Source: a virus | Lineage: Duplodnaviria > Heunggongvirae > Uroviricota > Caudoviricetes | Virus record (IMG/VR): IMGVR_UViG_2693429662_000023 | Location: 1 to 8,042 of that record | DNA: 8,042 nt | Direction: 5' to 3' (one strand) | In this document: positions 1 to 8,042 of the stretch, in pieces | Position numbering within the stretch: position 1 is the first letter of the stretch | Layout: every line of letters begins with the position of its first letter | Notes under the pieces: generated by a model | The model's database searches: none | The model's input: the letters and a program-made list of their open reading frames with translations, nothing else | What the model was told of the DNA's origin: nothing | Program-made: the position numbers and the translations under genes

Positions 1-1242
1 ATGGCGAGAAAAACACACCCATTAACCACAGTGCAGATCAAAGCAGCCAGACCAGCGCAAAAGGAGTACACCCTGCAGGACGGCGGAGGGCTTTTTCTCC
101 TGGTCAAACCGTCTGGATCAAAACTCTGGAGATTTTCCTACTACCGACCATCGGACAAAAAAAGAATATTGCTGAGTTTTGGATCGCTTGAAGATGTTTC
201 CCTGGCTGATGTCAGAAAACGCCGTAGCGAGTACAGGACGTTAATCAGTGCCGGAACTGACCCGCAGGACCACGAGAGGCAAAAAAGAGAGACAGAGGCC
301 CGAAGACAAGGGAACACGTTCGAAAATGTGGCGGCGGCATGGTACCAGGTGAAAATCAGCCAGAATCTGGCCCCCAACACGATTAAAGACATCTGGCGTT
401 CGCTGGATAAATATGTATTCCCGTTCATCGGCAACACGCCAATAGATACCCTCACCGCCCGAAGGTTCGTTGAAGTGCTTACCCCCATCAAGGAGCGCGG
501 CAACCTGGAAACACTCAAGCGGGTTTTACAGCGCGTTAATGAGGTAATGGATTACGCCGCCAACAGTGGGCTGATTGATGCCAATCCGGCTATGAATGTG
601 CGTAAGGCGTTTCCCTCACCTGTAAAAAAACATATGCCAACAATCCGCCCCGAACAGCTGCCGGAGCTTATGCAGGCTTTATCAGTATCGGCAACAGAAC
701 GGCAGACCAGATTACTGATTGAATGGCAGTTACTGACCGTAACCCGTCCCGCCGAAGCGTCATCAACGCGGTGGGATGAAATCAACCTGGACGCGAAGCA
801 ATGGACGATACCTGCCGGACGTATGAAGATGCGCAGGGATCACGTTATCCCGCTTTCCGGTCAGGCTATGGCGGTGCTGGAGGCCATGAAACCAATCAGC
901 CACCACCGCAATTACGTTTTCCCAAGTCTGAAAGACCCACAGCAGCCGATGAACAGCCAGACAGCTAACGCAGCATTGCGGCGTATGGGATTCGCTGGCG
1001 TGCTGGTGTCTCATGGATTACGCGCCATATTCAGCACAGCAGCGAACGAGGAAGGATTCGAGCCGGACGTAATAGAGGCGGCACTTGCCCACGTCGACAC
1101 CAACGAAGTTAGACGGGCATACAACCGGAGCAACTACATAGAAAAACGCATCGTGCTGATGCGCTGGTGGGGCGAATTTGTCGAGGCTGCGGCGACGGGC
1201 GTAACCCTCGCCAGTGGTAAAAGGGGTATCCGAGCCGTGTAG
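1..1242 (+). CDS. int: Tyrosine site-specific integrase (P4-type phage integrase family)
   Basis: 413-aa ORF starting at nt 1 with ATG. C-terminal region carries SHGLRAIF (His-x-x-Arg) and RAYNRSNY (candidate catalytic Tyr) with spacing typical of tyrosine recombinases, plus a basic N-terminal arm-like region. Followed by an AlpA gene, as in P4-like satellites and PICIs. The att site and any tRNA would lie upstream of the window. Confidence 0.9.
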   Translation: MARKTHPLTTVQIKAARPAQKEYTLQDGGGLFLLVKPSGSKLWRFSYYRPSDKKRILLSFGSLEDVSLADVRKRRSEYRTLISAGTDPQDHERQKRETEARRQGNTFENVAAAWYQVKISQNLAPNTIKDIWRSLDKYVFPFIGNTPIDTLTARRFVEVLTPIKERGNLETLKRVLQRVNEVMDYAANSGLIDANPAMNVRKAFPSPVKKHMPTIRPEQLPELMQALSVSATERQTRLLIEWQLLTVTRPAEASSTRWDEINLDAKQWTIPAGRMKMRRDHVIPLSGQAMAVLEAMKPISHHRNYVFPSLKDPQQPMNSQTANAALRRMGFAGVLVSHGLRAIFSTAANEEGFEPDVIEAALAHVDTNEVRRAYNRSNYIEKRIVLMRWWGEFVEAAATGVTLASGKRGIRAV

Positions 1243-1289
1243 CTGTACAGAAAACCAGTAAAAACTACGAAAACCATGTAAAACCGTCG

Positions 1290-1295
1290 TATAAT
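1290..1295 (+). promoter_or_regulatory. Candidate sigma70 -10 hexamer (TATAAT) upstream of small ORF; no good -35
   Basis: Perfect TATAAT at 1290-1295 in the AT-rich int-alpA intergenic region. The -35 region is weak (gaaaac-like). Confidence 0.25.
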
Positions 1296-1319
1296 TGCAT
1301 CAAATTTAACGACAAGGCT

Positions 1320-1571
1320 GTGAAACATGAAACCGTTAAGATGCAAAAAAATATCAGATGCAATTGCGACGGGCTGCAACTGGCCCTGATGGTTCAGCAT
1401 GAATTTTGGTCAACCTACGATCCAGAGGACAGAACGACGGCCCCATCAAAAAAACAGGTAGTAGACTTTCTGGTATCCCGTGGCGCTTCCAGAAATCTGG
1501 CGGTAAGTATTGATAAGGTCGTACGTCCGGCATCTATGAAGATCGGAGGCAGGCCCAAAAAATGGCGGTAA
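1320..1571 (+). CDS. Hypothetical small protein (83 aa from GTG 1320; alternative starts ATG 1341 or ATG 1399)
   Basis: ORF ends at TAA 1569-1571, 10 nt before a strong intrinsic terminator. Basic C-terminus (KIGGRPKKWR) resembles an AT-hook. No convincing Shine-Dalgarno for any of the starts, so a non-coding transcript is also possible. Confidence 0.3.
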   Translation: MKHETVKMQKNIRCNCDGLQLALMVQHEFWSTYDPEDRTTAPSKKQVVDFLVSRGASRNLAVSIDKVVRPASMKIGGRPKKWR

Positions 1572-1581
1572 CAATCCTAGA

Positions 1582-1605
1582 AGCGGCAGAAATGCCGCTT
1601 TTTTT
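1582..1605 (+). terminator. Rho-independent terminator
   Basis: Stem AGCGGCA (1582-1588), loop GAAA, stem TGCCGCT (1593-1599), then T-run 1599-1605. Confidence 0.7.
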
Positions 1606-1720
1606 ATAATTCCATTTCAAATCATCAATATAAAAAACGGTGTATACCGTTTAAAAACGGTGGGAACTGTTTTTACCCATATCCGATGATTTACCGTATT
1701 TGTCACCGGAATACACCGGA
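1605..1720 (+). promoter_or_regulatory. alpA upstream control region with -10 like hexamer and operator-like repeats
   Basis: TATAAT at 1605-1610. Direct repeat AAAAACGGTG at 1633-1642 and 1653-1662. Near-palindrome CGGTGTATACCG at 1638-1649. Direct repeat CACCGGA at 1704-1710 and 1714-1720, which is an inverted relative of the GGTGTAT motif. Confidence 0.4.
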
Positions 1721-1738
1721 TTCACAAGGTAAATCACG

Positions 1739-1945
1739 ATGGAAGCAATCAGAAAAATTATCTTTCGCCAGGAAGTAAAAAAAATTATCCACATCAAGGC
1801 AGACAGCACGCTGCAAAGCATGATCAACGCCGGAGAATTTCCGCAAGGTTTTCGCGTTGGTTTACGCCGTCGCGGATGGTATGAGGATGATGTGTTGGCC
1901 TGGCAGAAAGAACGCGAACAGGAAGCACGCGGAACGGCTGCTTAA
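1739..1945 (+). CDS. alpA: AlpA-family transcriptional regulator (prophage CP4-57-type, excisionase-like HTH)
   Basis: 68-aa ORF with SD-like AAGGT 9 nt upstream. Sequence IIFRQEVKKIIHIKADSTLQSMINAGEFPQGFRVGLRRRGWYEDDVLAWQ matches the AlpA pattern (LR..EV...S.ST.Y.LI..G.FP.P..LG.R.VGW...EV..W). Its position directly after a P4-type integrase is typical. Confidence 0.85.
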   Translation: MEAIRKIIFRQEVKKIIHIKADSTLQSMINAGEFPQGFRVGLRRRGWYEDDVLAWQKEREQEARGTAA

Positions 1946-1971
1946 CGGGTATCACAGATATGACAAACACG

Positions 1972-2004
1972 AAAAAAGCGGCCCCGATATGGAGCCGCCT
2001 TTCT
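1972..2004. terminator. Candidate bidirectional terminator hairpin
   Basis: Stem GCGGC (1978-1982) pairs with GCCGC (1994-1998). It is flanked by A6 (1972-1977), which reads as T6 on the minus strand, and by CTTTCT (1999-2004) on the plus strand. Stronger as a terminator for the minus-strand transcript. Confidence 0.4.
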
Positions 2005-2093
2005 GAACAATTAACCCGCTGCGCCTTATGTGTATGTGATCCCAAACATAAGCACGGGGATGATAGCCGCTATCAGGCTGGTGGGCAATGCAA

Positions 2094-2270
2094 TCAGTCT
2101 GGTTCAGTTCGTTGCCATAACTGCGAAGCTCTCTCCTTTGATGAGTATTCTTTAAGGTACTTCTCAAGGGCAAAAGAACACGGCGCGAATCGTTCTGATT
2201 CATGCTCTTTCTTTCTGCGTCGTCTTTTTCGTGCAGGTGATGTTTTTTTGGTTGATTCTTCGTTGGTCAT
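2094..2270 (-). CDS. Hypothetical small basic protein (58 aa), in-frame continuation downstream of the RHH gene
   Basis: Minus-strand ATG at 2270 to TGA at 2096-2094, just under the 60-aa cutoff of the ORF track. Translation by hand: MTNEESTKKTSPARKRRRRKKEHESERFAPCSFALEKYLKEYSSKERASQLWQRTEPD. It is in the same frame as the RHH gene, separated by one TAA and 57 nt of open frame. SD is weak (AGG). Confidence 0.3.
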   Translation of the reverse strand: MTNEESTKKTSPARKRRRRKKEHESERFAPCSFALEKYLKEYSSKERASQLWQRTEPD

Positions 2271-2327
2271 TGTGTGCGCCTGTAAAGCAATGCGCCGTAG
2301 TACCTCACACCACGGCGCTGGTGATGG

Positions 2328-2507
2328 TTACTCCTGCTCTTTGGCCTTGCGGCGCTGGCGGCGTTTGATTTCGCCTTTAACGGCAGTAACTATAAATTGC
2401 GCTTTGCTTTCACCTTCATCTAAATTTTTTTCTAAGTCTGCAACAACATCATGCGGGAATCTGGCATTTAACTGTTGCGACTTATTATTTGTTGAACCTG
2501 TTGCCAT
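2328..2507 (-). CDS. Ribbon-helix-helix (Arc/CopG-like) DNA-binding protein, 59 aa
   Basis: Start chosen at ATG 2507 with GAGGA 7 nt upstream (minus strand). Product MATGSTNNKSQQLNARFPHDVVADLEKNLDEGESKAQFIVTAVKGEIKRRQRRKAKEQE has a beta-strand/helix/helix pattern typical of RHH repressors and antitoxins, then a basic tail. The 114-aa ORF in the track is an unsupported 5' extension. Confidence 0.6.
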   Translation of the reverse strand: MATGSTNNKSQQLNARFPHDVVADLEKNLDEGESKAQFIVTAVKGEIKRRQRRKAKEQE

Positions 2508-2528
2508 TACTGAATCCTCTCTAAGTTG

Positions 2529-2661
2529 GTGCGATTCAGTATACACAAAAAAATTCAGAGAAAAAGGCTTGAAGTGCGATTCACTTGCTGATAGGTTAAA
2601 AACAGATGGTGCGATGCACCAAATAACAACGCCCCGCAGTGCGGGAACACATACGGGGCGT
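2529..2661. promoter_or_regulatory. Divergent control region with three GTGCGAT(T/G)CA repeats and nested palindromes
   Basis: GTGCGATTCA at 2529-2538 and 2574-2583, GTGCGATGCA at 2609-2618. Two copies are palindromic: AAGTGcgatTCACTT (2572-2586) and GGTGCgatGCACC (2608-2620). Palindrome CCCGCAgTGCGGG at 2633-2645 is nested within ACGCCCCG/CGGGGCGT arms (2629-2661). Confidence 0.4.
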
Positions 2662-2690
2662 CTAACCAACAACGTAAACTAGGAGCCGTT

Positions 2691-2888
2691 ATGGTTGCCG
2701 TAAATCATATACCACACCTTGTACACACACAAACGGCCTTTGTGTGGCGTTTTCTGGCCCTGAGTGCCGGAGAATCTCAAATCATCCACGTAACCGCCTG
2801 GACGGAACGCGAAGCGCGTAGCCGTTGCCCGTCCGGTTGTGTTGCTGTATTCGCCGCCCGTATTCGTCAGGGGGGGGGCCATGCCTGA
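2691..2888 (+). CDS. Hypothetical protein (65 aa), possibly the N-terminal part of a frameshift-split gene
   Basis: ATG 2691 preceded by AGGAG (2681-2685) with a 5-nt spacer. Ends ...RIRQGGGHA at TGA 2886-2888, immediately after a G9 tract, and overlaps the next start (ATGCCTGA). Confidence 0.4.
   Translation: MVAVNHIPHLVHTQTAFVWRFLALSAGESQIIHVTAWTEREARSRCPSGCVAVFAARIRQGGGHA
2870..2878. repeat. G9 homopolymer tract at an ORF junction
   Basis: Nine consecutive G at 2870-2878, read directly from the sequence, in the context CAGGGGGGGGGCC. Confidence 0.95.
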
Positions 2889-3201
2889 TATGTCAAATTA
2901 CCAGTACCTGATTAATCCGCATTTTAACTGTGAGCATGATATTGCTAAAAAGGTTTATTCCGCTGCGGATGGGGCTACTGACAATATATCAATGGCTGTT
3001 GCGTCAATTGGTAGCCTGATGTGGCATGCGTCAGAAAATGAGGACTATGACGAAAAGGCCATGCGCATTGATATGGGTAATATTGGTTTGTTACTGGCAA
3101 TGCTTGGACATTTTGATATTTCGTTACGGTGCACCATTGAAAATGCCACAGATGCATTAAATGCTATAAAGAAAGCGAATACTGATTCAAATCGGGGATA
3201 A
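2881..3201 (+). CDS. Hypothetical acidic protein (106 aa)
   Basis: ATG 2881 directly after the G9 tract (alternative ATG 2890). Product MPDMSNYQYLINPHFNCEHD... has no motif I recognise. Sits in an operon-like arrangement with the flanking ORFs. Confidence 0.5.
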   Translation: MPDMSNYQYLINPHFNCEHDIAKKVYSAADGATDNISMAVASIGSLMWHASENEDYDEKAMRIDMGNIGLLLAMLGHFDISLRCTIENATDALNAIKKANTDSNRG

Positions 3202-3207
3202 ATAATC

Positions 3208-3507
3208 ATGAGAACATATTTATCTGGCTTGACTGCCAGCGGTTATGCACACCCCCAAATTATCCCCGGCGCTATTTATCTGGATAAGAACGGTAACAGA
3301 GTAACGGTAAAAGAACTGATGTTTGACCGTGTGTATTTTATTCGTGATGGCTATTCATTTCATAGTTCGCTGAACGTGGAGATCTTTATTAGCAGATTCA
3401 GGCGGGAAATCCCGCTTTCCAGAAAAAACCATGTGTCACGTGTGAATGTGGATAAAAAACTACAGGAACTGAAAAACATGATTGCCGCGTGGAGAGAGCA
3501 GAAATGA
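3208..3507 (+). CDS. Hypothetical basic protein (99 aa)
   Basis: ATG 3208 with GGGGA 9 nt upstream. Stop TGA 3505-3507 overlaps the primase ATG 3504 (ATGA overlap), suggesting translational coupling. Confidence 0.55.
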   Translation: MRTYLSGLTASGYAHPQIIPGAIYLDKNGNRVTVKELMFDRVYFIRDGYSFHSSLNVEIFISRFRREIPLSRKNHVSRVNVDKKLQELKNMIAAWREQK

Positions 3508-5321
3508 AAAAAGCGCCAAATTTAAAACACCAGCCGCGTGACAAAATGACGGAAGTCATCATTTTTGCGGGTAGTGATGCGTGGGCACATGCGAAGCAGT
3601 GGCAGGAACAGGACGGGCGACTGGCTGGCGATAACGTGCCTCCTGTCTGGCTTGGAGAGCAACAACTTGCCGAACTGGACAACCTGCAAATCGTACCGGA
3701 CGGACGCTATCGCGTGCGTCTCTATCAGGCGGGGTTATTGCGTCCGGGGCTTGTTAATACCATCGGGCAGAAACTGGCAGCGGCAGGTGTCAGGGATGCT
3801 GATTATTACTCTGAAGGAATGCACAGCCAGAAACGGGAGAACTGGCGCGAATATCTGGAACGTGAACGGGCAGAGCTGGCGGAAAAGAAAAAGGTAGTTG
3901 AACTGCCTGTAAAGAAAAAAGAGCGGGTAAAAGACGATAACGCTTCATCACTGGCGCTTAACCAGATGGGAGCAAGTCAACGCGGCGAAGTTCTCCTGGC
4001 ACATTATGGCGGTGAACTGGCGATTCATGCTGACTCTGACACTGTTCACCATTACAACGGCGTTGTATGGGAGCCAGTACAGGATAAAGAATTACAGCGA
4101 GCTATGGCACAGATTTTCATTGATGCGGAGATCAGCTATTCGCAGAACGCCATTAAATCGGCGGTCGATACCATGAAGTTAAGTTTGCCTGTAATGGGGA
4201 ATACAGCCCGTAACCTGATTGGATTCAGTAACGGGGTATTTGATACCAGAACAGGTAATTTTCGGGAGCATAACAAAAACGACTGGTTGTTAATTGCCAG
4301 TGAATTACCTTTCAGCCCACCAGCAGAGGGGGAAACGCTGGCAACACATGCGCCGAATTTCTGGAAGTGGTTACGCCGTTCGGTGGCTGAGAATGACCGC
4401 AAGGCGGATCGCGTACTGGCTGCATTATTCATGGTGCTGGCGAACCGGTACGACTGGCAGTTATTCATTGAGGTAACAGGTCCAGGGGGAAGTGGTAAAA
4501 GCGTGATGGCGGAGATTTGCACCATGCTGGCGGGTAAGGCCAACACAGTATCGGCAAGCATGAAGGCGCTGGAAGATGCAAGGGAACGCGCGTTAGTGGT
4601 TGGCTTTTCGCTGATTATCATGCCGGATATGACCCGCTACGCTGGTGATGGGGCAGGAATTAAGGCCATTACAGGCGGTGACAAGGTGGCAATTGATCCG
4701 AAACACAAAGCCCCCTACTCAACGCGTATTCCGGCAGTAGTGCTGGCGGTTAACAATAACGCCATGTCATTCAGTGACCGCAGCGGGGGGATCTCACGTC
4801 GTCGGGTGATATTCAATTTTTCGGAAGTTGTACCGGAGAACGAACGCGATCCAATGCTGGCGGAAAAAATAGAAGGTGAGCTGGCGGTAGTGATTCGCCA
4901 TCTGCTTACACGGTTTGCTGACCAGGACGAAGCCAGACGCCTGTTATATGAGCAGCAGAAATCTGAAGAAGCACTGGCGATAAAGCGAGAGGGGGATTCG
5001 CTGGTGGACTTCTGCGGCTATCTCATGGCGTCGGTAATGTGTGATGGCCTGTTAGTGGGTAATGCTGAAATTGTGCCATTCAGCCCACGCAGGTATCTCT
5101 ATCATGCCTATCTGGCTTATATGAGGGCACATGGGTTTGGTAAACCTGTAACACTGACGCGCTTCGGTAAAGATATGCCGGGGGCAATGGCGGAATATGG
5201 CAGGGAGTATATGAAACGGAAAACGAAGCACGGTTTGCGTTCAAACGTGACACTGACGGAGGAATCAGAAGACTGGATGCCATCATGTGTATCGGTCACT
5301 AATGACGATAGCAAAAATTAA
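3504..5321 (+). CDS. Replication protein: D5_N/primase-C-terminal-like domain fused to SF3 helicase (P4 alpha-like pri-rep)
   Basis: Start ATG 3504 with GGAGAG 7 nt upstream (the track's GTG 3489 is an alternative). Walker A motif GPGGSGKS encoded near 4480-4503. Upstream segment ...GFSNGVFDTRTGNFREH... resembles the D5_N region of P4-family primase/helicases. An iteron origin lies immediately downstream. Confidence 0.9.
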   Translation: MKKAPNLKHQPRDKMTEVIIFAGSDAWAHAKQWQEQDGRLAGDNVPPVWLGEQQLAELDNLQIVPDGRYRVRLYQAGLLRPGLVNTIGQKLAAAGVRDADYYSEGMHSQKRENWREYLERERAELAEKKKVVELPVKKKERVKDDNASSLALNQMGASQRGEVLLAHYGGELAIHADSDTVHHYNGVVWEPVQDKELQRAMAQIFIDAEISYSQNAIKSAVDTMKLSLPVMGNTARNLIGFSNGVFDTRTGNFREHNKNDWLLIASELPFSPPAEGETLATHAPNFWKWLRRSVAENDRKADRVLAALFMVLANRYDWQLFIEVTGPGGSGKSVMAEICTMLAGKANTVSASMKALEDARERALVVGFSLIIMPDMTRYAGDGAGIKAITGGDKVAIDPKHKAPYSTRIPAVVLAVNNNAMSFSDRSGGISRRRVIFNFSEVVPENERDPMLAEKIEGELAVVIRHLLTRFADQDEARRLLYEQQKSEEALAIKREGDSLVDFCGYLMASVMCDGLLVGNAEIVPFSPRRYLYHAYLAYMRAHGFGKPVTLTRFGKDMPGAMAEYGREYMKRKTKHGLRSNVTLTEESEDWMPSCVSVTNDDSKN

Positions 5322-5334
5322 ACTTATGGAATAA

Positions 5335-5563
5335 CTGTTCACCACTGTTCACCCTGTTATAAATATCTTTTATATCAGTATATTATAGGGTGAACAGTTA
5401 TTTATGAACTGTTCACCAAACTATTCACTGTTCACCTTTTTGATTGTTTATTGAGCTTCAAGGGTGAACAGTGGTGAACAGTTGGTGAATAGTTTTTGTG
5501 AAACTGTTCACCCCTTAACATTATGAATTAAAAGATAAAATATCAAAAGGTGAACAGGTGAAG
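5335..5563. repeat. Iteron-type replication origin
   Basis: Nine perfect copies of CTGTTCACC or its complement GGTGAACAG: 5335-5343, 5345-5353, 5389-5397, 5409-5417, 5428-5436, 5463-5471, 5473-5481, 5504-5512, 5549-5557. Degenerate copies include CTGTTAT (5354-5360), CTATTCAC (5421-5428) and GGTGAATAG (5484-5492). AT-rich spacers at 5358-5388 and 5515-5548 could be unwinding elements. Confidence 0.8.
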
Positions 5564-5654
5564 GGTTAAAACGCAAAAATTTTAATTTACTGCTGTGAGA
5601 TAAAGCCTATGACAGCGAAGCACATAAAAAAAATCACAATCGCACGCCCTTGAT

Positions 5655-5849
5655 TTGACGGAACACTGGTTAAGGGTGTCGATAAAAATCATCGACCGCA
5701 ACGCCGGGGAAGGATATGCGAAAGCACATCCCGAACTGATTAGCGCATTCATGACCACGACGGCGGCAAACTTTGCCACGCTGACAGAACGGGAGATTGC
5801 CGAAGCGGAACAGGTAACAACCATCAACGTTAAAAGCGCTGGAGAATAA
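5655..5849 (+). CDS. Hypothetical small ORF (64 aa from TTG; internal ATG at 5751) or non-coding transcript
   Basis: ORF ends TAA 5847-5849, 19 nt before a strong terminator. No usable SD for any in-frame start, so coding status is doubtful. Confidence 0.25.
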   Translation: MTEHWLRVSIKIIDRNAGEGYAKAHPELISAFMTTTAANFATLTEREIAEAEQVTTINVKSAGE

Positions 5850-5867
5850 CCGAAGTAGTGAACACAT

Positions 5868-5891
5868 AGCCGGAGCAATCCGGCTTTTTTT
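5868..5891 (+). terminator. Rho-independent terminator
   Basis: Stem AGCCGGA (5868-5874), loop GCAA, stem TCCGGCT (5879-5885), then T7 run 5885-5891. Confidence 0.7.
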
Positions 5892-5925
5892 CGATCTCGC
5901 ATATCTTAAAAAATGGTTGATTGAT

Positions 5926-5931
5926 TATAAT
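5926..5931 (+). promoter_or_regulatory. Candidate -10 hexamer (TATAAT) for the downstream two-gene operon
   Basis: Perfect TATAAT at 5926-5931 within TTGATTGATTATAAT, about 50 nt upstream of GTG 5980. The -35 is weak. Confidence 0.3.
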
Positions 5932-5979
5932 CTATCGAAAATACTGATTATTAGATGATAAGCATCAGGAGGAAACAAA

Positions 5980-6174
5980 GTGGAACAGATAAAGCAAAGC
6001 GCTACCGTGATGATTGATCACGAGATCCTAAACGAGCTTAAAAAACTTCAATTCGATGTTATTCGCCGGATGAATGAAGCTGGTATATACGGCAGAGCCG
6101 CCACGCCAACAGTAGGCCATCTTGCTCGCGTGCTGTTACGCGAACGCCTGGGCATTGCAACAGGTGAGGAATAA
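5980..6174 (+). CDS. Small putative DNA-binding protein (64 aa; RHH-like or HTH-like)
   Basis: GTG start with AGGAGG (5966-5971) 8 nt upstream. Product MEQIKQSATVMIDHEILNELKKLQFDVIRRMNEAGIYGRAATPTVGHLARVLLRERLGIATGEE has a strand-helix-helix pattern. The fold assignment is tentative. Confidence 0.55.
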   Translation: MEQIKQSATVMIDHEILNELKKLQFDVIRRMNEAGIYGRAATPTVGHLARVLLRERLGIATGEE

Positions 6175-6176
6175 CA

Positions 6177-6338
6177 ATGGCTATCACAGAACGCGAGGCA
6201 AGCATCATTAAAGCCATTGGCGAGGAAACAAGAGACACGATAGCGCCATTAATGGAAAAGATCGCAGAGCTTGAGAGACGAATAAACAAGCTGAGTGATG
6301 AAGTTGAAGGCCTGATCTCGTTACTCGGTGAGCAATGA
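6177..6338 (+). CDS. Small charged coiled-coil protein (53 aa)
   Basis: Not in the ORF track because it is under 60 aa. ATG 6177 sits 2 nt after the upstream stop, with GAGGA (6166-6170) 6 nt upstream. Translated by hand: MAITEREASIIKAIGEETRDTIAPLMEKIAELERRINKLSDEVEGLISLLGEQ, with a heptad-like hydrophobic pattern. Confidence 0.5.
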   Translation: MAITEREASIIKAIGEETRDTIAPLMEKIAELERRINKLSDEVEGLISLLGEQ

Positions 6339-6400
6339 CAGGGGGGGGGAGTGTTCCGGCCGGAAAGTCGATCGCCCTGGACACCGCCCCCCGTCTCATT
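6339..6400. promoter_or_regulatory. GC-rich palindromic element containing a second G9 tract
   Basis: G9 at 6341-6349 in the same CAGGGGGGGGG context as the tract at 2870. Perfect palindrome TTCCGGCCGGAA at 6354-6365 and CGATCG at 6369-6374. Arm GGGGGGGAGTGT is near-complementary to ACACCGCCCCCC (6381-6392). No T-run follows, so it is not a canonical intrinsic terminator. Confidence 0.4.
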
Positions 6401-6422
6401 CGTAGAAAATTTTGCTTTTCAA

Positions 6423-6445
6423 AAAAGTTACACGAAAAGTTACAC
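6423..6445 (+). repeat. Tandem direct repeat AAAAGTTACAC x2 (12-bp period) upstream of terS
   Basis: AAAAGTTACAC at 6423-6433 and 6435-6445, about 25 nt upstream of the terS ATG. Confidence 0.6.
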
Positions 6446-6467
6446 CCCCTCAAAACGAGGTTTTTGC

Positions 6468-6956
6468 ATGGCATTAACGACCAAAAAAAAGCGGTTTGCT
6501 GATGCGTTATCAAGGGGCGCAAATCCCACGGAAGCCGCTATACATGCGGGATACAGCGAAAAGACCGCAAGGGTCAAAGGCTGGCAGCTATCCAACGATC
6601 CTGAGGTGAAAAAGTATCTTAAGGCTGTAACTCCTGATGTAACTTTTCAGGTTACAAAACCGAAAAAAGTTACAAAGAAAGTTACCGAAAAAGTTACACC
6701 GGAACGGGCATCAATTAACACCATTGAGATGATGGATAACGGCCTACCCGACCCCATCAAAGCAATGGGCAGGATACTGATTGACAACATGGACACAGAT
6801 CCAAAACTGGCTTTAGATGCCGCGTTTAAGCTGGCCCAGTTCACCCACCGCAAGATCGGCAGCATTGGGAAAAAAGAGGTTAAAAAACTCAATGCCGCTA
6901 GTGTCTACTCAAATCGGTTCCCCATCCCTAAGCCACCAACAGACTTAAAACACTGA
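6468..6956 (+). CDS. terS: Terminase small subunit (P27/Terminase_2-like, N-terminal HTH)
   Basis: Start ATG 6468 chosen over the track's GTG 6351, which would translate the GC-rich palindrome. N-terminus MALTTKKKRFADALSRGANPTEAAIHAGYSEKTARVKGWQL matches the TerS HTH pattern (K.KRF...Y...N.T.AA..AGYS.KTA). Contains a KVTKKVTEKVT repeat insert. Confidence 0.75.
   Translation: MALTTKKKRFADALSRGANPTEAAIHAGYSEKTARVKGWQLSNDPEVKKYLKAVTPDVTFQVTKPKKVTKKVTEKVTPERASINTIEMMDNGLPDPIKAMGRILIDNMDTDPKLALDAAFKLAQFTHRKIGSIGKKEVKKLNAASVYSNRFPIPKPPTDLKH
6627..6697. repeat. 12-bp periodic GTAAC/GTTAC repeat array inside terS (candidate pac or TerS-binding site)
   Basis: GTAAC at 6627 and 6639. GTTAC at 6651, 6669, 6681 and 6693, with spacings of 12, 12, 18, 12 and 12 bp. 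Same core as the upstream AAAAGTTACAC repeats. Confidence 0.5.
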
Positions 6957-6967
6957 GGTAGCGAACT

Positions 6968-7129
6968 ATGAGCGAATACATCACAGACCCTATTGATGTA
7001 CTCACGGAAATCATGAACGACAAGCAGCAGTCGACCGAAATACGGTTACAGGCCGCCGCTGTTCTGATGCCATATTTTCACGAAACACTAAACCCGTGCT
7101 TCCAGGAGGAGGAAGAAGATGATCTGTAA
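6968..7129 (+). CDS. Small protein (53 aa) resembling the C-terminal segment of TerS, with acidic tail
   Basis: ATG 6968 with GAGG 9 nt upstream. Translated by hand: MSEYITDPIDVLTEIMNDKQQSTEIRLQAAAVLMPYFHETLNPCFQEEEEDDL. Aligns by eye with TerS residues DPIKAMGRILIDNMDTDPKLALDAAFKLAQFTH (shared DPI...I..D.......AA.....F.H). Overlaps the capsid gene start by 11 nt. Confidence 0.45.
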   Translation: MSEYITDPIDVLTEIMNDKQQSTEIRLQAAAVLMPYFHETLNPCFQEEEEDDL

Positions 7130-8042
7130 AAACATGAAAGGCGTGTCAGCAGTTCGCGCCGCCAGCGTGCTGGCATCGTGTAAATTTAGCCATGCTGACG
7201 CTATAGAGATGACGAAAAGAAATGATCCGGCAGTATCGTTATTTCTTGAAAAATCCGTAGTAGCAGGAATGAACACGGATAACATGCCGTCGCTGGTGGC
7301 AGAGCCGATAGTAAGAGAGCTTGGCGAGTATATTTTTTCGCAGTCTGTACCAGGCAAGCTAATCAGCAGCGCGCTAAATCTTCCTTTTGGCGCAAAATTG
7401 CAGTCAATATCAGGCAAGGGCAGTAAATGGCTTAAAGAAGCCGAAGAAATCCCTGTCAAAGAGGGAGAAGTAAACGAAAGTGCGCTAAAACTGTGCAAAC
7501 TTGGCGCTATTGTGATGCTGAATAACGAGCTAATCAAATTTAGCACCCCTGGTACAAATTCAGCGATCAGAGACTTGATCACATCGGAATCGGTGAAAGA
7601 AATAGATAAAAAATTTCTTTCCAGTGACCAGGAGGTGGCTGGCGTATCCCCTGAGGGCGTGCTTAATGGTGCTGATGAGGCCGAAAACTTCATAGAGCTT
7701 TTCAAAAAGCACATAGCGAACGGTAACACGCTTTCCACGTCGTCGCTAATCTTGCCCGTAGAAAACGCCTTACAGCTTACTGATGCTGAGTTCTGGCAGA
7801 TAGAGCTTTTGAGAATACCGGTAATTGTGAGCGAACAGGCGGATCGCATGATGCTGATAGACGCTCAAAAGCTGATTATTAACGTTGAAGCCACGGTTAT
7901 AACCCCAACTGATGAGGCGGTAATAAAAACCGAATCAGGGGCGGTTAGCCTTTTCCAGAATGACGCTACAGCGTTCAGGGCAATCACCTATTGCGGATGG
8001 CAAAAACTCGATAAGGCCGTCACCGTTCTGGCGAAAAGCTGA
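7119..8042 (+). CDS. Major capsid protein, HK97 fold (Phage_capsid family), 307 aa
   Basis: ATG 7119 preceded by AGGAGGAGGAAG. Internal motif EIDKKFLSSDQEVAGVSPEGVLNGA and C-terminal LFQNDATAFRAITYCGWQKLDKAVTVL match hallmark HK97-family capsid motifs (..ID.aFl.GdG...P.GlLN.. and ..F..D.tAfRa..R.......AfvvL). Stop TGA at 8040-8042 coincides with the window end. Confidence 0.7.
   Translation: MICKNMKGVSAVRAASVLASCKFSHADAIEMTKRNDPAVSLFLEKSVVAGMNTDNMPSLVAEPIVRELGEYIFSQSVPGKLISSALNLPFGAKLQSISGKGSKWLKEAEEIPVKEGEVNESALKLCKLGAIVMLNNELIKFSTPGTNSAIRDLITSESVKEIDKKFLSSDQEVAGVSPEGVLNGADEAENFIELFKKHIANGNTLSTSSLILPVENALQLTDAEFWQIELLRIPVIVSEQADRMMLIDAQKLIINVEATVITPTDEAVIKTESGAVSLFQNDATAFRAITYCGWQKLDKAVTVLAKS

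Follow-up and report, generated by a model that had tools for sequence, protein, structure and literature searches.

The window analyzed here, a stretch of 8,042 nucleotides, comes from an already catalogued type of element: it is a small phage satellite of Escherichia coli, a phage-inducible chromosomal island (PICI) of about 8.9 kb. The window probably contains every gene of a Gram-negative PICI of the classical, non-capsid-forming kind, a mosaic variant of EcCI11368.1 and EcCI11128, an assessment that applies jointly to the island class and to the life cycle proposed below. Both named islands are listed as PICIs at yejM-luxR, with sizes of 8.5 kb and 9.3 kb, respectively, in Table S1 of Fillol-Salom 2018 (PMC6092414). 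The first-pass annotation had described a PICI-like satellite, which agrees with the present results: the architecture fits that of Gram-negative PICIs, the int/alpA and packaging parts are 95-98% identical to EcCI11368.1, and every component of the gene order that it had proposed was located, namely the integrase, an AlpA-like protein, small genes, a P4-family primase/helicase, an iteron origin, further small genes, the small terminase subunit TerS and an HK97-fold capsid homolog. Judging from the sequence comparisons, the new features appear to be an 88-nt cos-like block common to Stx-type lambdoid phages, a difference between the island and phage repeats, and a 53-aa protein corresponding to a segment of TerS.

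Close relatives, none with the exact module combination of the window, were used to define the limits of the island. In these relatives, the island lies between tRNA-Pro(GGG), itself downstream of yejM, and the chromosomal gene yejO, and both flanking repeats and a tRNA integration target, the landmarks proposed in the first-pass annotation, are present, the target being tRNA-Pro. The 3′ end of tRNA-Pro serves as attL and contains the core repeat CTCTCGTGCCGACCAAA; in attR, a damaged tRNA-Pro 3′ end, this core recurs with 1 nt deleted; and arm-type repeats TTTAGTTATACG are found inside both island ends. The integrase gene, located 219 bp downstream of tRNA-Pro in the relatives, occupies positions 1-1242 (plus strand) of the window and encodes a 413-aa tyrosine integrase of the P4/CP4-57 type (Arm-DNA-bind_3, Phage_int_M and Phage_integrase, E 1e-21 to 6e-29; NF007246, 550 bits in the profile search) that is predicted to target the 3′ end of tRNA-Pro(GGG).

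At the other end, the capsid homolog is the final island gene in eight of the nine related loci (L001-L009; in L001, one extra annotated 93-aa ORF follows), with attR about 350 bp further on and then yejO; thus, the window represents the whole coding content of the element and not, as previously claimed, its left arm. This arrangement also bears on the earlier assignment to the capsid-forming subtype (cf-PICI), under which terL, portal, protease and connector genes would lie beyond the downstream end of the window. The window does encode TerS as well as an HK97-fold capsid protein, and int, alpA and rep are common to cf-PICIs and classical E. coli PICIs. However, terL and the portal, protease and connector genes were all missing in profile searches of the window, so the element is not a cf-PICI; TerS and the capsid homolog are the only members of the cf-PICI head and packaging set, and no further morphogenesis genes follow in L001-L009, where yejO comes 0.5-1 kb past the capsid gene in all nine cases, with attR in between. 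Six of the nine loci encode, at the tRNA-Pro/yejO site, a 307-aa capsid protein identical to that of the window, still without any additional morphogenesis gene. Moreover, cf-PICIs of Proteobacteria are about 15 kb long and are arranged as capsid-protease-portal-connectors followed by hnh-terS-terL, whereas here terS precedes the capsid gene within about 8.9 kb. A capsid gene as such is not diagnostic of cf-PICIs given that 21 of the 29 reference classical Gram-negative PICIs possess one (PMC10111431). The capsid-forming alternative is thus refuted for the relatives, and for the window we regard it as extremely improbable.

The mosaic structure is apparent from the comparison with EcCI11368.1, to which the window is 97.9% identical over positions 1-2320 and 95.1% identical over positions 5670-8042; at the protein level, int, orf76, alpA and the packaging module are 89-100% identical, whereas the accessory and replication genes between them diverge. 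The integrase gene is followed by orf76 (1341-1571, plus strand), a conserved 76-aa ORF that is annotated in RefSeq in relatives, is 100% identical in EcCI11368.1 and yielded no family match in profile searches; a terminator-like hairpin follows at 1579-1602. The next gene (1739-1945, plus strand) encodes a 68-aa AlpA-like HTH regulator/excisionase that matches phrog_66 (5.5e-7; annotated as "excisionase and transcriptional regulator") and phrog_2790 (3e-6), scores 17.6 bits against Pfam Phage_AlpA, under the cut-off of 21, and is 97% identical to the product of the same-position gene of EcCI11368.1; a tblastn alignment to EcCICFT073 at the coordinates of the HTH gene in the alpA position shows 43% identity over 30 aa (E 3.6e-5). 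Two leftward genes come next. The first (2094-2270, minus strand), where the AT skew flips and which is accompanied by a minus-strand terminator at 2004-1972, encodes a 58-aa basic protein (phrog_21027, 5.4e-13) that is 74% identical to the product of a leftward gene of EcCICFT073; the second (2328-2507, minus strand) encodes a 59-aa YlcI/YnfO-family protein (NF041551, 1.5e-17; phrog_949, 2.5e-23), with the equivalent position also occupied in EcCICFT073. By eye, the latter protein looks ribbon-helix-helix-like. The remaining accessory genes, all on the plus strand, encode a 65-aa Icd-like protein (2691-2888; NF033153, 5.8e-18; phrog_1743 "transcriptional repressor," 1.5e-22), a 106-aa protein (2881-3201; phrog_15327, 3e-71) and a 99-aa DUF4222 protein (3208-3507; PF13973, 1.1e-16), the gene of which is always directly 5′ of the replicase gene in these islands (L002-L009, L018, L023-L026). 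No defense or virulence cargo is recognizable among the small genes, and PADLOC returned no hits on the window.

The replication module consists of a 605-aa initiator of the P4-family primase C-terminal/D5-type SF3 helicase class (3504-5321, plus strand; D5_N, DUF5906, Pox_D5; phrog_864, 3e-192; TIGR01613 "P4-family primase C-terminal," 3.4e-27), which is 48% identical to the EcCICFT073 primase, and an adjacent iteron origin. Only the SF3/D5 helicase part of the earlier "primase/SF3 helicase" label is supported, because profiles detected no catalytic primase domain. The origin (5333-5557; GC content 0.38) carries 10 copies of the iteron CTGTTCACC (5335-5557), in both orientations, arranged as two sets of opposite orientation that surround AT-rich spacers. 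Across the window there are 14 matches to this motif compared to 1.6 expected, a count reached in 0 of 200 shuffles, and the layout fits the description of Gram-negative PICI origins (PMC6092414). Downstream lies a small gene of the phrog_1231 family (5655-5849, plus strand; 3.2e-40) that is N-terminally frameshifted in the window, where an alignment shows an A8 tract (5626-5633) in place of A7 in a relative.

The right-end module comprises, in order, genes for 64-aa and 53-aa proteins, the cos-like core, the AAAGTTAC repeats, terS, the gene for a TerS-fragment mini-protein and the gene for a bare HK97-fold capsid homolog. The two leading ORFs (5980-6338), previously labeled small regulators, are real and conserved, but no profile assigns any function to them. 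The 64-aa protein that opens the module (5980-6174, plus strand) is 89% identical across all relatives, with dN/dS of 0.12, and has no family match in profile searches; the 53-aa protein (6177-6338, plus strand), which has only weak and non-specific family matches, is kept even in the 50%-diverged relative L022. By eye, the former appears ribbon-helix-helix-like and the latter helical or coiled-coil.

Immediately downstream is the candidate cos core common to helper-type phages (6343-6420), with the form G-run ... CGATCGCCCTGGACACCGCCCCCCGTCTCA ... AGAAAA. In Stx2a_WGPS2, the HNH-terS intergenic region matches this non-coding block upstream of terS with 73% identity across 88 nt (E 2.6e-10), and Salmonella phage FSL SP-016 does so with 95% identity across 42 nt; the block matches 78 phage records, with the HNH-terS intergenic position wherever checked, including four annotated phage loci. 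Furthermore, the block is retained in L022, and the deposited genome of phage Lys8385Vzw begins within it. The block is followed by six AAAGTTAC repeats (6424-6697; 0.26 expected), candidate island-specific TerS binding sites (cosB-like), of which two lie upstream of terS and four inside it, one inverted and three direct. The arrangement is identical in five relatives; among the five phage loci scanned, the cos-terS region showed no match to AAAGTTAC and instead carries five copies of TGTTAAC.

The 162-aa TerS (6468-6956, plus strand; Terminase_2, 3.4e-10, 41 bits with the cut-off at 26; phrog_641, 6.5e-43) combines an N-terminal HTH with a C-terminal half highly similar to phage TerS; it is 46% identical to the Stx-phage TerS, with the similarity peaking at residues 85-157. 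An alternative for the same island is headful (pac) packaging as in SaPIs, with TerS reading AAAGTTAC as a pac site and the upstream block being a relic of a captured phage terS region. SF6 and other pac phages have small terminases of the Terminase_2 family, weak PDB matches agree with this, repeats within terS are typical of pac sites, and the block might have been captured together with terS. Nevertheless, the 42-nt match to FSL SP-016 makes the block better conserved than the adjoining coding DNA (the TerS and capsid protein of that phage are only 34%, in alignment A7, and 25% identical to the island proteins, respectively), it survives in the 50%-diverged island, and the HNH gene that adjoins it in the matching phages is a hallmark of HNH-dependent cos packaging. 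Hence we consider pac packaging unlikely and favor a likely mechanism, deduced from these comparisons, in which cos packaging by the helper HNH nuclease and TerL is redirected by the island TerS. The 53-aa mini-protein (6968-7129, plus strand), which has an acidic tail, is a candidate TerS-interacting factor: it is a homolog of a helical stretch in the C-terminal half of TerS (residues ~89-129; hhalign, 93%, E 3.3e-7), matches positions 89-125 of phrog_641 (3.5e-7), is 39% identical to residues 94-126 of the FSL SP-016 TerS (E 5e-8), and is conserved in L021 and L022.

The last gene (7119-8042, plus strand) encodes a 307-aa homolog of HK97-fold major capsid proteins (PF05065, Phage_capsid, 28.7 bits compared to 24.2) without a protease or scaffold domain. 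Stx phages encode a 645-aa S78-protease/MCP fusion, residues 291-629 of which align with the homolog at 24% identity (E 1e-20), and the AF2 model of the homolog (pLDDT 84.7) matches HK97-fold capsids in Foldseek with probability 1.0. It is possible, although in our view somewhat doubtful, that in the same island this protein neither builds nor resizes heads and either purely interferes with helper head assembly or is dispensable. Indeed, the protease and scaffold portion present in the phage protein is missing from it; in EcCICFT073, which is packaged in heads of full size, lambda did not regain normal plaquing when the unrelated lambda E-type capsid homolog was deleted (PMC6092414, PMC6739421); and PICI capsid genes were reported to be unnecessary for transfer (PMC10111431). 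The EcCICFT073 and transfer observations render a size-redirecting role uncertain. A further point against the overall explanation is that 8.9 kb does not correspond to any evident fraction of the 50-60 kb in a helper head. On the other side, the homolog has a complete HK97 fold, evolves under purifying selection (dN/dS about 0.14) and is always encoded beside TerS; the SaPIbov5 Ccm is a precedent for a structural satellite capsid homolog; and PmCI172, which also has a capsid homolog, makes small heads.

Another alternative is that the locus has decayed into an immobile remnant of a prophage or satellite, its terS and capsid genes being functionless leftovers. No helper has been demonstrated so far, the phrog_1231 gene is frameshifted in the window, and some accessory ORFs of relatives are pseudogenes in RefSeq. 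However, in 220 of 5426 genomes every ORF of the module is intact, and the intact integrase, replicase, TerS, mini-protein and capsid homolog show 95-100% identity; the module dN/dS is about 0.12-0.28; att sites persist at both ends, as do the arm sites; the module order is retained at 50% protein identity in a relative found in other contexts; and the short, 307-332-aa capsid homologs constitute a separate family. Decay is thus a very unlikely explanation.

With respect to the helpers of this apparently functional PICI, the packaging genes and the common DNA-cutting site point to Shiga-toxin-type lambdoid phages, the one group that provides the best phage matches for both TerS (46%) and the capsid homolog (24%). 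Cos-like sites number 2-5 per genome in 21 of the 22 sampled island-bearing complete genomes compared to any at all in only 388 of 5206 island-free genomes, a co-occurrence that is confounded by lineage because most carriers are STEC. We infer induction, the identity of the helper, the position of cos cleavage, TerS binding and the effect on capsid size as parts of the following scheme. Induction of alpA would come from a resident lambdoid phage with HNH-cos packaging and a protease-capsid fusion (candidates include many Stx1a, Stx2c and Stx2 converting phages, BP-4795 and 1717), whereupon the island would be excised and replicate from its iterons. The island TerS would bind the island-specific AAAGTTAC, while its phage-like C-terminal half would recruit the helper TerL and HNH nuclease; these enzymes would cut the cos core common to island and phage, and the island DNA would enter helper-built heads that receive helper tails. 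The mini-protein probably binds a TerS ring and may either inhibit the helper TerS or assist that of the island. The capsid homolog might co-assemble with the helper capsid protein in a Ccm-like manner, resulting in smaller heads or in interference with helper assembly.

Among the known systems, cf-PICIs such as EcCIEDL933 (bioRxiv 10.1101/2022.09.08.507074) share with the window the int-alpA-rep backbone, an HK97-type capsid protein and TerS, and their helpers belong to the HNH-dependent cos class, as proposed here; they differ in also encoding protease, portal, connectors, HNH and TerL within ~15 kb and in building their own heads. SaPIbov5 likewise exploits HNH-cos phages and encodes, in Ccm (PMC8569155), a satellite HK97-fold homolog of the helper capsid protein; the Foldseek matches of the window protein include 7rwz, listed under this Ccm, but the likeness is one of fold only (14-15% identity, no sequence relationship detected), and SaPIbov5 carries the helper cos site and depends on the helper TerS, whereas the island in the window encodes a TerS itself and has repeats distinct from those of the phages. 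The pac-type SaPIs (TerS-S plus Ppi) similarly employ their own TerS homolog with the helper TerL and aim a small protein at the helper TerS, of which the mini-protein may be a counterpart, although it is a TerS fragment and not a Ppi homolog, and the packaging signal is cos-like rather than a pac site. The experimentally studied EcCICFT073 (PMC6092414, PMC6739421) resembles the window in int, alpA, the two leftward small genes including YlcI/YnfO, the Icd-like and DUF4222 genes, the primase (48%), the origin, the phrog_1231 gene, a capsid homolog near the right end, and a packaging logic that pairs a cos cleavage site of the helper type with a specificity element of its own. Its integrase (24% identity) and att site are unlike those of the window, and it has a lambda E-type capsid homolog with a D-type decoration protein and no TerS, retargeting the helper TerS via Rpp, whereas in the window TerS is an island-encoded Terminase_2 protein and the capsid homolog is of the HK97/S78 type; a search of the window for an Rpp-like sequence found none. 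The closest counterparts are EcCI11368.1 and EcCI11128, of E. coli O26:H11 11368 and O111:H- 11128 (PMC6092414), which share the integration site, the integrase (99.8% and 94.4% identity, respectively), the AlpA-like protein (97% and 90%), TerS (96%), the mini-protein (89-91%), the capsid homolog (97%), the cos-like block, the AAAGTTAC repeats and the right end, with the capsid homolog last. They differ by an exchange of both the accessory region and the replication module: the two named islands have a RepA/AAA_25 helicase in place of the D5/P4-type primase-helicase and CTGTTCACC iterons of the window, with sharing confined to the N-terminal 114 aa, at 76% identity.

The element is a PICI, neither a left arm nor capsid-forming, and a mosaic member of a catalogued lineage. 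The first-pass annotation had described the window as the left arm of a capsid-forming, PICI-like satellite, on the basis of a gene order of which every listed item was recovered in our profile searches; the PICI part of that description stands, whereas the other two parts do not. The window runs from the integrase start codon to the stop codon of the capsid-like gene. Its best E. coli match, in O157:H7 strain NE 1092-2, covers 98% of it at 96.7% identity and places the element between tRNA-Pro and yejO, with a single short ORF after the capsid gene. The identical 307-aa capsid protein is recorded in many assemblies, and in all six fetched loci its gene is the last of the island and yejO comes next. 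The limits of the island were mapped in relatives and not on the window's own flanks: in locus L002, the 17-nt 3' end of tRNA-Pro(GGG), CTCTCGTGCCGACCAAA (2362-2378), recurs with a 1-nt deletion 354 nt past the capsid stop (11278-11293), so that the element spans ~8.9 kb, with every one of its genes inside the window. PICIs have been reported to carry a 'damaged attR tRNA fragment' (PMC10111431), with which this copy agrees. A second repeat pair, TTTAGTTATACG, sits just within each end (2507-2532 and 11192-11217 in L002), and a close variant of it, 26 bp long, is the 'att core' published for PICIs at the yejM-luxR chromosomal site (Fillol-Salom et al., 2018, PMC6092414, Table S1). We reread this 26-bp repeat as arm-type integrase sites rather than the crossover site, because the 17-nt tRNA-Pro repeat lies outside it at both ends; the outer repeat is the likelier crossover region, and the published core looks like paired arm-type sites. 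Scanned for tRNAs and Rfam families, the window itself gave no match.

With flanking att repeats and a tRNA target present in the relatives, as the earlier description had proposed to check, the element has the size (about 8-12 kb), terminal int and dedicated site of a Gram-negative PICI by the criteria in Fillol-Salom et al. (2018). Moreover, lysis genes, tail genes and a complete morphogenesis set are absent both from ORF and family scans of the window and from the related E. coli loci at the same site (L001-L009), where no full phage genome with tail and lysis genes was seen downstream. Missing from the island, too, are terL and any gene for a portal, protease or connector. The cf-PICIs, by comparison, carry capsid, protease, portal, connectors, HNH, TerS and TerL in that order over about 15 kb (bioRxiv 10.1101/2022.09.08.507074); the present island differs from them in lacking protease, portal, head-tail connectors, HNH and TerL, having TerS and a capsid homolog only and ending ~350 bp past the capsid gene. 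Nor does it belong with the P4-like satellites: psu, delta, sid, epsilon and cnr have no Pfam, PHROG or NCBIfam match, and the sole P4 traits are the C-terminal domain of the primase and the P4-type integrase. In the phage database no near-identical DNA was found, the sole match being the primase region at 78%, so the island has not been deposited as a phage.

Several observations concern individual relatives. In O157:H7 NE 1092-2 the capsid homolog is annotated with 322 aa (L001, 19485-20453) as against 307 aa in the window; a 1-nt gap in the DNA alignment over the gene may explain the longer ORF, and a 93-aa ORF is also annotated ahead of attR in this strain. In a metagenomic relative (L021, 207-2879), the capsid-homolog gene is directly followed by a second P4-type integrase and PICI-like genes, a layout that suggests two islands in tandem.

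The closest catalogued islands, EcCI11368.1 (8.5 kb) and EcCI11128 (9.3 kb), are both listed at yejM-luxR (Fillol-Salom et al., 2018), and a literature search found no paper on either beyond the 2018 table. Both share the window's integrase, AlpA-like gene and right-end module, whereas their replicase is a RepA/AAA_25 helicase instead of a primase-helicase. EcCI11368.1 is 97.9% identical to the window in DNA over 1-2320 and 95.1% over 5670-8042; in these parts its proteins, those of int, orf76, alpA and the packaging module, reach identities of 89-100%, and the intervening genes are far more divergent. The experimentally studied EcCICFT073 (PMC6092414, PMC6739421) resembles the window in the architecture of its left and middle parts. 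Its 144-aa ORF at the RppA position has no counterpart in the window, and RppA, RppB and RppC were absent from the PDB sequence matches of the window's TerS.

The left end is occupied by a P4/CP4-57-type tyrosine integrase (1-1242; Arm-DNA-bind_3, Phage_int_M and Phage_integrase; NF007246, 550 bits), followed by an AlpA-like regulator, a 68-aa HTH protein (1739-1945) that matches PHROG excisionase/regulator families at 5.5e-7, with Pfam Phage_AlpA under its gathering score. Size and position beside int are as expected for AlpA, and tblastn aligns the protein with the HTH gene region at the alpA position of EcCICFT073 at 43% identity over 30 aa (E 3.6e-5). Four tandem AAAACCnnnn decamers lie right after the integrase stop (1251-1290) and nested inverted repeats, CGGTGTATACCG / ACCGGAATACACCGG, upstream of alpA (1633-1720); both are candidate regulator binding sites, at which helper induction would act. 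Small genes lie between alpA and the replicase, as listed in the first-pass annotation. Among the small genes, those with a family assignment are Icd-like, YlcI/YnfO, DUF4222 and several functionally unannotated PHROGs, and PADLOC assigned none of ten small proteins to a defence family. The 240-aa plus-strand ORF at 1960-2682, which is a gene call in some assemblies and a pseudogene in RefSeq, was not accepted as a gene: family matches are lacking, the composition is odd, the AT skew is reversed, and beneath it lie two minus-strand genes with family support and terminators. Most likely, it is the shadow of these two leftward genes.

The replication module consists of a 605-aa replicase (3504-5321) with D5_N, DUF5906, Pox_D5 and a P4-family primase C-terminal domain, in which profile searches detected no catalytic primase domain, and an AT-rich origin (5335-5557) with ten CTGTTCACC iterons in two opposed sets; the whole window contains 14 matches to this motif where 1.6 are expected, a number that none of the shuffles attains. 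An initiator of its own with an iteron origin immediately 3' is again typical of Gram-negative PICIs. The first 114 replicase residues (3504-3845) share 76% identity with the N-terminal end of the otherwise unrelated RepA/AAA_25 helicase of EcCI11368.1 and EcCI11128; judged by these alignments, an N-domain is common to two different replicase cores, with the DUF4222 gene always ahead of it. Furthermore, the exact 605-aa primase is recorded in 1060 blocks, among PICIs that differ from this one in integrase and right end (L023-L026). One such right end carries a ClpP-protease/Phage_capsid_4 fusion and DUF1441, and another a lambda E-type capsid, a decoration protein and a Nu1-like protein; each couples a capsid homolog with a TerS-like gene, and the phage head type differs between ends.

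Two further features lie downstream of the origin. The phrog_1231 gene (5610/5655-5849) contains an A8 tract at 5626-5633, compared with A7 in a 97%-identical relative, which alters the frame of the first ~15 codons; possible causes are an error in sequencing, decay to a pseudogene and slippage-prone variation. A 150-nt block (5688-5837) matches EcCICFT073 at 94% and EcCI11368.1 at 92% identity, falling to about 50% on both flanks. This conserved junction, shared by PICIs with differing replication and packaging modules, has no Rfam match; it might mark a seam of recombination or have a function of its own.

With respect to packaging, the right end encodes a Terminase_2 small terminase (6468-6956; PF03592, 41.1 bits against a threshold of 26.1), in which an N-terminal HTH match is combined with full-length similarity to phage TerS (phrog_641 over 156 of 162 positions); a PDB sequence search returned marginal HTH matches only, with no Rpp chain among them. 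The capsid homolog follows (7119-8042; 307 aa). Its HK97 assignment is supported by PF05065 (28.7 bits against 24.2), with TIGR01554 just under its cut-off (26.6 against 27.5), and by an AlphaFold model from a 27-sequence alignment (pLDDT 84.7) that Foldseek matches with probability 1.0 to many capsids of the HK97 fold, among them HK97, 80alpha/SaPI1 and the SaPIbov5 procapsid; a PDB sequence search gave no match, and an earlier AF2 model from 6 sequences (pLDDT 51) was useless and was replaced by the 27-sequence run. Relatives numbered 540 in an exhaustive protein search, as against 6 and then 9 in a word-indexed one. The short homologs of 307-332 aa form their own family, and dN/dS is about 0.14, estimated from few substitutions.

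The best phage matches of TerS and of the capsid homolog fall in one common group, comprising Stx1a-, Stx2c- and some Stx2-converting phages, PPompW prophages, BP-4795, 1717 and Salmonella phage FSL SP-016. Where annotated, the gene order in these phages is HNH, terS, terL, protease/capsid, portal (HNH-terS likewise in two further loci). With the 645-aa S78-protease/capsid fusion of these phages, the capsid homolog shares 24% identity over residues 291-629 of the fusion; it corresponds to the shell part only, devoid of the protease or scaffold region. The island and Stx-phage TerS are 46% identical, most strongly in the C-terminal half.

The similarity extends to non-coding DNA. The stretch upstream of island terS (6343-6430) aligns with the HNH-terS intergenic region of the phages (73% over 88 nt, E 2.6e-10), with a near-invariant core, CGATCGCyCyGGACACCGCCCCCCsTCTCA, whose segment GGACACCGCCCCCC/TCTCA is a candidate for the cos ends. 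A database search with this stretch matched 78 phage records, all of the Stx-type group (95% over 42 nt in the Salmonella phage), and a recognisable block is kept at the same place in a relative with a 50%-identical capsid homolog. A literature search for the core string found no paper. The repeats immediately downstream of the block are different: in the island AAAGTTAC occurs six times, twice ahead of terS and four times within the gene, against 0.26 expected by chance and in an arrangement identical in five relatives, whereas the phages have five TGTTAAC repeats at the same place and no AAAGTTAC. Separately, the deposited genome of phage Lys8385Vzw (ends of MT225100.1, L011/L012) opens within the conserved block (...GGACACCGCCCCCCCT / CTCACGCAGAGAAAA), which is suggestive, though no proof, of a physical end and may mark the terminus inferred by experiment.

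Between terS and the capsid gene, a 53-aa ORF (6968-7129) is conserved in distant relatives. Its product has a homolog within TerS, a helical segment of the C-terminal half spanning residues ~89-129, as indicated by phrog_641 (positions 89-125, E 3.5e-7), hhalign (probability 93%) and 39% identity to residues 94-126 of FSL SP-016 TerS; the homology is seen only through profiles and this phage protein, and BLASTP gave no match to island or Stx-phage TerS. The mini-protein has no HTH and ends in an acidic tail.

As an object the island is ordinary: its lineage was listed in 2018, and an intact packaging module was found in 220 of the 5426 complete E. coli genomes (about 4%), always on the chromosome and mostly in STEC backgrounds. 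It co-resides with Stx-type phages, which, together with the shared cos block, bears indirectly on induction, packaging and high-frequency transfer by a helper. The cos-like block is present in 608 of these genomes; 2-5 copies occur in 21 of 22 sampled island carriers, and any copy in 388 of 5206 island-free genomes, counts that fit co-residence with helpers and are confounded by lineage.

Taken jointly, these observations lead us to propose, tentatively and as a possibility rather than the probable case, that the lineage uses a packaging takeover so far undescribed for satellites of HNH-dependent cos phages, with Stx-type helpers. The presumed helpers would be Shiga-toxin-converting and related lambdoid prophages of STEC, a link suggested by the putative cos core, common to the island and to Stx1a-, Stx2c- and Stx2-type lambdoid phages, by the TerS and capsid matches and by co-residence; it is in this helper relationship that the island's importance could lie. 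Our reading of the sequence is that the island shares the helper's cos cleavage core, hence depends on helper TerL and HNH, and would have private TerS recognition sites, the AAAGTTAC repeats, read by its own TerS. In the proposed takeover these sites would stand in place of the helper's TerS recognition repeats, the stand-alone TerS-fragment protein could disable the helper's TerS ring, and the island would supply a scaffold-less HK97 shell protein. Neither the combination of cos core and private TerS nor the TerS-fragment protein was found in the literature searched. If the proposal is correct, the island would live as a natural parasite on Stx phages and could cut their yield or change their transduction; and if Stx phages mobilise such islands and are hindered by them, the output of Stx phages and the transfer of genes in EHEC would be affected.

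As for known systems, capsid homologs occur in 21 of 29 reference classical Gram-negative PICIs and are reported to be dispensable for transfer (PMC10111431). The closest functional precedent is Ccm of SaPIbov5, which occupies pentamers and alters head shape (PMC8569155), and the island protein is homologous to the capsid domain of the presumed helper; Ccm-like size redirection is a candidate function. Against a structural role, deletion of the unrelated capsid homolog that EcCICFT073 carries left lambda plaquing abnormal. The 53-aa protein may bind a TerS oligomer, in which case its function would parallel that of SaPI Ppi or of Rpp. If Stx phages do mobilise these islands and are hindered by them, an own TerS combined with the helper's cos core would represent a fourth strategy of packaging piracy, beside the three known ones, a copy of the helper cos, TerS-S/Ppi and Rpp.

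Follow-up and report, generated by a model that had tools for sequence, protein, structure and literature searches.

Among the systems described so far, the control region of the satellite P4 comes close to the arrangement treated here: according to the part of PMC10111431 that deals with these genes, and which cites Forti et al. 1999 for them, kil occupies the 3' portion of a longer ORF named eta. For Gram-negative PICIs and capsid-forming PICIs (cf-PICIs), control is described as being exerted by AlpA, and the cf-PICI and EcCIMP1 papers leave the region discussed below undescribed and name no repressor for it. Further points of reference are the ribbon-helix-helix (RHH) proteins Arc and Mnt of phage P22 immI, CopG, TacA and CopA_SO, and the YlcI/YnfO proteins of the E. 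coli K-12 prophages DLP12 and Qin, for whose function our literature search returned nothing functional.

We set these systems against the window, i.e. the whole stretch of 8,042 nt of viral DNA analysed here. Its segment 2507..2094 carries, with a probability of roughly 0.8 in our estimation, two separate genes in one cassette, the first of them, an RHH gene, acting as regulator (Table 1). Both genes, presumably co-transcribed, are part of the control region of a capsid-forming PICI or P4-like satellite integrated at tRNA-Pro, and about 1,700 of the 5,426 complete E. coli genomes contain DNA that matches the locus. As comparison set we used 94 related modules from complete E. coli genomes, one Shigella genome and 80 IMG/VR contigs. 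Direct translation fixes the gene boundaries: a minus-strand ORF of 59 codons (MATGSTNNK...KAKEQE, 59 aa; 2507..2328) is closed by TAA at 2330..2328, the same frame continues through 19 codons, all of them sense (PSPAPWCEVLRRIALQAHT, 57 nt), and a 58-codon ORF in frame with the first one starts with ATG at 2270 and ends at 2094. In this layout, both the coordinates and the frame had been given correctly by the initial annotation, and the plus-strand ORF of 240 codons that it had reported over the whole span is likewise present in the translation.

Table 1. Coordinates of the features in and around the alpA-icd interval of the window
Feature	Position	Strand	Remarks
240-codon ORF antisense to the whole cassette	1960..2682	plus	shares third codon positions; proposed eta-like leader, alpA to icd
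Intrinsic terminator of the minus-strand operon	1972..2004	minus	14-pair stem followed by TTTTTT; terminator scan; conserved in L003
58-aa small protein gene (gene 2)	2094..2270	minus	phrog_21027, E=5.4e-13; unannotated in the source genome
Conserved intergenic spacer, 57 nt	2271..2327	minus	hairpin and tail ATTGCTTTAC; non-coding
YlcI/YnfO-family ribbon-helix-helix gene	2328..2507	minus	59 aa; proposed allele-specific repressor
-10 of the RHH operon and repeat O1	2529..2543	minus	TATACT 2543..2538, then GAATCGCAC 2537..2529; putative promoter
O2 with adjoining plus-strand -35-like element	2569..2584		O2 GTGAATCGCAC, minus 2584..2574; TTGAAG 2569-2574; putative promoter
Third operator-like copy (O3)	2607..2621		GCATCGCAC in palindrome TGGTGCATCGCACCA; also flagged as small hairpin
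Candidate cis-antisense small RNA	2622..2714	minus	putative promoter TGGTATATGAT 2714..2704; hairpin 2650..2629 and T-run
icd-like gene, first of the replication operon	2691..2888	plus	65 aa; NCBIfam NF033153, E=5.8e-18; PGAP WP_001453500.1

The upstream RHH gene is complete. Its product reaches 63.3 bits against NCBIfam NF041551 (YlcI_YnfO_N; cut-off 30, E=1.5e-17, residues 9-50), and the gene also matches phrog_949 and is listed by PGAP as WP_000190566.1, YlcI/YnfO family. The fold class is apparent from an N-terminal strand, two helices after it and a G-x-S/T turn that precedes helix B, and the AF2 model (pLDDT 74) consists of an extended N-terminus and two helices and finds the RHH antitoxins TacA1, CopA_SO and Rv0298 among its best structural matches. 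Homologues form 134 clusters across Enterobacterales; nearly all of the 120 listed are 59-62 aa long and a few about 102-103 aa. The protein thus scores above the family cut-off and falls into the length class of its homologue clusters, about 59-62 aa. In contrast to the prophage proteins YlcI and YnfO, it sits in a satellite control region together with allele-specific operator-like repeats, and such a combination points to a role as repressor. The RHH slot itself is a mosaic of at least 13 alleles, made up of five YlcI-type (59 aa), five long (101-106 aa) and three Arc/Mnt-like ones. YlcI and Arc-like sets align with each other as RHH proteins, albeit distantly (hhalign E=3.6e-4), and among PDB entries the Arc-like set matches Mnt best (E=0.042). 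The window protein thus belongs to the same fold class as Arc, Mnt, CopG, TacA and CopA_SO; related satellites have an Arc/Mnt-like allele in exactly the place of the YlcI-type one, and repeated or palindromic operator-like sites are found at the putative promoter. Where it departs from Arc and Mnt is in the weak sequence similarity given by these two E-values, and in that its DNA binding is a prediction.

Upstream of the RHH start codon, 11 of the 13 allele types have allele-specific 9-12-mers that are repeated near positions -30, -75 and about -100. In the window, GAATCGCAC is found at -75 and -30 from the RHH ATG, the -30 copy coming straight after the conserved TATACT, and ATCGCACCA at -108 and -28; repeats of other alleles are GAAACACAC in L003, GTCAGCCAC, which occurs three times in L002, GGTGTTAAACAC in L012, and the GGTAATTACC palindromes of Arc-1, an Arc-like allele. 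The element TGTGTATACT is kept in several allele types and the 9-mer directly downstream of it varies by allele. We infer the promoter of the RHH operon at this place; a simple sigma-70 scan left it unflagged. The plus-strand -35-like element beside O2 reads TTGAC in most alleles, and TTGAC or TTGAA is kept in most YlcI-type and long alleles, and the O2 site is a candidate for an early, RHH-controlled icd promoter. The pattern is characteristic of an immunity-type module whose repressor and operators are swapped as a unit, and we read the RHH protein as the immunity-type repressor of the capsid-forming PICI/P4-like satellite. It would bind the 9-11-bp repeats O1 (after its own -10), O2 (by the plus-strand TTGAC/TTGAA) and O3 (further upstream), and would thereby regulate its own synthesis and repress the divergent early promoter driving icd and the primase operon. 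Mosaic immunity regions of lambdoid phages, in which a repressor moves together with its cognate operators between conserved boundary sequences, offer a parallel: here, too, RHH alleles co-vary with their repeats, and the flanks are kept, namely the spacer and the small ORF on one side and the hairpin and icd leader on the other. Two things set the satellite apart from the lambdoid case: its repressor is an RHH protein where lambdoid phages use one of the helix-turn-helix type, and the satellite is described as depending on AlpA for its induction.

The spacer between the two genes has a length of 57 nt in each of the 94 related modules, where it occurs in 20 sequence variants. Its hairpin (GCGCCGTGG-N9-CTACGGCGC, 2318..2292) comprises 12 pairs, is flagged by the terminator scan and folds as RNA with -28 kcal/mol (z=-2.4). 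The variants retain the stem by way of G-U pairs, which the minus-strand RNA alone can form, and compensatory double changes were absent among the variants of the related loci. As a candidate leaky terminator, attenuator or module-boundary sequence within a presumably untranslated spacer, the hairpin probably attenuates transcription or marks the boundary of the module. Behind it, the small ORF encodes a protein with i) a basic, disordered N-terminus (SPARKRRRRKK), ii) an invariant ESERFAPC motif and iii) one long helix; in the AF2 model, residues 1-23 form the disordered basic tail and residues 24-55 the helix (pLDDT 70-87). Its homologues fall into 24 clusters of 57-70 aa, all of them from E. 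coli or Shigella and all with the ESERFAPC motif. A search of 1.84 billion representatives with an HMM of the small family retrieved 10 proteins, two of them apparently repeat-protein artefacts, a scan of species-representative genomes found one locus only (Shigella flexneri), and the phage collection gave no match. Neither NCBIfam nor PADLOC returned a toxin, defence or other family, Foldseek found no match to the model in the PDB, and a Pfam hit to ARPP-2 (13 bits) was discarded as a chance match. PGAP calls the ORF a hypothetical protein in three related loci (L010, L011 and L014) and has no call in the source genome. To us, it looks like a real, under-annotated gene. Gene 2, with a start codon (ATG) of its own and a weak SD, would then code for an independent protein of 58 aa that consists of a disordered, basic tail and a single amphipathic helix, which is probably made at a lower level than the RHH protein, from the repressor transcript and while the island is quiescent, and which would act independently of the RHH allele preceding it. 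A small accessory factor that binds nucleic acid or a partner protein is our guess at its role, and this specific assignment is doubtful.

The opposite strand has a signal of its own. In the window, the long plus ORF contains 0 stops in 240 codons, compared with 13 and 21 in the other plus frames. The corresponding ORFs of 80 unique relatives span 209-479 codons each; not one stop interrupts their combined 26,587 codons, against 1449 and 1786 stops when the same stretches are read in the two remaining plus frames. The initial annotation had taken this ORF as a shadow consistent with minus-strand coding throughout. It does share its third positions with the minus-strand genes, but such sharing lowers the chance of a stop in the plus frame within coding DNA only, and the ORF is also open over some 146 codons for which the minus strand has no coding sequence (3' UTR and terminator, spacer and operator region), so that a shadow alone is insufficient. 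Within 150 nt of operator DNA that is non-coding on the minus strand, 11 of the 13 allele types have 0 stops in the plus frame, while about 8% of the codons are stops in its alternatives. Since codon-position variability cannot tell strands apart that share third positions, we relied on dN/dS (see below) and on synonymous resampling, in which the probability of a stop-free plus frame is 0.17-0.8 per RHH allele; all alleles are stop-free. The ATG at 1960 follows the alpA stop by 14 nt, and among 28 distinct start contexts there are 11 with the first ATG 8-19 nt past that stop, several of them with a G-rich SD-like motif. At the other end, the stop of the window ORF (2680-2682) precedes the icd ATG by 8 nt; in about 45 of the 80 unique relatives the ORF is fused in frame to icd, and otherwise it usually ends 8-25 nt before the icd ATG. 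The elements of Proteus and of the Klebsiella/Salmonella type have plus ORFs of 269 and 246 codons, fused to icd. Outside its icd part, the ORF has no family match in Pfam or NCBIfam, P4 Eta (Phage_ASH) included. The encoded peptide is Cys/Ser-rich, lacks an independently conserved motif and differs entirely from one RHH allele to the next. We considered a zinc ribbon (CxxC-x27-CxxC; weak Lar match, E=0.54) and rejected it, as the first CxxC is missing in many variants. PGAP sometimes annotates this frame, as WP_001304194.1 or as 380-aa 'Icd-like' proteins. Selection against stops appears to maintain the ORF, and since its peptide has neither a family match nor a conserved motif, this selection seems to act on openness and not on the protein sequence.

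Several other explanations of the minus-strand layout have to be weighed against two separate genes. The initial annotation had proposed a split gene, that is, one RHH regulator of 137 aa, past or present, either interrupted by a nonsense codon or joined by stop-codon readthrough. The common frame and the 19 sense codons between the ORFs of the window fit this proposal, as does the identical frame relation in every relative. However, the in-frame layout is statistically unremarkable (of the 54 open segments in the window with 59 codons or more, 5 precede an in-frame open segment of at least 77 codons), any fixed spacer has a one-in-three chance of being a multiple of three long, and the two ORFs have a common frame because the spacer is fixed at 57 nt (19 x 3) and not because of readthrough. 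The related loci speak against the proposal: the position corresponding to 2328-2330 belongs to a stop (TAA, TGA or TAG) in 94 of 94 and to a sense codon in none, and 11 of them contain a second in-frame stop inside the spacer (of the GAG TAA CTA type, TAG in L013, TAA TAA in L075), so the linker is not kept open as coding sequence. Every RHH allele of the related modules, from both of the two distinct sequence types, terminates at this same boundary, and a fused RHH and small-ORF protein is absent from the 120 of 134 homologue clusters listed, which at 53-103 aa are too short to include the downstream domain. In other genera, orthologues stop at the same place and no homologue of the small ORF follows (L096 of the Klebsiella/Salmonella type, L098 and L099 from Proteus, L100 and L101 from Pectobacterium); L096 has a terminator-like sequence downstream of its RHH gene instead. 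Orthologues that end consistently at the same stop had been named by the initial annotation as a ground for rejecting its own reading. Besides, TAA is the most efficient stop codon of E. coli, which also counts against readthrough. A split or read-through gene is already largely refuted and, in our view, very improbable. An internal duplication is rejected: the RHH strand-plus-helix motif and the basic KRR-rich segment, both of which the downstream ORF had been thought to repeat, leave no trace in a BLASTP comparison of the two products (E=85) or in hhalign of the two families (probability 0.06%), and of the separately modelled halves the upstream one is a two-helix, RHH-like structure, whereas the downstream one, a tail and a single helix, contains no strand-helix-helix unit. 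An operon in which the gene of a small basic protein follows an RHH gene also brings to mind a type II toxin-antitoxin pair with the RHH protein as antitoxin and the 58-aa protein as toxin, much like the two-part antitoxin-like module envisaged initially, and both the antitoxins among the best structural matches of the RHH model and the tandem duplication of the whole cassette as a unit in L011 would agree with it. Yet the small protein has no toxin or defence match in Pfam, NCBIfam or PADLOC, no fold match in the PDB and a predicted structure of a disordered tail and one helix, the 59-aa RHH protein is without an obvious extra toxin-binding domain, and the genes lie 57 nt and a hairpin apart and are not translationally coupled. 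Small ORFs that hardly differ from one another are found behind at least 13 RHH alleles, which belong to two sequence types and have differing C-termini, and RHH orthologues stand alone in the other genera named above. A cognate relation is unlikely because the same small ORF follows both RHH types and the RHH gene is often found without it, and we consider a toxin-antitoxin pair quite improbable.

A different objection concerns the small ORF, which could be untranslated and owe its conservation to the plus-strand ORF, to an RNA element or to its place in the 3' UTR of the RHH mRNA. The missing PGAP call in the source genome, a weak SD (AGG/AGGA, 7-8 nt upstream), the very narrow family, the frameshifted C-terminal tails in 5 of the 24 clusters and the constraint on the overlying plus frame to stay open are all in line with this. 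The coding signal argues against it. Among six divergent variants, dN/dS (Nei-Gojobori) is 0.14-0.48 in the sense frame and 0.27-0.55 in the antisense frame sharing third positions, with the sense value lower in 13 of 15 pairs, although the two frames, having third positions in common, are not fully separable by this measure. Pooled pN/pS is 0.45 in the sense frame, the lowest of all six, 0.59 in the antisense frame sharing position 3 and 0.78-1.11 in the others. All indels are multiples of three, an Arg CGA/AGA change is synonymous in the sense frame only, the ATG is conserved, and even in L011, where the variant is divergent and 75 aa long, the MTN start and a FALE-type helix motif are retained behind the same spacer. 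There is, moreover, a PHROG family for the small protein, and the plus-frame peptide has no conserved motif of its own. Lack of translation is therefore unlikely, if somewhat less so than a toxin-antitoxin relation. The converse, a plus-strand ORF as the sole real gene with the RHH and small ORFs as its shadows, could draw on the open plus frame of all relatives and on its occasional annotation by PGAP. It is hard to reconcile with an RHH ORF that belongs to a curated family across Enterobacterales, with two distantly related RHH types in the same slot, with the strong SD in front of the RHH gene and the terminator after the operon, and with a Cys/Ser-rich plus peptide of no known family that is replaced completely from one RHH allele to the next; we regard it as the least credible of all these readings. 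Two separate minus-strand genes in one cassette thus remain the preferred reading.

With respect to the plus strand, the comparison with P4 is instructive. Like eta and kil, the long ORF of the window starts just after an alpA homologue and ends in or before a small icd-like gene, ahead of the replication operon, and, as with eta/kil and the CI RNA immunity of P4 and with c4-icd-ant of P1, a small structured RNA is predicted nearby. Unlike the P4 arrangement, the window ORF ends before icd, so the two are not nested as they are in the relatives with a fused frame; the plus ORF has no detectable homology to P4 Eta or Ash, and Rfam gave no match to C4, isrK or any other RNA family when the window was scanned in full at E<=1. 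The P4 control region is not known to have a protein repressor cassette on the opposite strand inside its long ORF, whereas the repressor cassette here is encoded antisense inside the long ORF. The plus ORF therefore resembles the translated eta/kil leader ORF of P4 in a functional sense, as no homology to Eta was detected. By this analogy, ribosomes coming from alpA would translate the eta-like ORF, and translation would prevent Rho-dependent termination in the manner of eta; the evolutionary signature of a frame without stops across the relatives is what suggests it. In this way the read-through transcript would be shielded from Rho, the antisense RNA would perhaps be stripped off, and icd and the replication operon would be switched on. 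There is in our judgement an even chance that both strands of the alpA-icd interval of about 0.7 kb are used in this manner, with the minus-strand RHH cassette and a cis-antisense RNA lying inside a plus ORF that is selected for uninterrupted translation irrespective of its amino-acid sequence. If true, every RHH/operator allele that recombines into the slot must be stop-free in the opposite frame. Should the plus ORF be translated against termination as in P4, it would be a clear natural case of an open frame selected without selection on the protein, and this selection would act across DNA that codes for real proteins on the other strand.

As a split or readthrough gene, then, the locus does not reflect real biology. 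Its interest would lie in a swappable repressor/operator cassette placed antisense within a plus ORF that is kept open from alpA to icd, and the locus itself appears as an RHH module of the immunity type; it has at least 13 alleles, and the majority of these come with their own repeats. In practical terms, the annotation pipeline misses a small conserved protein in many genomes and annotates the opposite strand inconsistently.

The icd end of the interval adds a further candidate element. Against phages, icd has a single match, in an induced-prophage record, and P4 kil was not detected in this search. On the minus strand, an extended -10-like sequence, TGGTAT(A)(A/T)(G/A)AT, is conserved inside the 5' end of icd. 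The candidate antisense RNA that would start from it has about 77 nt, is complementary to the SD and ATG of icd and ends in a hairpin flagged by the terminator scan; it may block translation of icd, as in the c4-icd system of P1. RNAalifold of nine variants of this RNA gives two stem-loops, in which 7 of 24 pairs are kept through changes on both sides.

Besides the minus-strand cassette of RHH gene and 58-codon small ORF, the interval between alpA and icd contains a long reading frame on the opposite strand, which is listed in Table together with the other features of the region. This frame lacks a single stop in 26,587 codons from all 80 unique relatives, and in these relatives it is open also over DNA without minus-strand coding. 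The ORF often starts 8-19 nt 3' of alpA and ends at or within icd, an arrangement that resembles the translated eta/kil leader of P4. The long-ORF arrangement also reaches past Escherichia: in the Proteus mirabilis locus L098 (2140-2946), an ORF of 268 aa opposite YlcI is among the gene caller's own predictions, and it begins at the stop codon of a gene of the AntA family and extends to where icd ends.

Table. Features of the alpA-icd interval in the window.
Feature	Position	Strand	Description
Plus-strand long ORF	1960-2682	+	antisense to entire cassette
Sigma-70-like site TTGCCC-17-TATCAT	2060-2088	-	directly 3' of small ORF stop
Repeated 9-12-mers	2529-2621		allele-specific; fixed offsets from RHH start
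Candidate cis-antisense RNA	2622-2714	-	~77 nt; covers icd SD and start codon

PGAP calls for the long-ORF interval differ among the genomes of loci L002-L009 and the window: depending on the genome, they include the minus-strand RHH gene, a “hypothetical protein” of 247 aa on the plus strand (WP_001304194.1), an “Icd-like protein” of 380 aa or pseudogenes on the plus strand that overlap the RHH gene, and the 58-aa ORF is mostly left uncalled. Compared with its close relative L096, L097 carries a frameshift at ~2422 that cuts the long plus-strand ORF 110 nt short of icd, and most of the RHH gene has been lost by deletion in L036 and L068; these three may be elements in decay.

Near the RHH start, the operator-like repeats of the window comprise two copies of GAATCGCAC plus GCATCGCAC, and the middle copy is adjoined by a conserved plus-strand TTGAC/TTGAA. 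Most RHH alleles of the related loci have their own repeats at similar offsets. For the candidate antisense RNA at the icd start, the promoter is of a conserved extended -10-like type. The RNA contains two stem-loops, in which 7 of 24 pairs show compensatory changes, and no Rfam match was found for it.

At the other end of the cassette, constraint on the C-terminus of the small ORF appears weak from the homologous sequences: in five of the 24 clusters (P0018-P0020, P0023, P0024) the C-terminal tails are frameshifted past ~residue 42, and these clusters retain both the basic tail and the ESERFAPC core. The sigma-70-like site lies within a ~100-nt 3' region leading into a terminator, and from this site to 1972 a small RNA, either 3'-UTR-derived or independent, could be encoded. 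Judged by eye, the ~100-nt region appears to be conserved in both the window and L003.

The whole cassette can also occur in tandem, as in locus L011 (1180-2560), where the duplicated unit consists of hairpin/leader, operators, RHH gene, 57-nt spacer and small ORF, and the two copies carry different RHH alleles. One copy has a divergent small-ORF variant of 75 aa with an acidic, Q-rich N-terminus, which retains the FALE-type helix motif.

Follow-up and report, generated by a model that had tools for sequence, protein, structure and literature searches.

Organization of the locus

The window, by which we mean the whole 8,042-nucleotide stretch analyzed, belongs to an element that carries int, an AlpA-like gene, a primase-helicase gene (here called the replicase gene), an iteron ori, terS, and a capsid gene. 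Three small open reading frames, orf65, orf106, and orf99, lie directly in front of the replicase gene, and the features of this region are as follows.

2328-2507, minus strand: divergent gene of the YlcI/YnfO family, 59 aa (NF041551, E 1.6e-17, 63.3 bits against a cutoff of 30)
2529-2538, 2574-2583, and 2609-2618, unstranded: three copies of the 10-bp repeat GTGCGAT(T/G)CA, putative operators around the promoter
2569-2597, plus strand: putative operon promoter (-35 TTGAAG at 2569-2574, 17-nt spacer, weak -10 TAGGTT at 2592-2597)
2630-2660, plus strand: 5' leader stem-loop CGCCCCG...CGGGGCG, found at the same place in 7 relatives
2691-2888, plus strand: orf65, first ORF of the operon
2847-5835, plus strand: mosaic block inherited as a unit (orf65 3' end with the G9 run, orf106, orf99, replicase gene, ori)
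2870-2878, plus strand: G9 homopolymer in the last orf65 codons, also the SD-like stretch for orf106
2881-2888, plus strand: ATGCCTGA, 8-nt overlap of the orf106 start and the orf65 stop
2881-3201, plus strand: orf106, 106 aa
3208-3507, plus strand: orf99, 99 aa
3504-5321, plus strand: replicase gene, D5_N/P4-family primase-helicase (Pfam D5_N, Pox_D5, DUF5906; phrog_864)
3504-3923, plus strand: replicase N-terminal domain (first ~140 aa), common to DUF927-type replicases
5335-5560, unstranded: iteron cluster GGTGAACAG / CTGTTCACC, just 3' of the replicase gene

The three ORFs, both overlaps, and the G run are all present as the original prediction described them. At the distal end of the operon the ATGA at 3504-3507 joins the replicase start (ATG at 3504) to the orf99 stop, and the orf106/orf99 junction is a 6-nt gap with no overlap. 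An SD-like purine run stands in front of each start codon. The calculated pI is 4.78 for orf106, 10.13 for orf99, and 10.26 for orf65, in line with the earlier characterization of orf106 as acidic and orf99 as basic.

This arrangement is conserved far above chance expectation. We retrieved 77 related loci from IMG/VR, 76 or 73 of which enter the anatomy counts given here. An orf106 of 106 aa with the same 8-nt overlap with the upstream ORF was found in 76 of 76 loci, and the gene of the DUF4222 family (to which orf99 belongs, see below) follows exactly 6 nt after orf106 in 75 of 76. Likewise, the DUF4222 gene encodes 99 aa and ends in ATGA in 73 of 73 loci, and the replicase starts at the ATG of that overlap in all but one of them (72 of 73). 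The block is thus kept across related islands, in 76 IMG/VR loci, and its parts are present in about 460 to 650 (461 to 647) of 5,426 complete E. coli genomes. Among close relatives dN/dS is mostly below 1, a figure with few substitutions behind it. A single-protein search of one-genome-per-species contigs returned no related loci, where IMG/VR gave 77, and tblastn against phage records gave a single match, which was for orf65; orf106 and orf99 had none.

The claim of a packed operon that runs into a satellite primase-helicase is therefore sustained, the coupling geometry being strongly conserved, and to judge from this geometry the operon is probably translationally coupled. The coupling may be partial, because each start codon has its own SD-like sequence. 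The replication operon of this PICI/P4-like satellite, a common one in E. coli, begins with these three genes as its conserved front end.

Family assignments of the three proteins

The orf65 product matches the Icd-like family NF033153 (NCBIfam) with 64.7 bits against a cutoff of 25 (E 5.8e-18, residues 17 to 60). Further matches were to phrog_1743, phrog_6196, and phrog_29966, and a PDB sequence search gave no match. It is identical at 63 of 65 positions (97%) to ECs_1577 of Sakai Sp7, the cf-PICI EcCIEDL933. As is typical of Icd-like leaders, orf65 is short, and its stop codon and the start of the following gene overlap. The 8-nt overlap geometry recurs in P4 (GTGCGTAA, between the Icd-like ORF and epsilon), in Sakai Sp7 (ATGCTTAA), and in the relatives L006 (ATGGCTGA) and L009 (ATGCGTAA). 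We also considered that orf65 might have arisen privately, by deletion, from the long Ash/Icd form of L001; this idea was rejected because the same 65-aa gene occurs in EcCIEDL933 and in L005.

The orf99 product matches Pfam DUF4222 (PF13973) with 60.5 bits against a gathering score of 27 (E 1.1e-16); a PDB sequence search gave no match and hhalign found no similarity to P4 ORF106. It shares 31% identity (E 3e-13) with RgdR/ECs1581, a characterized regulator with a pI of 10.09 (PMC3378721); both proteins have 99 aa and occupy the same slot. Members of the RgdR family are basic proteins of ~99 aa whose genes overlap the replicase gene, as orf99 does by its ATGA, and ECs_1581/ECs_1582 are arranged in the same way, with a 4-nt overlap. 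The RGD motif important for RgdR activity (PMC3378721) is absent from residues 20 to 22 of orf99, which read P20-G21-A22. The published phenotypes of RgdR, activation of LEE1 and repression of motility, concern host virulence genes and not replication (PMC3378721).

For orf106 the family is phrog_15327, which is small and found only in this operon slot; remote homologues of ~100 aa fill the same slot in other satellites. An AF2 model predicts two helices (residues 19 to 51 and 58 to 104) at a pLDDT of 80.9, a value that depends on the alignment, as the prediction with close homologues only was unusable (pLDDT 51 as against 81 with remote homologues). Fold and sequence searches gave no specific match, only a generic helical hairpin, and a PDB sequence search returned nothing. 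Comparison with P4 epsilon, orf151, and ORF106 by hhalign showed no similarity (probabilities of 0.06 to 0.2%, a range that includes the orf99 comparison; epsilon, 0.1%). In nature orf106 also occurs fused in frame to an Icd-like protein, in P0001 (171 aa), P0003 (166 aa), and P0057, involving two different Icd alleles.

The original prediction that none of the three proteins carries a motif thus does not hold, given the matches of orf65 to NF033153 and of orf99 to DUF4222. It had also named homology to known regulatory proteins as an observation that would count against it, and the relation of orf99 to RgdR is such a homology. Two of the genes belong to named families and orf106 alone does not; the observation behind the prediction is real and largely ordinary.

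The upstream control region

The counterparts of the divergent gene at 2328-2507 in relatives are annotated YlcI/YnfO. Its product is a candidate operator-binding repressor, with an apparent ribbon-helix-helix pattern; searches, including a PDB sequence search, gave no solved or annotated DNA-binding homologue. One copy of the 10-bp repeat lies between the putative -35 and -10 elements. Where relatives have a different YlcI allele, the repeats differ too, at an unchanged spacing of 45 bp (GTGGCTGACA in L001, GTGTGTATCA in L006), and in L004 both the YlcI-type protein and the repeat are identical to those of the window. In other words, the repeat sequence covaries with the YlcI allele among relatives. 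The putative promoter is homologous in position to TTGACG-17-TAATAT in L001 and to TTGACA-17-TACTAT in L005; a consensus promoter scan made no call at 2569-2597.

The leader stem-loop shows compensatory changes at 2 of its 9 pairs and is followed by TCTAACCAACAACG and then by the SD sequence AGGAG (2681-2685). L001 and L005 bear a full C4/isrK/c4-a1b1 cassette in front of the Icd-like ORF, which the window does not. When the C4/CI cassette families RF01695, RF03163, and RF01394 were sought with Rfam, no match was found in the window at E<=1 or in 2300-3000 at E<=10, and the same search detected C4 in P4, L001, and L005. The sole Rfam match was a subthreshold SymR-like one on the minus strand (E 0.48). 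The idea of a C4/CI RNA hidden in the leader was dropped because Rfam found no known RNA.

The minus strand at the leader hairpin folds with a z score of -3.6, and an antisense RNA from a promoter inside orf65 was considered. T-tails are poor in several relatives, and the search for such a promoter found no convincing conserved one.

Replicase, origin, and mosaic structure

Against TIGR01613, the P4 primase model, the replicase scores 95 bits, below the cutoff of 108.7. Its N-terminal domain is 95% identical to that of the DUF927 protein of L004 and 70% identical to that of ECs_1582; the remainder of the protein is unrelated to these. The mosaic block at 2847-5835 is 99.8% identical to IMG/VR locus L015, in which the Icd body, the leader, and the YlcI allele differ. 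The iteron cluster at 5335-5560 is the probable origin of replication, and its placement agrees with that of published PICI origins (PMC6092414).

Gram-negative PICIs and cf-PICIs are recognized by co-oriented genes in the order int - alpA - pri/rep - iteron ori - packaging genes, on an island of ~9 to 15 kb at a tRNA or other att site. The element shows this gene order, and the homologous island L001 adjoins tRNA-Pro and carries int, HTH, primase, terS, and capsid genes. The AlpA-like match in the window is weak (Pfam, 17.6 bits against a cutoff of 21; phrog_66, E 5.5e-7).

A model for the operon

On balance, we lean toward the view that the three ORFs open a PICI-type early (induction/replication) operon, next to its promoter, and that this operon is a version of the P1/P4 cassette without C4 RNA. 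In the integrated state, a weak sigma-70 promoter at ~2569-2597 would be held off by the YlcI/YnfO-type protein bound to the three repeats. By homology with EcCICFT073 and EcCIEDL933, helper-phage-dependent induction via AlpA would then lead to transcription of the operon. Ribosomes that translate the Icd-like leader ORF would end inside the start of orf106, and those that translate orf99 inside the start of the replicase gene. This stop-in-start geometry, being conserved, would tie the downstream genes including the replicase gene to translation of the first ORF, a coupling that we liken to the dependence of P1 ant on icd. From its family membership and published genetics, the Icd-like protein may transiently block host cell division or growth. 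The orf99 product, a small basic protein of the RgdR type that would bind DNA weakly, probably modulates replication initiation or transcription, and it would appear always to travel with the replicase N-terminal domain. More speculatively, orf106 might be a helical-hairpin protein-binding adaptor in the position of the P1/P4 anti-repressor.

A further proposal, put forward tentatively and in our estimate unlikely, is that this subset of Gram-negative PICIs is under a second control besides AlpA, the divergent YlcI/YnfO-type protein being a dedicated, allele-specific master repressor that acts on the three 10-bp operators in place of the C4/CI antisense RNA of P1 and P4, and that orf106, the DUF4222 protein, and the N-terminal domain, which are inherited together, form an initiation-control unit new to science. 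Here, the N-terminal domain, whatever catalytic replicase body is attached to it, would be bound by orf106, as a member of a new helical-hairpin family, and by the RgdR-type protein. One and the same orf99 allele is found with N-terminal domains of ~97% and ~76% identity; hence, the covariation of orf99 with this domain is imperfect.

Alternative explanations

The original prediction placed the three genes in a slot for accessory or defense cargo. The module might serve primarily in abortive infection or superinfection exclusion, with a phage protein as the trigger and the Icd-like protein and its partners killing or arresting the cell. In ECOR61, phage orf24 triggers cell death, and insertions in an Icd-like gene and in two small ORFs next to it suppress this death, which needs six linked genes, one of them a primase gene (bioRxiv 10.1101/2023.04.06.535777). 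Likewise, death triggered by Abc1 in ECOR15 maps to int, alpA, an Icd-like ORF, a 321-nt ORF, and the primase gene of a P4 prophage (bioRxiv 10.1101/2023.04.06.535777). We nevertheless regard this explanation as unlikely. No PADLOC model matches any gene (PADLOC-DB 2.0, E<=0.01, 7 operon-region proteins tested), the same cassette serves normal life cycle control in P1 and P4, and the block is a conserved core rather than a variable hotspot. Moreover, runaway satellite replication is itself toxic (PMC6092414), and tight coupling would make insertions in the first ORFs polar on the replicase gene, so that the death phenotype may be one of satellite induction or runaway replication. What survives of the accessory slot is that the small ORFs of EcCIEDL933 differ; orf106, orf99, and the replicase N-terminal domain are conserved core. 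An abortive infection function would be compatible with the early operon that we favor, as the two are not mutually exclusive.

Somewhat less probable still is that orf106, made by translation coupled to the Icd-like ORF, serves as a helper-directed anti-repressor analogous in function to P4 epsilon or P1 Ant and acts to derepress the helper prophage or otherwise manipulate it. The Icd-coupled gene of P1, like that of P4, does encode a protein of this kind (anti-repressor or helper derepression), orf106 itself is a small acidic protein with a predicted protein-binding helical hairpin, and EcCIEDL933 has unrelated small ORFs in this slot, as would be predicted for helper-specific factors. However, orf106 has neither sequence nor profile similarity to epsilon (the hhalign probability of 0.1% given above), its fold matches are generic, and it is near-invariant across elements with different regulators, being inherited with the replicase block and not with the immunity block. 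In addition, the published direction is the opposite one, in that the helper phage induces AlpA (PMC6092414).

The 8-nt overlap of orf65 and orf106, their opposite charges, and the natural in-frame fusions in two Icd alleles (P0001, P0003, and P0057) might suggest a toxin/neutralizer pair in which acidic orf106 buffers a toxic Icd-like protein. Such a pair seems improbable to us, as the 97% identical Icd-like protein of EcCIEDL933 is followed by an unrelated ORF, the orf106 homologue of L009 stands behind a non-Icd ORF, a recombination breakpoint splits the Icd body from orf106, and neither protein matches a TA or PADLOC family.

The G run had been described as looking phase variable. Contingency loci have homopolymers of 8 nt or more in coding or regulatory sequence; the run has this length and position, and nine G residues in a row are slippage prone by nature. 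A -1 change is predicted to fuse orf65 to orf106 in frame, resembling the natural fusions, and a +1 change to add 13 codons and move the orf65 stop 30 nt beyond the orf106 start, so that slippage might decide whether Icd and orf106 are made separately or as a fusion, or turn coupling on and off. A change from G5 to G4, the sole change in tract length seen, is known from two independent read assemblies. Against this, the usual allele of the tract is GGGGGTGTGCC, from which G7 and G9 derive by T>G substitution; across the 77 IMG/VR loci G5 occurs in 49, G7 in 5, and G9 in 2 (L015 and L019). The 10-nt spacer is constant in 76 of 76 IMG/VR loci, these two other G9 carriers included, and these loci show no polymorphism of tract length. 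The junction is present in 461 complete E. coli genomes; the best full-length matches there are set apart by the two substitutions alone, and G9 was not found in the matches. As the alleles differ by substitution at constant length, phase variation is not supported, and a contingency locus at G9 is very improbable.

Implications

About a tenth of complete E. coli genomes carry the block, as do the prototype islands EcCICFT073 and EcCIEDL933, and its genes have to date been drawn as white "hypothetical" boxes. Its assignment extends the link between PICIs and P4 beyond the three proteins noted earlier, Int, AlpA, and Pri (PMC6092414), and the comparison with P1 immI and P4 gives a testable logic for the gating of satellite replication. 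It also offers a native role for RgdR, so far known only as a virulence regulator; if initiation control by the trio is true, the effects of RgdR on virulence genes would be side effects of a replication/transcription cofactor. Likewise, the published mapping of "programmed cell death" to Icd-like ORFs may reflect polar effects on a coupled replication operon. For phage-satellite specialists there is no surprise in any of this, and over the whole block the window is 99.8% identical to a public sequence.

Comparison with known systems

The immI region of P1 (c4 RNA - icd - ant1/ant2) is likewise led by a small Icd-family ORF whose stop overlaps the next start. In the P1 record the annotation of icd reads "apparently required for expression of ant"; the gene downstream is expressed only when icd is translated, and the replication module kilA-repL comes after it (PMC8201110). 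In contrast to P1, the window lacks the C4 antisense RNA and the a/b target sites, carries a gene other than ant downstream, has an overlap of 8 nt where icd/ant1 has 4 nt, and has an operon that continues into the replicase gene.

The left operon of P4 comprises the CI RNA, an Icd-like "cI ORF," epsilon, orf151, ORF106, and the alpha primase gene. The "cI ORF" carries an Icd-like domain (NF033153, E 7.8e-21), and an 8-nt overlap joins its stop to the epsilon start. P4 thus resembles the window in being a satellite with an AlpA/Vis-like gene upstream, an Icd-like ORF, an 8-nt overlap into a protein of ~100 aa, and small ORFs followed by a primase-helicase. It differs in its CI/C4 RNA, which the window lacks, and in that orf106 and orf99 are unlike epsilon, orf151, and ORF106. 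The P4-type C4/isrK/a1b1 RNA cassette is, however, present in the close relatives L001 and L005.

The superinfection exclusion locus of ECOR61, compared by its published description only, likewise has an Icd-like ORF, overlapping small ORFs, and a primase gene in one block, the Icd-like protein differing by a long N-terminal extension. When triggered, this block causes growth arrest, and transposon insertions in Icd-like ORFs or their neighbors in P4-like elements suppress death triggered by phage proteins (bioRxiv 10.1101/2023.04.06.535777).

Induction of EcCICFT073 and EcCIEDL933 requires AlpA, and uncontrolled replication harms growth, according to published work; in the literature, helper-phage-dependent induction and transfer have been shown for these two islands only. 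EcCIEDL933 (Sakai Sp7, CP-933C, OI-51) differs from the window in that small ORFs of 61, 63, and 80 aa replace orf106, a YlcI-type gene is lacking, and the replicase body is of the DUF927 type instead of D5_N. In common with the window it has an Icd-like gene 97% identical to orf65, a 99-aa DUF4222 gene, a 4-nt overlap with the replicase gene, and a replicase N-terminal domain that is 70% identical, and both islands share with it the overall order int - alpA - ... - pri - ori - packaging genes.

Gene content of the operon

The three small genes that precede the replicase are best accounted for as the front of a gated, coupled early operon, in which a putative YlcI/YnfO repressor would gate the promoter and translation of an Icd-like leader would be tied to that of the genes downstream. 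Re-reading of the sequence confirmed the open reading frames and both start/stop overlaps as originally described.

Features of the operon and the surrounding element
1-1242: integrase gene, at the start of the window
1739-1945: AlpA-like HTH gene (weak Pfam match; phrog_66, E 5.5e-7)
2328-2507, minus strand: YlcI/YnfO-family gene, 59 aa (NF041551), divergent from the operon
Starts 2529, 2574 and 2609 (to 2618): three 10-bp copies of GTGCGAT(T/G)CA around the operon promoter
2691-2888, plus strand: orf65, Icd-like, basic (calculated pI in the range 10.1-10.3)
2881-3201, plus strand: orf106, acidic (pI 4.8)
3208-3507, plus strand: orf99, basic (pI in the range 10.1-10.3)
ATG at 3504 onward, plus strand: replicase, 605 aa
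5335-5560, both orientations: iterons GGTGAACAG / CTGTTCACC, at least 10 copies, just 3' of the replicase gene
About 6468-6956: small terminase gene
7119 onward: major capsid gene

Overlapping codons join orf65 to orf106 (shared ATGCCTGA, 2881-2888) and orf99 to the replicase (shared ATGA, 3504-3507), but not orf106 to orf99, which are separated by a 6-nt gap.

The original prediction called all three genes unrecognizable, yet two belong to named families. orf65 is Icd-like and identical at 63 of 65 residues to ECs_1577 of Sakai prophage Sp7 (also CP-933C or OI-51), which is EcCIEDL933, the prototype of the capsid-forming PICIs, while orf99 scores 60.5 bits against Pfam DUF4222 (cutoff, 27). 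One member of that family has been studied, RgdR (ECs1581), a 99-aa protein of pI 10.09 with weak and nonspecific DNA binding (PMC3378721) that activates LEE1 and represses motility (PMC3378721; PMC10877973). In the Sakai genome, ECs_1581 lies directly upstream of the "primase" ECs_1582 with a 4-nt overlap, exactly the slot that orf99 holds before the replicase. The two proteins align over their full length (31% identity; E 3e-13) but differ at residues 20 to 22, which read RGD in RgdR and PGA in orf99. Functions of the Icd-like and RgdR-type proteins are putative, being assigned by homology.

The statement that no motif could be assigned thus holds for orf106 only. It matches phrog_15327, of unknown function, and profile searches matched no Pfam, NCBIfam, or PADLOC model. 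A word-indexed search returned 19 clusters, nearly all from E. coli, and no more than 22 proteins came out of an exhaustive profile search covering 1.84 billion representatives, among them about ten remote relatives of ~100 aa (23 to 40% identity). AlphaFold modeling of orf106 with these relatives gave a confident two-helix hairpin (pLDDT 80.9). In other satellites, the remote relatives occupy the same position, after an Icd-like ORF or one small ORF further; downstream of them come one or two small ORFs joined by 4-nt overlaps, and beyond these a replicase of the AAA_25 or DUF927 type. EcCIEDL933 differs in that orf106 is replaced by three small ORFs unrelated to it (61, 63, and 80 aa; L012 22691-23299), although the first begins in the same 8-nt overlap (ATGCTTAA) and the Icd-like gene is 97% identical to orf65. 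Different genes can thus occupy the position right after the Icd-like ORF.

Conservation and mosaic inheritance

The element is a Gram-negative PICI-type phage satellite. A homologous island in E. coli O157:H7 NE1092-2 lies between tRNA-Pro and yejO with the same gene order, and the segment 1700-3600 has a partial match in 1,706 of 5,426 complete E. coli genomes. The replicase carries D5_N, DUF5906, and Pox_D5 domains, with a P4-primase match below cutoff, and the iteron cluster downstream is the probable origin of replication.

A scan of IMG/VR for relatives returned 77 loci. A 106-aa orf106 with an upstream ORF ending in the 8-nt overlap was present in 76/76, a DUF4222 gene exactly 6 nt downstream in 75, a 99-aa DUF4222 product ending in ATGA in 73/73, and a replicase N-terminal domain beginning at the ATG of that ATGA in 72/73. 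The operon block is real, conserved, and already catalogued. Its conservation and the absence of a PADLOC match for orf106 leave the idea of defense cargo without support.

The replicase body was P4 type in 59 loci and DUF927 type in 13. The first ~140 residues (window 3504-3923) are 95% identical to the DUF927 protein of the related locus L004 and 70% identical to ECs_1582, and nothing beyond them could be aligned with either protein. The remaining ~560 residues of the DUF927-type replicases are unrelated to the window's, the replicase start being a separate domain; its sole match is phrog_2850, of unknown function, and it always accompanies the DUF4222 gene. Comparison with IMG/VR locus L015 (IMGVR_UViG_2654587792_000035) showed 99.8% identity only between the sharp boundaries 2847 and 5835, which argues that the inherited unit is orf106, orf99, the replicase, and the origin. 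Upstream of 2847 the Icd body, leader, and regulator allele diverge, which puts the site of recombination within the final ~14 codons of the Icd-like gene. These conserved codons look like a hinge at which immunity and replication modules recombine.

The G tract

The nine-G run (2870-2878) had been read as possibly phase variable. In the IMG/VR loci, however, the spacer between CAG and the start codon (ATG) of orf106 has a constant length of 10 nt.

Spacer alleles
GGGGTGTGCC: 49 IMG/VR loci
GGGGTGTTCC: 6 loci
GGGGGGTGCC: 5 loci
GAGGTGTGCC: 5 loci
GGGGTATGCC: 4 loci
GGGGGGGGCC: 2 loci and the window

Among 461 complete E. coli genomes, the best full-length matches to the junction were 97.8% identical, corresponding to two T>G changes. 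Given the constant spacer, substitutions account for the series G5, G7, G9, of which G9 is the last member, and it is inherited together with the replication block. No length polymorphism of G9 was seen in either collection. Phase variation could occur in principle, but a constant length and alleles that differ by substitution lend it no support.

The common allele minus one G (GGGTGTGCC) did occur in two read assemblies, where the Icd-like ORF is fused to orf106 (166 to 171 aa). In-frame fusions with one G fewer in the G5 run are found in two related loci (L002 439-954 and L003 889-1404; proteins P0001, P0003, and P0057) with two Icd alleles, so fusion is tolerated. Computed from the sequence, slippage by -1 in the window would again fuse the two ORFs, and slippage by +1 would lengthen orf65 by 13 codons.

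A candidate control region

A 180-bp spacer separates the YlcI/YnfO gene from the operon, and the middle repeat copy is flanked by an inferred -35 (TTGAAG) on one side and a weak -10 (TAGGTT) on the other. Relatives with another YlcI allele (54 to 58% identity, differing mainly near the N terminus) carry other repeats at the same 45-bp spacing: GTGGCTGACA in the NE1092-2 island, GTGTGTATCA in L006, and a TGTAAG type in L002. In L004, protein and repeat are both identical to the window's. We infer that protein and repeats may form an allele-specific repressor/operator set. For Gram-negative PICIs, a global repressor is considered unclear, and helper-induced AlpA activates the cycle (PMC6092414). 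The covariation of protein and repeats makes the YlcI/YnfO-type protein a candidate master repressor for a class of these satellites, for which none has been described.

A 240-aa ORF on the plus strand (1960-2682) overlaps the YlcI-type gene; it is probably a remnant rather than a gene, because its counterpart in relatives is a PGAP pseudogene ("missing C-terminus").

Ahead of the Shine-Dalgarno sequence lies a conserved stem-loop (2630-2660) with weak covariation support (2 of 9 pairs). On the minus strand it is followed by a T-rich tail, poor in several relatives; an 85-nt minus-strand segment (2622-2706) has an unusually stable fold (z -3.6) and a subthreshold SymR-like Rfam match (E 0.48). 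A cis-antisense RNA across the orf65 ribosome-binding site is conceivable.

Relation to published genetics and to the P1 and P4 cassettes

Published genetics fit induction-linked growth arrest. In ECOR61, suppressors of phage-protein-triggered death fall in the Icd-like ORF and adjacent small ORFs, and those in the ECOR15 P4 prophage fall in int, alpA, the Icd-like ORF, a 321-nt ORF, and the primase (bioRxiv 10.1101/2023.04.06.535777). Uncontrolled replication of EcCICFT073 impairs growth (PMC6092414). With the genes coupled, an insertion in one of the first ORFs may work through polarity on the replicase.

The historical "cI gene product" ORF of P4 contains an Icd-like domain (residues 85 to 132; E 7.8e-21) and falls in the same PHROG as orf65. 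Its stop overlaps by 8 nt (GTGCGTAA) the GTG start codon of the gene for the helper-derepression protein epsilon, and orf151, ORF106, and the alpha primase come next; the 8-nt pattern recurs in the window, Sp7, L006, and L009. In P1, the order is a1/b1 targets, c4 RNA, a2/b2 targets, icd, ant1/2, and then kilA-repL, with icd annotated as needed for ant expression and overlapping ant1 by 4 nt (P1 record; PMC8201110). Rfam models for C4, isrK, and c4-a1b1 matched immediately 5' of the Icd-like ORF in P4 and two related loci.

C4 / isrK-like terminator / c4-a1b1 cassettes
L001 (NE1092-2 island): 10116-10314
L005 (related locus): 7886-8090
L013 (P4): 8420-8705

In some close relatives, this immunity RNA cassette falls inside a PGAP "ash family" pseudogene. 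Rfam gave no match in the window, L004, L002, L006, or Sp7, and by blastn the C4 RNA was present in 6 of the 77 IMG/VR loci and absent from 71. The window thus keeps the layout of a known cassette but lacks its C4 RNA. What remains new is orf106, the candidate set of repressor and operators, and the connection of PICI early operons to the Icd cassette of P1 and P4.

Follow-up and report, generated by a model that had tools for sequence, protein, structure and literature searches.

Organization of the late zone

The DNA analysed here (the window, 8,042 nt) is an 8-kb satellite of the PICI type, and this island is carried by 220 of 5426 complete Escherichia coli genomes, mostly EHEC. Its late gene block opens with two small genes, one for a 64-aa protein of the ribbon-helix-helix (RHH) type and one for a 53-aa leucine-zipper protein, which lie just before a cos-like site. 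The most likely role of the two genes is a putative one in the control or assistance of the late block. A paper on the O157 prophage pool holds no information on the island. The features of the region are as follows.

5868 to 5891, plus strand: intrinsic terminator, with stem AGCCGGA/TCCGGCT followed by a T-run (terminator scan)
5919 to 5936, no strand assigned: imperfect 18-bp palindrome, with halves GATTGATTA and TAATCTATC, overlapping the -10-like hexamer TATAAT (5926-5931)
5967 to 5972, plus strand: Shine-Dalgarno sequence AGGAGG, 7 nt before the GTG (read from the sequence)
5980 to 6174, plus strand: gene for the 64-aa RHH-type protein, the first gene of the late zone, with a GTG start (PGAP CDS)
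6163 to 6170, plus strand: Shine-Dalgarno sequence GGTGAGGA (GAGG core), within the 3' end of the 64-aa gene and 7 nt before the ATG (read from the sequence)
6177 to 6338, plus strand: gene for the 53-aa acidic, single-helix leucine-zipper protein, with an ATG start (ORF and PGAP CDS)
6341 to 6413, plus strand: cos-like core, a G-run followed by CGATCGCCCTGGACACCGCCCCCCGTCTCA and then AGAAAATTTT, starting 3 nt past the zipper stop codon
6423 to 6445, plus strand: AAAAGTTACAC twice in tandem, 12 nt apart, possible sites of the cosB type where the island's own TerS would bind
6468 to 6956, plus strand: small terminase subunit (TerS; Pfam Terminase_2, phrog_641), the next gene of the RHH/zipper unit
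6968 to 7129, plus strand: second 53-aa ORF, resembling an internal TerS segment
7119 to 8042, plus strand: capsid-like protein of the HK97-fold family, 307 aa (Pfam Phage_capsid, phrog_617), the last gene of the island

The terminator at 5868-5891 ends the upstream gene (5604-5849) and marks the onset of the late-zone unit, and an identical hairpin sequence is found before the corresponding, homologous gene of the satellite EcCICFT073. Since the terminator scan called none on the plus strand from 5892 to 7200, a single transcription unit beginning behind this hairpin is plausible. The original prediction of two small ORFs 2 nt apart, each with its own Shine-Dalgarno sequence, was confirmed, the spacer being 'CA', and the layout suggests translational coupling. 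Among relatives, the RHH and zipper genes are spaced by 3-10 nt or overlap by 14-20 nt. A fusion of the two ORFs by frameshifting is unlikely, as the reading-frame offset (read from coordinates) differs among lineages.

The -10 hexamer that had been described as perfect is indeed present as TATAAT at 5926-5931, but it has neither an acceptable -35 hexamer nor a TGn extension beside it, a consensus sigma-70 promoter scan of 5300-7200 yielded zero calls, and the hexamer reads GATAAT (first base G) in the 92%-identity haplotype represented by L012/L013, a class that comprises 164 of the island's 220 genomes. The overlapping palindrome is a possible promoter/operator, and its positions 5919, 5923 and 5926 are variable among E. 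coli haplotypes. The placement of the pair just upstream of terS and the capsid gene holds in so far as the pair heads their block behind the terminator, but a conserved non-coding stretch of 129 nt (6339-6467) intervenes before terS.

The cos-like element and the packaging genes

The 129-nt gap before terS contains a cos-like element that had been overlooked when the sequence was first read. The core at 6341-6413, termed cos-like from its position, is approximately 80% identical to an unannotated stretch in 81 phage records, mostly of Stx1a, Stx2c and Stx2 phages; in Stx2 phage 1717, the matching stretch lies between the gene for an HNH endonuclease and terS. The core is supported by a three-way alignment and is also present in related satellites. 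The two copies of AAAAGTTACAC that follow it are candidate TerS binding sites of the cosB type. Phage 1717 and the satellites L017, L037 and L043 have several GTTAAC repeats in their place, and no terS was called in L017 or L037. A hairpin between the G-run and C-run of the core was considered as a structural element or terminator and set aside, its stability being no better than that of shuffled sequence (z = -1.07). The Rfam scan returned spurious miRNA-type matches alone, in the ori region.

The island's TerS is 45% identical to that of Stx2 phage 1717. The ORF at 6968-7129 matches positions 89-125 of the phrog_641 profile (E 3.5e-7), and its homologue in L016 precedes the capsid-like gene. 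The capsid-like protein is 24% identical to the capsid part of the protease-capsid fusion genes of Stx/PPompW prophages, and every related satellite that the sequence searches recovered has, downstream of its cos-like site, a capsid-like gene of 314-320 aa; the capsid gene of EcCICFT073 is larger and directly follows the RHH homologue. Because the cos-like site, TerS and capsid homologue all match Stx1a/Stx2c-type prophages, the sequence points to Shiga-toxin phages, or close relatives thereof, as the helpers.

Coding evidence and variation

Both ORFs are real genes, as substitutions cluster at third codon positions, dN/dS is approximately 0.12 for the 64-aa ORF, PGAP annotates both, and both recur across several diverged satellite lineages. 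Among 15 haplotypes, variable sites at the first, second and third codon positions number 8/1/20 in the 64-aa ORF and 2/1/4 in the 53-aa ORF, for which a dN/dS estimate is based on just 3-5 substitutions. Other satellites retain the two ORFs at 36-55% protein identity, with the 64-aa ORF falling to 19% in the most distant lineage. Among the E. coli copies, the RHH gene has diverged synonymously by 0.5 and the zipper gene by 0.06-0.09, and this inequality implies a recombination boundary between them.

Word-indexed searches recovered E. coli relatives alone, at >=89% identity, whereas an exhaustive phmmer search yielded three true distant homologues together with three repetitive false matches (P0006, P0008 and P0011), which were rejected. 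Two scans of genome contigs found no relative. Scans of both small proteins against Pfam, NCBIfam, PADLOC and PHROG gave nothing significant.

The ribbon-helix-helix protein

The 64-aa protein consists of an N-terminal beta-strand followed by two helices, and its modelled fold is ribbon-helix-helix of the DNA-binding type. Hence, of the 'RHH/HTH-like' DNA-binding protein first proposed, the RHH part stands and the HTH part does not. Pfam RHH models (RHH_1, CopG, Arc and similar) matched neither the window protein nor seven family members at E up to 10, a sequence search of the PDB returned no match for the family, Foldseek gave no significant match against PDB or BFVD, and tblastn at a cutoff of E 1 found nothing in 50,697 phage records. 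The net charge of the E. coli protein is zero, and the strand positions that contact DNA in other RHH proteins are T/M/D (read from the sequence), which is unusual for a protein that reads DNA.

The position of the RHH gene is more constant than its surroundings. In the window, L014, L016, L017, L037, L040 and L043 it comes first among the genes beyond the replication gene and ori, its homologue in EcCICFT073 is the first gene after perC and the shared terminator hairpin, and it lies upstream of the capsid homologue in all relatives found. The genes downstream of it differ, being zipper, portal, tape measure, TerS or capsid genes, and so does the cos type among satellites that carry it; the cos sites of EcCICFT073, for example, are of the lambda type (PMC6739421). 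What stays constant, therefore, is the link of the RHH gene to the beginning of the late unit, and to no single downstream function.

The leucine-zipper protein

AlphaFold2 renders the 53-aa protein as one helix of 47 residues (residues 5-51, pLDDT 94.5), and its hydrophobic residues L25, I29, L32, I36, L39, V43, L46 and L50 follow a 4-3-4-3 spacing when read from the sequence. Searched against the PDB, the zipper profile matches GCN4 zipper chains (E 0.004-0.1) and otherwise generic coiled coils. The protein is thus modelled as a GCN4-like parallel leucine-zipper coiled coil; a coiled coil had been anticipated, and the single helix, the zipper spacing and the profile match bear this out. Homologues occur in L014, L017, L037, L038, L040 and L044, with conserved ends that read MA(I/L)(T/S)ER(D/E)xS at the N terminus and (E/D)V(E/S)GLISLLGE at the C terminus. 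The RHH gene is present upstream of the zipper gene wherever the sequence upstream could be read. The zipper gene itself is optional, its place being taken by a portal or capsid gene in some lineages.

Against 50,697 phage records, tblastn of the 53-aa protein returned chance-level matches alone (best E 0.4), and it matched no Pfam, NCBIfam or PADLOC toxin family. The name NusG, which the protein bears in many NCBI records, is not supported, as the protein has 53 aa and one helix, whereas NusG has NGN and KOW domains in about 180 aa; no NusG, NGN or KOW model in Pfam or NCBIfam matched it, and the name appears to have spread through the databases by propagation.

Search for an operator or late-promoter motif

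Several kinds of upstream motif were compared. A footprint of the form TTTCAT-N4-5-TGCAAyG precedes the RHH gene in four non-E. coli lineages and in EcCICFT073. Copies of the TTGCAA type are exactly 21 bp apart in L014, L017 and L037/L040, and in L040 they cluster before the RHH gene and are not found at the alpA promoters. The TTGCAA motif is absent upstream of the window's RHH gene, and no motif is common to the late promoters and the alpA promoters. Five lineages have between them 11 copies of TTGAT upstream of the RHH gene vs 1.7 expected (0 of 5000 shuffles, for a motif picked post hoc), and the 92%-identity E. coli haplotype typified by L012 lacks it. The RHH proteins of L016 and L043 are nearly identical, but the terminator is the only motif of >=9 nt that their promoter-proximal regions have in common. 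Palindromes upstream of the RHH gene are each at chance level. Accordingly, neither the palindromes, TTGCAA and TTGAT nor the L016/L043 comparison identified an operator for the RHH protein.

Possible roles of the gene pair

When a small RHH protein is the first product of an operon, it is typically an autorepressor, as exemplified by CopG, Arc, omega and ParD, and in Mnt and TraM an RHH domain is joined to a coiled-coil oligomerisation domain. Our leading account, advanced tentatively, is that the RHH protein regulates late-zone transcription with the zipper protein as its cofactor. The late zone of the satellite, devoted to packaging and capsid redirection, would start past the terminator with the two translationally coupled small genes. 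The RHH protein would dimerise, bind DNA and act as a promoter-proximal regulator, probably an autorepressor, of a late-zone transcript that would extend over the cos-like site and on into the genes for TerS and the capsid homologue. The zipper protein, as an accessory subunit, would oligomerise or modulate the RHH protein, taking over in trans the part played in cis by the C-terminal coiled coils of Mnt and TraM. That the RHH gene comes first in the late zone in every relative found fits a late-zone regulator, as had been proposed from the position of the pair. The idea of an obligate pair, by contrast, is not borne out, as L016, L043 and EcCICFT073 have the RHH gene but no zipper gene; the existence of such RHH-only islands, together with the recombination boundary, indicates that the zipper is dispensable for the role of the RHH protein.

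The proteins might instead act in packaging at the cos site, much as the RHH proteins TraY and TraM ready oriT for the relaxase. According to this rather unlikely alternative, the RHH protein would bind beside the cos-like site and, with the zipper, would recruit or redirect the helper terminase/HNH endonuclease, or else block cleavage of the helper's cos. The zipper stop codon lies a few nt before the cos G-run (3 in the window) in the window, L017, L037, L038, L040 and L044, and phage 1717, a phage of the helper type, has its HNH endonuclease gene at that same pre-cos position. Moreover, no DNA of these elements is better conserved than the cos core, which they share with Stx1a/Stx2c-type phages, and L016 and L043, whose RHH proteins are near-identical, have it in common while their promoter regions differ. 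There is also precedent in Rpp, a satellite protein that binds DNA, has a coiled coil and redirects cos packaging (PMC6739421). However, adjacency to cos is inconstant, as a tape-measure gene stands between the pair and cos in L014 and the next gene after the RHH gene in L016 and L043 encodes a portal protein. Likewise, the EcCICFT073 homologue lies directly before the capsid gene of an island that has lambda-type cos and a separate Rpp approximately 2 kb downstream, and among the post-ori genes of that island expressed singly, only c1503 (rppA) blocked lambda, although the inclusion of the 68-aa homologous ORF in that set is uncertain (PMC6739421). Rpp was also considered as a positional analogue and dropped, since rppA sits after the capsid and decoration genes.

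Less likely again is a structural role, in which the zipper would be a small scaffold-like or portal-interacting factor that builds satellite-sized capsids with the capsid homologue, and the RHH protein would merely regulate it. This likens the zipper to CpmB of the SaPIs, or to ORF10 beside Ccm in SaPIbov5, and CpmB, a small helical dimer that acts as an alternative internal scaffold, is a precedent (PMC5052747). The zipper gene is always accompanied by a capsid-like gene of ~315 aa, whose product is shorter than the helper's protease-scaffold-capsid fusion (1971-nt gene), and the minimal late zones of L037, L040 and L044 consist of nearly just the RHH, zipper and capsid-like genes. In addition, the zipper is absent exactly where the satellite has its own portal gene (L016, L043), but these two are a single lineage, so that the mutual exclusion of portal and zipper rests on one event. 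The invariant ends and variable middle of the protein (53 or 57 aa) resemble a rod with two docking motifs; yet the conserved C terminus also resembles the end of a generic GCN4 zipper and may reflect coiled-coil formation alone. Similarly, the PHROG families that the zipper matches weakly, 'portal protein' and 'internal head protein' (E 0.005-0.19), score no better than chance would give a coiled coil, and none of the 50,697 phage records offered the zipper significant protein similarity (best E 0.4).

A bolder variant, marginally less probable than the capsid role and doubtful on present data, is that a complex of the RHH and zipper proteins, specific to the satellite, acts at the cos site common to Stx1a/Stx2c-type phages, where it would, for instance, replace or antagonise the helper HNH endonuclease, whose gene holds the same cos-side place. 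If this were true, an 8-kb island would govern how Shiga-toxin-converting phages are packaged in EHEC, and hence their yield, by a mechanism distinct from those of Rpp, Ppi and TerS replacement.

Interference with the helper at the level of gene control is improbable. [quoted passage not shown] The family is satellite-specific (the 64-aa protein lacking any tblastn match in the 50,697 phage records at E up to 1), and its predicted fold is of the DNA-binding type; interference genes placed after ori are, furthermore, common in satellites (PMC6739421). However, no candidate target was found, and self-regulation accounts more simply for the conserved placement of the gene at the start of the late unit of the satellite itself. 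The finding that rppA alone blocked lambda among the singly expressed genes of EcCICFT073 also weighs against interference, to the extent that the homologue was included, which is uncertain (PMC6739421). Finally, a toxin-antitoxin or addiction module, with an RHH antitoxin preceding a small toxin as the original prediction had entertained, is very improbable, as the second protein is a single acidic helix of 47 residues that belongs to no toxin family of Pfam, NCBIfam or PADLOC (ParE/RelE, PIN, MazF, GNAT and similar), the RHH protein has no extended C-terminal toxin-binding tail, and the RHH gene stands alone in L016, L043 and EcCICFT073.

Taken alone, the pair are ordinary-looking small proteins with no assigned function. 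As the likely helpers are Shiga-toxin phages or close relatives thereof, genes of the island could nevertheless influence Stx-phage production in EHEC. No switch has been established for the late zone of Gram-negative PICIs, and an RHH protein heading that zone is a concrete candidate for the switch; AlpA is known to activate its own promoter only (PMC6092414).

Comparison with known systems

With respect to domain composition, the nearest parallels for the regulator and cofactor proposed here are Mnt of P22 and F-like TraM, which carry an RHH domain and a C-terminal coiled coil in one chain, whereas the window encodes two separate polypeptides that have no sequence similarity to either, the zipper being optional. 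Like the autorepressors CopG, Arc and omega, the window RHH protein is small and encoded first in its unit, behind a terminator and a promoter-like region; unlike them, it has no Pfam RHH match, no identified operator, and strand residues atypical for DNA reading.

Among satellites, SaPIbov5 has an 'operon I-like' region containing a phage cos site, the capsid homologue Ccm and small neighbours of obscure function (PMC5052747). The window likewise has, within one late unit, the cos-type site of its helper, an HK97-fold capsid homologue of reduced length and small genes of uncharacterised role, and the helper classes of both use an HNH endonuclease with the terminase. SaPIbov5 differs in its Gram-positive host, in the lack of any sequence relationship and in having a terS remnant vs the full TerS of the island. 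Rpp of EcCICFT073 is likewise a satellite protein that has a DNA-binding domain and a dimerising coiled coil and that acts at cos; it differs in being one chain of 144-153 aa with a winged helix that mimics lambda TerS, encoded downstream of the capsid and decoration genes (PMC6739421). It has no homology to either window protein, which comprise an RHH fold and two chains.

A probable relationship by descent links the window's RHH family to the small late-zone gene of EcCICFT073. The window RHH gene is the first gene of its late zone and lies upstream of a capsid homologue, as does the leader family of Gram-negative PICIs. PHROG 3255, a family of unassigned function, includes the 68-aa ORF of EcCICFT073 between perC and the capsid gene c1499, and the window's RHH family profile aligns with this ORF at an hhalign probability of 94% (E 9e-8). 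The family members P0007, P0009 and P0010 match phrog_3255 weakly but over their full length (E 0.001-0.02), and the window 64-aa protein itself gave no match at E up to 1. EcCICFT073 differs from the window in lacking a zipper gene and in having a lambda-E-type capsid homologue and lambda-type cos sites; it shares with the RHH relatives the position at the head of the late zone, the upstream terminator hairpin and the TTTCAT..TGCAAC motif.

Organization and distribution of the island

The gene order of the window is the four-zone layout of Gram-negative PICIs (integration, Bro, replication and late; PMC10111431), and the following features were obtained from the ORF list and family scans, with PGAP for the 81-aa gene.

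Features of the window
1-1242, integrase
1739-1945, AlpA-type regulator
3208-3507, DUF4222 protein
3489-5321, D5-type primase
5604-5849, small gene of 81 aa (PGAP; the ORF list shows a 64-aa version only, from 5655)
5980-6174, RHH gene (64 aa), first of two small ORFs between the gene ending at 5849 and terS
6177-6338, zipper gene (53 aa), second of the two
6468-6956, small terminase subunit (terS)
6968-7129, second 53-aa ORF
7119-8042, capsid-family protein

The 5604-5849 gene, the last before a terminator, matches phrog_1231, which has no annotated function (E 3e-40). At the other end of the block, a capsid gene is the commonest late gene captured by Gram-negative PICIs (PMC10111431). Among 5426 complete E. 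coli genomes, 220 have the region of the small-gene pair (91-100% identity), in every case on the chromosome; the majority are O157, O55, O111, O26 or O103 strains. The island of FDAARGOS_946 is flanked by tRNA-Pro (beside yejM) and yejO, with the capsid-like gene as its end. In O111 strain 11128, a RepA-type helicase replaces the primase and the right-hand block is unchanged; the block therefore moves as a module.

The probable replication origin of the island is a long inverted-repeat or iteron-like structure just 3' of the primase gene (5337-5565), for which Rfam gives spurious miRNA-precursor matches; similar repeat-rich stretches also follow the replication genes of four related loci (L014, L016, L017 and L037). 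Upstream of alpA, at approximately 1633-1663, two AAAAACGGTG repeats sit 21 bp apart, the first within the palindrome ACGGTGTATACCGT; AlpA or a helper-encoded inducer could bind here.

The small ORFs as genes

The RHH and zipper ORFs are real genes. As originally predicted, they are 2 nt apart and each has a Shine-Dalgarno site; this lies 7 nt from the start, AGGAGG before the GTG of the RHH gene and GGTGAGGA before the ATG of the zipper gene, and PGAP annotates a CDS for both. Among 15 haplotypes, variable sites at the three codon positions number 8/1/20 in the RHH ORF (dN/dS ~0.12) and 2/1/4 in the zipper ORF, for which the dN/dS estimate is based on 3-5 substitutions. Synonymous divergence among E. 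coli haplotypes is 0.5 for the RHH gene versus 0.06-0.09 for the zipper gene, and therefore a recombination boundary lies at or near their junction. The TATAAT at 5926-5931, once read as a perfect -10, is indeed there, but no usable -35 or extended -10 accompanies it, and the hexamer is GATAAT in the 92%-identity haplotype (L012/L013), an identity class comprising 164 of the 220 genomes. A consensus scan of 5300-7200 called no sigma-70 promoter but did detect a good terminator, at 5868-5891.

Predicted proteins

The 64-aa protein has no family match in Pfam, NCBIfam or PADLOC, and no phage record matches it. Three genuine distant homologues (P0007, P0009 and P0010; 38-47% identity over the matched stretch) came from an exhaustive HMMER search of 1.8 billion representative proteins, and a profile search added P0040, P0041 and P0042. 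Its AlphaFold2 model, built from a six-sequence alignment (pLDDT 83.6), has an extended N-terminal segment followed by helices at 14-33 and 45-57; Foldseek found nothing significant in PDB or BFVD.

Structure prediction and profile search upheld the coiled-coil assignment of the 53-aa protein, which is predicted to form a single continuous helix (residues 5-51, pLDDT 94.5), has hydrophobic residues at regular 4-3-4-3 spacing from L25 to L50, and belongs to a family whose profile matches GCN4 leucine-zipper chains (E 0.004). The protein is acidic, with a net charge of approximately -5 counted from sequence. Homologues in L014, L017, L037, L038, L040 and L044 retain the N-terminal MA(I/L)(T/S)ER(D/E)xS and the C-terminal (E/D)V(E/S)GLISLLGE around a variable middle, in some cases 4 residues longer. 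The label "antitermination protein NusG" that the protein bears in many NCBI and UniRef records looks like a propagated misannotation, and no NusG, NGN or KOW model in Pfam or NCBIfam matches it.

Late zones of related islands

All homologues of the 64-aa protein from the sequence search are located in PICI-like islands or island fragments. Contigs with upstream sequence show an integrase, AlpA, and a primase or RepA, except for L044, whose short left flank carries a MarR-like gene instead; L044 apart, the RHH gene is the first gene 3' of the replication gene and its ori-like repeats.

Order of elements after the RHH gene
Window: zipper, cos-like site, terS, TerS-like 53-aa ORF, capsid-like gene
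L014: zipper, full tape-measure gene, cos-like site, capsid-like gene
L017: zipper, cos-like site, capsid-like gene, tail-assembly gene
L037, L040, L044: zipper (14-nt overlap with the RHH gene), cos-like site, capsid-like gene
L016, L043: portal gene, cos-like site, capsid-like gene, without a zipper gene; in L016 only, a short terS and 53-aa ORF precede the capsid-like gene

From these orders and that of EcCICFT073 (below) it follows that the RHH gene is the constant late-zone leader, whatever the cos type or downstream genes, and that the zipper gene is optional in second place, all its occurrences so far being behind an RHH gene. Several of these late zones contain whole phage structural genes, encoding a 798-aa tape-measure protein (L014, 6407-8803), a 421-aa portal protein (L016, 5881-7146; L043, 6517-7782) and a lambda-I-type tail-assembly protein (L017, 4038-4622), which fits late-gene capture from helpers (PMC10111431).

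The family reaches a model PICI, EcCICFT073 of E. coli CFT073, where a 68-aa ORF (WP_000796960.1; L039 463-669 = NC_004431.1 1385462-1385668) lies between perC and the capsid homologue c1499, directly before the latter. This ORF, a member of PHROG 3255 (a family without annotated function), is distantly homologous to the 64-aa protein by profile comparison (hhalign probability 94%, E 9e-8), and upstream of it are the window's same terminator hairpin and a TTTCAT..TGCAAC motif.

The cos-like site and probable helpers

The pair does lie upstream of terS, but not directly as proposed, since a non-coding stretch of 129 nt with a cos-like core intervenes, conserved more than the flanking proteins. 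Its core (6341-6413), directly 3' of the zipper gene, consists of a G-run, then CGATCGCCCTGGACACCGCCCCCCGTCTCA, then AGAAAATTTT; it also occurs in the distant satellite L017, and 81 phage records, mostly of Stx1a-, Stx2c- and Stx2-converting phages, have an unannotated stretch that matches it at approximately 80% identity. Where cos cleavage in HK97-type phages depends on an HNH protein, cos lies between the HNH gene and terS. The HNH-cos class of phages is also treated in PMC5052747. The core in Stx2 phage 1717 lies between an HNH endonuclease gene and terS, so the element is probably a cos site common to satellite and helper. The likely helpers would be Stx1a/Stx2c-type lambdoid phages, and the island appears built for exploiting Stx-type phages.

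E. coli haplotypes differ by a few residues in their G-run (6 and 9 G read directly), and a hairpin between the G- and C-runs would be no more stable than shuffled sequence. Several GTTAAC repeats follow the core in phage 1717 and in L017, L037 and L043, no terS being called in L017 or L037; the window instead has two tandem copies of AAAAGTTACAC (6423-6445) between core and terS, and its TerS is 45% identical to that of phage 1717. This replacement may reflect altered cosB specificity accompanying the island's own TerS. The second 53-aa ORF (6968-7129), located 3' of terS and before the capsid-like gene, is similar to an internal TerS segment (phrog_641 positions 89-125, E 3.5e-7) and has a homologue at the same place in L016; its product could serve the large terminase as decoy or adaptor. 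At 307 aa, the capsid-like protein shares only 24% identity with the capsid portion of protease-capsid fusions from that phage group (Stx1a/PPompW-type prophages) and lacks their N-terminal parts; thus shortened, it resembles Ccm, the capsid-size redirector of SaPIbov5 (PMC5052747).

Possible functions of the pair

The original observation is confirmed and its interpretation partly supported: the pair combines a small RHH protein and a coiled-coil partner, and is linked to PHROG 3255 and a model-PICI ORF. Autorepression is the usual role of small RHH proteins whose gene comes first in an operon. The constant feature among relatives is an RHH gene that opens the late unit, preceded by a terminator and promoter-like region, and this place, together with the autorepressor habit, favours, tentatively, a regulator of late-zone transcription.

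An accessory role at cos or in packaging is unlikely; it would account for the zipper stop codon standing just a few nt ahead of the G-run at six loci, for the phage HNH gene holding the equivalent position, and for L016 and L043 sharing the cos core and not promoters, but adjacency varies, a tape-measure or portal gene intervening, and in EcCICFT073, which also has a homologue, the cos sites are of lambda type and Rpp is a separate protein (PMC6739421). That the zipper takes part in capsid assembly is distinctly unlikely: it is constantly associated with a capsid-like gene and missing where a portal gene is present, but the support consists of chance-level PHROG matches and one lineage. Repression of helper genes is a quite improbable role, and a toxin-antitoxin module, the antitoxin-like option of the original prediction, is highly implausible, as two defining features, a toxin-family partner (in Pfam, NCBIfam or PADLOC) and obligate gene co-occurrence, were not found.

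As late-zone regulator, the RHH protein would act on transcription of the late zone, with the zipper as an oligomerising or modulating cofactor. Upstream of the RHH gene, a TTTCAT-N4-5-TGCAAyG footprint is common to four non-E. coli lineages and EcCICFT073, and in L014, L017 and L037/L040 the spacing of TTGCAA-type copies is exactly 21 bp; those of L040 cluster in front of the RHH gene. These motifs are not in alpA promoters, nor in the window upstream of its own RHH gene; TTGAT enrichment concerns a motif picked post hoc, which the 92%-identity E. coli haplotype (L012) lacks. L016 and L043 have near-identical RHH proteins, whereas their promoter-proximal DNA is unrelated. The pair is ordinary-looking, yet offers a clean candidate for the switch of the late zone in Gram-negative PICIs, and its zipper would be comparable to the coiled-coil domains that Mnt and TraM carry in cis, but supplied in trans.

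Follow-up and report, generated by a model that had tools for sequence, protein, structure and literature searches.

What is a run of nine G, set in a GC-rich near-palindrome, doing between two small genes and the small terminase gene (terS) of a phage satellite? This study addressed the question in a window of 8,042 nucleotides, which is the whole stretch of DNA analyzed (positions 1 to 8,042 of IMG/VR record IMGVR_UViG_2693429662_000023). A sequence-only reading of the window had described the run at 6341-6349 as lying in the same CA context as a second G9 at 2870-2878 and as lacking the T-run of a standard terminator, and the sequence is as described. The G9 run is followed by AGTGT and then by the perfect 12-bp palindrome TTCCGGCCGGAA at 6354-6365. 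The palindrome is followed by CGATCGCCCTGGACACCG, a run of six C (C6, 6387-6392), and GTCTCATTCGTAG; ACACCG and C6 together span 6381-6392. No T-run was present 3' of C6, where positions 6393-6410 read GTCTCATTCGTAGAAAAT.

The window represents a phage satellite of Escherichia coli of approximately 8.8 kb, in which Pfam matches identified an integrase, AlpA, a primase with its origin, TerS, and a capsid homologue. Its features are as follows.

1-1242: tyrosine integrase
1739-1945: AlpA-like regulator
2691-2888: Icd-like gene
3208-3507: DUF4222
3489-5321: D5/P4-type primase
5330-5567: GGTGAACAGT iterons, 3' of the primase
5868-5892: canonical terminator, called by the terminator scan
5980-6174: 64-aa ORF
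6177-6338, plus strand: 53-aa coiled-coil ORF, with its stop codon at 6336-6338, 2 nt before the G run
6468-6956, plus strand: terS, small terminase of the Terminase_2 family
7119-8042, plus strand: HK97-fold capsid protein homologue

The integrase, the AlpA-type regulator, the primase with an adjacent iteron origin, the size within the 8-15 kb range, and the specific att site are features of phage-inducible chromosomal islands (PICIs), and the window is a PICI of E. coli strains, many of them named as serotype O157, O26, or O111. In complete genomes, the island occupied either the yejM-yejO interval, beside tRNA-Pro, or a position adjoining clpS. The 5900-6800 segment was found in 220 of 5426 complete E. 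coli genomes (approximately 4%), and many of these 220 host genomes, among the records listed, were named O157:H7, O55:H7, O26, or O111. A contig scan with the single TerS protein returned 184 pattern matches and no confirmed relatives. The capsid homologue was 24% identical to the capsid domain of a protease-capsid fusion in HNH-type Stx phages and may serve as a factor in capsid sizing or interference. The island encoded no TerL, portal, or HNH nuclease gene in the complete-genome loci examined. PICIs of the SaPIbov5 and EcCICFT073 type carry a helper cos without terminase genes of their own, whereas a complete TerS was present here and only TerL was absent from the terminase pair. Because the island has both a cos homologue, described below, and a complete TerS, it appears to work like a cos-type PICI but joins the cos with its own TerS.

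The relatives of TerS led to the homologues of the G-rich element. The island TerS produced tblastn matches in 115 phage records, of which the best listed were Stx1a-, Stx2a-, and Stx2c-converting phages and their relatives (approximately 46% identity); these best listed matches are HNH-type lambdoid phages, mostly Stx-converting. A BLASTP comparison with the TerS of HNH-type Stx phages revealed 46% identity, conservation being strongest in the C-terminal half. In these phages, terS comes after the HNH gene, and the first sequence of their spacer, immediately 3' of the HNH stop codon, is CCGGGGGGGATCATCCGGCGAAAAAAACGATCGCTCCGGACACCGCCCCCCCTCTCACGCAGAGAAAAAA, which visibly matches window positions 6339-6408. 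When the window spacer was used as a blastn query, it matched 77 phage records at 78-83% identity over 6341-6421, with E values down to 9e-10, and the matches in the records inspected were placed between the HNH gene and terS. We then aligned nine sequences, namely three satellites, five E. coli phages, and Salmonella phage FSL SP-016 (alignment A1). The invariant blocks of this alignment were GGGGGG, TCC.G, CGATC, GGACACCGC, TCTCA, and AGAAAA.

For one of these phages, the virion ends have been mapped. From the sequence of its virion DNA, Zhang et al. (PMC7946995) classified the Stx1 phage Lys8385Vzw, by means of PhageTerm, as a cos phage with 3' cohesive ends and a 10-nt cos sequence, CGCCCCCCCT, at the genome end. 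The Lys8385Vzw record ends with ...GGACACCGCCCCCCCT and starts with CTCACGCAG / CTCACGCAGAG, and the junction falls inside the conserved block. The corresponding 10-mer of the window, CGCCCCCCGT, was identical to that of the Stx2c phage 2851 and differed from the mapped Lys8385Vzw overhang at one position; it occurred once in the window. A full-text literature search for the overhang strings returned unrelated papers only. Because the element is homologous to the Stx-phage region that contains the mapped cohesive end of Lys8385Vzw, we interpret it as a cos site, and we consider it probable that the G-rich element is a cos-site homologue serving packaging. This homology predicts a bottom-strand cut after 6384 and a top-strand cut after 6394, and with them the precise termini that packaged island DNA would have. 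The parts of the element are as follows.

6341-6349, plus strand: G9 run after CA, the left boundary of the segment common to the helper-type phage cos region
6350-6368, plus strand: variable cos spacer, containing the satellite-specific palindrome TTCCGGCCGGAA
6369-6384, plus strand: conserved cos core CGATCGCCCTGGACAC, defined by alignment A1 and a pattern scan with 57 cos-like loci
6385-6394, plus strand: predicted 10-nt 3' cohesive end CGCCCCCCGT (cosN equivalent), by homology to CGCCCCCCCT
6395-6421, plus strand: conserved block 3' of the predicted nick, CTCATTCGTAGAAAATTTTGCTTTTCA, with an A/T tract; the blastn alignment reaches 6421
6423-6445, plus strand: two direct AAAAGTTACAC repeats, candidate cosB-like sites for the satellite TerS
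6627-6698, plus strand: further GTAAC/GTTAC repeats inside terS, encoding a KKVTKKVTEKVT linker, possible extra TerS sites

The CGATC and GGACAC motifs of the cos core were invariant in satellites and phages, and GGACAC directly precedes the overhang CGCCCCCCGT (6379-6394), so that GAC(AC) is followed by CGCC. Indeed, every sequence-level feature of an HK97-type cos site that we tested was present in the element. The equivalent of 6350-6368 is occupied by other sequences in phages, some with small dyads of their own. The motif AAGTTAC occurred in six copies in the window, all within 6425-6697, compared with 0.8 expected; relative to the nick, the repeats occupy +31 to +56, with further copies within terS, and not the +15 to +29 interval of HK97. 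The terS ATG (6468) follows the predicted nick at 6394/6395 by 73 nt, which places the site at the head of the packaging module, as in the phages and HK97. The suggestion of the sequence-only reading that a functional site marks the entry to the packaging operon thus agrees with a cos homologue placed directly upstream of terS. Its proposal of a protein-binding or processing site also came close to the mark, although the processing would be that of DNA, through terminase cleavage at cos, and not of RNA or as part of gene regulation.

In a few phage cos variants, dyads of 5-7 bp (ATGTT/AACAT, AGGTTT/AAACCT) were observed between the G run and CGATCGC. A covarying small dyad was considered as a feature of these variants and was rejected, the register being inconsistent across them.

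We further compared the tract among 22 islands, comprising the window, 12 RefSeq loci, and 9 IMG/VR loci after removal of duplicates. The anticipated heterogeneity in tract length was evident: the run was G6 in two islands, G7 in six, G8 in five, G9 in six, and G10 in three, and O157:H7 genomes alone carried G8, G9, and G10. The C run was C6 in 20 islands and C5 in two. In the genome listing, rows H17-H60 (including O26 and O111) nearly all had a total match length of 899, as in the sequenced G7 loci, and one sequenced locus with this match length read T+G6 instead of G7. Length variation was present in both long-read complete genomes and IMG/VR contigs. Sequencing errors in the homopolymer could account for some of the length differences among assemblies, and the tract should be flagged for assemblies, as length calls will differ by strain and sequencing technology.

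Apart from the G run, the spacer between the 53-aa ORF and terS exhibited only 0-2 substitutions in 129 nt (approximately 130 bp); the element is conserved in related islands with the same gene order. Between satellite lineages, the two upstream genes differed by 4.5-8.4% and terS by 0.4-2.9%. Divergence steps at the G run, and the more divergent segment upstream of it ends with the 53-aa ORF. Because the spacer carried 0-2 substitutions against 4.5-8.4% in the upstream genes, this non-coding sequence is under constraint.

The G run was also found at cos sites beyond the satellites. Homologous G runs were present in Stx phages, Salmonella phage FSL SP-016, HK97, and IMG/VR loci. The G run preceded the overhang by 35 nt in the window, compared with 34 nt in Stx2a_WGPS2 and 32 nt in HK97; its placement 32-35 nt upstream of the overhang is a feature derived in the present analysis and is not taken from published criteria. 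Scanning IMG/VR with the pattern CGATCNCNNNGGACACCGC yielded 120 loci, of which 57 were cos-like and 63 were chance matches in GC-rich DNA. A run of 5-11 G was found at the same distance in all 57 cos-like loci and was absent in 59 of the 63 chance matches, and the pooled phage-type loci (about 60) had G runs of 5-12. The right end of HK97, ...CAGGGGGGGGGATCAAATCTTCAAAACCTTTGCCCCAAATGACCGCCGCCAAA, contains G9 followed by ATCA, as in Stx phages, 42 nt before the end. Term searches of the HK97 papers PMC9410871 and PMC11331095 revealed no passage on an upstream G run. The TerL proteins of Stx phages and HK97 were homologous over their full length (23% over 490 aa, E = 1e-11), whereas the TerS shared by Stx phages and satellites was unrelated to HK97 TerS; the G run follows the TerL type and not the TerS type. 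From these comparisons, the chances that the G run itself is functionally required appear evenly balanced. That HK97-type cos sites contain a G run which is conserved yet unstable in length is a new, if minor, observation.

Candidate helpers were abundant in the same host species. The phage-type cos was found in 1244 of 5426 E. coli genomes, with up to eight copies each, and at least one genome, NZ_CP074954.1, carried the satellite together with four phage-type cos copies. The candidate helper phages encode both TerL and HNH. The likely helpers are prophages with an HNH-TerS-TerL module and an HK97-type TerL, including many Stx1, Stx2a, and Stx2c phages. What had appeared as an odd G-rich palindrome is hence a concrete candidate for the packaging site of a satellite present in approximately 4% of complete E. 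coli genomes, among which Shiga-toxin-associated serotypes are numerous.

On the basis of these findings, we propose the following order of events, in which we infer cleavage in the satellite, the identity of the helper, and the roles of the repeats and the G run from sequence comparison. After induction and replication, the satellite TerS would bind its own AAGTTACAC repeats just right of cos and would recruit helper TerL and HNH, with the conserved TerS C-terminus contacting helper TerL. Helper TerL/HNH would then cut GGACAC^CGCCCCCCGT^CTCA (6384/6385 and 6394/6395) and generate 10-nt 3' cohesive ends. Packaging would proceed rightward through terS and round the concatemer, and would stop at the next cos, so that the head would take up the G run near the very end, just before terminal cleavage. 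Lying approximately three helical turns before the nick, on the end-of-packaging side, the G run would most likely be a TerL/HNH-side recognition or pausing element. The island would thereby keep the helper cut site and the G-run side and steer the helper terminase through its own diverged TerS and repeats. Since the 8.8-kb unit is far below the head size of the helper, packaging would need small capsids or multimers. Because the distance to the nick is fixed for the nick-proximal end alone, the length of the G run may be free to change without obvious cost as long as approximately six G remain; free slippage at the distal end would explain the hypervariability of the run and fits the observed minimum of 5-6.

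Comparison with known systems indicated which parts of this arrangement are shared. The cos sites of the Stx phages Lys8385Vzw, 2851, BP-4795, and Stx2a_WGPS2 are homologous to that of the satellite from the G run to approximately +27 past the nick and likewise lie directly upstream of a Terminase_2 terS. They differ in that the phage cos follows the HNH gene, whereas the satellite cos follows the 53-aa ORF; in the spacer between the G run and CGATCGC, which contains TTCCGGCCGGAA in the satellite; in the downstream repeats, which are AAGTTACAC in the satellite and GTTAAC at the same place in Stx phages; and in the distance from cos to terS, which is about 73-75 nt in the satellite compared with approximately 230 nt in Stx phages.

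HK97 provides the experimental counterpart. Its 10-nt 3' overhang is known by experiment and its cleavage is stimulated by the HNH protein gp74 (PMC9410871, PMC11331095); HK97 TerS binds at +15 to +29 (PMC11331095), an interval that corresponds to window positions 6395-6421. Because the TerS proteins are unrelated, this binding-site map is not transferable to the satellite. HK97 shares with the island cos an overhang that opens with CGCC after GAC, and it has an HNH gene upstream, as the candidate helpers do. The two cos sites have little other sequence identity, and the HK97 overhang CGCCGCCAAA has no C run and forms no G/C inverted repeat.

Among satellites, SaPIbov5 and SaPIbov4 carry the cos of helpers with an HNH-dependent terminase together with the HK97-fold capsid homologue Ccm (PMC5052747), which the capsid homologue of the present island recalls. 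The SaPIs are staphylococcal, whereas the present island resides in a Gram-negative host, and SaPIbov5 retains only a 3' terS remnant and relies on phage TerS, whereas in the E. coli island TerS is complete, though diverged, and the repeats beside cos are the island's own. EcCICFT073 is an E. coli PICI with int, AlpA, a primase, and a helper-like cosN with a different cosB (PMC6092414); it has no TerS, and its Rpp retargets phage TerS (PMC6739421). Its cos is of the lambda type with a 5' overhang, whereas the island cos is of the HK97 type with a 3' overhang, and the specificity of the island would come from its own TerS. The suggested strategy, a helper cut site combined with the island's own TerS and repeats, is unlike those of SaPIbov5 (cos only) and EcCICFT073 (Rpp), and the combination of a cos with a complete TerS of the satellite is not described in the satellite literature cited here. 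The lambda cosQ-cosN-cosB region has the same order, with a packaged-last upstream element, a nick site, TerS sites, and terS. The lambda cos has no sequence relationship to the island cos and has the opposite overhang polarity, and a cosQ-like role of the G run would be an analogy.

An extension of the cos interpretation assigns a function to the variability itself. The G run would be a cosQ-like, hypermutable module common to HK97-type cos sites; slippage variants would differ in the efficiency of cleavage or termination and make the packaging and transfer of Stx phages and the satellite phase-variable, and the satellite would retain the G-run/cosN half that it shares with the phages and swap only the TerS-binding half. 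We regard this extension as unlikely.

It is also conceivable that the element is an inactive relic, namely a segment that hitchhiked with terS from a phage, and that the island is packaged by a pac/headful mechanism from the repeats in terS. Like pac-type satellites, the island encodes a TerS of its own and carries repeats within that gene (6627-6698), and the drop in divergence at the G run suggests that the cos-terS block moved as a unit. A relic is nevertheless difficult to reconcile with the conservation of the site: the invariant positions of the phage cos core were all kept in 22 of 22 satellites, and the spacer was at least as conserved as terS. Furthermore, the TerL of the candidate helpers is of the HK97 cos type. 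We consider a relic packaged in this manner to be quite improbable.

The sequence-only reading had listed, among other roles, a slippage-prone regulatory switch. In the forms considered here, changes in the G tract would toggle terS expression, produce an N-terminally extended TerS, or tune cos efficiency. The tract is polymorphic from G6 to G10, even within O157:H7, and at 6335 lies an ATG that shares bases with the upstream stop codon and, with G8, would be in frame with terS through the open frame from GTG 6351. Several observations argue against such a switch. No promoter-like site was predicted in 5300-7200, and terS, whose start is 119 nt away from the tract, is preceded by a GAGG Shine-Dalgarno sequence of its own. 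The C5 run of two islands breaks the putative extension frame between 6351 and terS, the Pfam Terminase_2 domain aligns from residue 3 of the protein that starts at ATG 6468, and the 489-nt terS was annotated by PGAP in every genome examined. The same run varies in phages, where it is preceded by the HNH stop codon, and lengths of 6-10 all occurred in otherwise intact islands and were not limited to particular classes. With no conserved ORF, no predicted promoter, and G6-G10 in intact islands, the proposal of a switch was not supported, and we rate it as very unlikely; in a weaker version, tract length may modulate cos efficiency.

Two coding readings of the region were rejected, namely an ORF at 6335-6502 (55 aa) and a TerS extension from GTG 6351 (6351-6467). 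The G-run (6-10) and C-run (5-6) variants shift their frames, Pfam starts TerS at ATG 6468, and PGAP never annotated either ORF.

The near-palindrome noted at the outset is present and contains the perfect TTCCGGCCGGAA, but it is not a conserved unit. Its arms, 6343-6362 and 6373-6392, were 75% complementary and ranked 14th among the inverted repeats of the window, and approximately two perfect 12-bp palindromes are expected by chance in 8 kb (8042 x 4^-6). The minimum free energy hairpin extends from the stop codon to 6400 (-36 kcal/mol) and is positioned between co-oriented genes, as would suit a GC-rich RNA element acting as a U-less terminator, an attenuator, or an mRNA-stabilising or processing stem. 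However, its stability did not exceed that of dinucleotide shuffles (z = -0.87 for RNA and -0.60 for DNA), it has no U-run, and the terminator scan was silent here although it called the terminator at 5868-5892. In alignment A1, no pair of the main helix was changed on both sides and six pairs were broken in phages, so that the changes in the 5' arm were uncompensated; the GTGT/ACAC pairs occurred in satellites only. The 3' arm coincides with the predicted cut site, which accounts for its invariance. The G run persists in HK97 (DNA z = 0.01) and in several IMG/VR variants with the overhang CGCCGCCTCC, although none of them has a C run to pair with it; because of these cases, G/C complementarity is not what is conserved. 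No Rfam family matched the element, the only match being far below threshold and elsewhere, and an RNA element here is exceedingly improbable.

The second G9, at 2870-2878, had been taken together with the first as a sign of a functional role, given two long G tracts in 8 kb. The enrichment itself is real: the window contained six overlapping 7-mers in runs of at least seven G, compared with 0.63 expected, and none of 200 shuffles reached six. A common role for the two tracts was rejected. Relatives read GGGGGTGTG, GGGGGGGTG, CAGGGGGTGTGCCATG, or GGGGGTGTT at this position, all of the same length, one of them in an O157:H7 island with otherwise identical flanks. Because relatives with identical flanks differ at the same length, the G9 at 2870 is a private substitution variant, unrelated to the tract at 6341. 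No cos-like sequence followed it. The tract arose through T-to-G substitutions and exhibited no length variation, and it lies at the C-terminus of the Icd-like ORF, in an overlap with the start codon and Shine-Dalgarno sequence of the gene that follows.

The regions on either side of the G run (G9 at 6341-6349 of the window) differed in how far they have diverged between satellite lineages. Comparison of window positions 5980-6956 with the loci L002-L021 revealed that divergence drops stepwise at the G run: it is 4.5-8.4% in the two small genes upstream of the run, no more than 1.6% in the cos spacer, and 0.4-2.9% in terS. The replication module also varies among islands, which encode either a D5/P4-type primase or a RepA helicase. 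The block formed by cos, terS, and the capsid gene behaves like a module exchanged on its own. The features considered in this analysis are as follows.

Features in the window and in L154, the cos locus of prophage PPompW_132418
Window 2870-2878: first G9, within the part encoding the C-terminus of the Icd-like protein and within the Shine-Dalgarno sequence for the following gene
Window 5330-5567: dense iteron array, GGTGAACAGT / ACTGTTCACC, in both orientations, immediately 3' of the primase gene
Window 5868-5892: intrinsic terminator of canonical form, AGCCGGAGCAATCCGGCT and then T7, on the upstream side of the 64-aa gene
Window 6423-6445 and 6627-6698: AAGTTAC/GTAAC repeats, clustered just upstream of terS and within terS
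L154 (LC567822.1) 746-2204: ISEc20, an IS110-family element, within the cos G run

The iterons lie in the place expected for a PICI replication origin. The terminator precedes the 64-aa gene, and the stretch from this gene through the 53-aa gene, cos, and terS to the capsid gene therefore appears to be transcribed as a unit of its own. The capsid homologue (7119-8042) exhibits only 24% identity to the capsid domain of the protease-capsid fusion of the candidate helpers, and the protease part of that fusion is absent from it. By analogy with Ccm of SaPIbov5, a possible role for the island protein is redirecting capsid size or interfering with the helper.

We also analyzed the reading frames across the G run. 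Across window 6336-6467, G9 places the 53-aa ORF with its TGA stop in the same reading frame as the sequence that stays open from 6351 into terS, and with G8, terS would share a frame with the ATG at 6335. This agreement is probably coincidental, because the arrangement is not conserved across the tract-length and C-run variants. The G9 at 2870-2878 is a variant private to the window; where the flanks are identical, relatives carry GGGGGTGTG or GGGGGGGTG, of the same length, and none of the best-ranked matches in the E. coli genome collection exceeded 98.3% identity to the full 241-nt query for this region.

In other phage cos variants (L037, L043, L062, and L067 from IMG/VR, among others), the G run is separated from CGATCGC by 16-19 nt of highly variable sequence. 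This spacer sometimes contains a 5-7 bp dyad (ATGTT..AACAT, GAGGTTT..AAACCTC, or ATCGG..CCGAT) at the spot occupied by TTCCGGCCGGAA in the satellite, and the dyad register is inconsistent from one of these IMG/VR variants to another.

AAGTTAC occurs in six exact copies in the window, compared with 0.8 expected, and the intragenic AAGTTAC/GTAAC repeats in terS code for KKVTKKVTEKVT. At the position corresponding to this cluster, the helper-type phages carry GTTAAC repeats. The satellite repeats are candidate TerS binding sites; if TerS bound them, the satellite would have a packaging specificity of its own.

The right junction of ISEc20 in L154 reads ...GTAAC|GGGGGATCATCCGG and the left junction is another G run. 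G runs may serve as an ISEc20 target. Between its Q/tRNA region and cos, PPompW_132418 lacks the genes for lysis and HNH; cosN, TerS, and TerL are kept without HNH in prophages such as this one.

Follow-up and report, generated by a model that had tools for sequence, protein, structure and literature searches.

A set of GTTAC repeats that begins in front of the small terminase gene terS and continues inside it is very probably, as judged by sequence comparison, the recognition half of a cos site in a phage satellite. We consider it likely that these repeats act as cosB-like recognition elements for TerS, and that the complete signal (positions 6341-6697 of the window, i.e., of the whole stretch of 8,042 nucleotides analysed) would impose the satellite's own packaging specificity on a cosN of the helper type.

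By its gene content the window is a phage satellite of the PICI type. Its genes are arranged in the order integrase, AlpA-like regulator, DUF4222 protein, D5-type primase, three small ORFs, TerS, a 53-aa ORF and a homolog of the major capsid protein, the last gene of the island (307 aa in island L001). The same layout has been described for the PICI satellites of Gram-negative bacteria (PMC6092414, PMC10111431), whose gene content (int, AlpA-like regulator, primase, late packaging and capsid genes, and a location at tRNA-Pro) was found here. Islands of this kind measure about 8-20 kb, are inserted at a fixed att site and lack tail and lysis genes. A copy of the island 99.9% identical to the window is present in E. 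coli NZ_CP148374, where it measures about 8.6 kb, lies beside tRNA-Pro and ends past the capsid gene. Of 5426 complete E. coli genomes, 220 carry the terS-capsid module, joined to differing integrases and replication genes; O157:H7, O111:H8 and O103 account for many of these genomes. Neither HNH nor TerL, both part of an HNH-dependent (HK97-like) cos module, is encoded in the island, so it must borrow both and would work with such a module without being one itself; an HNH gene is present in island type L004. The presumed helper is a resident lambdoid HNH-cos phage of the Stx type, and one IMG genome carries the satellite (L017) together with a phage of this type (L058).

Table 1 Features of the window. 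Positions are counted from its first nucleotide; distances marked + are from the putative cut.
Feature	Start	End	Strand	Description
Tyrosine integrase	1	1242		ORF listing and profile searches
AlpA-like regulator	1739	1945		ORF listing and profile searches
D5-type primase	3489	5321		ORF listing and profile searches
Conserved cos block	6341	6421	+	G-run, GGACACCGCCCCCC, TCTCA, AGAAAA/T-tract; shared with HNH-TerS-TerL phages
G9 run	6341	6349	+	Left edge of cos block; five G invariant in 11/11 loci
Putative cosN cohesive-end sequence	6385	6394	+	CGCCCCCCGT; likeness to Lys8385Vzw end
A/T-tract spacer	6395	6422	+	TCTCATTCGTAGAAAATTTTGCTTTTCAAAA; between putative cut and first repeat
Upstream repeat 1	6423	6433	+	AAAAGTTACAC; +33
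Upstream repeat 2	6435	6445	+	AAAAGTTACAC; 12 bp past repeat 1
terS	6468	6956	+	162 aa; HTH 5-54, disordered linker 57-84, helical core 96-146 (AlphaFold)
In-gene repeat	6627	6632	-	AGTTAC on minus strand; codons Val54-Thr55
In-gene repeat	6639	6646	-	AAAGTTAC on minus strand; codons Val58-Thr59
In-gene repeat, weaker copy	6651	6656	+	GGTTACA; codons Val62-Thr63
In-gene repeat	6666	6673	+	AAAGTTAC; Lys-Val68-Thr69
In-gene repeat	6678	6685	+	AAAGTTAC; Lys-Val72-Thr73
In-gene repeat	6690	6697	+	AAAGTTAC; Lys-Val76-Thr77
mini-TerS	6968	7129	+	53 aa; homologous only to TerS helical core (residues 91-133)
Major-capsid-protein homolog	7119	8042 (window end)	+	Pfam Phage_capsid, E 1e-6; L001 annotation

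The product of terS was recognized as a small terminase by its matches to Pfam Terminase_2 (PF03592; E 1.9e-10, above the curated cutoff) and to phrog_641 (E 3e-43), and its start codon is backed by a conserved N-terminus, M(A)LTTKKK. Both the profiles and the AlphaFold model gave the layout of the Terminase_2 family, an N-terminal HTH followed by a helical core, and the nearest solved structures were those of SF6 G1P and its DNA-binding domain (PDB profile match to 3ZQP, E 0.002). Residues 57-84, the region of the repeats, were modelled with pLDDT <50 between a confident four-helix HTH and the helical core. The protein is a mosaic: its HTH is closer to GTTAC-class proteins (67-73%; see below) than to the TerS of Stx phages (59%), and its C-terminal core is closer to Stx-phage TerS (62%) than to the GTTAC-class TerS of Hafnia, Salmonella and metagenomic contigs (49-57%). 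This composition would fit a protein that reads its own sites yet has to cooperate with a TerL supplied by Stx-type phages of E. coli. The 53-aa ORF behind terS, called mini-TerS here, matched positions 89-125 of phrog_641 (E 3.5e-7) and the TerS family profile (hhalign, probability 93%, E 2.8e-7); BLASTP of this ORF against TerS gave no match, the relationship being visible by profile methods only. It has no DNA-binding domain, and ORFs of 50-53 aa occupy the same place after terS in L009, L010 and L099. A modulator of terminase assembly is a possible role for it.

An earlier note on this DNA had described an 11-mer occurring twice 5' of terS, six copies of its core within the gene (two inverted, GTAAC, then four GTTAC), a near-constant 12-bp period and an encoded peptide repeat, KVTKKVTEKVT. 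The two 11-mers precede the terS ATG at 6468, the in-gene cores were found where they had been placed (GTAAC at 6627 and 6639; GTTAC at 6651, 6669, 6681 and 6693), and the translation is correct. The near-constant period of 12 bp also held: the spacing is 12 bp upstream and 12, 12, 18, 12 and 12 bp in the gene, with one 18-bp interruption. Both 12-bp arrays were detected by TRF. The exact word AAAGTTAC occurs six times in 8 kb, against 0.26 expected; none of 200 shuffles reached six, and a scan of the whole window confined all six matches to 6424-6697. AGTTAC was counted nine times (2.4 expected), seven of them within the array stretch, and GTTAC/GTAAC 29 times over the whole window (11.6 expected). 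Note that the copies at 6627 (GTAACTCC) and 6651 (GGTTACA) match the 5-6-bp core only. Every one of the six in-gene copies coincides with in-frame Val-Thr codons, in the contexts AVTP, DVTF, QVTKPK, KVTK, KVTE and KVTP. Since non-coding copies (in the window, L004 and L101) are also spaced by 12 bp, this spacing would be a property of a protein-DNA assembly and not of codon phase alone. As a separate observation, 12 bp does not equal the helical repeat of DNA, which counts against the reading that we prefer.

The DNA immediately upstream of the array is shared with phages. Blastn searches matched the 6341-6421 block, at about 80% identity, with the spacer between HNH and terS in 78 phage records (those of Stx phages 1717, 2851, BP-4795 and others); the alignments stop at query positions 75-87, i.e., 6409-6421 of the window, just 5' of the first repeat. 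A stretch of 31 nt (CGATCGCCCTGGACACCGCCCCCCGTCTCAT) is identical between the window and an E. coli HNH-TerS-TerL prophage locus (L023). Eleven loci present the same layout: a G-run, about 35 variable nt, GGACACC.C.CCCCCTCTCA, AGAGAAAAAAT, a T-run and the first repeat with its class-specific core. In 11/11 loci AGAGAAAAAAT and the T-run are conserved, and their distance to the first repeat does not vary; the length of the G-run differs by island (G9 in the window, G7 in L002). A hairpin formed by the G-run and a C-run (6341-6392) was considered as a terminator and rejected: its energy was -33.8 kcal/mol but z was -1.8, and there is no U-tract.

The block contains a candidate cut site. PhageTerm analysis of virion DNA from the Stx1 phage Lys8385Vzw indicated cos packaging with a 10-nt 3' cohesive end, CGCCCCCCCT, at the genome end (PMC7946995); the deposited record ends in ...GGACACCGCCCCCCCT and starts with CTCACGCAGAG / CTCACGCAGAGAAAAAATT. 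The window sequence CGCCCCCCGT is identical to this end in 9 of 10 positions, and the same ten nucleotides were found without change (10/10) in 14 phage loci of the GTTAAC class, to which the one related phage with a mapped (PhageTerm) cohesive end belongs. The satellite is thus probably cut at 6385-6394. The repeats adjoin this putative cosN on the terS side, starting +33 from the putative cut, a position fixed in 11 loci; the satellite has copies at +33 and +45 in a spacer of about 75 bp and the remainder at +233 to +303 within terS. Similarity between satellite and phages ends exactly where the repeats start, and from there on the phages differ, with repeats of GTTAAC and another DNA-binding domain in TerS. 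Stx-type phages present five GTTAAC copies at +34 to +148 (with GTTAAC at +34/+41) in a 230-bp spacer; their terS contains no repeats, and the linker that it encodes is long and unrelated.

Relatives of the satellite TerS with 55-65% identity came from other E. coli islands, a Salmonella island, metagenomic contigs and a complete Hafnia prophage. A profile search with the TerS alignment gave one locus in genome contigs (L014) and 80 loci in viral contigs, the latter with only two TerS types; TerS diversity was drawn from a homologous-protein search with alignment and contig look-ups. All the 55-65% relatives keep AAAAAGTTACAC 29-48 bp 5' of the start codon and, in the same part of the gene, one or two copies of GTAACT and two to four of AAAAAGTTACA. 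The place of the first upstream repeat is kept in every relative with a core that is class-specific, GTTACAC or GTTAACC. A single base pair separates the two motifs, GTTAC and GTTAAC. An unbiased search for 6-mers enriched near terS returned AGTTAC/GTTACA or GTTAAC as the top words in 12 of 14 loci. Phages of Enterobacter and Pantoea (L102, L103) have two upstream sites only and a terS free of them. In this terminase family the in-gene copies are therefore accessory, not essential, and they could serve another role.

We infer that the satellite TerS is the protein that binds the GTTAC repeats and that the in-gene copies are in use as sites. Among the DNA-binding proteins that these elements encode, TerS alone is shared between the phages and the satellites without HNH and TerL. 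Residues 20-21 of its HTH, at the start of helix 2, are P/S/H-T/K/A in the GTTAC class and Q/K-R/T in the GTTAAC class, a covariation that is weak, as the correlation may reflect a single evolutionary switch. A rule based on residue 39 (W/C/Y with GTTAC, S with GTTAAC) was discarded after P0048 was found to combine Cys39 with GTTAAC; residues 20-21 fit better. The helper TerS, for its part, might cross-recognise GTTAC. It is unlikely, in our estimation, that the repeats are read by some other packaging or host protein, such as HNH, TerL, mini-TerS or an IHF-like bender. In the phages this locus is indeed where HNH and TerL act, and the A/T-tracts beside the first repeat suggest DNA bending. 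Yet the satellite, without HNH and TerL genes and using those of the helper, keeps a motif unlike that of its presumed helper; mini-TerS has no domain with which to bind DNA; and a host factor fails to explain why both motif classes occur in E. coli.

An effect of the array on transcription has to be weighed too. The repeats would then be sites for an activator or a repressor (AlpA, a late regulator of the helper or an autoregulating TerS) that controls the terS-capsid operon. Two copies are indeed found 23-45 bp 5' of the start codon, a spacing of about one turn between direct repeats is typical of activator sites, and the late genes of a satellite need to be timed to its helper. A search of 5300-7200 found, against this, no sigma-70-like promoter, where 3.4 were expected from shuffles. 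In phages the same arrays occupy the short spacer between HNH and terS, 3' of the lysis genes, a place that presumably belongs to the late operon and requires no promoter. Six to 12 copies are located 160-300 bp into the coding sequence, the motif class tracks the type of the adjacent TerS and not the regulators, which differ greatly between phages and satellites, and the distance from the cos core to the arrays is always the same. The promoter search and the phage spacers speak against an activator-binding array for a late promoter, which the earlier note had offered as one option, and we find control of the operon an improbable function of the repeats; autoregulation by TerS in addition to packaging is compatible with all results. 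The arrays were also considered as replication-origin iterons and rejected, for they accompany terS in phages that do not have the primase of the window, and the primase gene is directly followed by an iteron cluster distinct from them.

The other option raised at that time, a packaging-initiation site, stood in part: the comparative evidence gives good support to a DNA-level recognition element tied to TerS, of the cos type and not of the pac type that had been suggested. At a headful pac site TerS would bind the array, TerL would start with an imprecise cut within or close to terS, and headful packaging would follow. The array is indeed in and beside terS, as are the recognition sites of P22 and SPP1 (PMC9611059), the TerS HTH is nearest to the G1P family of SF6 and SPP1, which are pac phages, and SaPIs with their own TerS are of the pac type. 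All the phages examined, however, have the gene order HNH, TerS, TerL, protease-capsid fusion and portal, so that every phage relative with this TerS family has HNH directly upstream of it, along with a TerL that matches Pfam TerL_ATPase/TerL_nuclease. Kala et al. 2014, as cited in a preprint, linked HNH genes that adjoin the terminase genes to packaging of the cos type. The ends reported for an HNH-TerS-TerL phage are those of a cos phage, with a 10-nt 3' extension (PMC7946995), and not of a headful terminase; moreover, the satellite has preserved the cohesive-end sequence and its flanks with very little change, a conservation for which a pac element would offer no reason. A pac site is accordingly very improbable. 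The cut, at 6385-6394, probably lies outside the repeat region to which the initiation site had been assigned, and DNA ends mapped to a cos site would not contradict a recognition role of the array, because recognition and cutting would take place in different parts of the signal.

The strongest indication that the repeats are selected as DNA came from the way in which DNA word and peptide change together. Across five lineages with 55-65% TerS identity, all of the 21 linker Val-Thr pairs are encoded as GT[T/A]AC, and the Thr codon extends the motif, being ACA in plus-strand copies and ACT in minus-strand copies. At conserved residues, codon identity was 87% inside the Val-Thr pairs, 50% elsewhere and 40% at other Val or Thr residues. 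Sister TerS lineages with GTTAAC upstream have Val-Asn repeats (GTT AAC) at the same place of the linker. These are found in Morganella and Dryocola prophages, a Phlomobacter prophage locus, metagenomic phages (L098, L100) and a satellite-like locus (L099, with AAAAGTTAACCC three times), and their peptides include EVNRRVNPEVNP and KVNPKVNPKVN. As the change from GTTAC to GTTAAC is accompanied by one from VT to VN, selection would keep the DNA site and the peptide would follow. Residues flanking the Val-Thr or Val-Asn dipeptide are not conserved. The number of units varies by allele, with 2 to 4 KVT units in some and, in P0068, as many as about 12 [V/I]N dipeptides, and this variation, together with the pLDDT below 50, indicates that the TerS linker tolerates changes. 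From these patterns the repeats appear to be functional at the DNA level and to dictate the Val-Thr peptide of the terminase linker, which bears out the double constraint on DNA and peptide that had been proposed before. Selection on a Lys-Val-Thr peptide, or neutral slippage, with the DNA similarity as a by-product, is hardly credible: unit gain and loss between alleles resembles slippage and the linker of the window allele is Lys-rich, but identical 11-mers lie in the non-coding DNA upstream, synonymous positions are frozen, two opposite-strand copies still keep the DNA core, the sister lineages switch to Val-Asn exactly with GTTAAC, and the dipeptide is conserved without its flanks.

Under the cos-type reading that we favour, packaging of the satellite would proceed as follows. 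After induction, the satellite TerS, with its HTH of the SPP1/SF6 G1P type, would occupy the GTTAC elements as an oligomer and recruit the TerL and HNH of the helper to the satellite cosN. The helper TerL/HNH nuclease would cut at the CGCCCCCCGT core (6385-6394), giving 3' cohesive ends, and packaging would run rightwards from there into terS. The recognition elements, with the core (A)AAGTTAC(A), would lie to the right of cosN past the A/T-tract, mostly at 12-bp spacing, two before terS and six within it. The helper TerS, which would read GTTAAC, would be unneeded, and the island would be chosen independently of the phage genome; specificity would be switched and the cut site left unchanged. 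Because the intergenic space is only about 75 bp, the extra elements would sit in the linker segment of terS, its first stretch in which nearly any protein sequence would be tolerated, where they force Val-Thr codons, and the in-gene array would likely raise the occupancy or cooperativity of TerS.

A more general proposal can be put forward tentatively, namely that a lineage of HNH-cos phages and their satellites writes terminase recognition arrays (6-8-bp elements at 12-bp spacing) into the terS linker, that these arrays dictate its Val-Thr or Val-Asn repeats and expand or contract by whole units, that satellites pair a foreign TerS and its array with the cosN of the helper, and that mini-TerS may poison or remodel the helper TerS ring. 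If true, a recognition code that is explicit and countable would be described for a small terminase of the ring type for the first time, along with a new route for hijacking HNH-cos helpers. To our knowledge, most pac and cosB signals described are single, degenerate or poorly bound in vitro. The present array, with its countable near-identical elements, their defined spacing, two natural classes (GTTAC and GTTAAC) and small changes in the HTH, is tractable for binding and cryo-EM studies; how ring-shaped small terminases read DNA is still called unclear and controversial (PMC9611059). The shared cut site, private array and own TerS suggest a way for PICIs in enterohaemorrhagic E. coli to redirect the packaging machinery of Stx-type prophages, which bears on the mobility of islands in O157, O111 and O103 strains. 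The array is also a natural case in which a cis-acting DNA signal overrides protein-coding freedom. A literature search found no description of the packaging signal of this PICI type or of VT/VN repeats in TerS, which is not proof of novelty.

In the cos site of phage lambda, organized as cosQ-cosN-cosB, the elements R3, R2 and R1 are bound by gpNu1 and give specificity, and the nuclease subunit cuts cosN (PMC6739421, PMC9026076). The satellite signal resembles it in the succession of a nick site, a bend-prone A/T stretch and several short elements on the terS-proximal side. Several differences were apparent: TerS here belongs to Terminase_2, with an HTH like that of SPP1/SF6, whereas gpNu1 of lambda is a winged-helix protein; the related phage Lys8385Vzw has 10-nt 3' ends and lambda 12-nt 5' ends; the elements here are 8-11 bp long, spaced by 12 bp, present in up to eight or more copies and mostly inside terS; and an HNH protein is part of the machinery of the related phages. 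The Rpp-type PICIs of E. coli, such as EcCICFT073, keep the cosN and cosQ of the helper next to an island-specific cosB (PMC6739421). They share with the present island int, alpA, a primase and a late zone, as well as the strategy of keeping the helper cut site, replacing the recognition part and redirecting the helper terminase. Unlike them, the island has no Rpp and encodes a complete TerS (HTH plus an oligomerisation and TerL-binding core), the core-only mini-TerS and a capsid homolog; its presumed helpers are HNH-cos phages instead of lambda or phi80, and its elements are explicit repeats, whereas those of the Rpp cosB are still undefined.

With the pac sites of SPP1 and SF6 (pacL-pacC-pacR) the satellite shares the HTH family of TerS, which is that of SF6 G1P. 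Recognition in SPP1 occurs at two separated places, pacL and pacR, and the proposed elements of the satellite likewise form two separate groups. The contacts of SPP1 are made on both sides of the cut and partly inside gene 1, and P22 pac is inside gene 3, so that recognition sequences partly inside terS are common to these phages and the satellite (PMC9611059). Both are headful systems, in which SPP1 is cut between two binding regions and P22 has a single 22-bp site; in the satellite, in contrast, the two repeat groups are on one side of a cohesive-end site, and the tandem array in the gene shapes the protein. SaPIbov5, an island with a capsid homolog (Ccm), makes use of HNH-dependent cos phages as well, but its cos is simply a full copy of that of the helper, and it encodes no TerS. 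The pac-type SaPIs (SaPI1, SaPIbov1) resemble the island in having their own TerS and their own recognition site; they also produce a factor, Ppi, directed against the helper TerS, and package by headfuls, unlike the island. The satellite described here joins both SaPI ideas, with a helper-type cosN, its own TerS and its own recognition repeats.

The number of repeat units in the linker of TerS, the small terminase, varied between related proteins. Among close alleles in E. coli islands (P0003, P0004 and P0008 compared with the TerS of the window) the linker had 2, 3 or 4 KVT units, and the TerS of a metagenomic phage (P0068, locus L100) presented about 12 [V/I]N dipeptides versus about 5 in its near relative P0052 (L098). 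Since unit counts differ among such close alleles, the sequences indicate that the arrays expand and contract in whole 12-bp units. A TerS of the GTTAC class, 62% identical, was found in a second type of E. coli island (L004, 5348-5836, and L005), which carried 6 repeats in a longer spacer plus 4 in terS. On this island an HNH gene of its own preceded cos, and a type I restriction gene lay adjacent.

The cos block is bordered on its left by a G-run, which was G9 in the window (6341-6349) and G7 upstream of terS in L002, an otherwise near-identical island; at least five G were invariant across all 11 loci. This run might be a cosQ-like element or provide a second nick context. With respect to the cos position itself, one Stx-type phage contig in IMG/VR begins with TCTCACGCAGAG, 1 base off the record start of the Stx1 phage Lys8385Vzw (L058 position 1; L095 position 1). 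Judged by sequence, the assembly break in this independent data set falls at the same cos position as that record start.

Other features of the island
Feature	Position	Remarks
20-bp tandem repeat, AAAAACGGTGGAAACCGTTT x2	1633-1672	~70 bp upstream of AlpA-like gene
Repeat arrays, 10-11-bp units	5334-5358 and 5463-5494	Immediately downstream of primase gene
53-aa coiled-coil ORF	6177-6338	C-terminus ...GLISLLGEQ; stops just upstream of cos block
53-aa mini-TerS ORF	6968-7129	Directly 3' of terS; homology to TerS helical core
Capsid-protein homolog, final island gene	7119-8042	307 aa in L001 13221-14144

The two arrays next to the primase gene, one made of ACTGTTCACC x2.6 and the other of its inverse, GGTGAACAGT(T) x3, are probably the island replication origin. 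Both units of the 20-bp repeat were individually palindromic, and this repeat is a possible operator of the induction switch. The coiled-coil ORF was conserved in E. coli and Salmonella satellites and in metagenomic ones (L008, L010) and was not present in the related HNH-TerS-TerL phages. Its homolog in L003 is named "antitermination protein NusG" in one RefSeq record, which looks like a mis-annotation.

Homology of the mini-TerS was restricted to residues 91-133 of TerS (DPIDVLTEIMND...LQAAAVLMPYFHE aligned with DPIKAMGRILID...LDAAFKLAQFTHR), and the DNA-binding domain was absent from its product. ORFs of 50-53 aa, equivalent in position, followed terS in the satellite loci L009, L010 and L099, and the related phages had none at this place. 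The product could insert into TerS rings or poison them, for which Ppi/Rpp offer a comparison. The island capsid homolog lacked a protease domain, which in the related phages is fused to the capsid protein (645 aa). Because it resembles SaPIbov5 Ccm and the PmCI172 capsid homolog, it may redirect capsid size.

Follow-up and report, generated by a model that had tools for sequence, protein, structure and literature searches.

A 53-aa protein encoded directly downstream of the small-terminase gene (terS) in an Escherichia coli phage satellite is, based on sequence comparisons, a stand-alone paralogue of TerS that retains the hairpin only. The gene is linked to terS in phages as well as in satellites, and is not confined to the latter; from these relationships we infer a function in the assembly of TerS. 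It is labelled as a hypothetical protein by PGAP (NCBI; WP_000006076.1), as in all sources checked, and has no family in Pfam or NCBIfam. No description of a small TerS-like gene downstream of terS was found in the literature.

The island and its packaging genes

The window, i.e. the whole stretch of viral DNA that was analysed (8042 bases), is almost the whole of a PICI-type phage satellite. The criteria used for this class were an integrase, an AlpA-type regulator, a primase or replicase, packaging genes, a size of ~8-15 kb, site-specific insertion and the absence of lysis and tail genes. The gene content of the island (int, alpA-like, DUF4222, primase, terS and capsid homologue), its size and its site of insertion all agree with this assignment. 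The features of the window are as follows.

1-1242: integrase.
1739-1945: AlpA-like regulator.
3208-3507: DUF4222 protein.
3489-5321: D5-type primase.
6424-6697, no strand assigned: AAAGTTAC, present six times without mismatch; two of the copies shortly precede the terS start and four are in the terS linker.
6468-6956, plus strand: terS (162 aa), from PF03592 (E 1.9e-10), phrog_641 over its full length (E 3e-43), AF2 and Foldseek.
6729-6848, plus strand: hairpin segment of TerS, residues 88-127, paralogous to the small ORF based on alignments.
6955-6958, plus strand: GAGG, putative ribosome-binding site for translation of the small ORF; it shares bases with the TGA stop codon of terS (6954-6956).
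6968-7129, plus strand: the small ORF (53 aa and stop), a stand-alone paralogue of the TerS hairpin, from the ORF call, phrog_641, hhalign, pN/pS and the PGAP annotation.
6989-7075, plus strand: predicted helix-loop-helix (AF2), with helix 1 at residues 8-16 and helix 2 at residues 23-36, equivalent to the TerS helices at 96-107 and 112-126.
7082-7126, plus strand: acidic tail ETLNPCFQEEEEDDL, net charge -7 by charge count, predicted to be disordered from its low pLDDT.
7104-7121, plus strand: putative ribosome-binding site AGGAGGAGG and ATG of the capsid-homologue gene, within the tail codons of the small ORF; the genes overlap by 11 nt and the PGAP start is identical.
7119-8042, plus strand: capsid homologue (307 aa), HK97-type, the last gene of the island (PF05065, E 1e-6; phrog_617).

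Two further small ORFs lie between the primase gene and terS. The capsid homologue corresponds to the capsid half of the protease-capsid fusion of the helper type, with 24% identity in a tblastn comparison with the head genes of Stx phages. An antisense frame of 253 codons is open opposite its gene (7088-7849, minus strand); nothing supports its status as a gene.

In the E. coli chromosome the island is ~8.5 kb in length, is located between tRNA-Pro/yejM and yejO and ends directly after the capsid gene. The part of the window that contains terS, the small ORF and the capsid gene (6300-8042) is 99.9-100% identical to the chromosomal sequence. The terS-ORF-capsid block is present in 220 of 5426 complete E. 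coli genomes, with all three genes annotated each time, and its host lineages include the STEC lineages O157:H7, O55:H7, O26:H11 and O111:H8. The primase of the window (3489-5321) shares 47% identity with that of an otherwise near-identical island in strain Z1323HEC0108 (L001, 8204-9958), in which int is 100% and the terS-ORF-capsid block 99.9-100% identical to the window, and 76% identity with the primase of a metagenomic relative (L015). Based on these comparisons the replication module of the island is mosaic.

The island TerS consists of an HTH domain (residues 1-55), a disordered KKVT linker, a hairpin (residues 88-127) and a basic tail. In the AF2 model the HTH helices lie within residues 5-54, the disordered, KKVT-rich linker spans residues 57-84 and helices follow at residues 96-107, 112-126 and 135-146. 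A Foldseek search with this model revealed the small terminases of SF6, NV1, PaP3 and E217. The copies of AAAGTTAC in the linker, one of the four being inverted, encode the KKVT repeats, and relatives of the TerS differ by whole AAAGTTAC/KKVT repeat units. The six matches compare with 0.26 expected, and six were reached in none of 200 shuffles. The repeats are candidates for a site within terS at which TerS binds or packaging is initiated.

Among cultured phages, the closest TerS proteins (compared with L025, 4498-5061) are those of the Stx1a-, Stx2a- and Stx2c-converting and related O157 prophages. The island and Stx-prophage proteins share 46% identity overall, with 58% in the HTH, 22% in the linker, 72% in the hairpin (Stx2a phage) and 40% in the tail. 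The packaging modules of these prophages have the gene order HNH-terS-terL-protease/capsid fusion. The sequence relationships suggest that the Stx prophages are the likely helpers of the island.

The small gene and its relationship to TerS

The small ORF extends from an ATG at 6968 to a TAA at 7127-7129, with the GAGG sequence 9 nt upstream of its start. No terminator was found between terS and the capsid gene, and the small ORF and the capsid-homologue gene are, from their arrangement, probably translationally coupled. Comparison of two E. coli allele groups revealed 7 synonymous and 5-6 non-synonymous differences in the small ORF (pN/pS 0.18-0.21), which is comparable to its neighbours (mostly 0.15-0.3 for the capsid gene and 0.2-0.9 for terS). 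The amino acid changes are in the inter-helix loop (S22P) and the tail, with one exception, a pig isolate in which helix 2 carries the conservative change V32I. A representative set of 1.84 billion proteins yielded ~15 stand-alone relatives of 49-68 aa, with the consensus DPxDFLLxVMNDxxxPxxxRLEAAxALMPYFH followed by an acidic tail, as well as proteins of 99-160 aa that carry the hairpin. Orthologues with 50-60% identity to the small ORF exist, and among those with 40-60% identity the residues of the helices are conserved. Based on these sequence data the small ORF is a real, conserved gene.

A BLASTP comparison of the small ORF with the adjacent TerS gave no match. In a Smith-Waterman alignment, residues 1-48 of the ORF align with TerS residues 88-137 with a score of 41, compared with 23.3 +/- 4.1 in 20,000 shuffles (p = 0.0026); the two hairpins are ~24% identical. 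The small ORF matches positions 89-125 of the 162-position profile of phrog_641, a TerS family (E 3.5e-7), as do four other members of the small-ORF family (E 1e-7 to 1e-10), although a helix-loop-helix with 'R..AA.AL' resembles HEAT repeats, so that the profile signal is partly generic, a caveat that bears also on the functional reading favoured below. In hhalign comparisons the family gave an E value of 0.009 with close relatives of the TerS and, with a broad TerS alignment, a probability of 97.1% and an E value of 5.2e-11 over 52 columns (ORF 1-49, TerS 86-138). The higher score of the broad alignment is explained by the many full-length TerS proteins whose motif is almost that of the small ORF, including those of Burkholderia phage Bcep176 (DPKAFLIAAMNDSRTEPKLRIDAAKALMPFVH; DPKAFLIAAMND...RIDAAKALMPFVH), Salmonella phage FSL SP-016 and many IMG/VR phages; the island TerS itself has drifted away from this consensus.

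Of the weak tblastn matches in cultured phages, 20 of 24 are within genes annotated as TerS; of the motif matches in IMG/VR, 64 of 73 are inside full-length TerS and the other 9 are stand-alone ORFs. A scan of genome contigs gave two loci only, one of them within a full-length TerS, and a word-indexed protein search gave near-identical E. coli copies only. HEAT-repeat proteins, which matched over multiple stretches in the representative search, were regarded as look-alikes and set aside; the small ORF is a single hairpin and no HEAT model matched it at E <= 1. As the profile and alignment matches agree, the small ORF is a homologue of TerS and the resemblance, at the sequence level, is not due to chance.

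In the AF2 model of the small ORF, 26 residues have a pLDDT of at least 90, while the tail is of low confidence. A profile search of the PDB (E <= 10) gave residues 81-101 of the NV1 TerS (E 0.013) and an artificial alpha-repeat protein only. A Foldseek search with the 53-aa model gave nothing significant, the top match being the NV1 TerS (E 3.1). In TerS proteins of the PaP3/NV1/SF6 type, the oligomerisation core is made up of helices alpha4-alpha5 and one strand; in the nonameric PaP3/NV1 structures these helices span residues 64-105 (PMC7672466). Because the part of TerS matched by the small ORF corresponds to this core, the small protein is, on the alignments and the predicted structure, a copy of the ring-forming hairpin and not of the DNA-binding domain or the extreme C-terminus.

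Terminase_2/phrog_641 TerS proteins (SF6/SPP1 G1P-like and, structurally, PaP3 and NV1) share with the small ORF the core helix-loop-helix, as seen with hhalign, phrog_641 and NV1, and the motif DPxDFLxxxMND...RxxAAxALMPYxH. The small ORF differs from them in size (53 compared with 145-190 aa) and in the absence of the N-terminal HTH and the linker; for the small ORF, AF2 predicts a pair of helices followed by a tail, and there was no match to the Pfam model for Terminase_2, which covers TerS residues 3-53. It also differs in its tail, which has a net charge of -7 in place of the basic GKKE...AAKKA...F...PPP. The same hairpin module is found in the uncharacterised phrog_15261 proteins (~99 aa) and in small phage proteins of the DUF5681 type (E 6e-6 for the ORF), which unlike the small ORF add a basic N-terminal arm with GRPxG and extra C-terminal residues. 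A possible precedent is SPP1 G1P*, an N-terminally truncated TerS translated from an internal start. It would be a form of TerS that lacks the DNA-binding domain and is present beside the full-length protein; G1P* would come from the same gene and frame, whereas the small ORF is a separate, diverged gene with an acidic tail.

The tails of the small-ORF family have a net charge of -3 to -8 in 15 of 17 members, with or without overlap with the next gene, although the tail sequence itself is poorly conserved. By contrast, the TerS tails downstream of the conserved ...LMPYFH have a net charge of +5 to +7. The explanation that the acidic tail is a mere by-product of the AGGAGGAGG ribosome-binding site of the capsid gene was rejected, since relatives whose tail does not overlap with the next gene have acidic tails as well. 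A variant with a basic tail (...HVSKEKSRAFRRHPNPS) was observed in 26-53 kb viral contigs and one 5.3 kb contig (L084-L087, ~4959-5153), and may be a frameshifted allele. In a metagenomic protein of 268 aa (P0028), two hairpins are arranged in tandem, with acidic residues after the first and a basic tail after the second; as a fusion found in nature, it gives a hint that such hairpins can lie next to each other.

These results can be compared with those of an earlier, sequence-only reading of the window, which had noted an ORF wedged between terS and the capsid gene and, by eye, its resemblance to the C-terminal part of TerS. The position is correct, and the resemblance is significant in both pairwise and profile alignments. 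The likeness to TerS and the register of the alignment also stand, but the match is to the central hairpin, and the extreme tail is inverted in charge. The description of the protein as a free copy of a TerS segment holds, and because that segment is the one that holds the ring together in the solved TerS structures (PMC7672466), association with a TerS is the natural expectation.

Distribution of the small gene in phages and satellites

In all relatives examined the small ORF is directly 3' of terS, with a spacing of 0-18 nt, regardless of which gene follows. In satellites, namely a Salmonella element, three metagenomic elements and this island, the next gene encodes a capsid homologue (~310-320 aa). 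The small ORF is also found as the terminal gene of an island with the order int-capsid-terS-ORF, and in TerL-bearing elements it is followed by terL. The last arrangement is exemplified by a 55-kb viral contig with the gene order holin, HNH, terS, small ORF, terL, portal, protease and capsid, beyond which are genes for a head-tail adaptor, head closure, neck, tail terminator and major tail protein. Judged by its gene content this contig is certainly a complete tailed phage. In the TerL-bearing group to which it belongs, the start codon of the small ORF is immediately after the terS stop codon. The possibility that the TerL-bearing elements are capsid-forming PICIs was rejected for at least one of them, which has holin and tail genes; the gene order of the proteobacterial cf-PICIs differs from that of the TerL-bearing phage element (10.1101/2022.09.08.507074).

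The sequence-only reading had suggested that the small protein could associate with the TerS of the helper phage or of the satellite and alter packaging specificity, as in the hijacking of helper packaging by satellites. A role as a satellite device is not supported, given the presence of the same gene between terS and terL in a complete phage, in other TerL-bearing elements and in a Hafnia alvei prophage. In the Hafnia prophage (L002, L003, 8486-8631) an in-frame TAG replaces the codon for Gln21, identically in two independent assemblies. Either the codon is suppressed, allowing readthrough, or the small ORF of this prophage is a pseudogene.

Six TerL-bearing elements, at least one of which is a complete phage, were compared for mosaicism. 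TerL is 90-97% identical in every pair. TerS is of two types, with 31-40% identity between types and 67-84% within them, and the small ORF tracks the TerS type (39-52% between, 50-72% within). As the small ORF diverges with the TerS type whereas TerL is uniform, the exchange boundary is between the small ORF and terL and, on this comparison, the small ORF belongs to the terS cassette. The satellites have kept terS and the small ORF and have lost terL. Since the small ORF is found in phages and tracks the TerS type, the satellite would have inherited it together with terS.

The small ORF is absent from the Stx phages, FSL SP-016 and Bcep176. It is also absent from a related E. coli island (L004, 6206-8281; L005), which has an HNH gene before terS and a gap of 103 nt in place of the small ORF. 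The TerS and the capsid homologue of this island are 63% and 52% identical, respectively, to those of the window, which by contrast has the small ORF and no HNH gene.

In three related satellites (L006, 3386-4789; L016, 3914-5338; L017, 2195-3583) the capsid homologue, their last gene, is followed directly by a phage terL without its first 77-85 codons; in L006, genes for a protease-capsid and a portal protein come next. One satellite is seen in circular or tandem form in L014 (1-1620), where it matches its integrated counterpart (L015, 3709-4260) up to ~20 nt inside the terL-homologous stretch. Because the shortened terL follows the capsid gene and the latter match ends in the terL stretch, satellites of this type appear, from their sequences, to integrate site-specifically into the terL of prophages.

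Possible function of the small protein

The small protein may be regarded as a 'mini-TerS', i.e. a small-terminase paralogue cut down to the oligomerisation hairpin and a short acidic tail, with no HTH, which would form part of the terS cassette in HNH-type (HK97-like) packaging modules. It is probably produced with TerS from one transcript by coupled translation. The hairpin would pack on TerS subunits, either by insertion into the ring or as a cap, and the resulting mixed assemblies would have fewer DNA-binding and basic-tail arms. This could tune the assembly of terminase on the packaging site or the hand-over to TerL. In the island, the protein tuned would be the island's own TerS, which must work with the TerL and HNH of the helper. 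We give about an even chance to this reading, in which the small protein joins or caps TerS-type rings via its hairpin and so alters the number of DNA-binding and basic-tail arms. Two observations count against it. The low identity (~24%) between the hairpins of the small ORF and the island TerS means that co-assembly is not guaranteed, and the gene is dispensable in some lineages, as seen in the HNH-terS-capsid E. coli island, the amber codon of the Hafnia prophage and the Stx phages.

In pac-type SaPIs, the satellite has its own TerS paired with Ppi, which binds the TerS of the helper phage, not that of the satellite, and blocks phage packaging (PMC6739421). By description, the small protein resembles Ppi in being a satellite-encoded protein that would work with the satellite's own TerS (PMC6739421; 10.1101/2022.09.08.507074). 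A protein of this kind would bind the helper TerS via the shared hairpin and poison its ring, thereby favouring packaging by the island TerS. The presence of the island in STEC lineages, together with the finding that Stx prophages hold the closest cultured-phage TerS, is consistent with such a role, and a ring-forming hairpin that lacks the DNA-binding domain is a plausible dominant-negative subunit. Unlike Ppi as described, however, the small ORF is not restricted to satellites, and in the complete phage and the other TerL-bearing elements, where its orthologue is between terS and terL, there is no helper to inhibit. Furthermore, the hairpins of the helper and island TerS are 72% identical to one another, whereas the small ORF is ~24% identical to that of the island and by eye similarly far from that of the helper. 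Being about equidistant from both, it has no visible basis for sparing the island TerS, and nothing in the sequence suggests that it discriminates between helper and self. We consider a Ppi-like role improbable.

The E. coli cos-type PICIs also have a small protein, Rpp of EcCICFT073, that complexes with a TerS and changes what is packaged (PMC6739421). Rpp itself binds DNA and replaces a satellite TerS, whereas the small ORF lacks a DNA-binding domain and is encoded beside a TerS that belongs to the island itself. The identification of the small ORF as Rpp was rejected on these grounds, and the profile search of the PDB gave no match to Rpp.

The acidic tail is the second conserved feature of the family, and could be the part that acts. 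As a mimic of DNA or of a TerS tail, it would engage TerL, HNH or the basic tail or linker of TerS, with the protein serving as a chaperone or release factor and the hairpin involved in self-oligomerisation only. The strongly basic character of the TerS tails and linker is in agreement with this, as is the finding that the tail of PaP3 TerS is acidic and that the C-terminal tail in P22 is essential for the binding of TerL and DNA (PMC7672466). A partnership with TerL or HNH is difficult to reconcile, however, with the divergence of the small ORF along with the TerS type while TerL stays constant at 90-97%, and with the retention of the gene in satellites that lack TerL and, in the case of this island, HNH. 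Given also that the sequence of the tail is poorly conserved, a different partner seems to us a rather remote prospect. Finally, it is very unlikely that the small ORF has no function as a protein and is a decaying TerS fragment, or a spacer frame that couples the translation of terS to that of the next gene, as its overlap with the ribosome-binding site and start codon of the capsid gene and its loss or interruption in some relatives might suggest, because purifying selection on it is as strong as on the neighbouring genes, its helix residues are conserved at 40-60% identity and in at least 15 stand-alone relatives, its tail is acidic also where there is no overlap and its hairpin is confidently predicted by AF2.

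The reading of the small protein as a component of TerS-type rings can be extended beyond this island. We tentatively propose, with more doubt than conviction, that a family of HK97-like, HNH-dependent phages, together with its derived satellites, makes use of a third terminase-associated subunit not recognised before, a TerS paralogue of ~50 aa with an acidic tail and no DNA-binding domain that would co-assemble with TerS rings and set the number of arms or the release of TerL. In STEC, mixed rings with the Stx-phage TerS could then bias packaging towards the island. Of the parts of the phage packaging motor, the small terminase is understood least (PMC9611059), and a natural, conserved TerS that is reduced to its core would offer a direct way to study the control of packaging initiation by the assembly and subunit composition of the ring. 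As the island is found in STEC lineages and the TerS proteins closest to its own are those of Stx prophages, the small ORF could affect the mobilisation of the island or the release of Stx phages.
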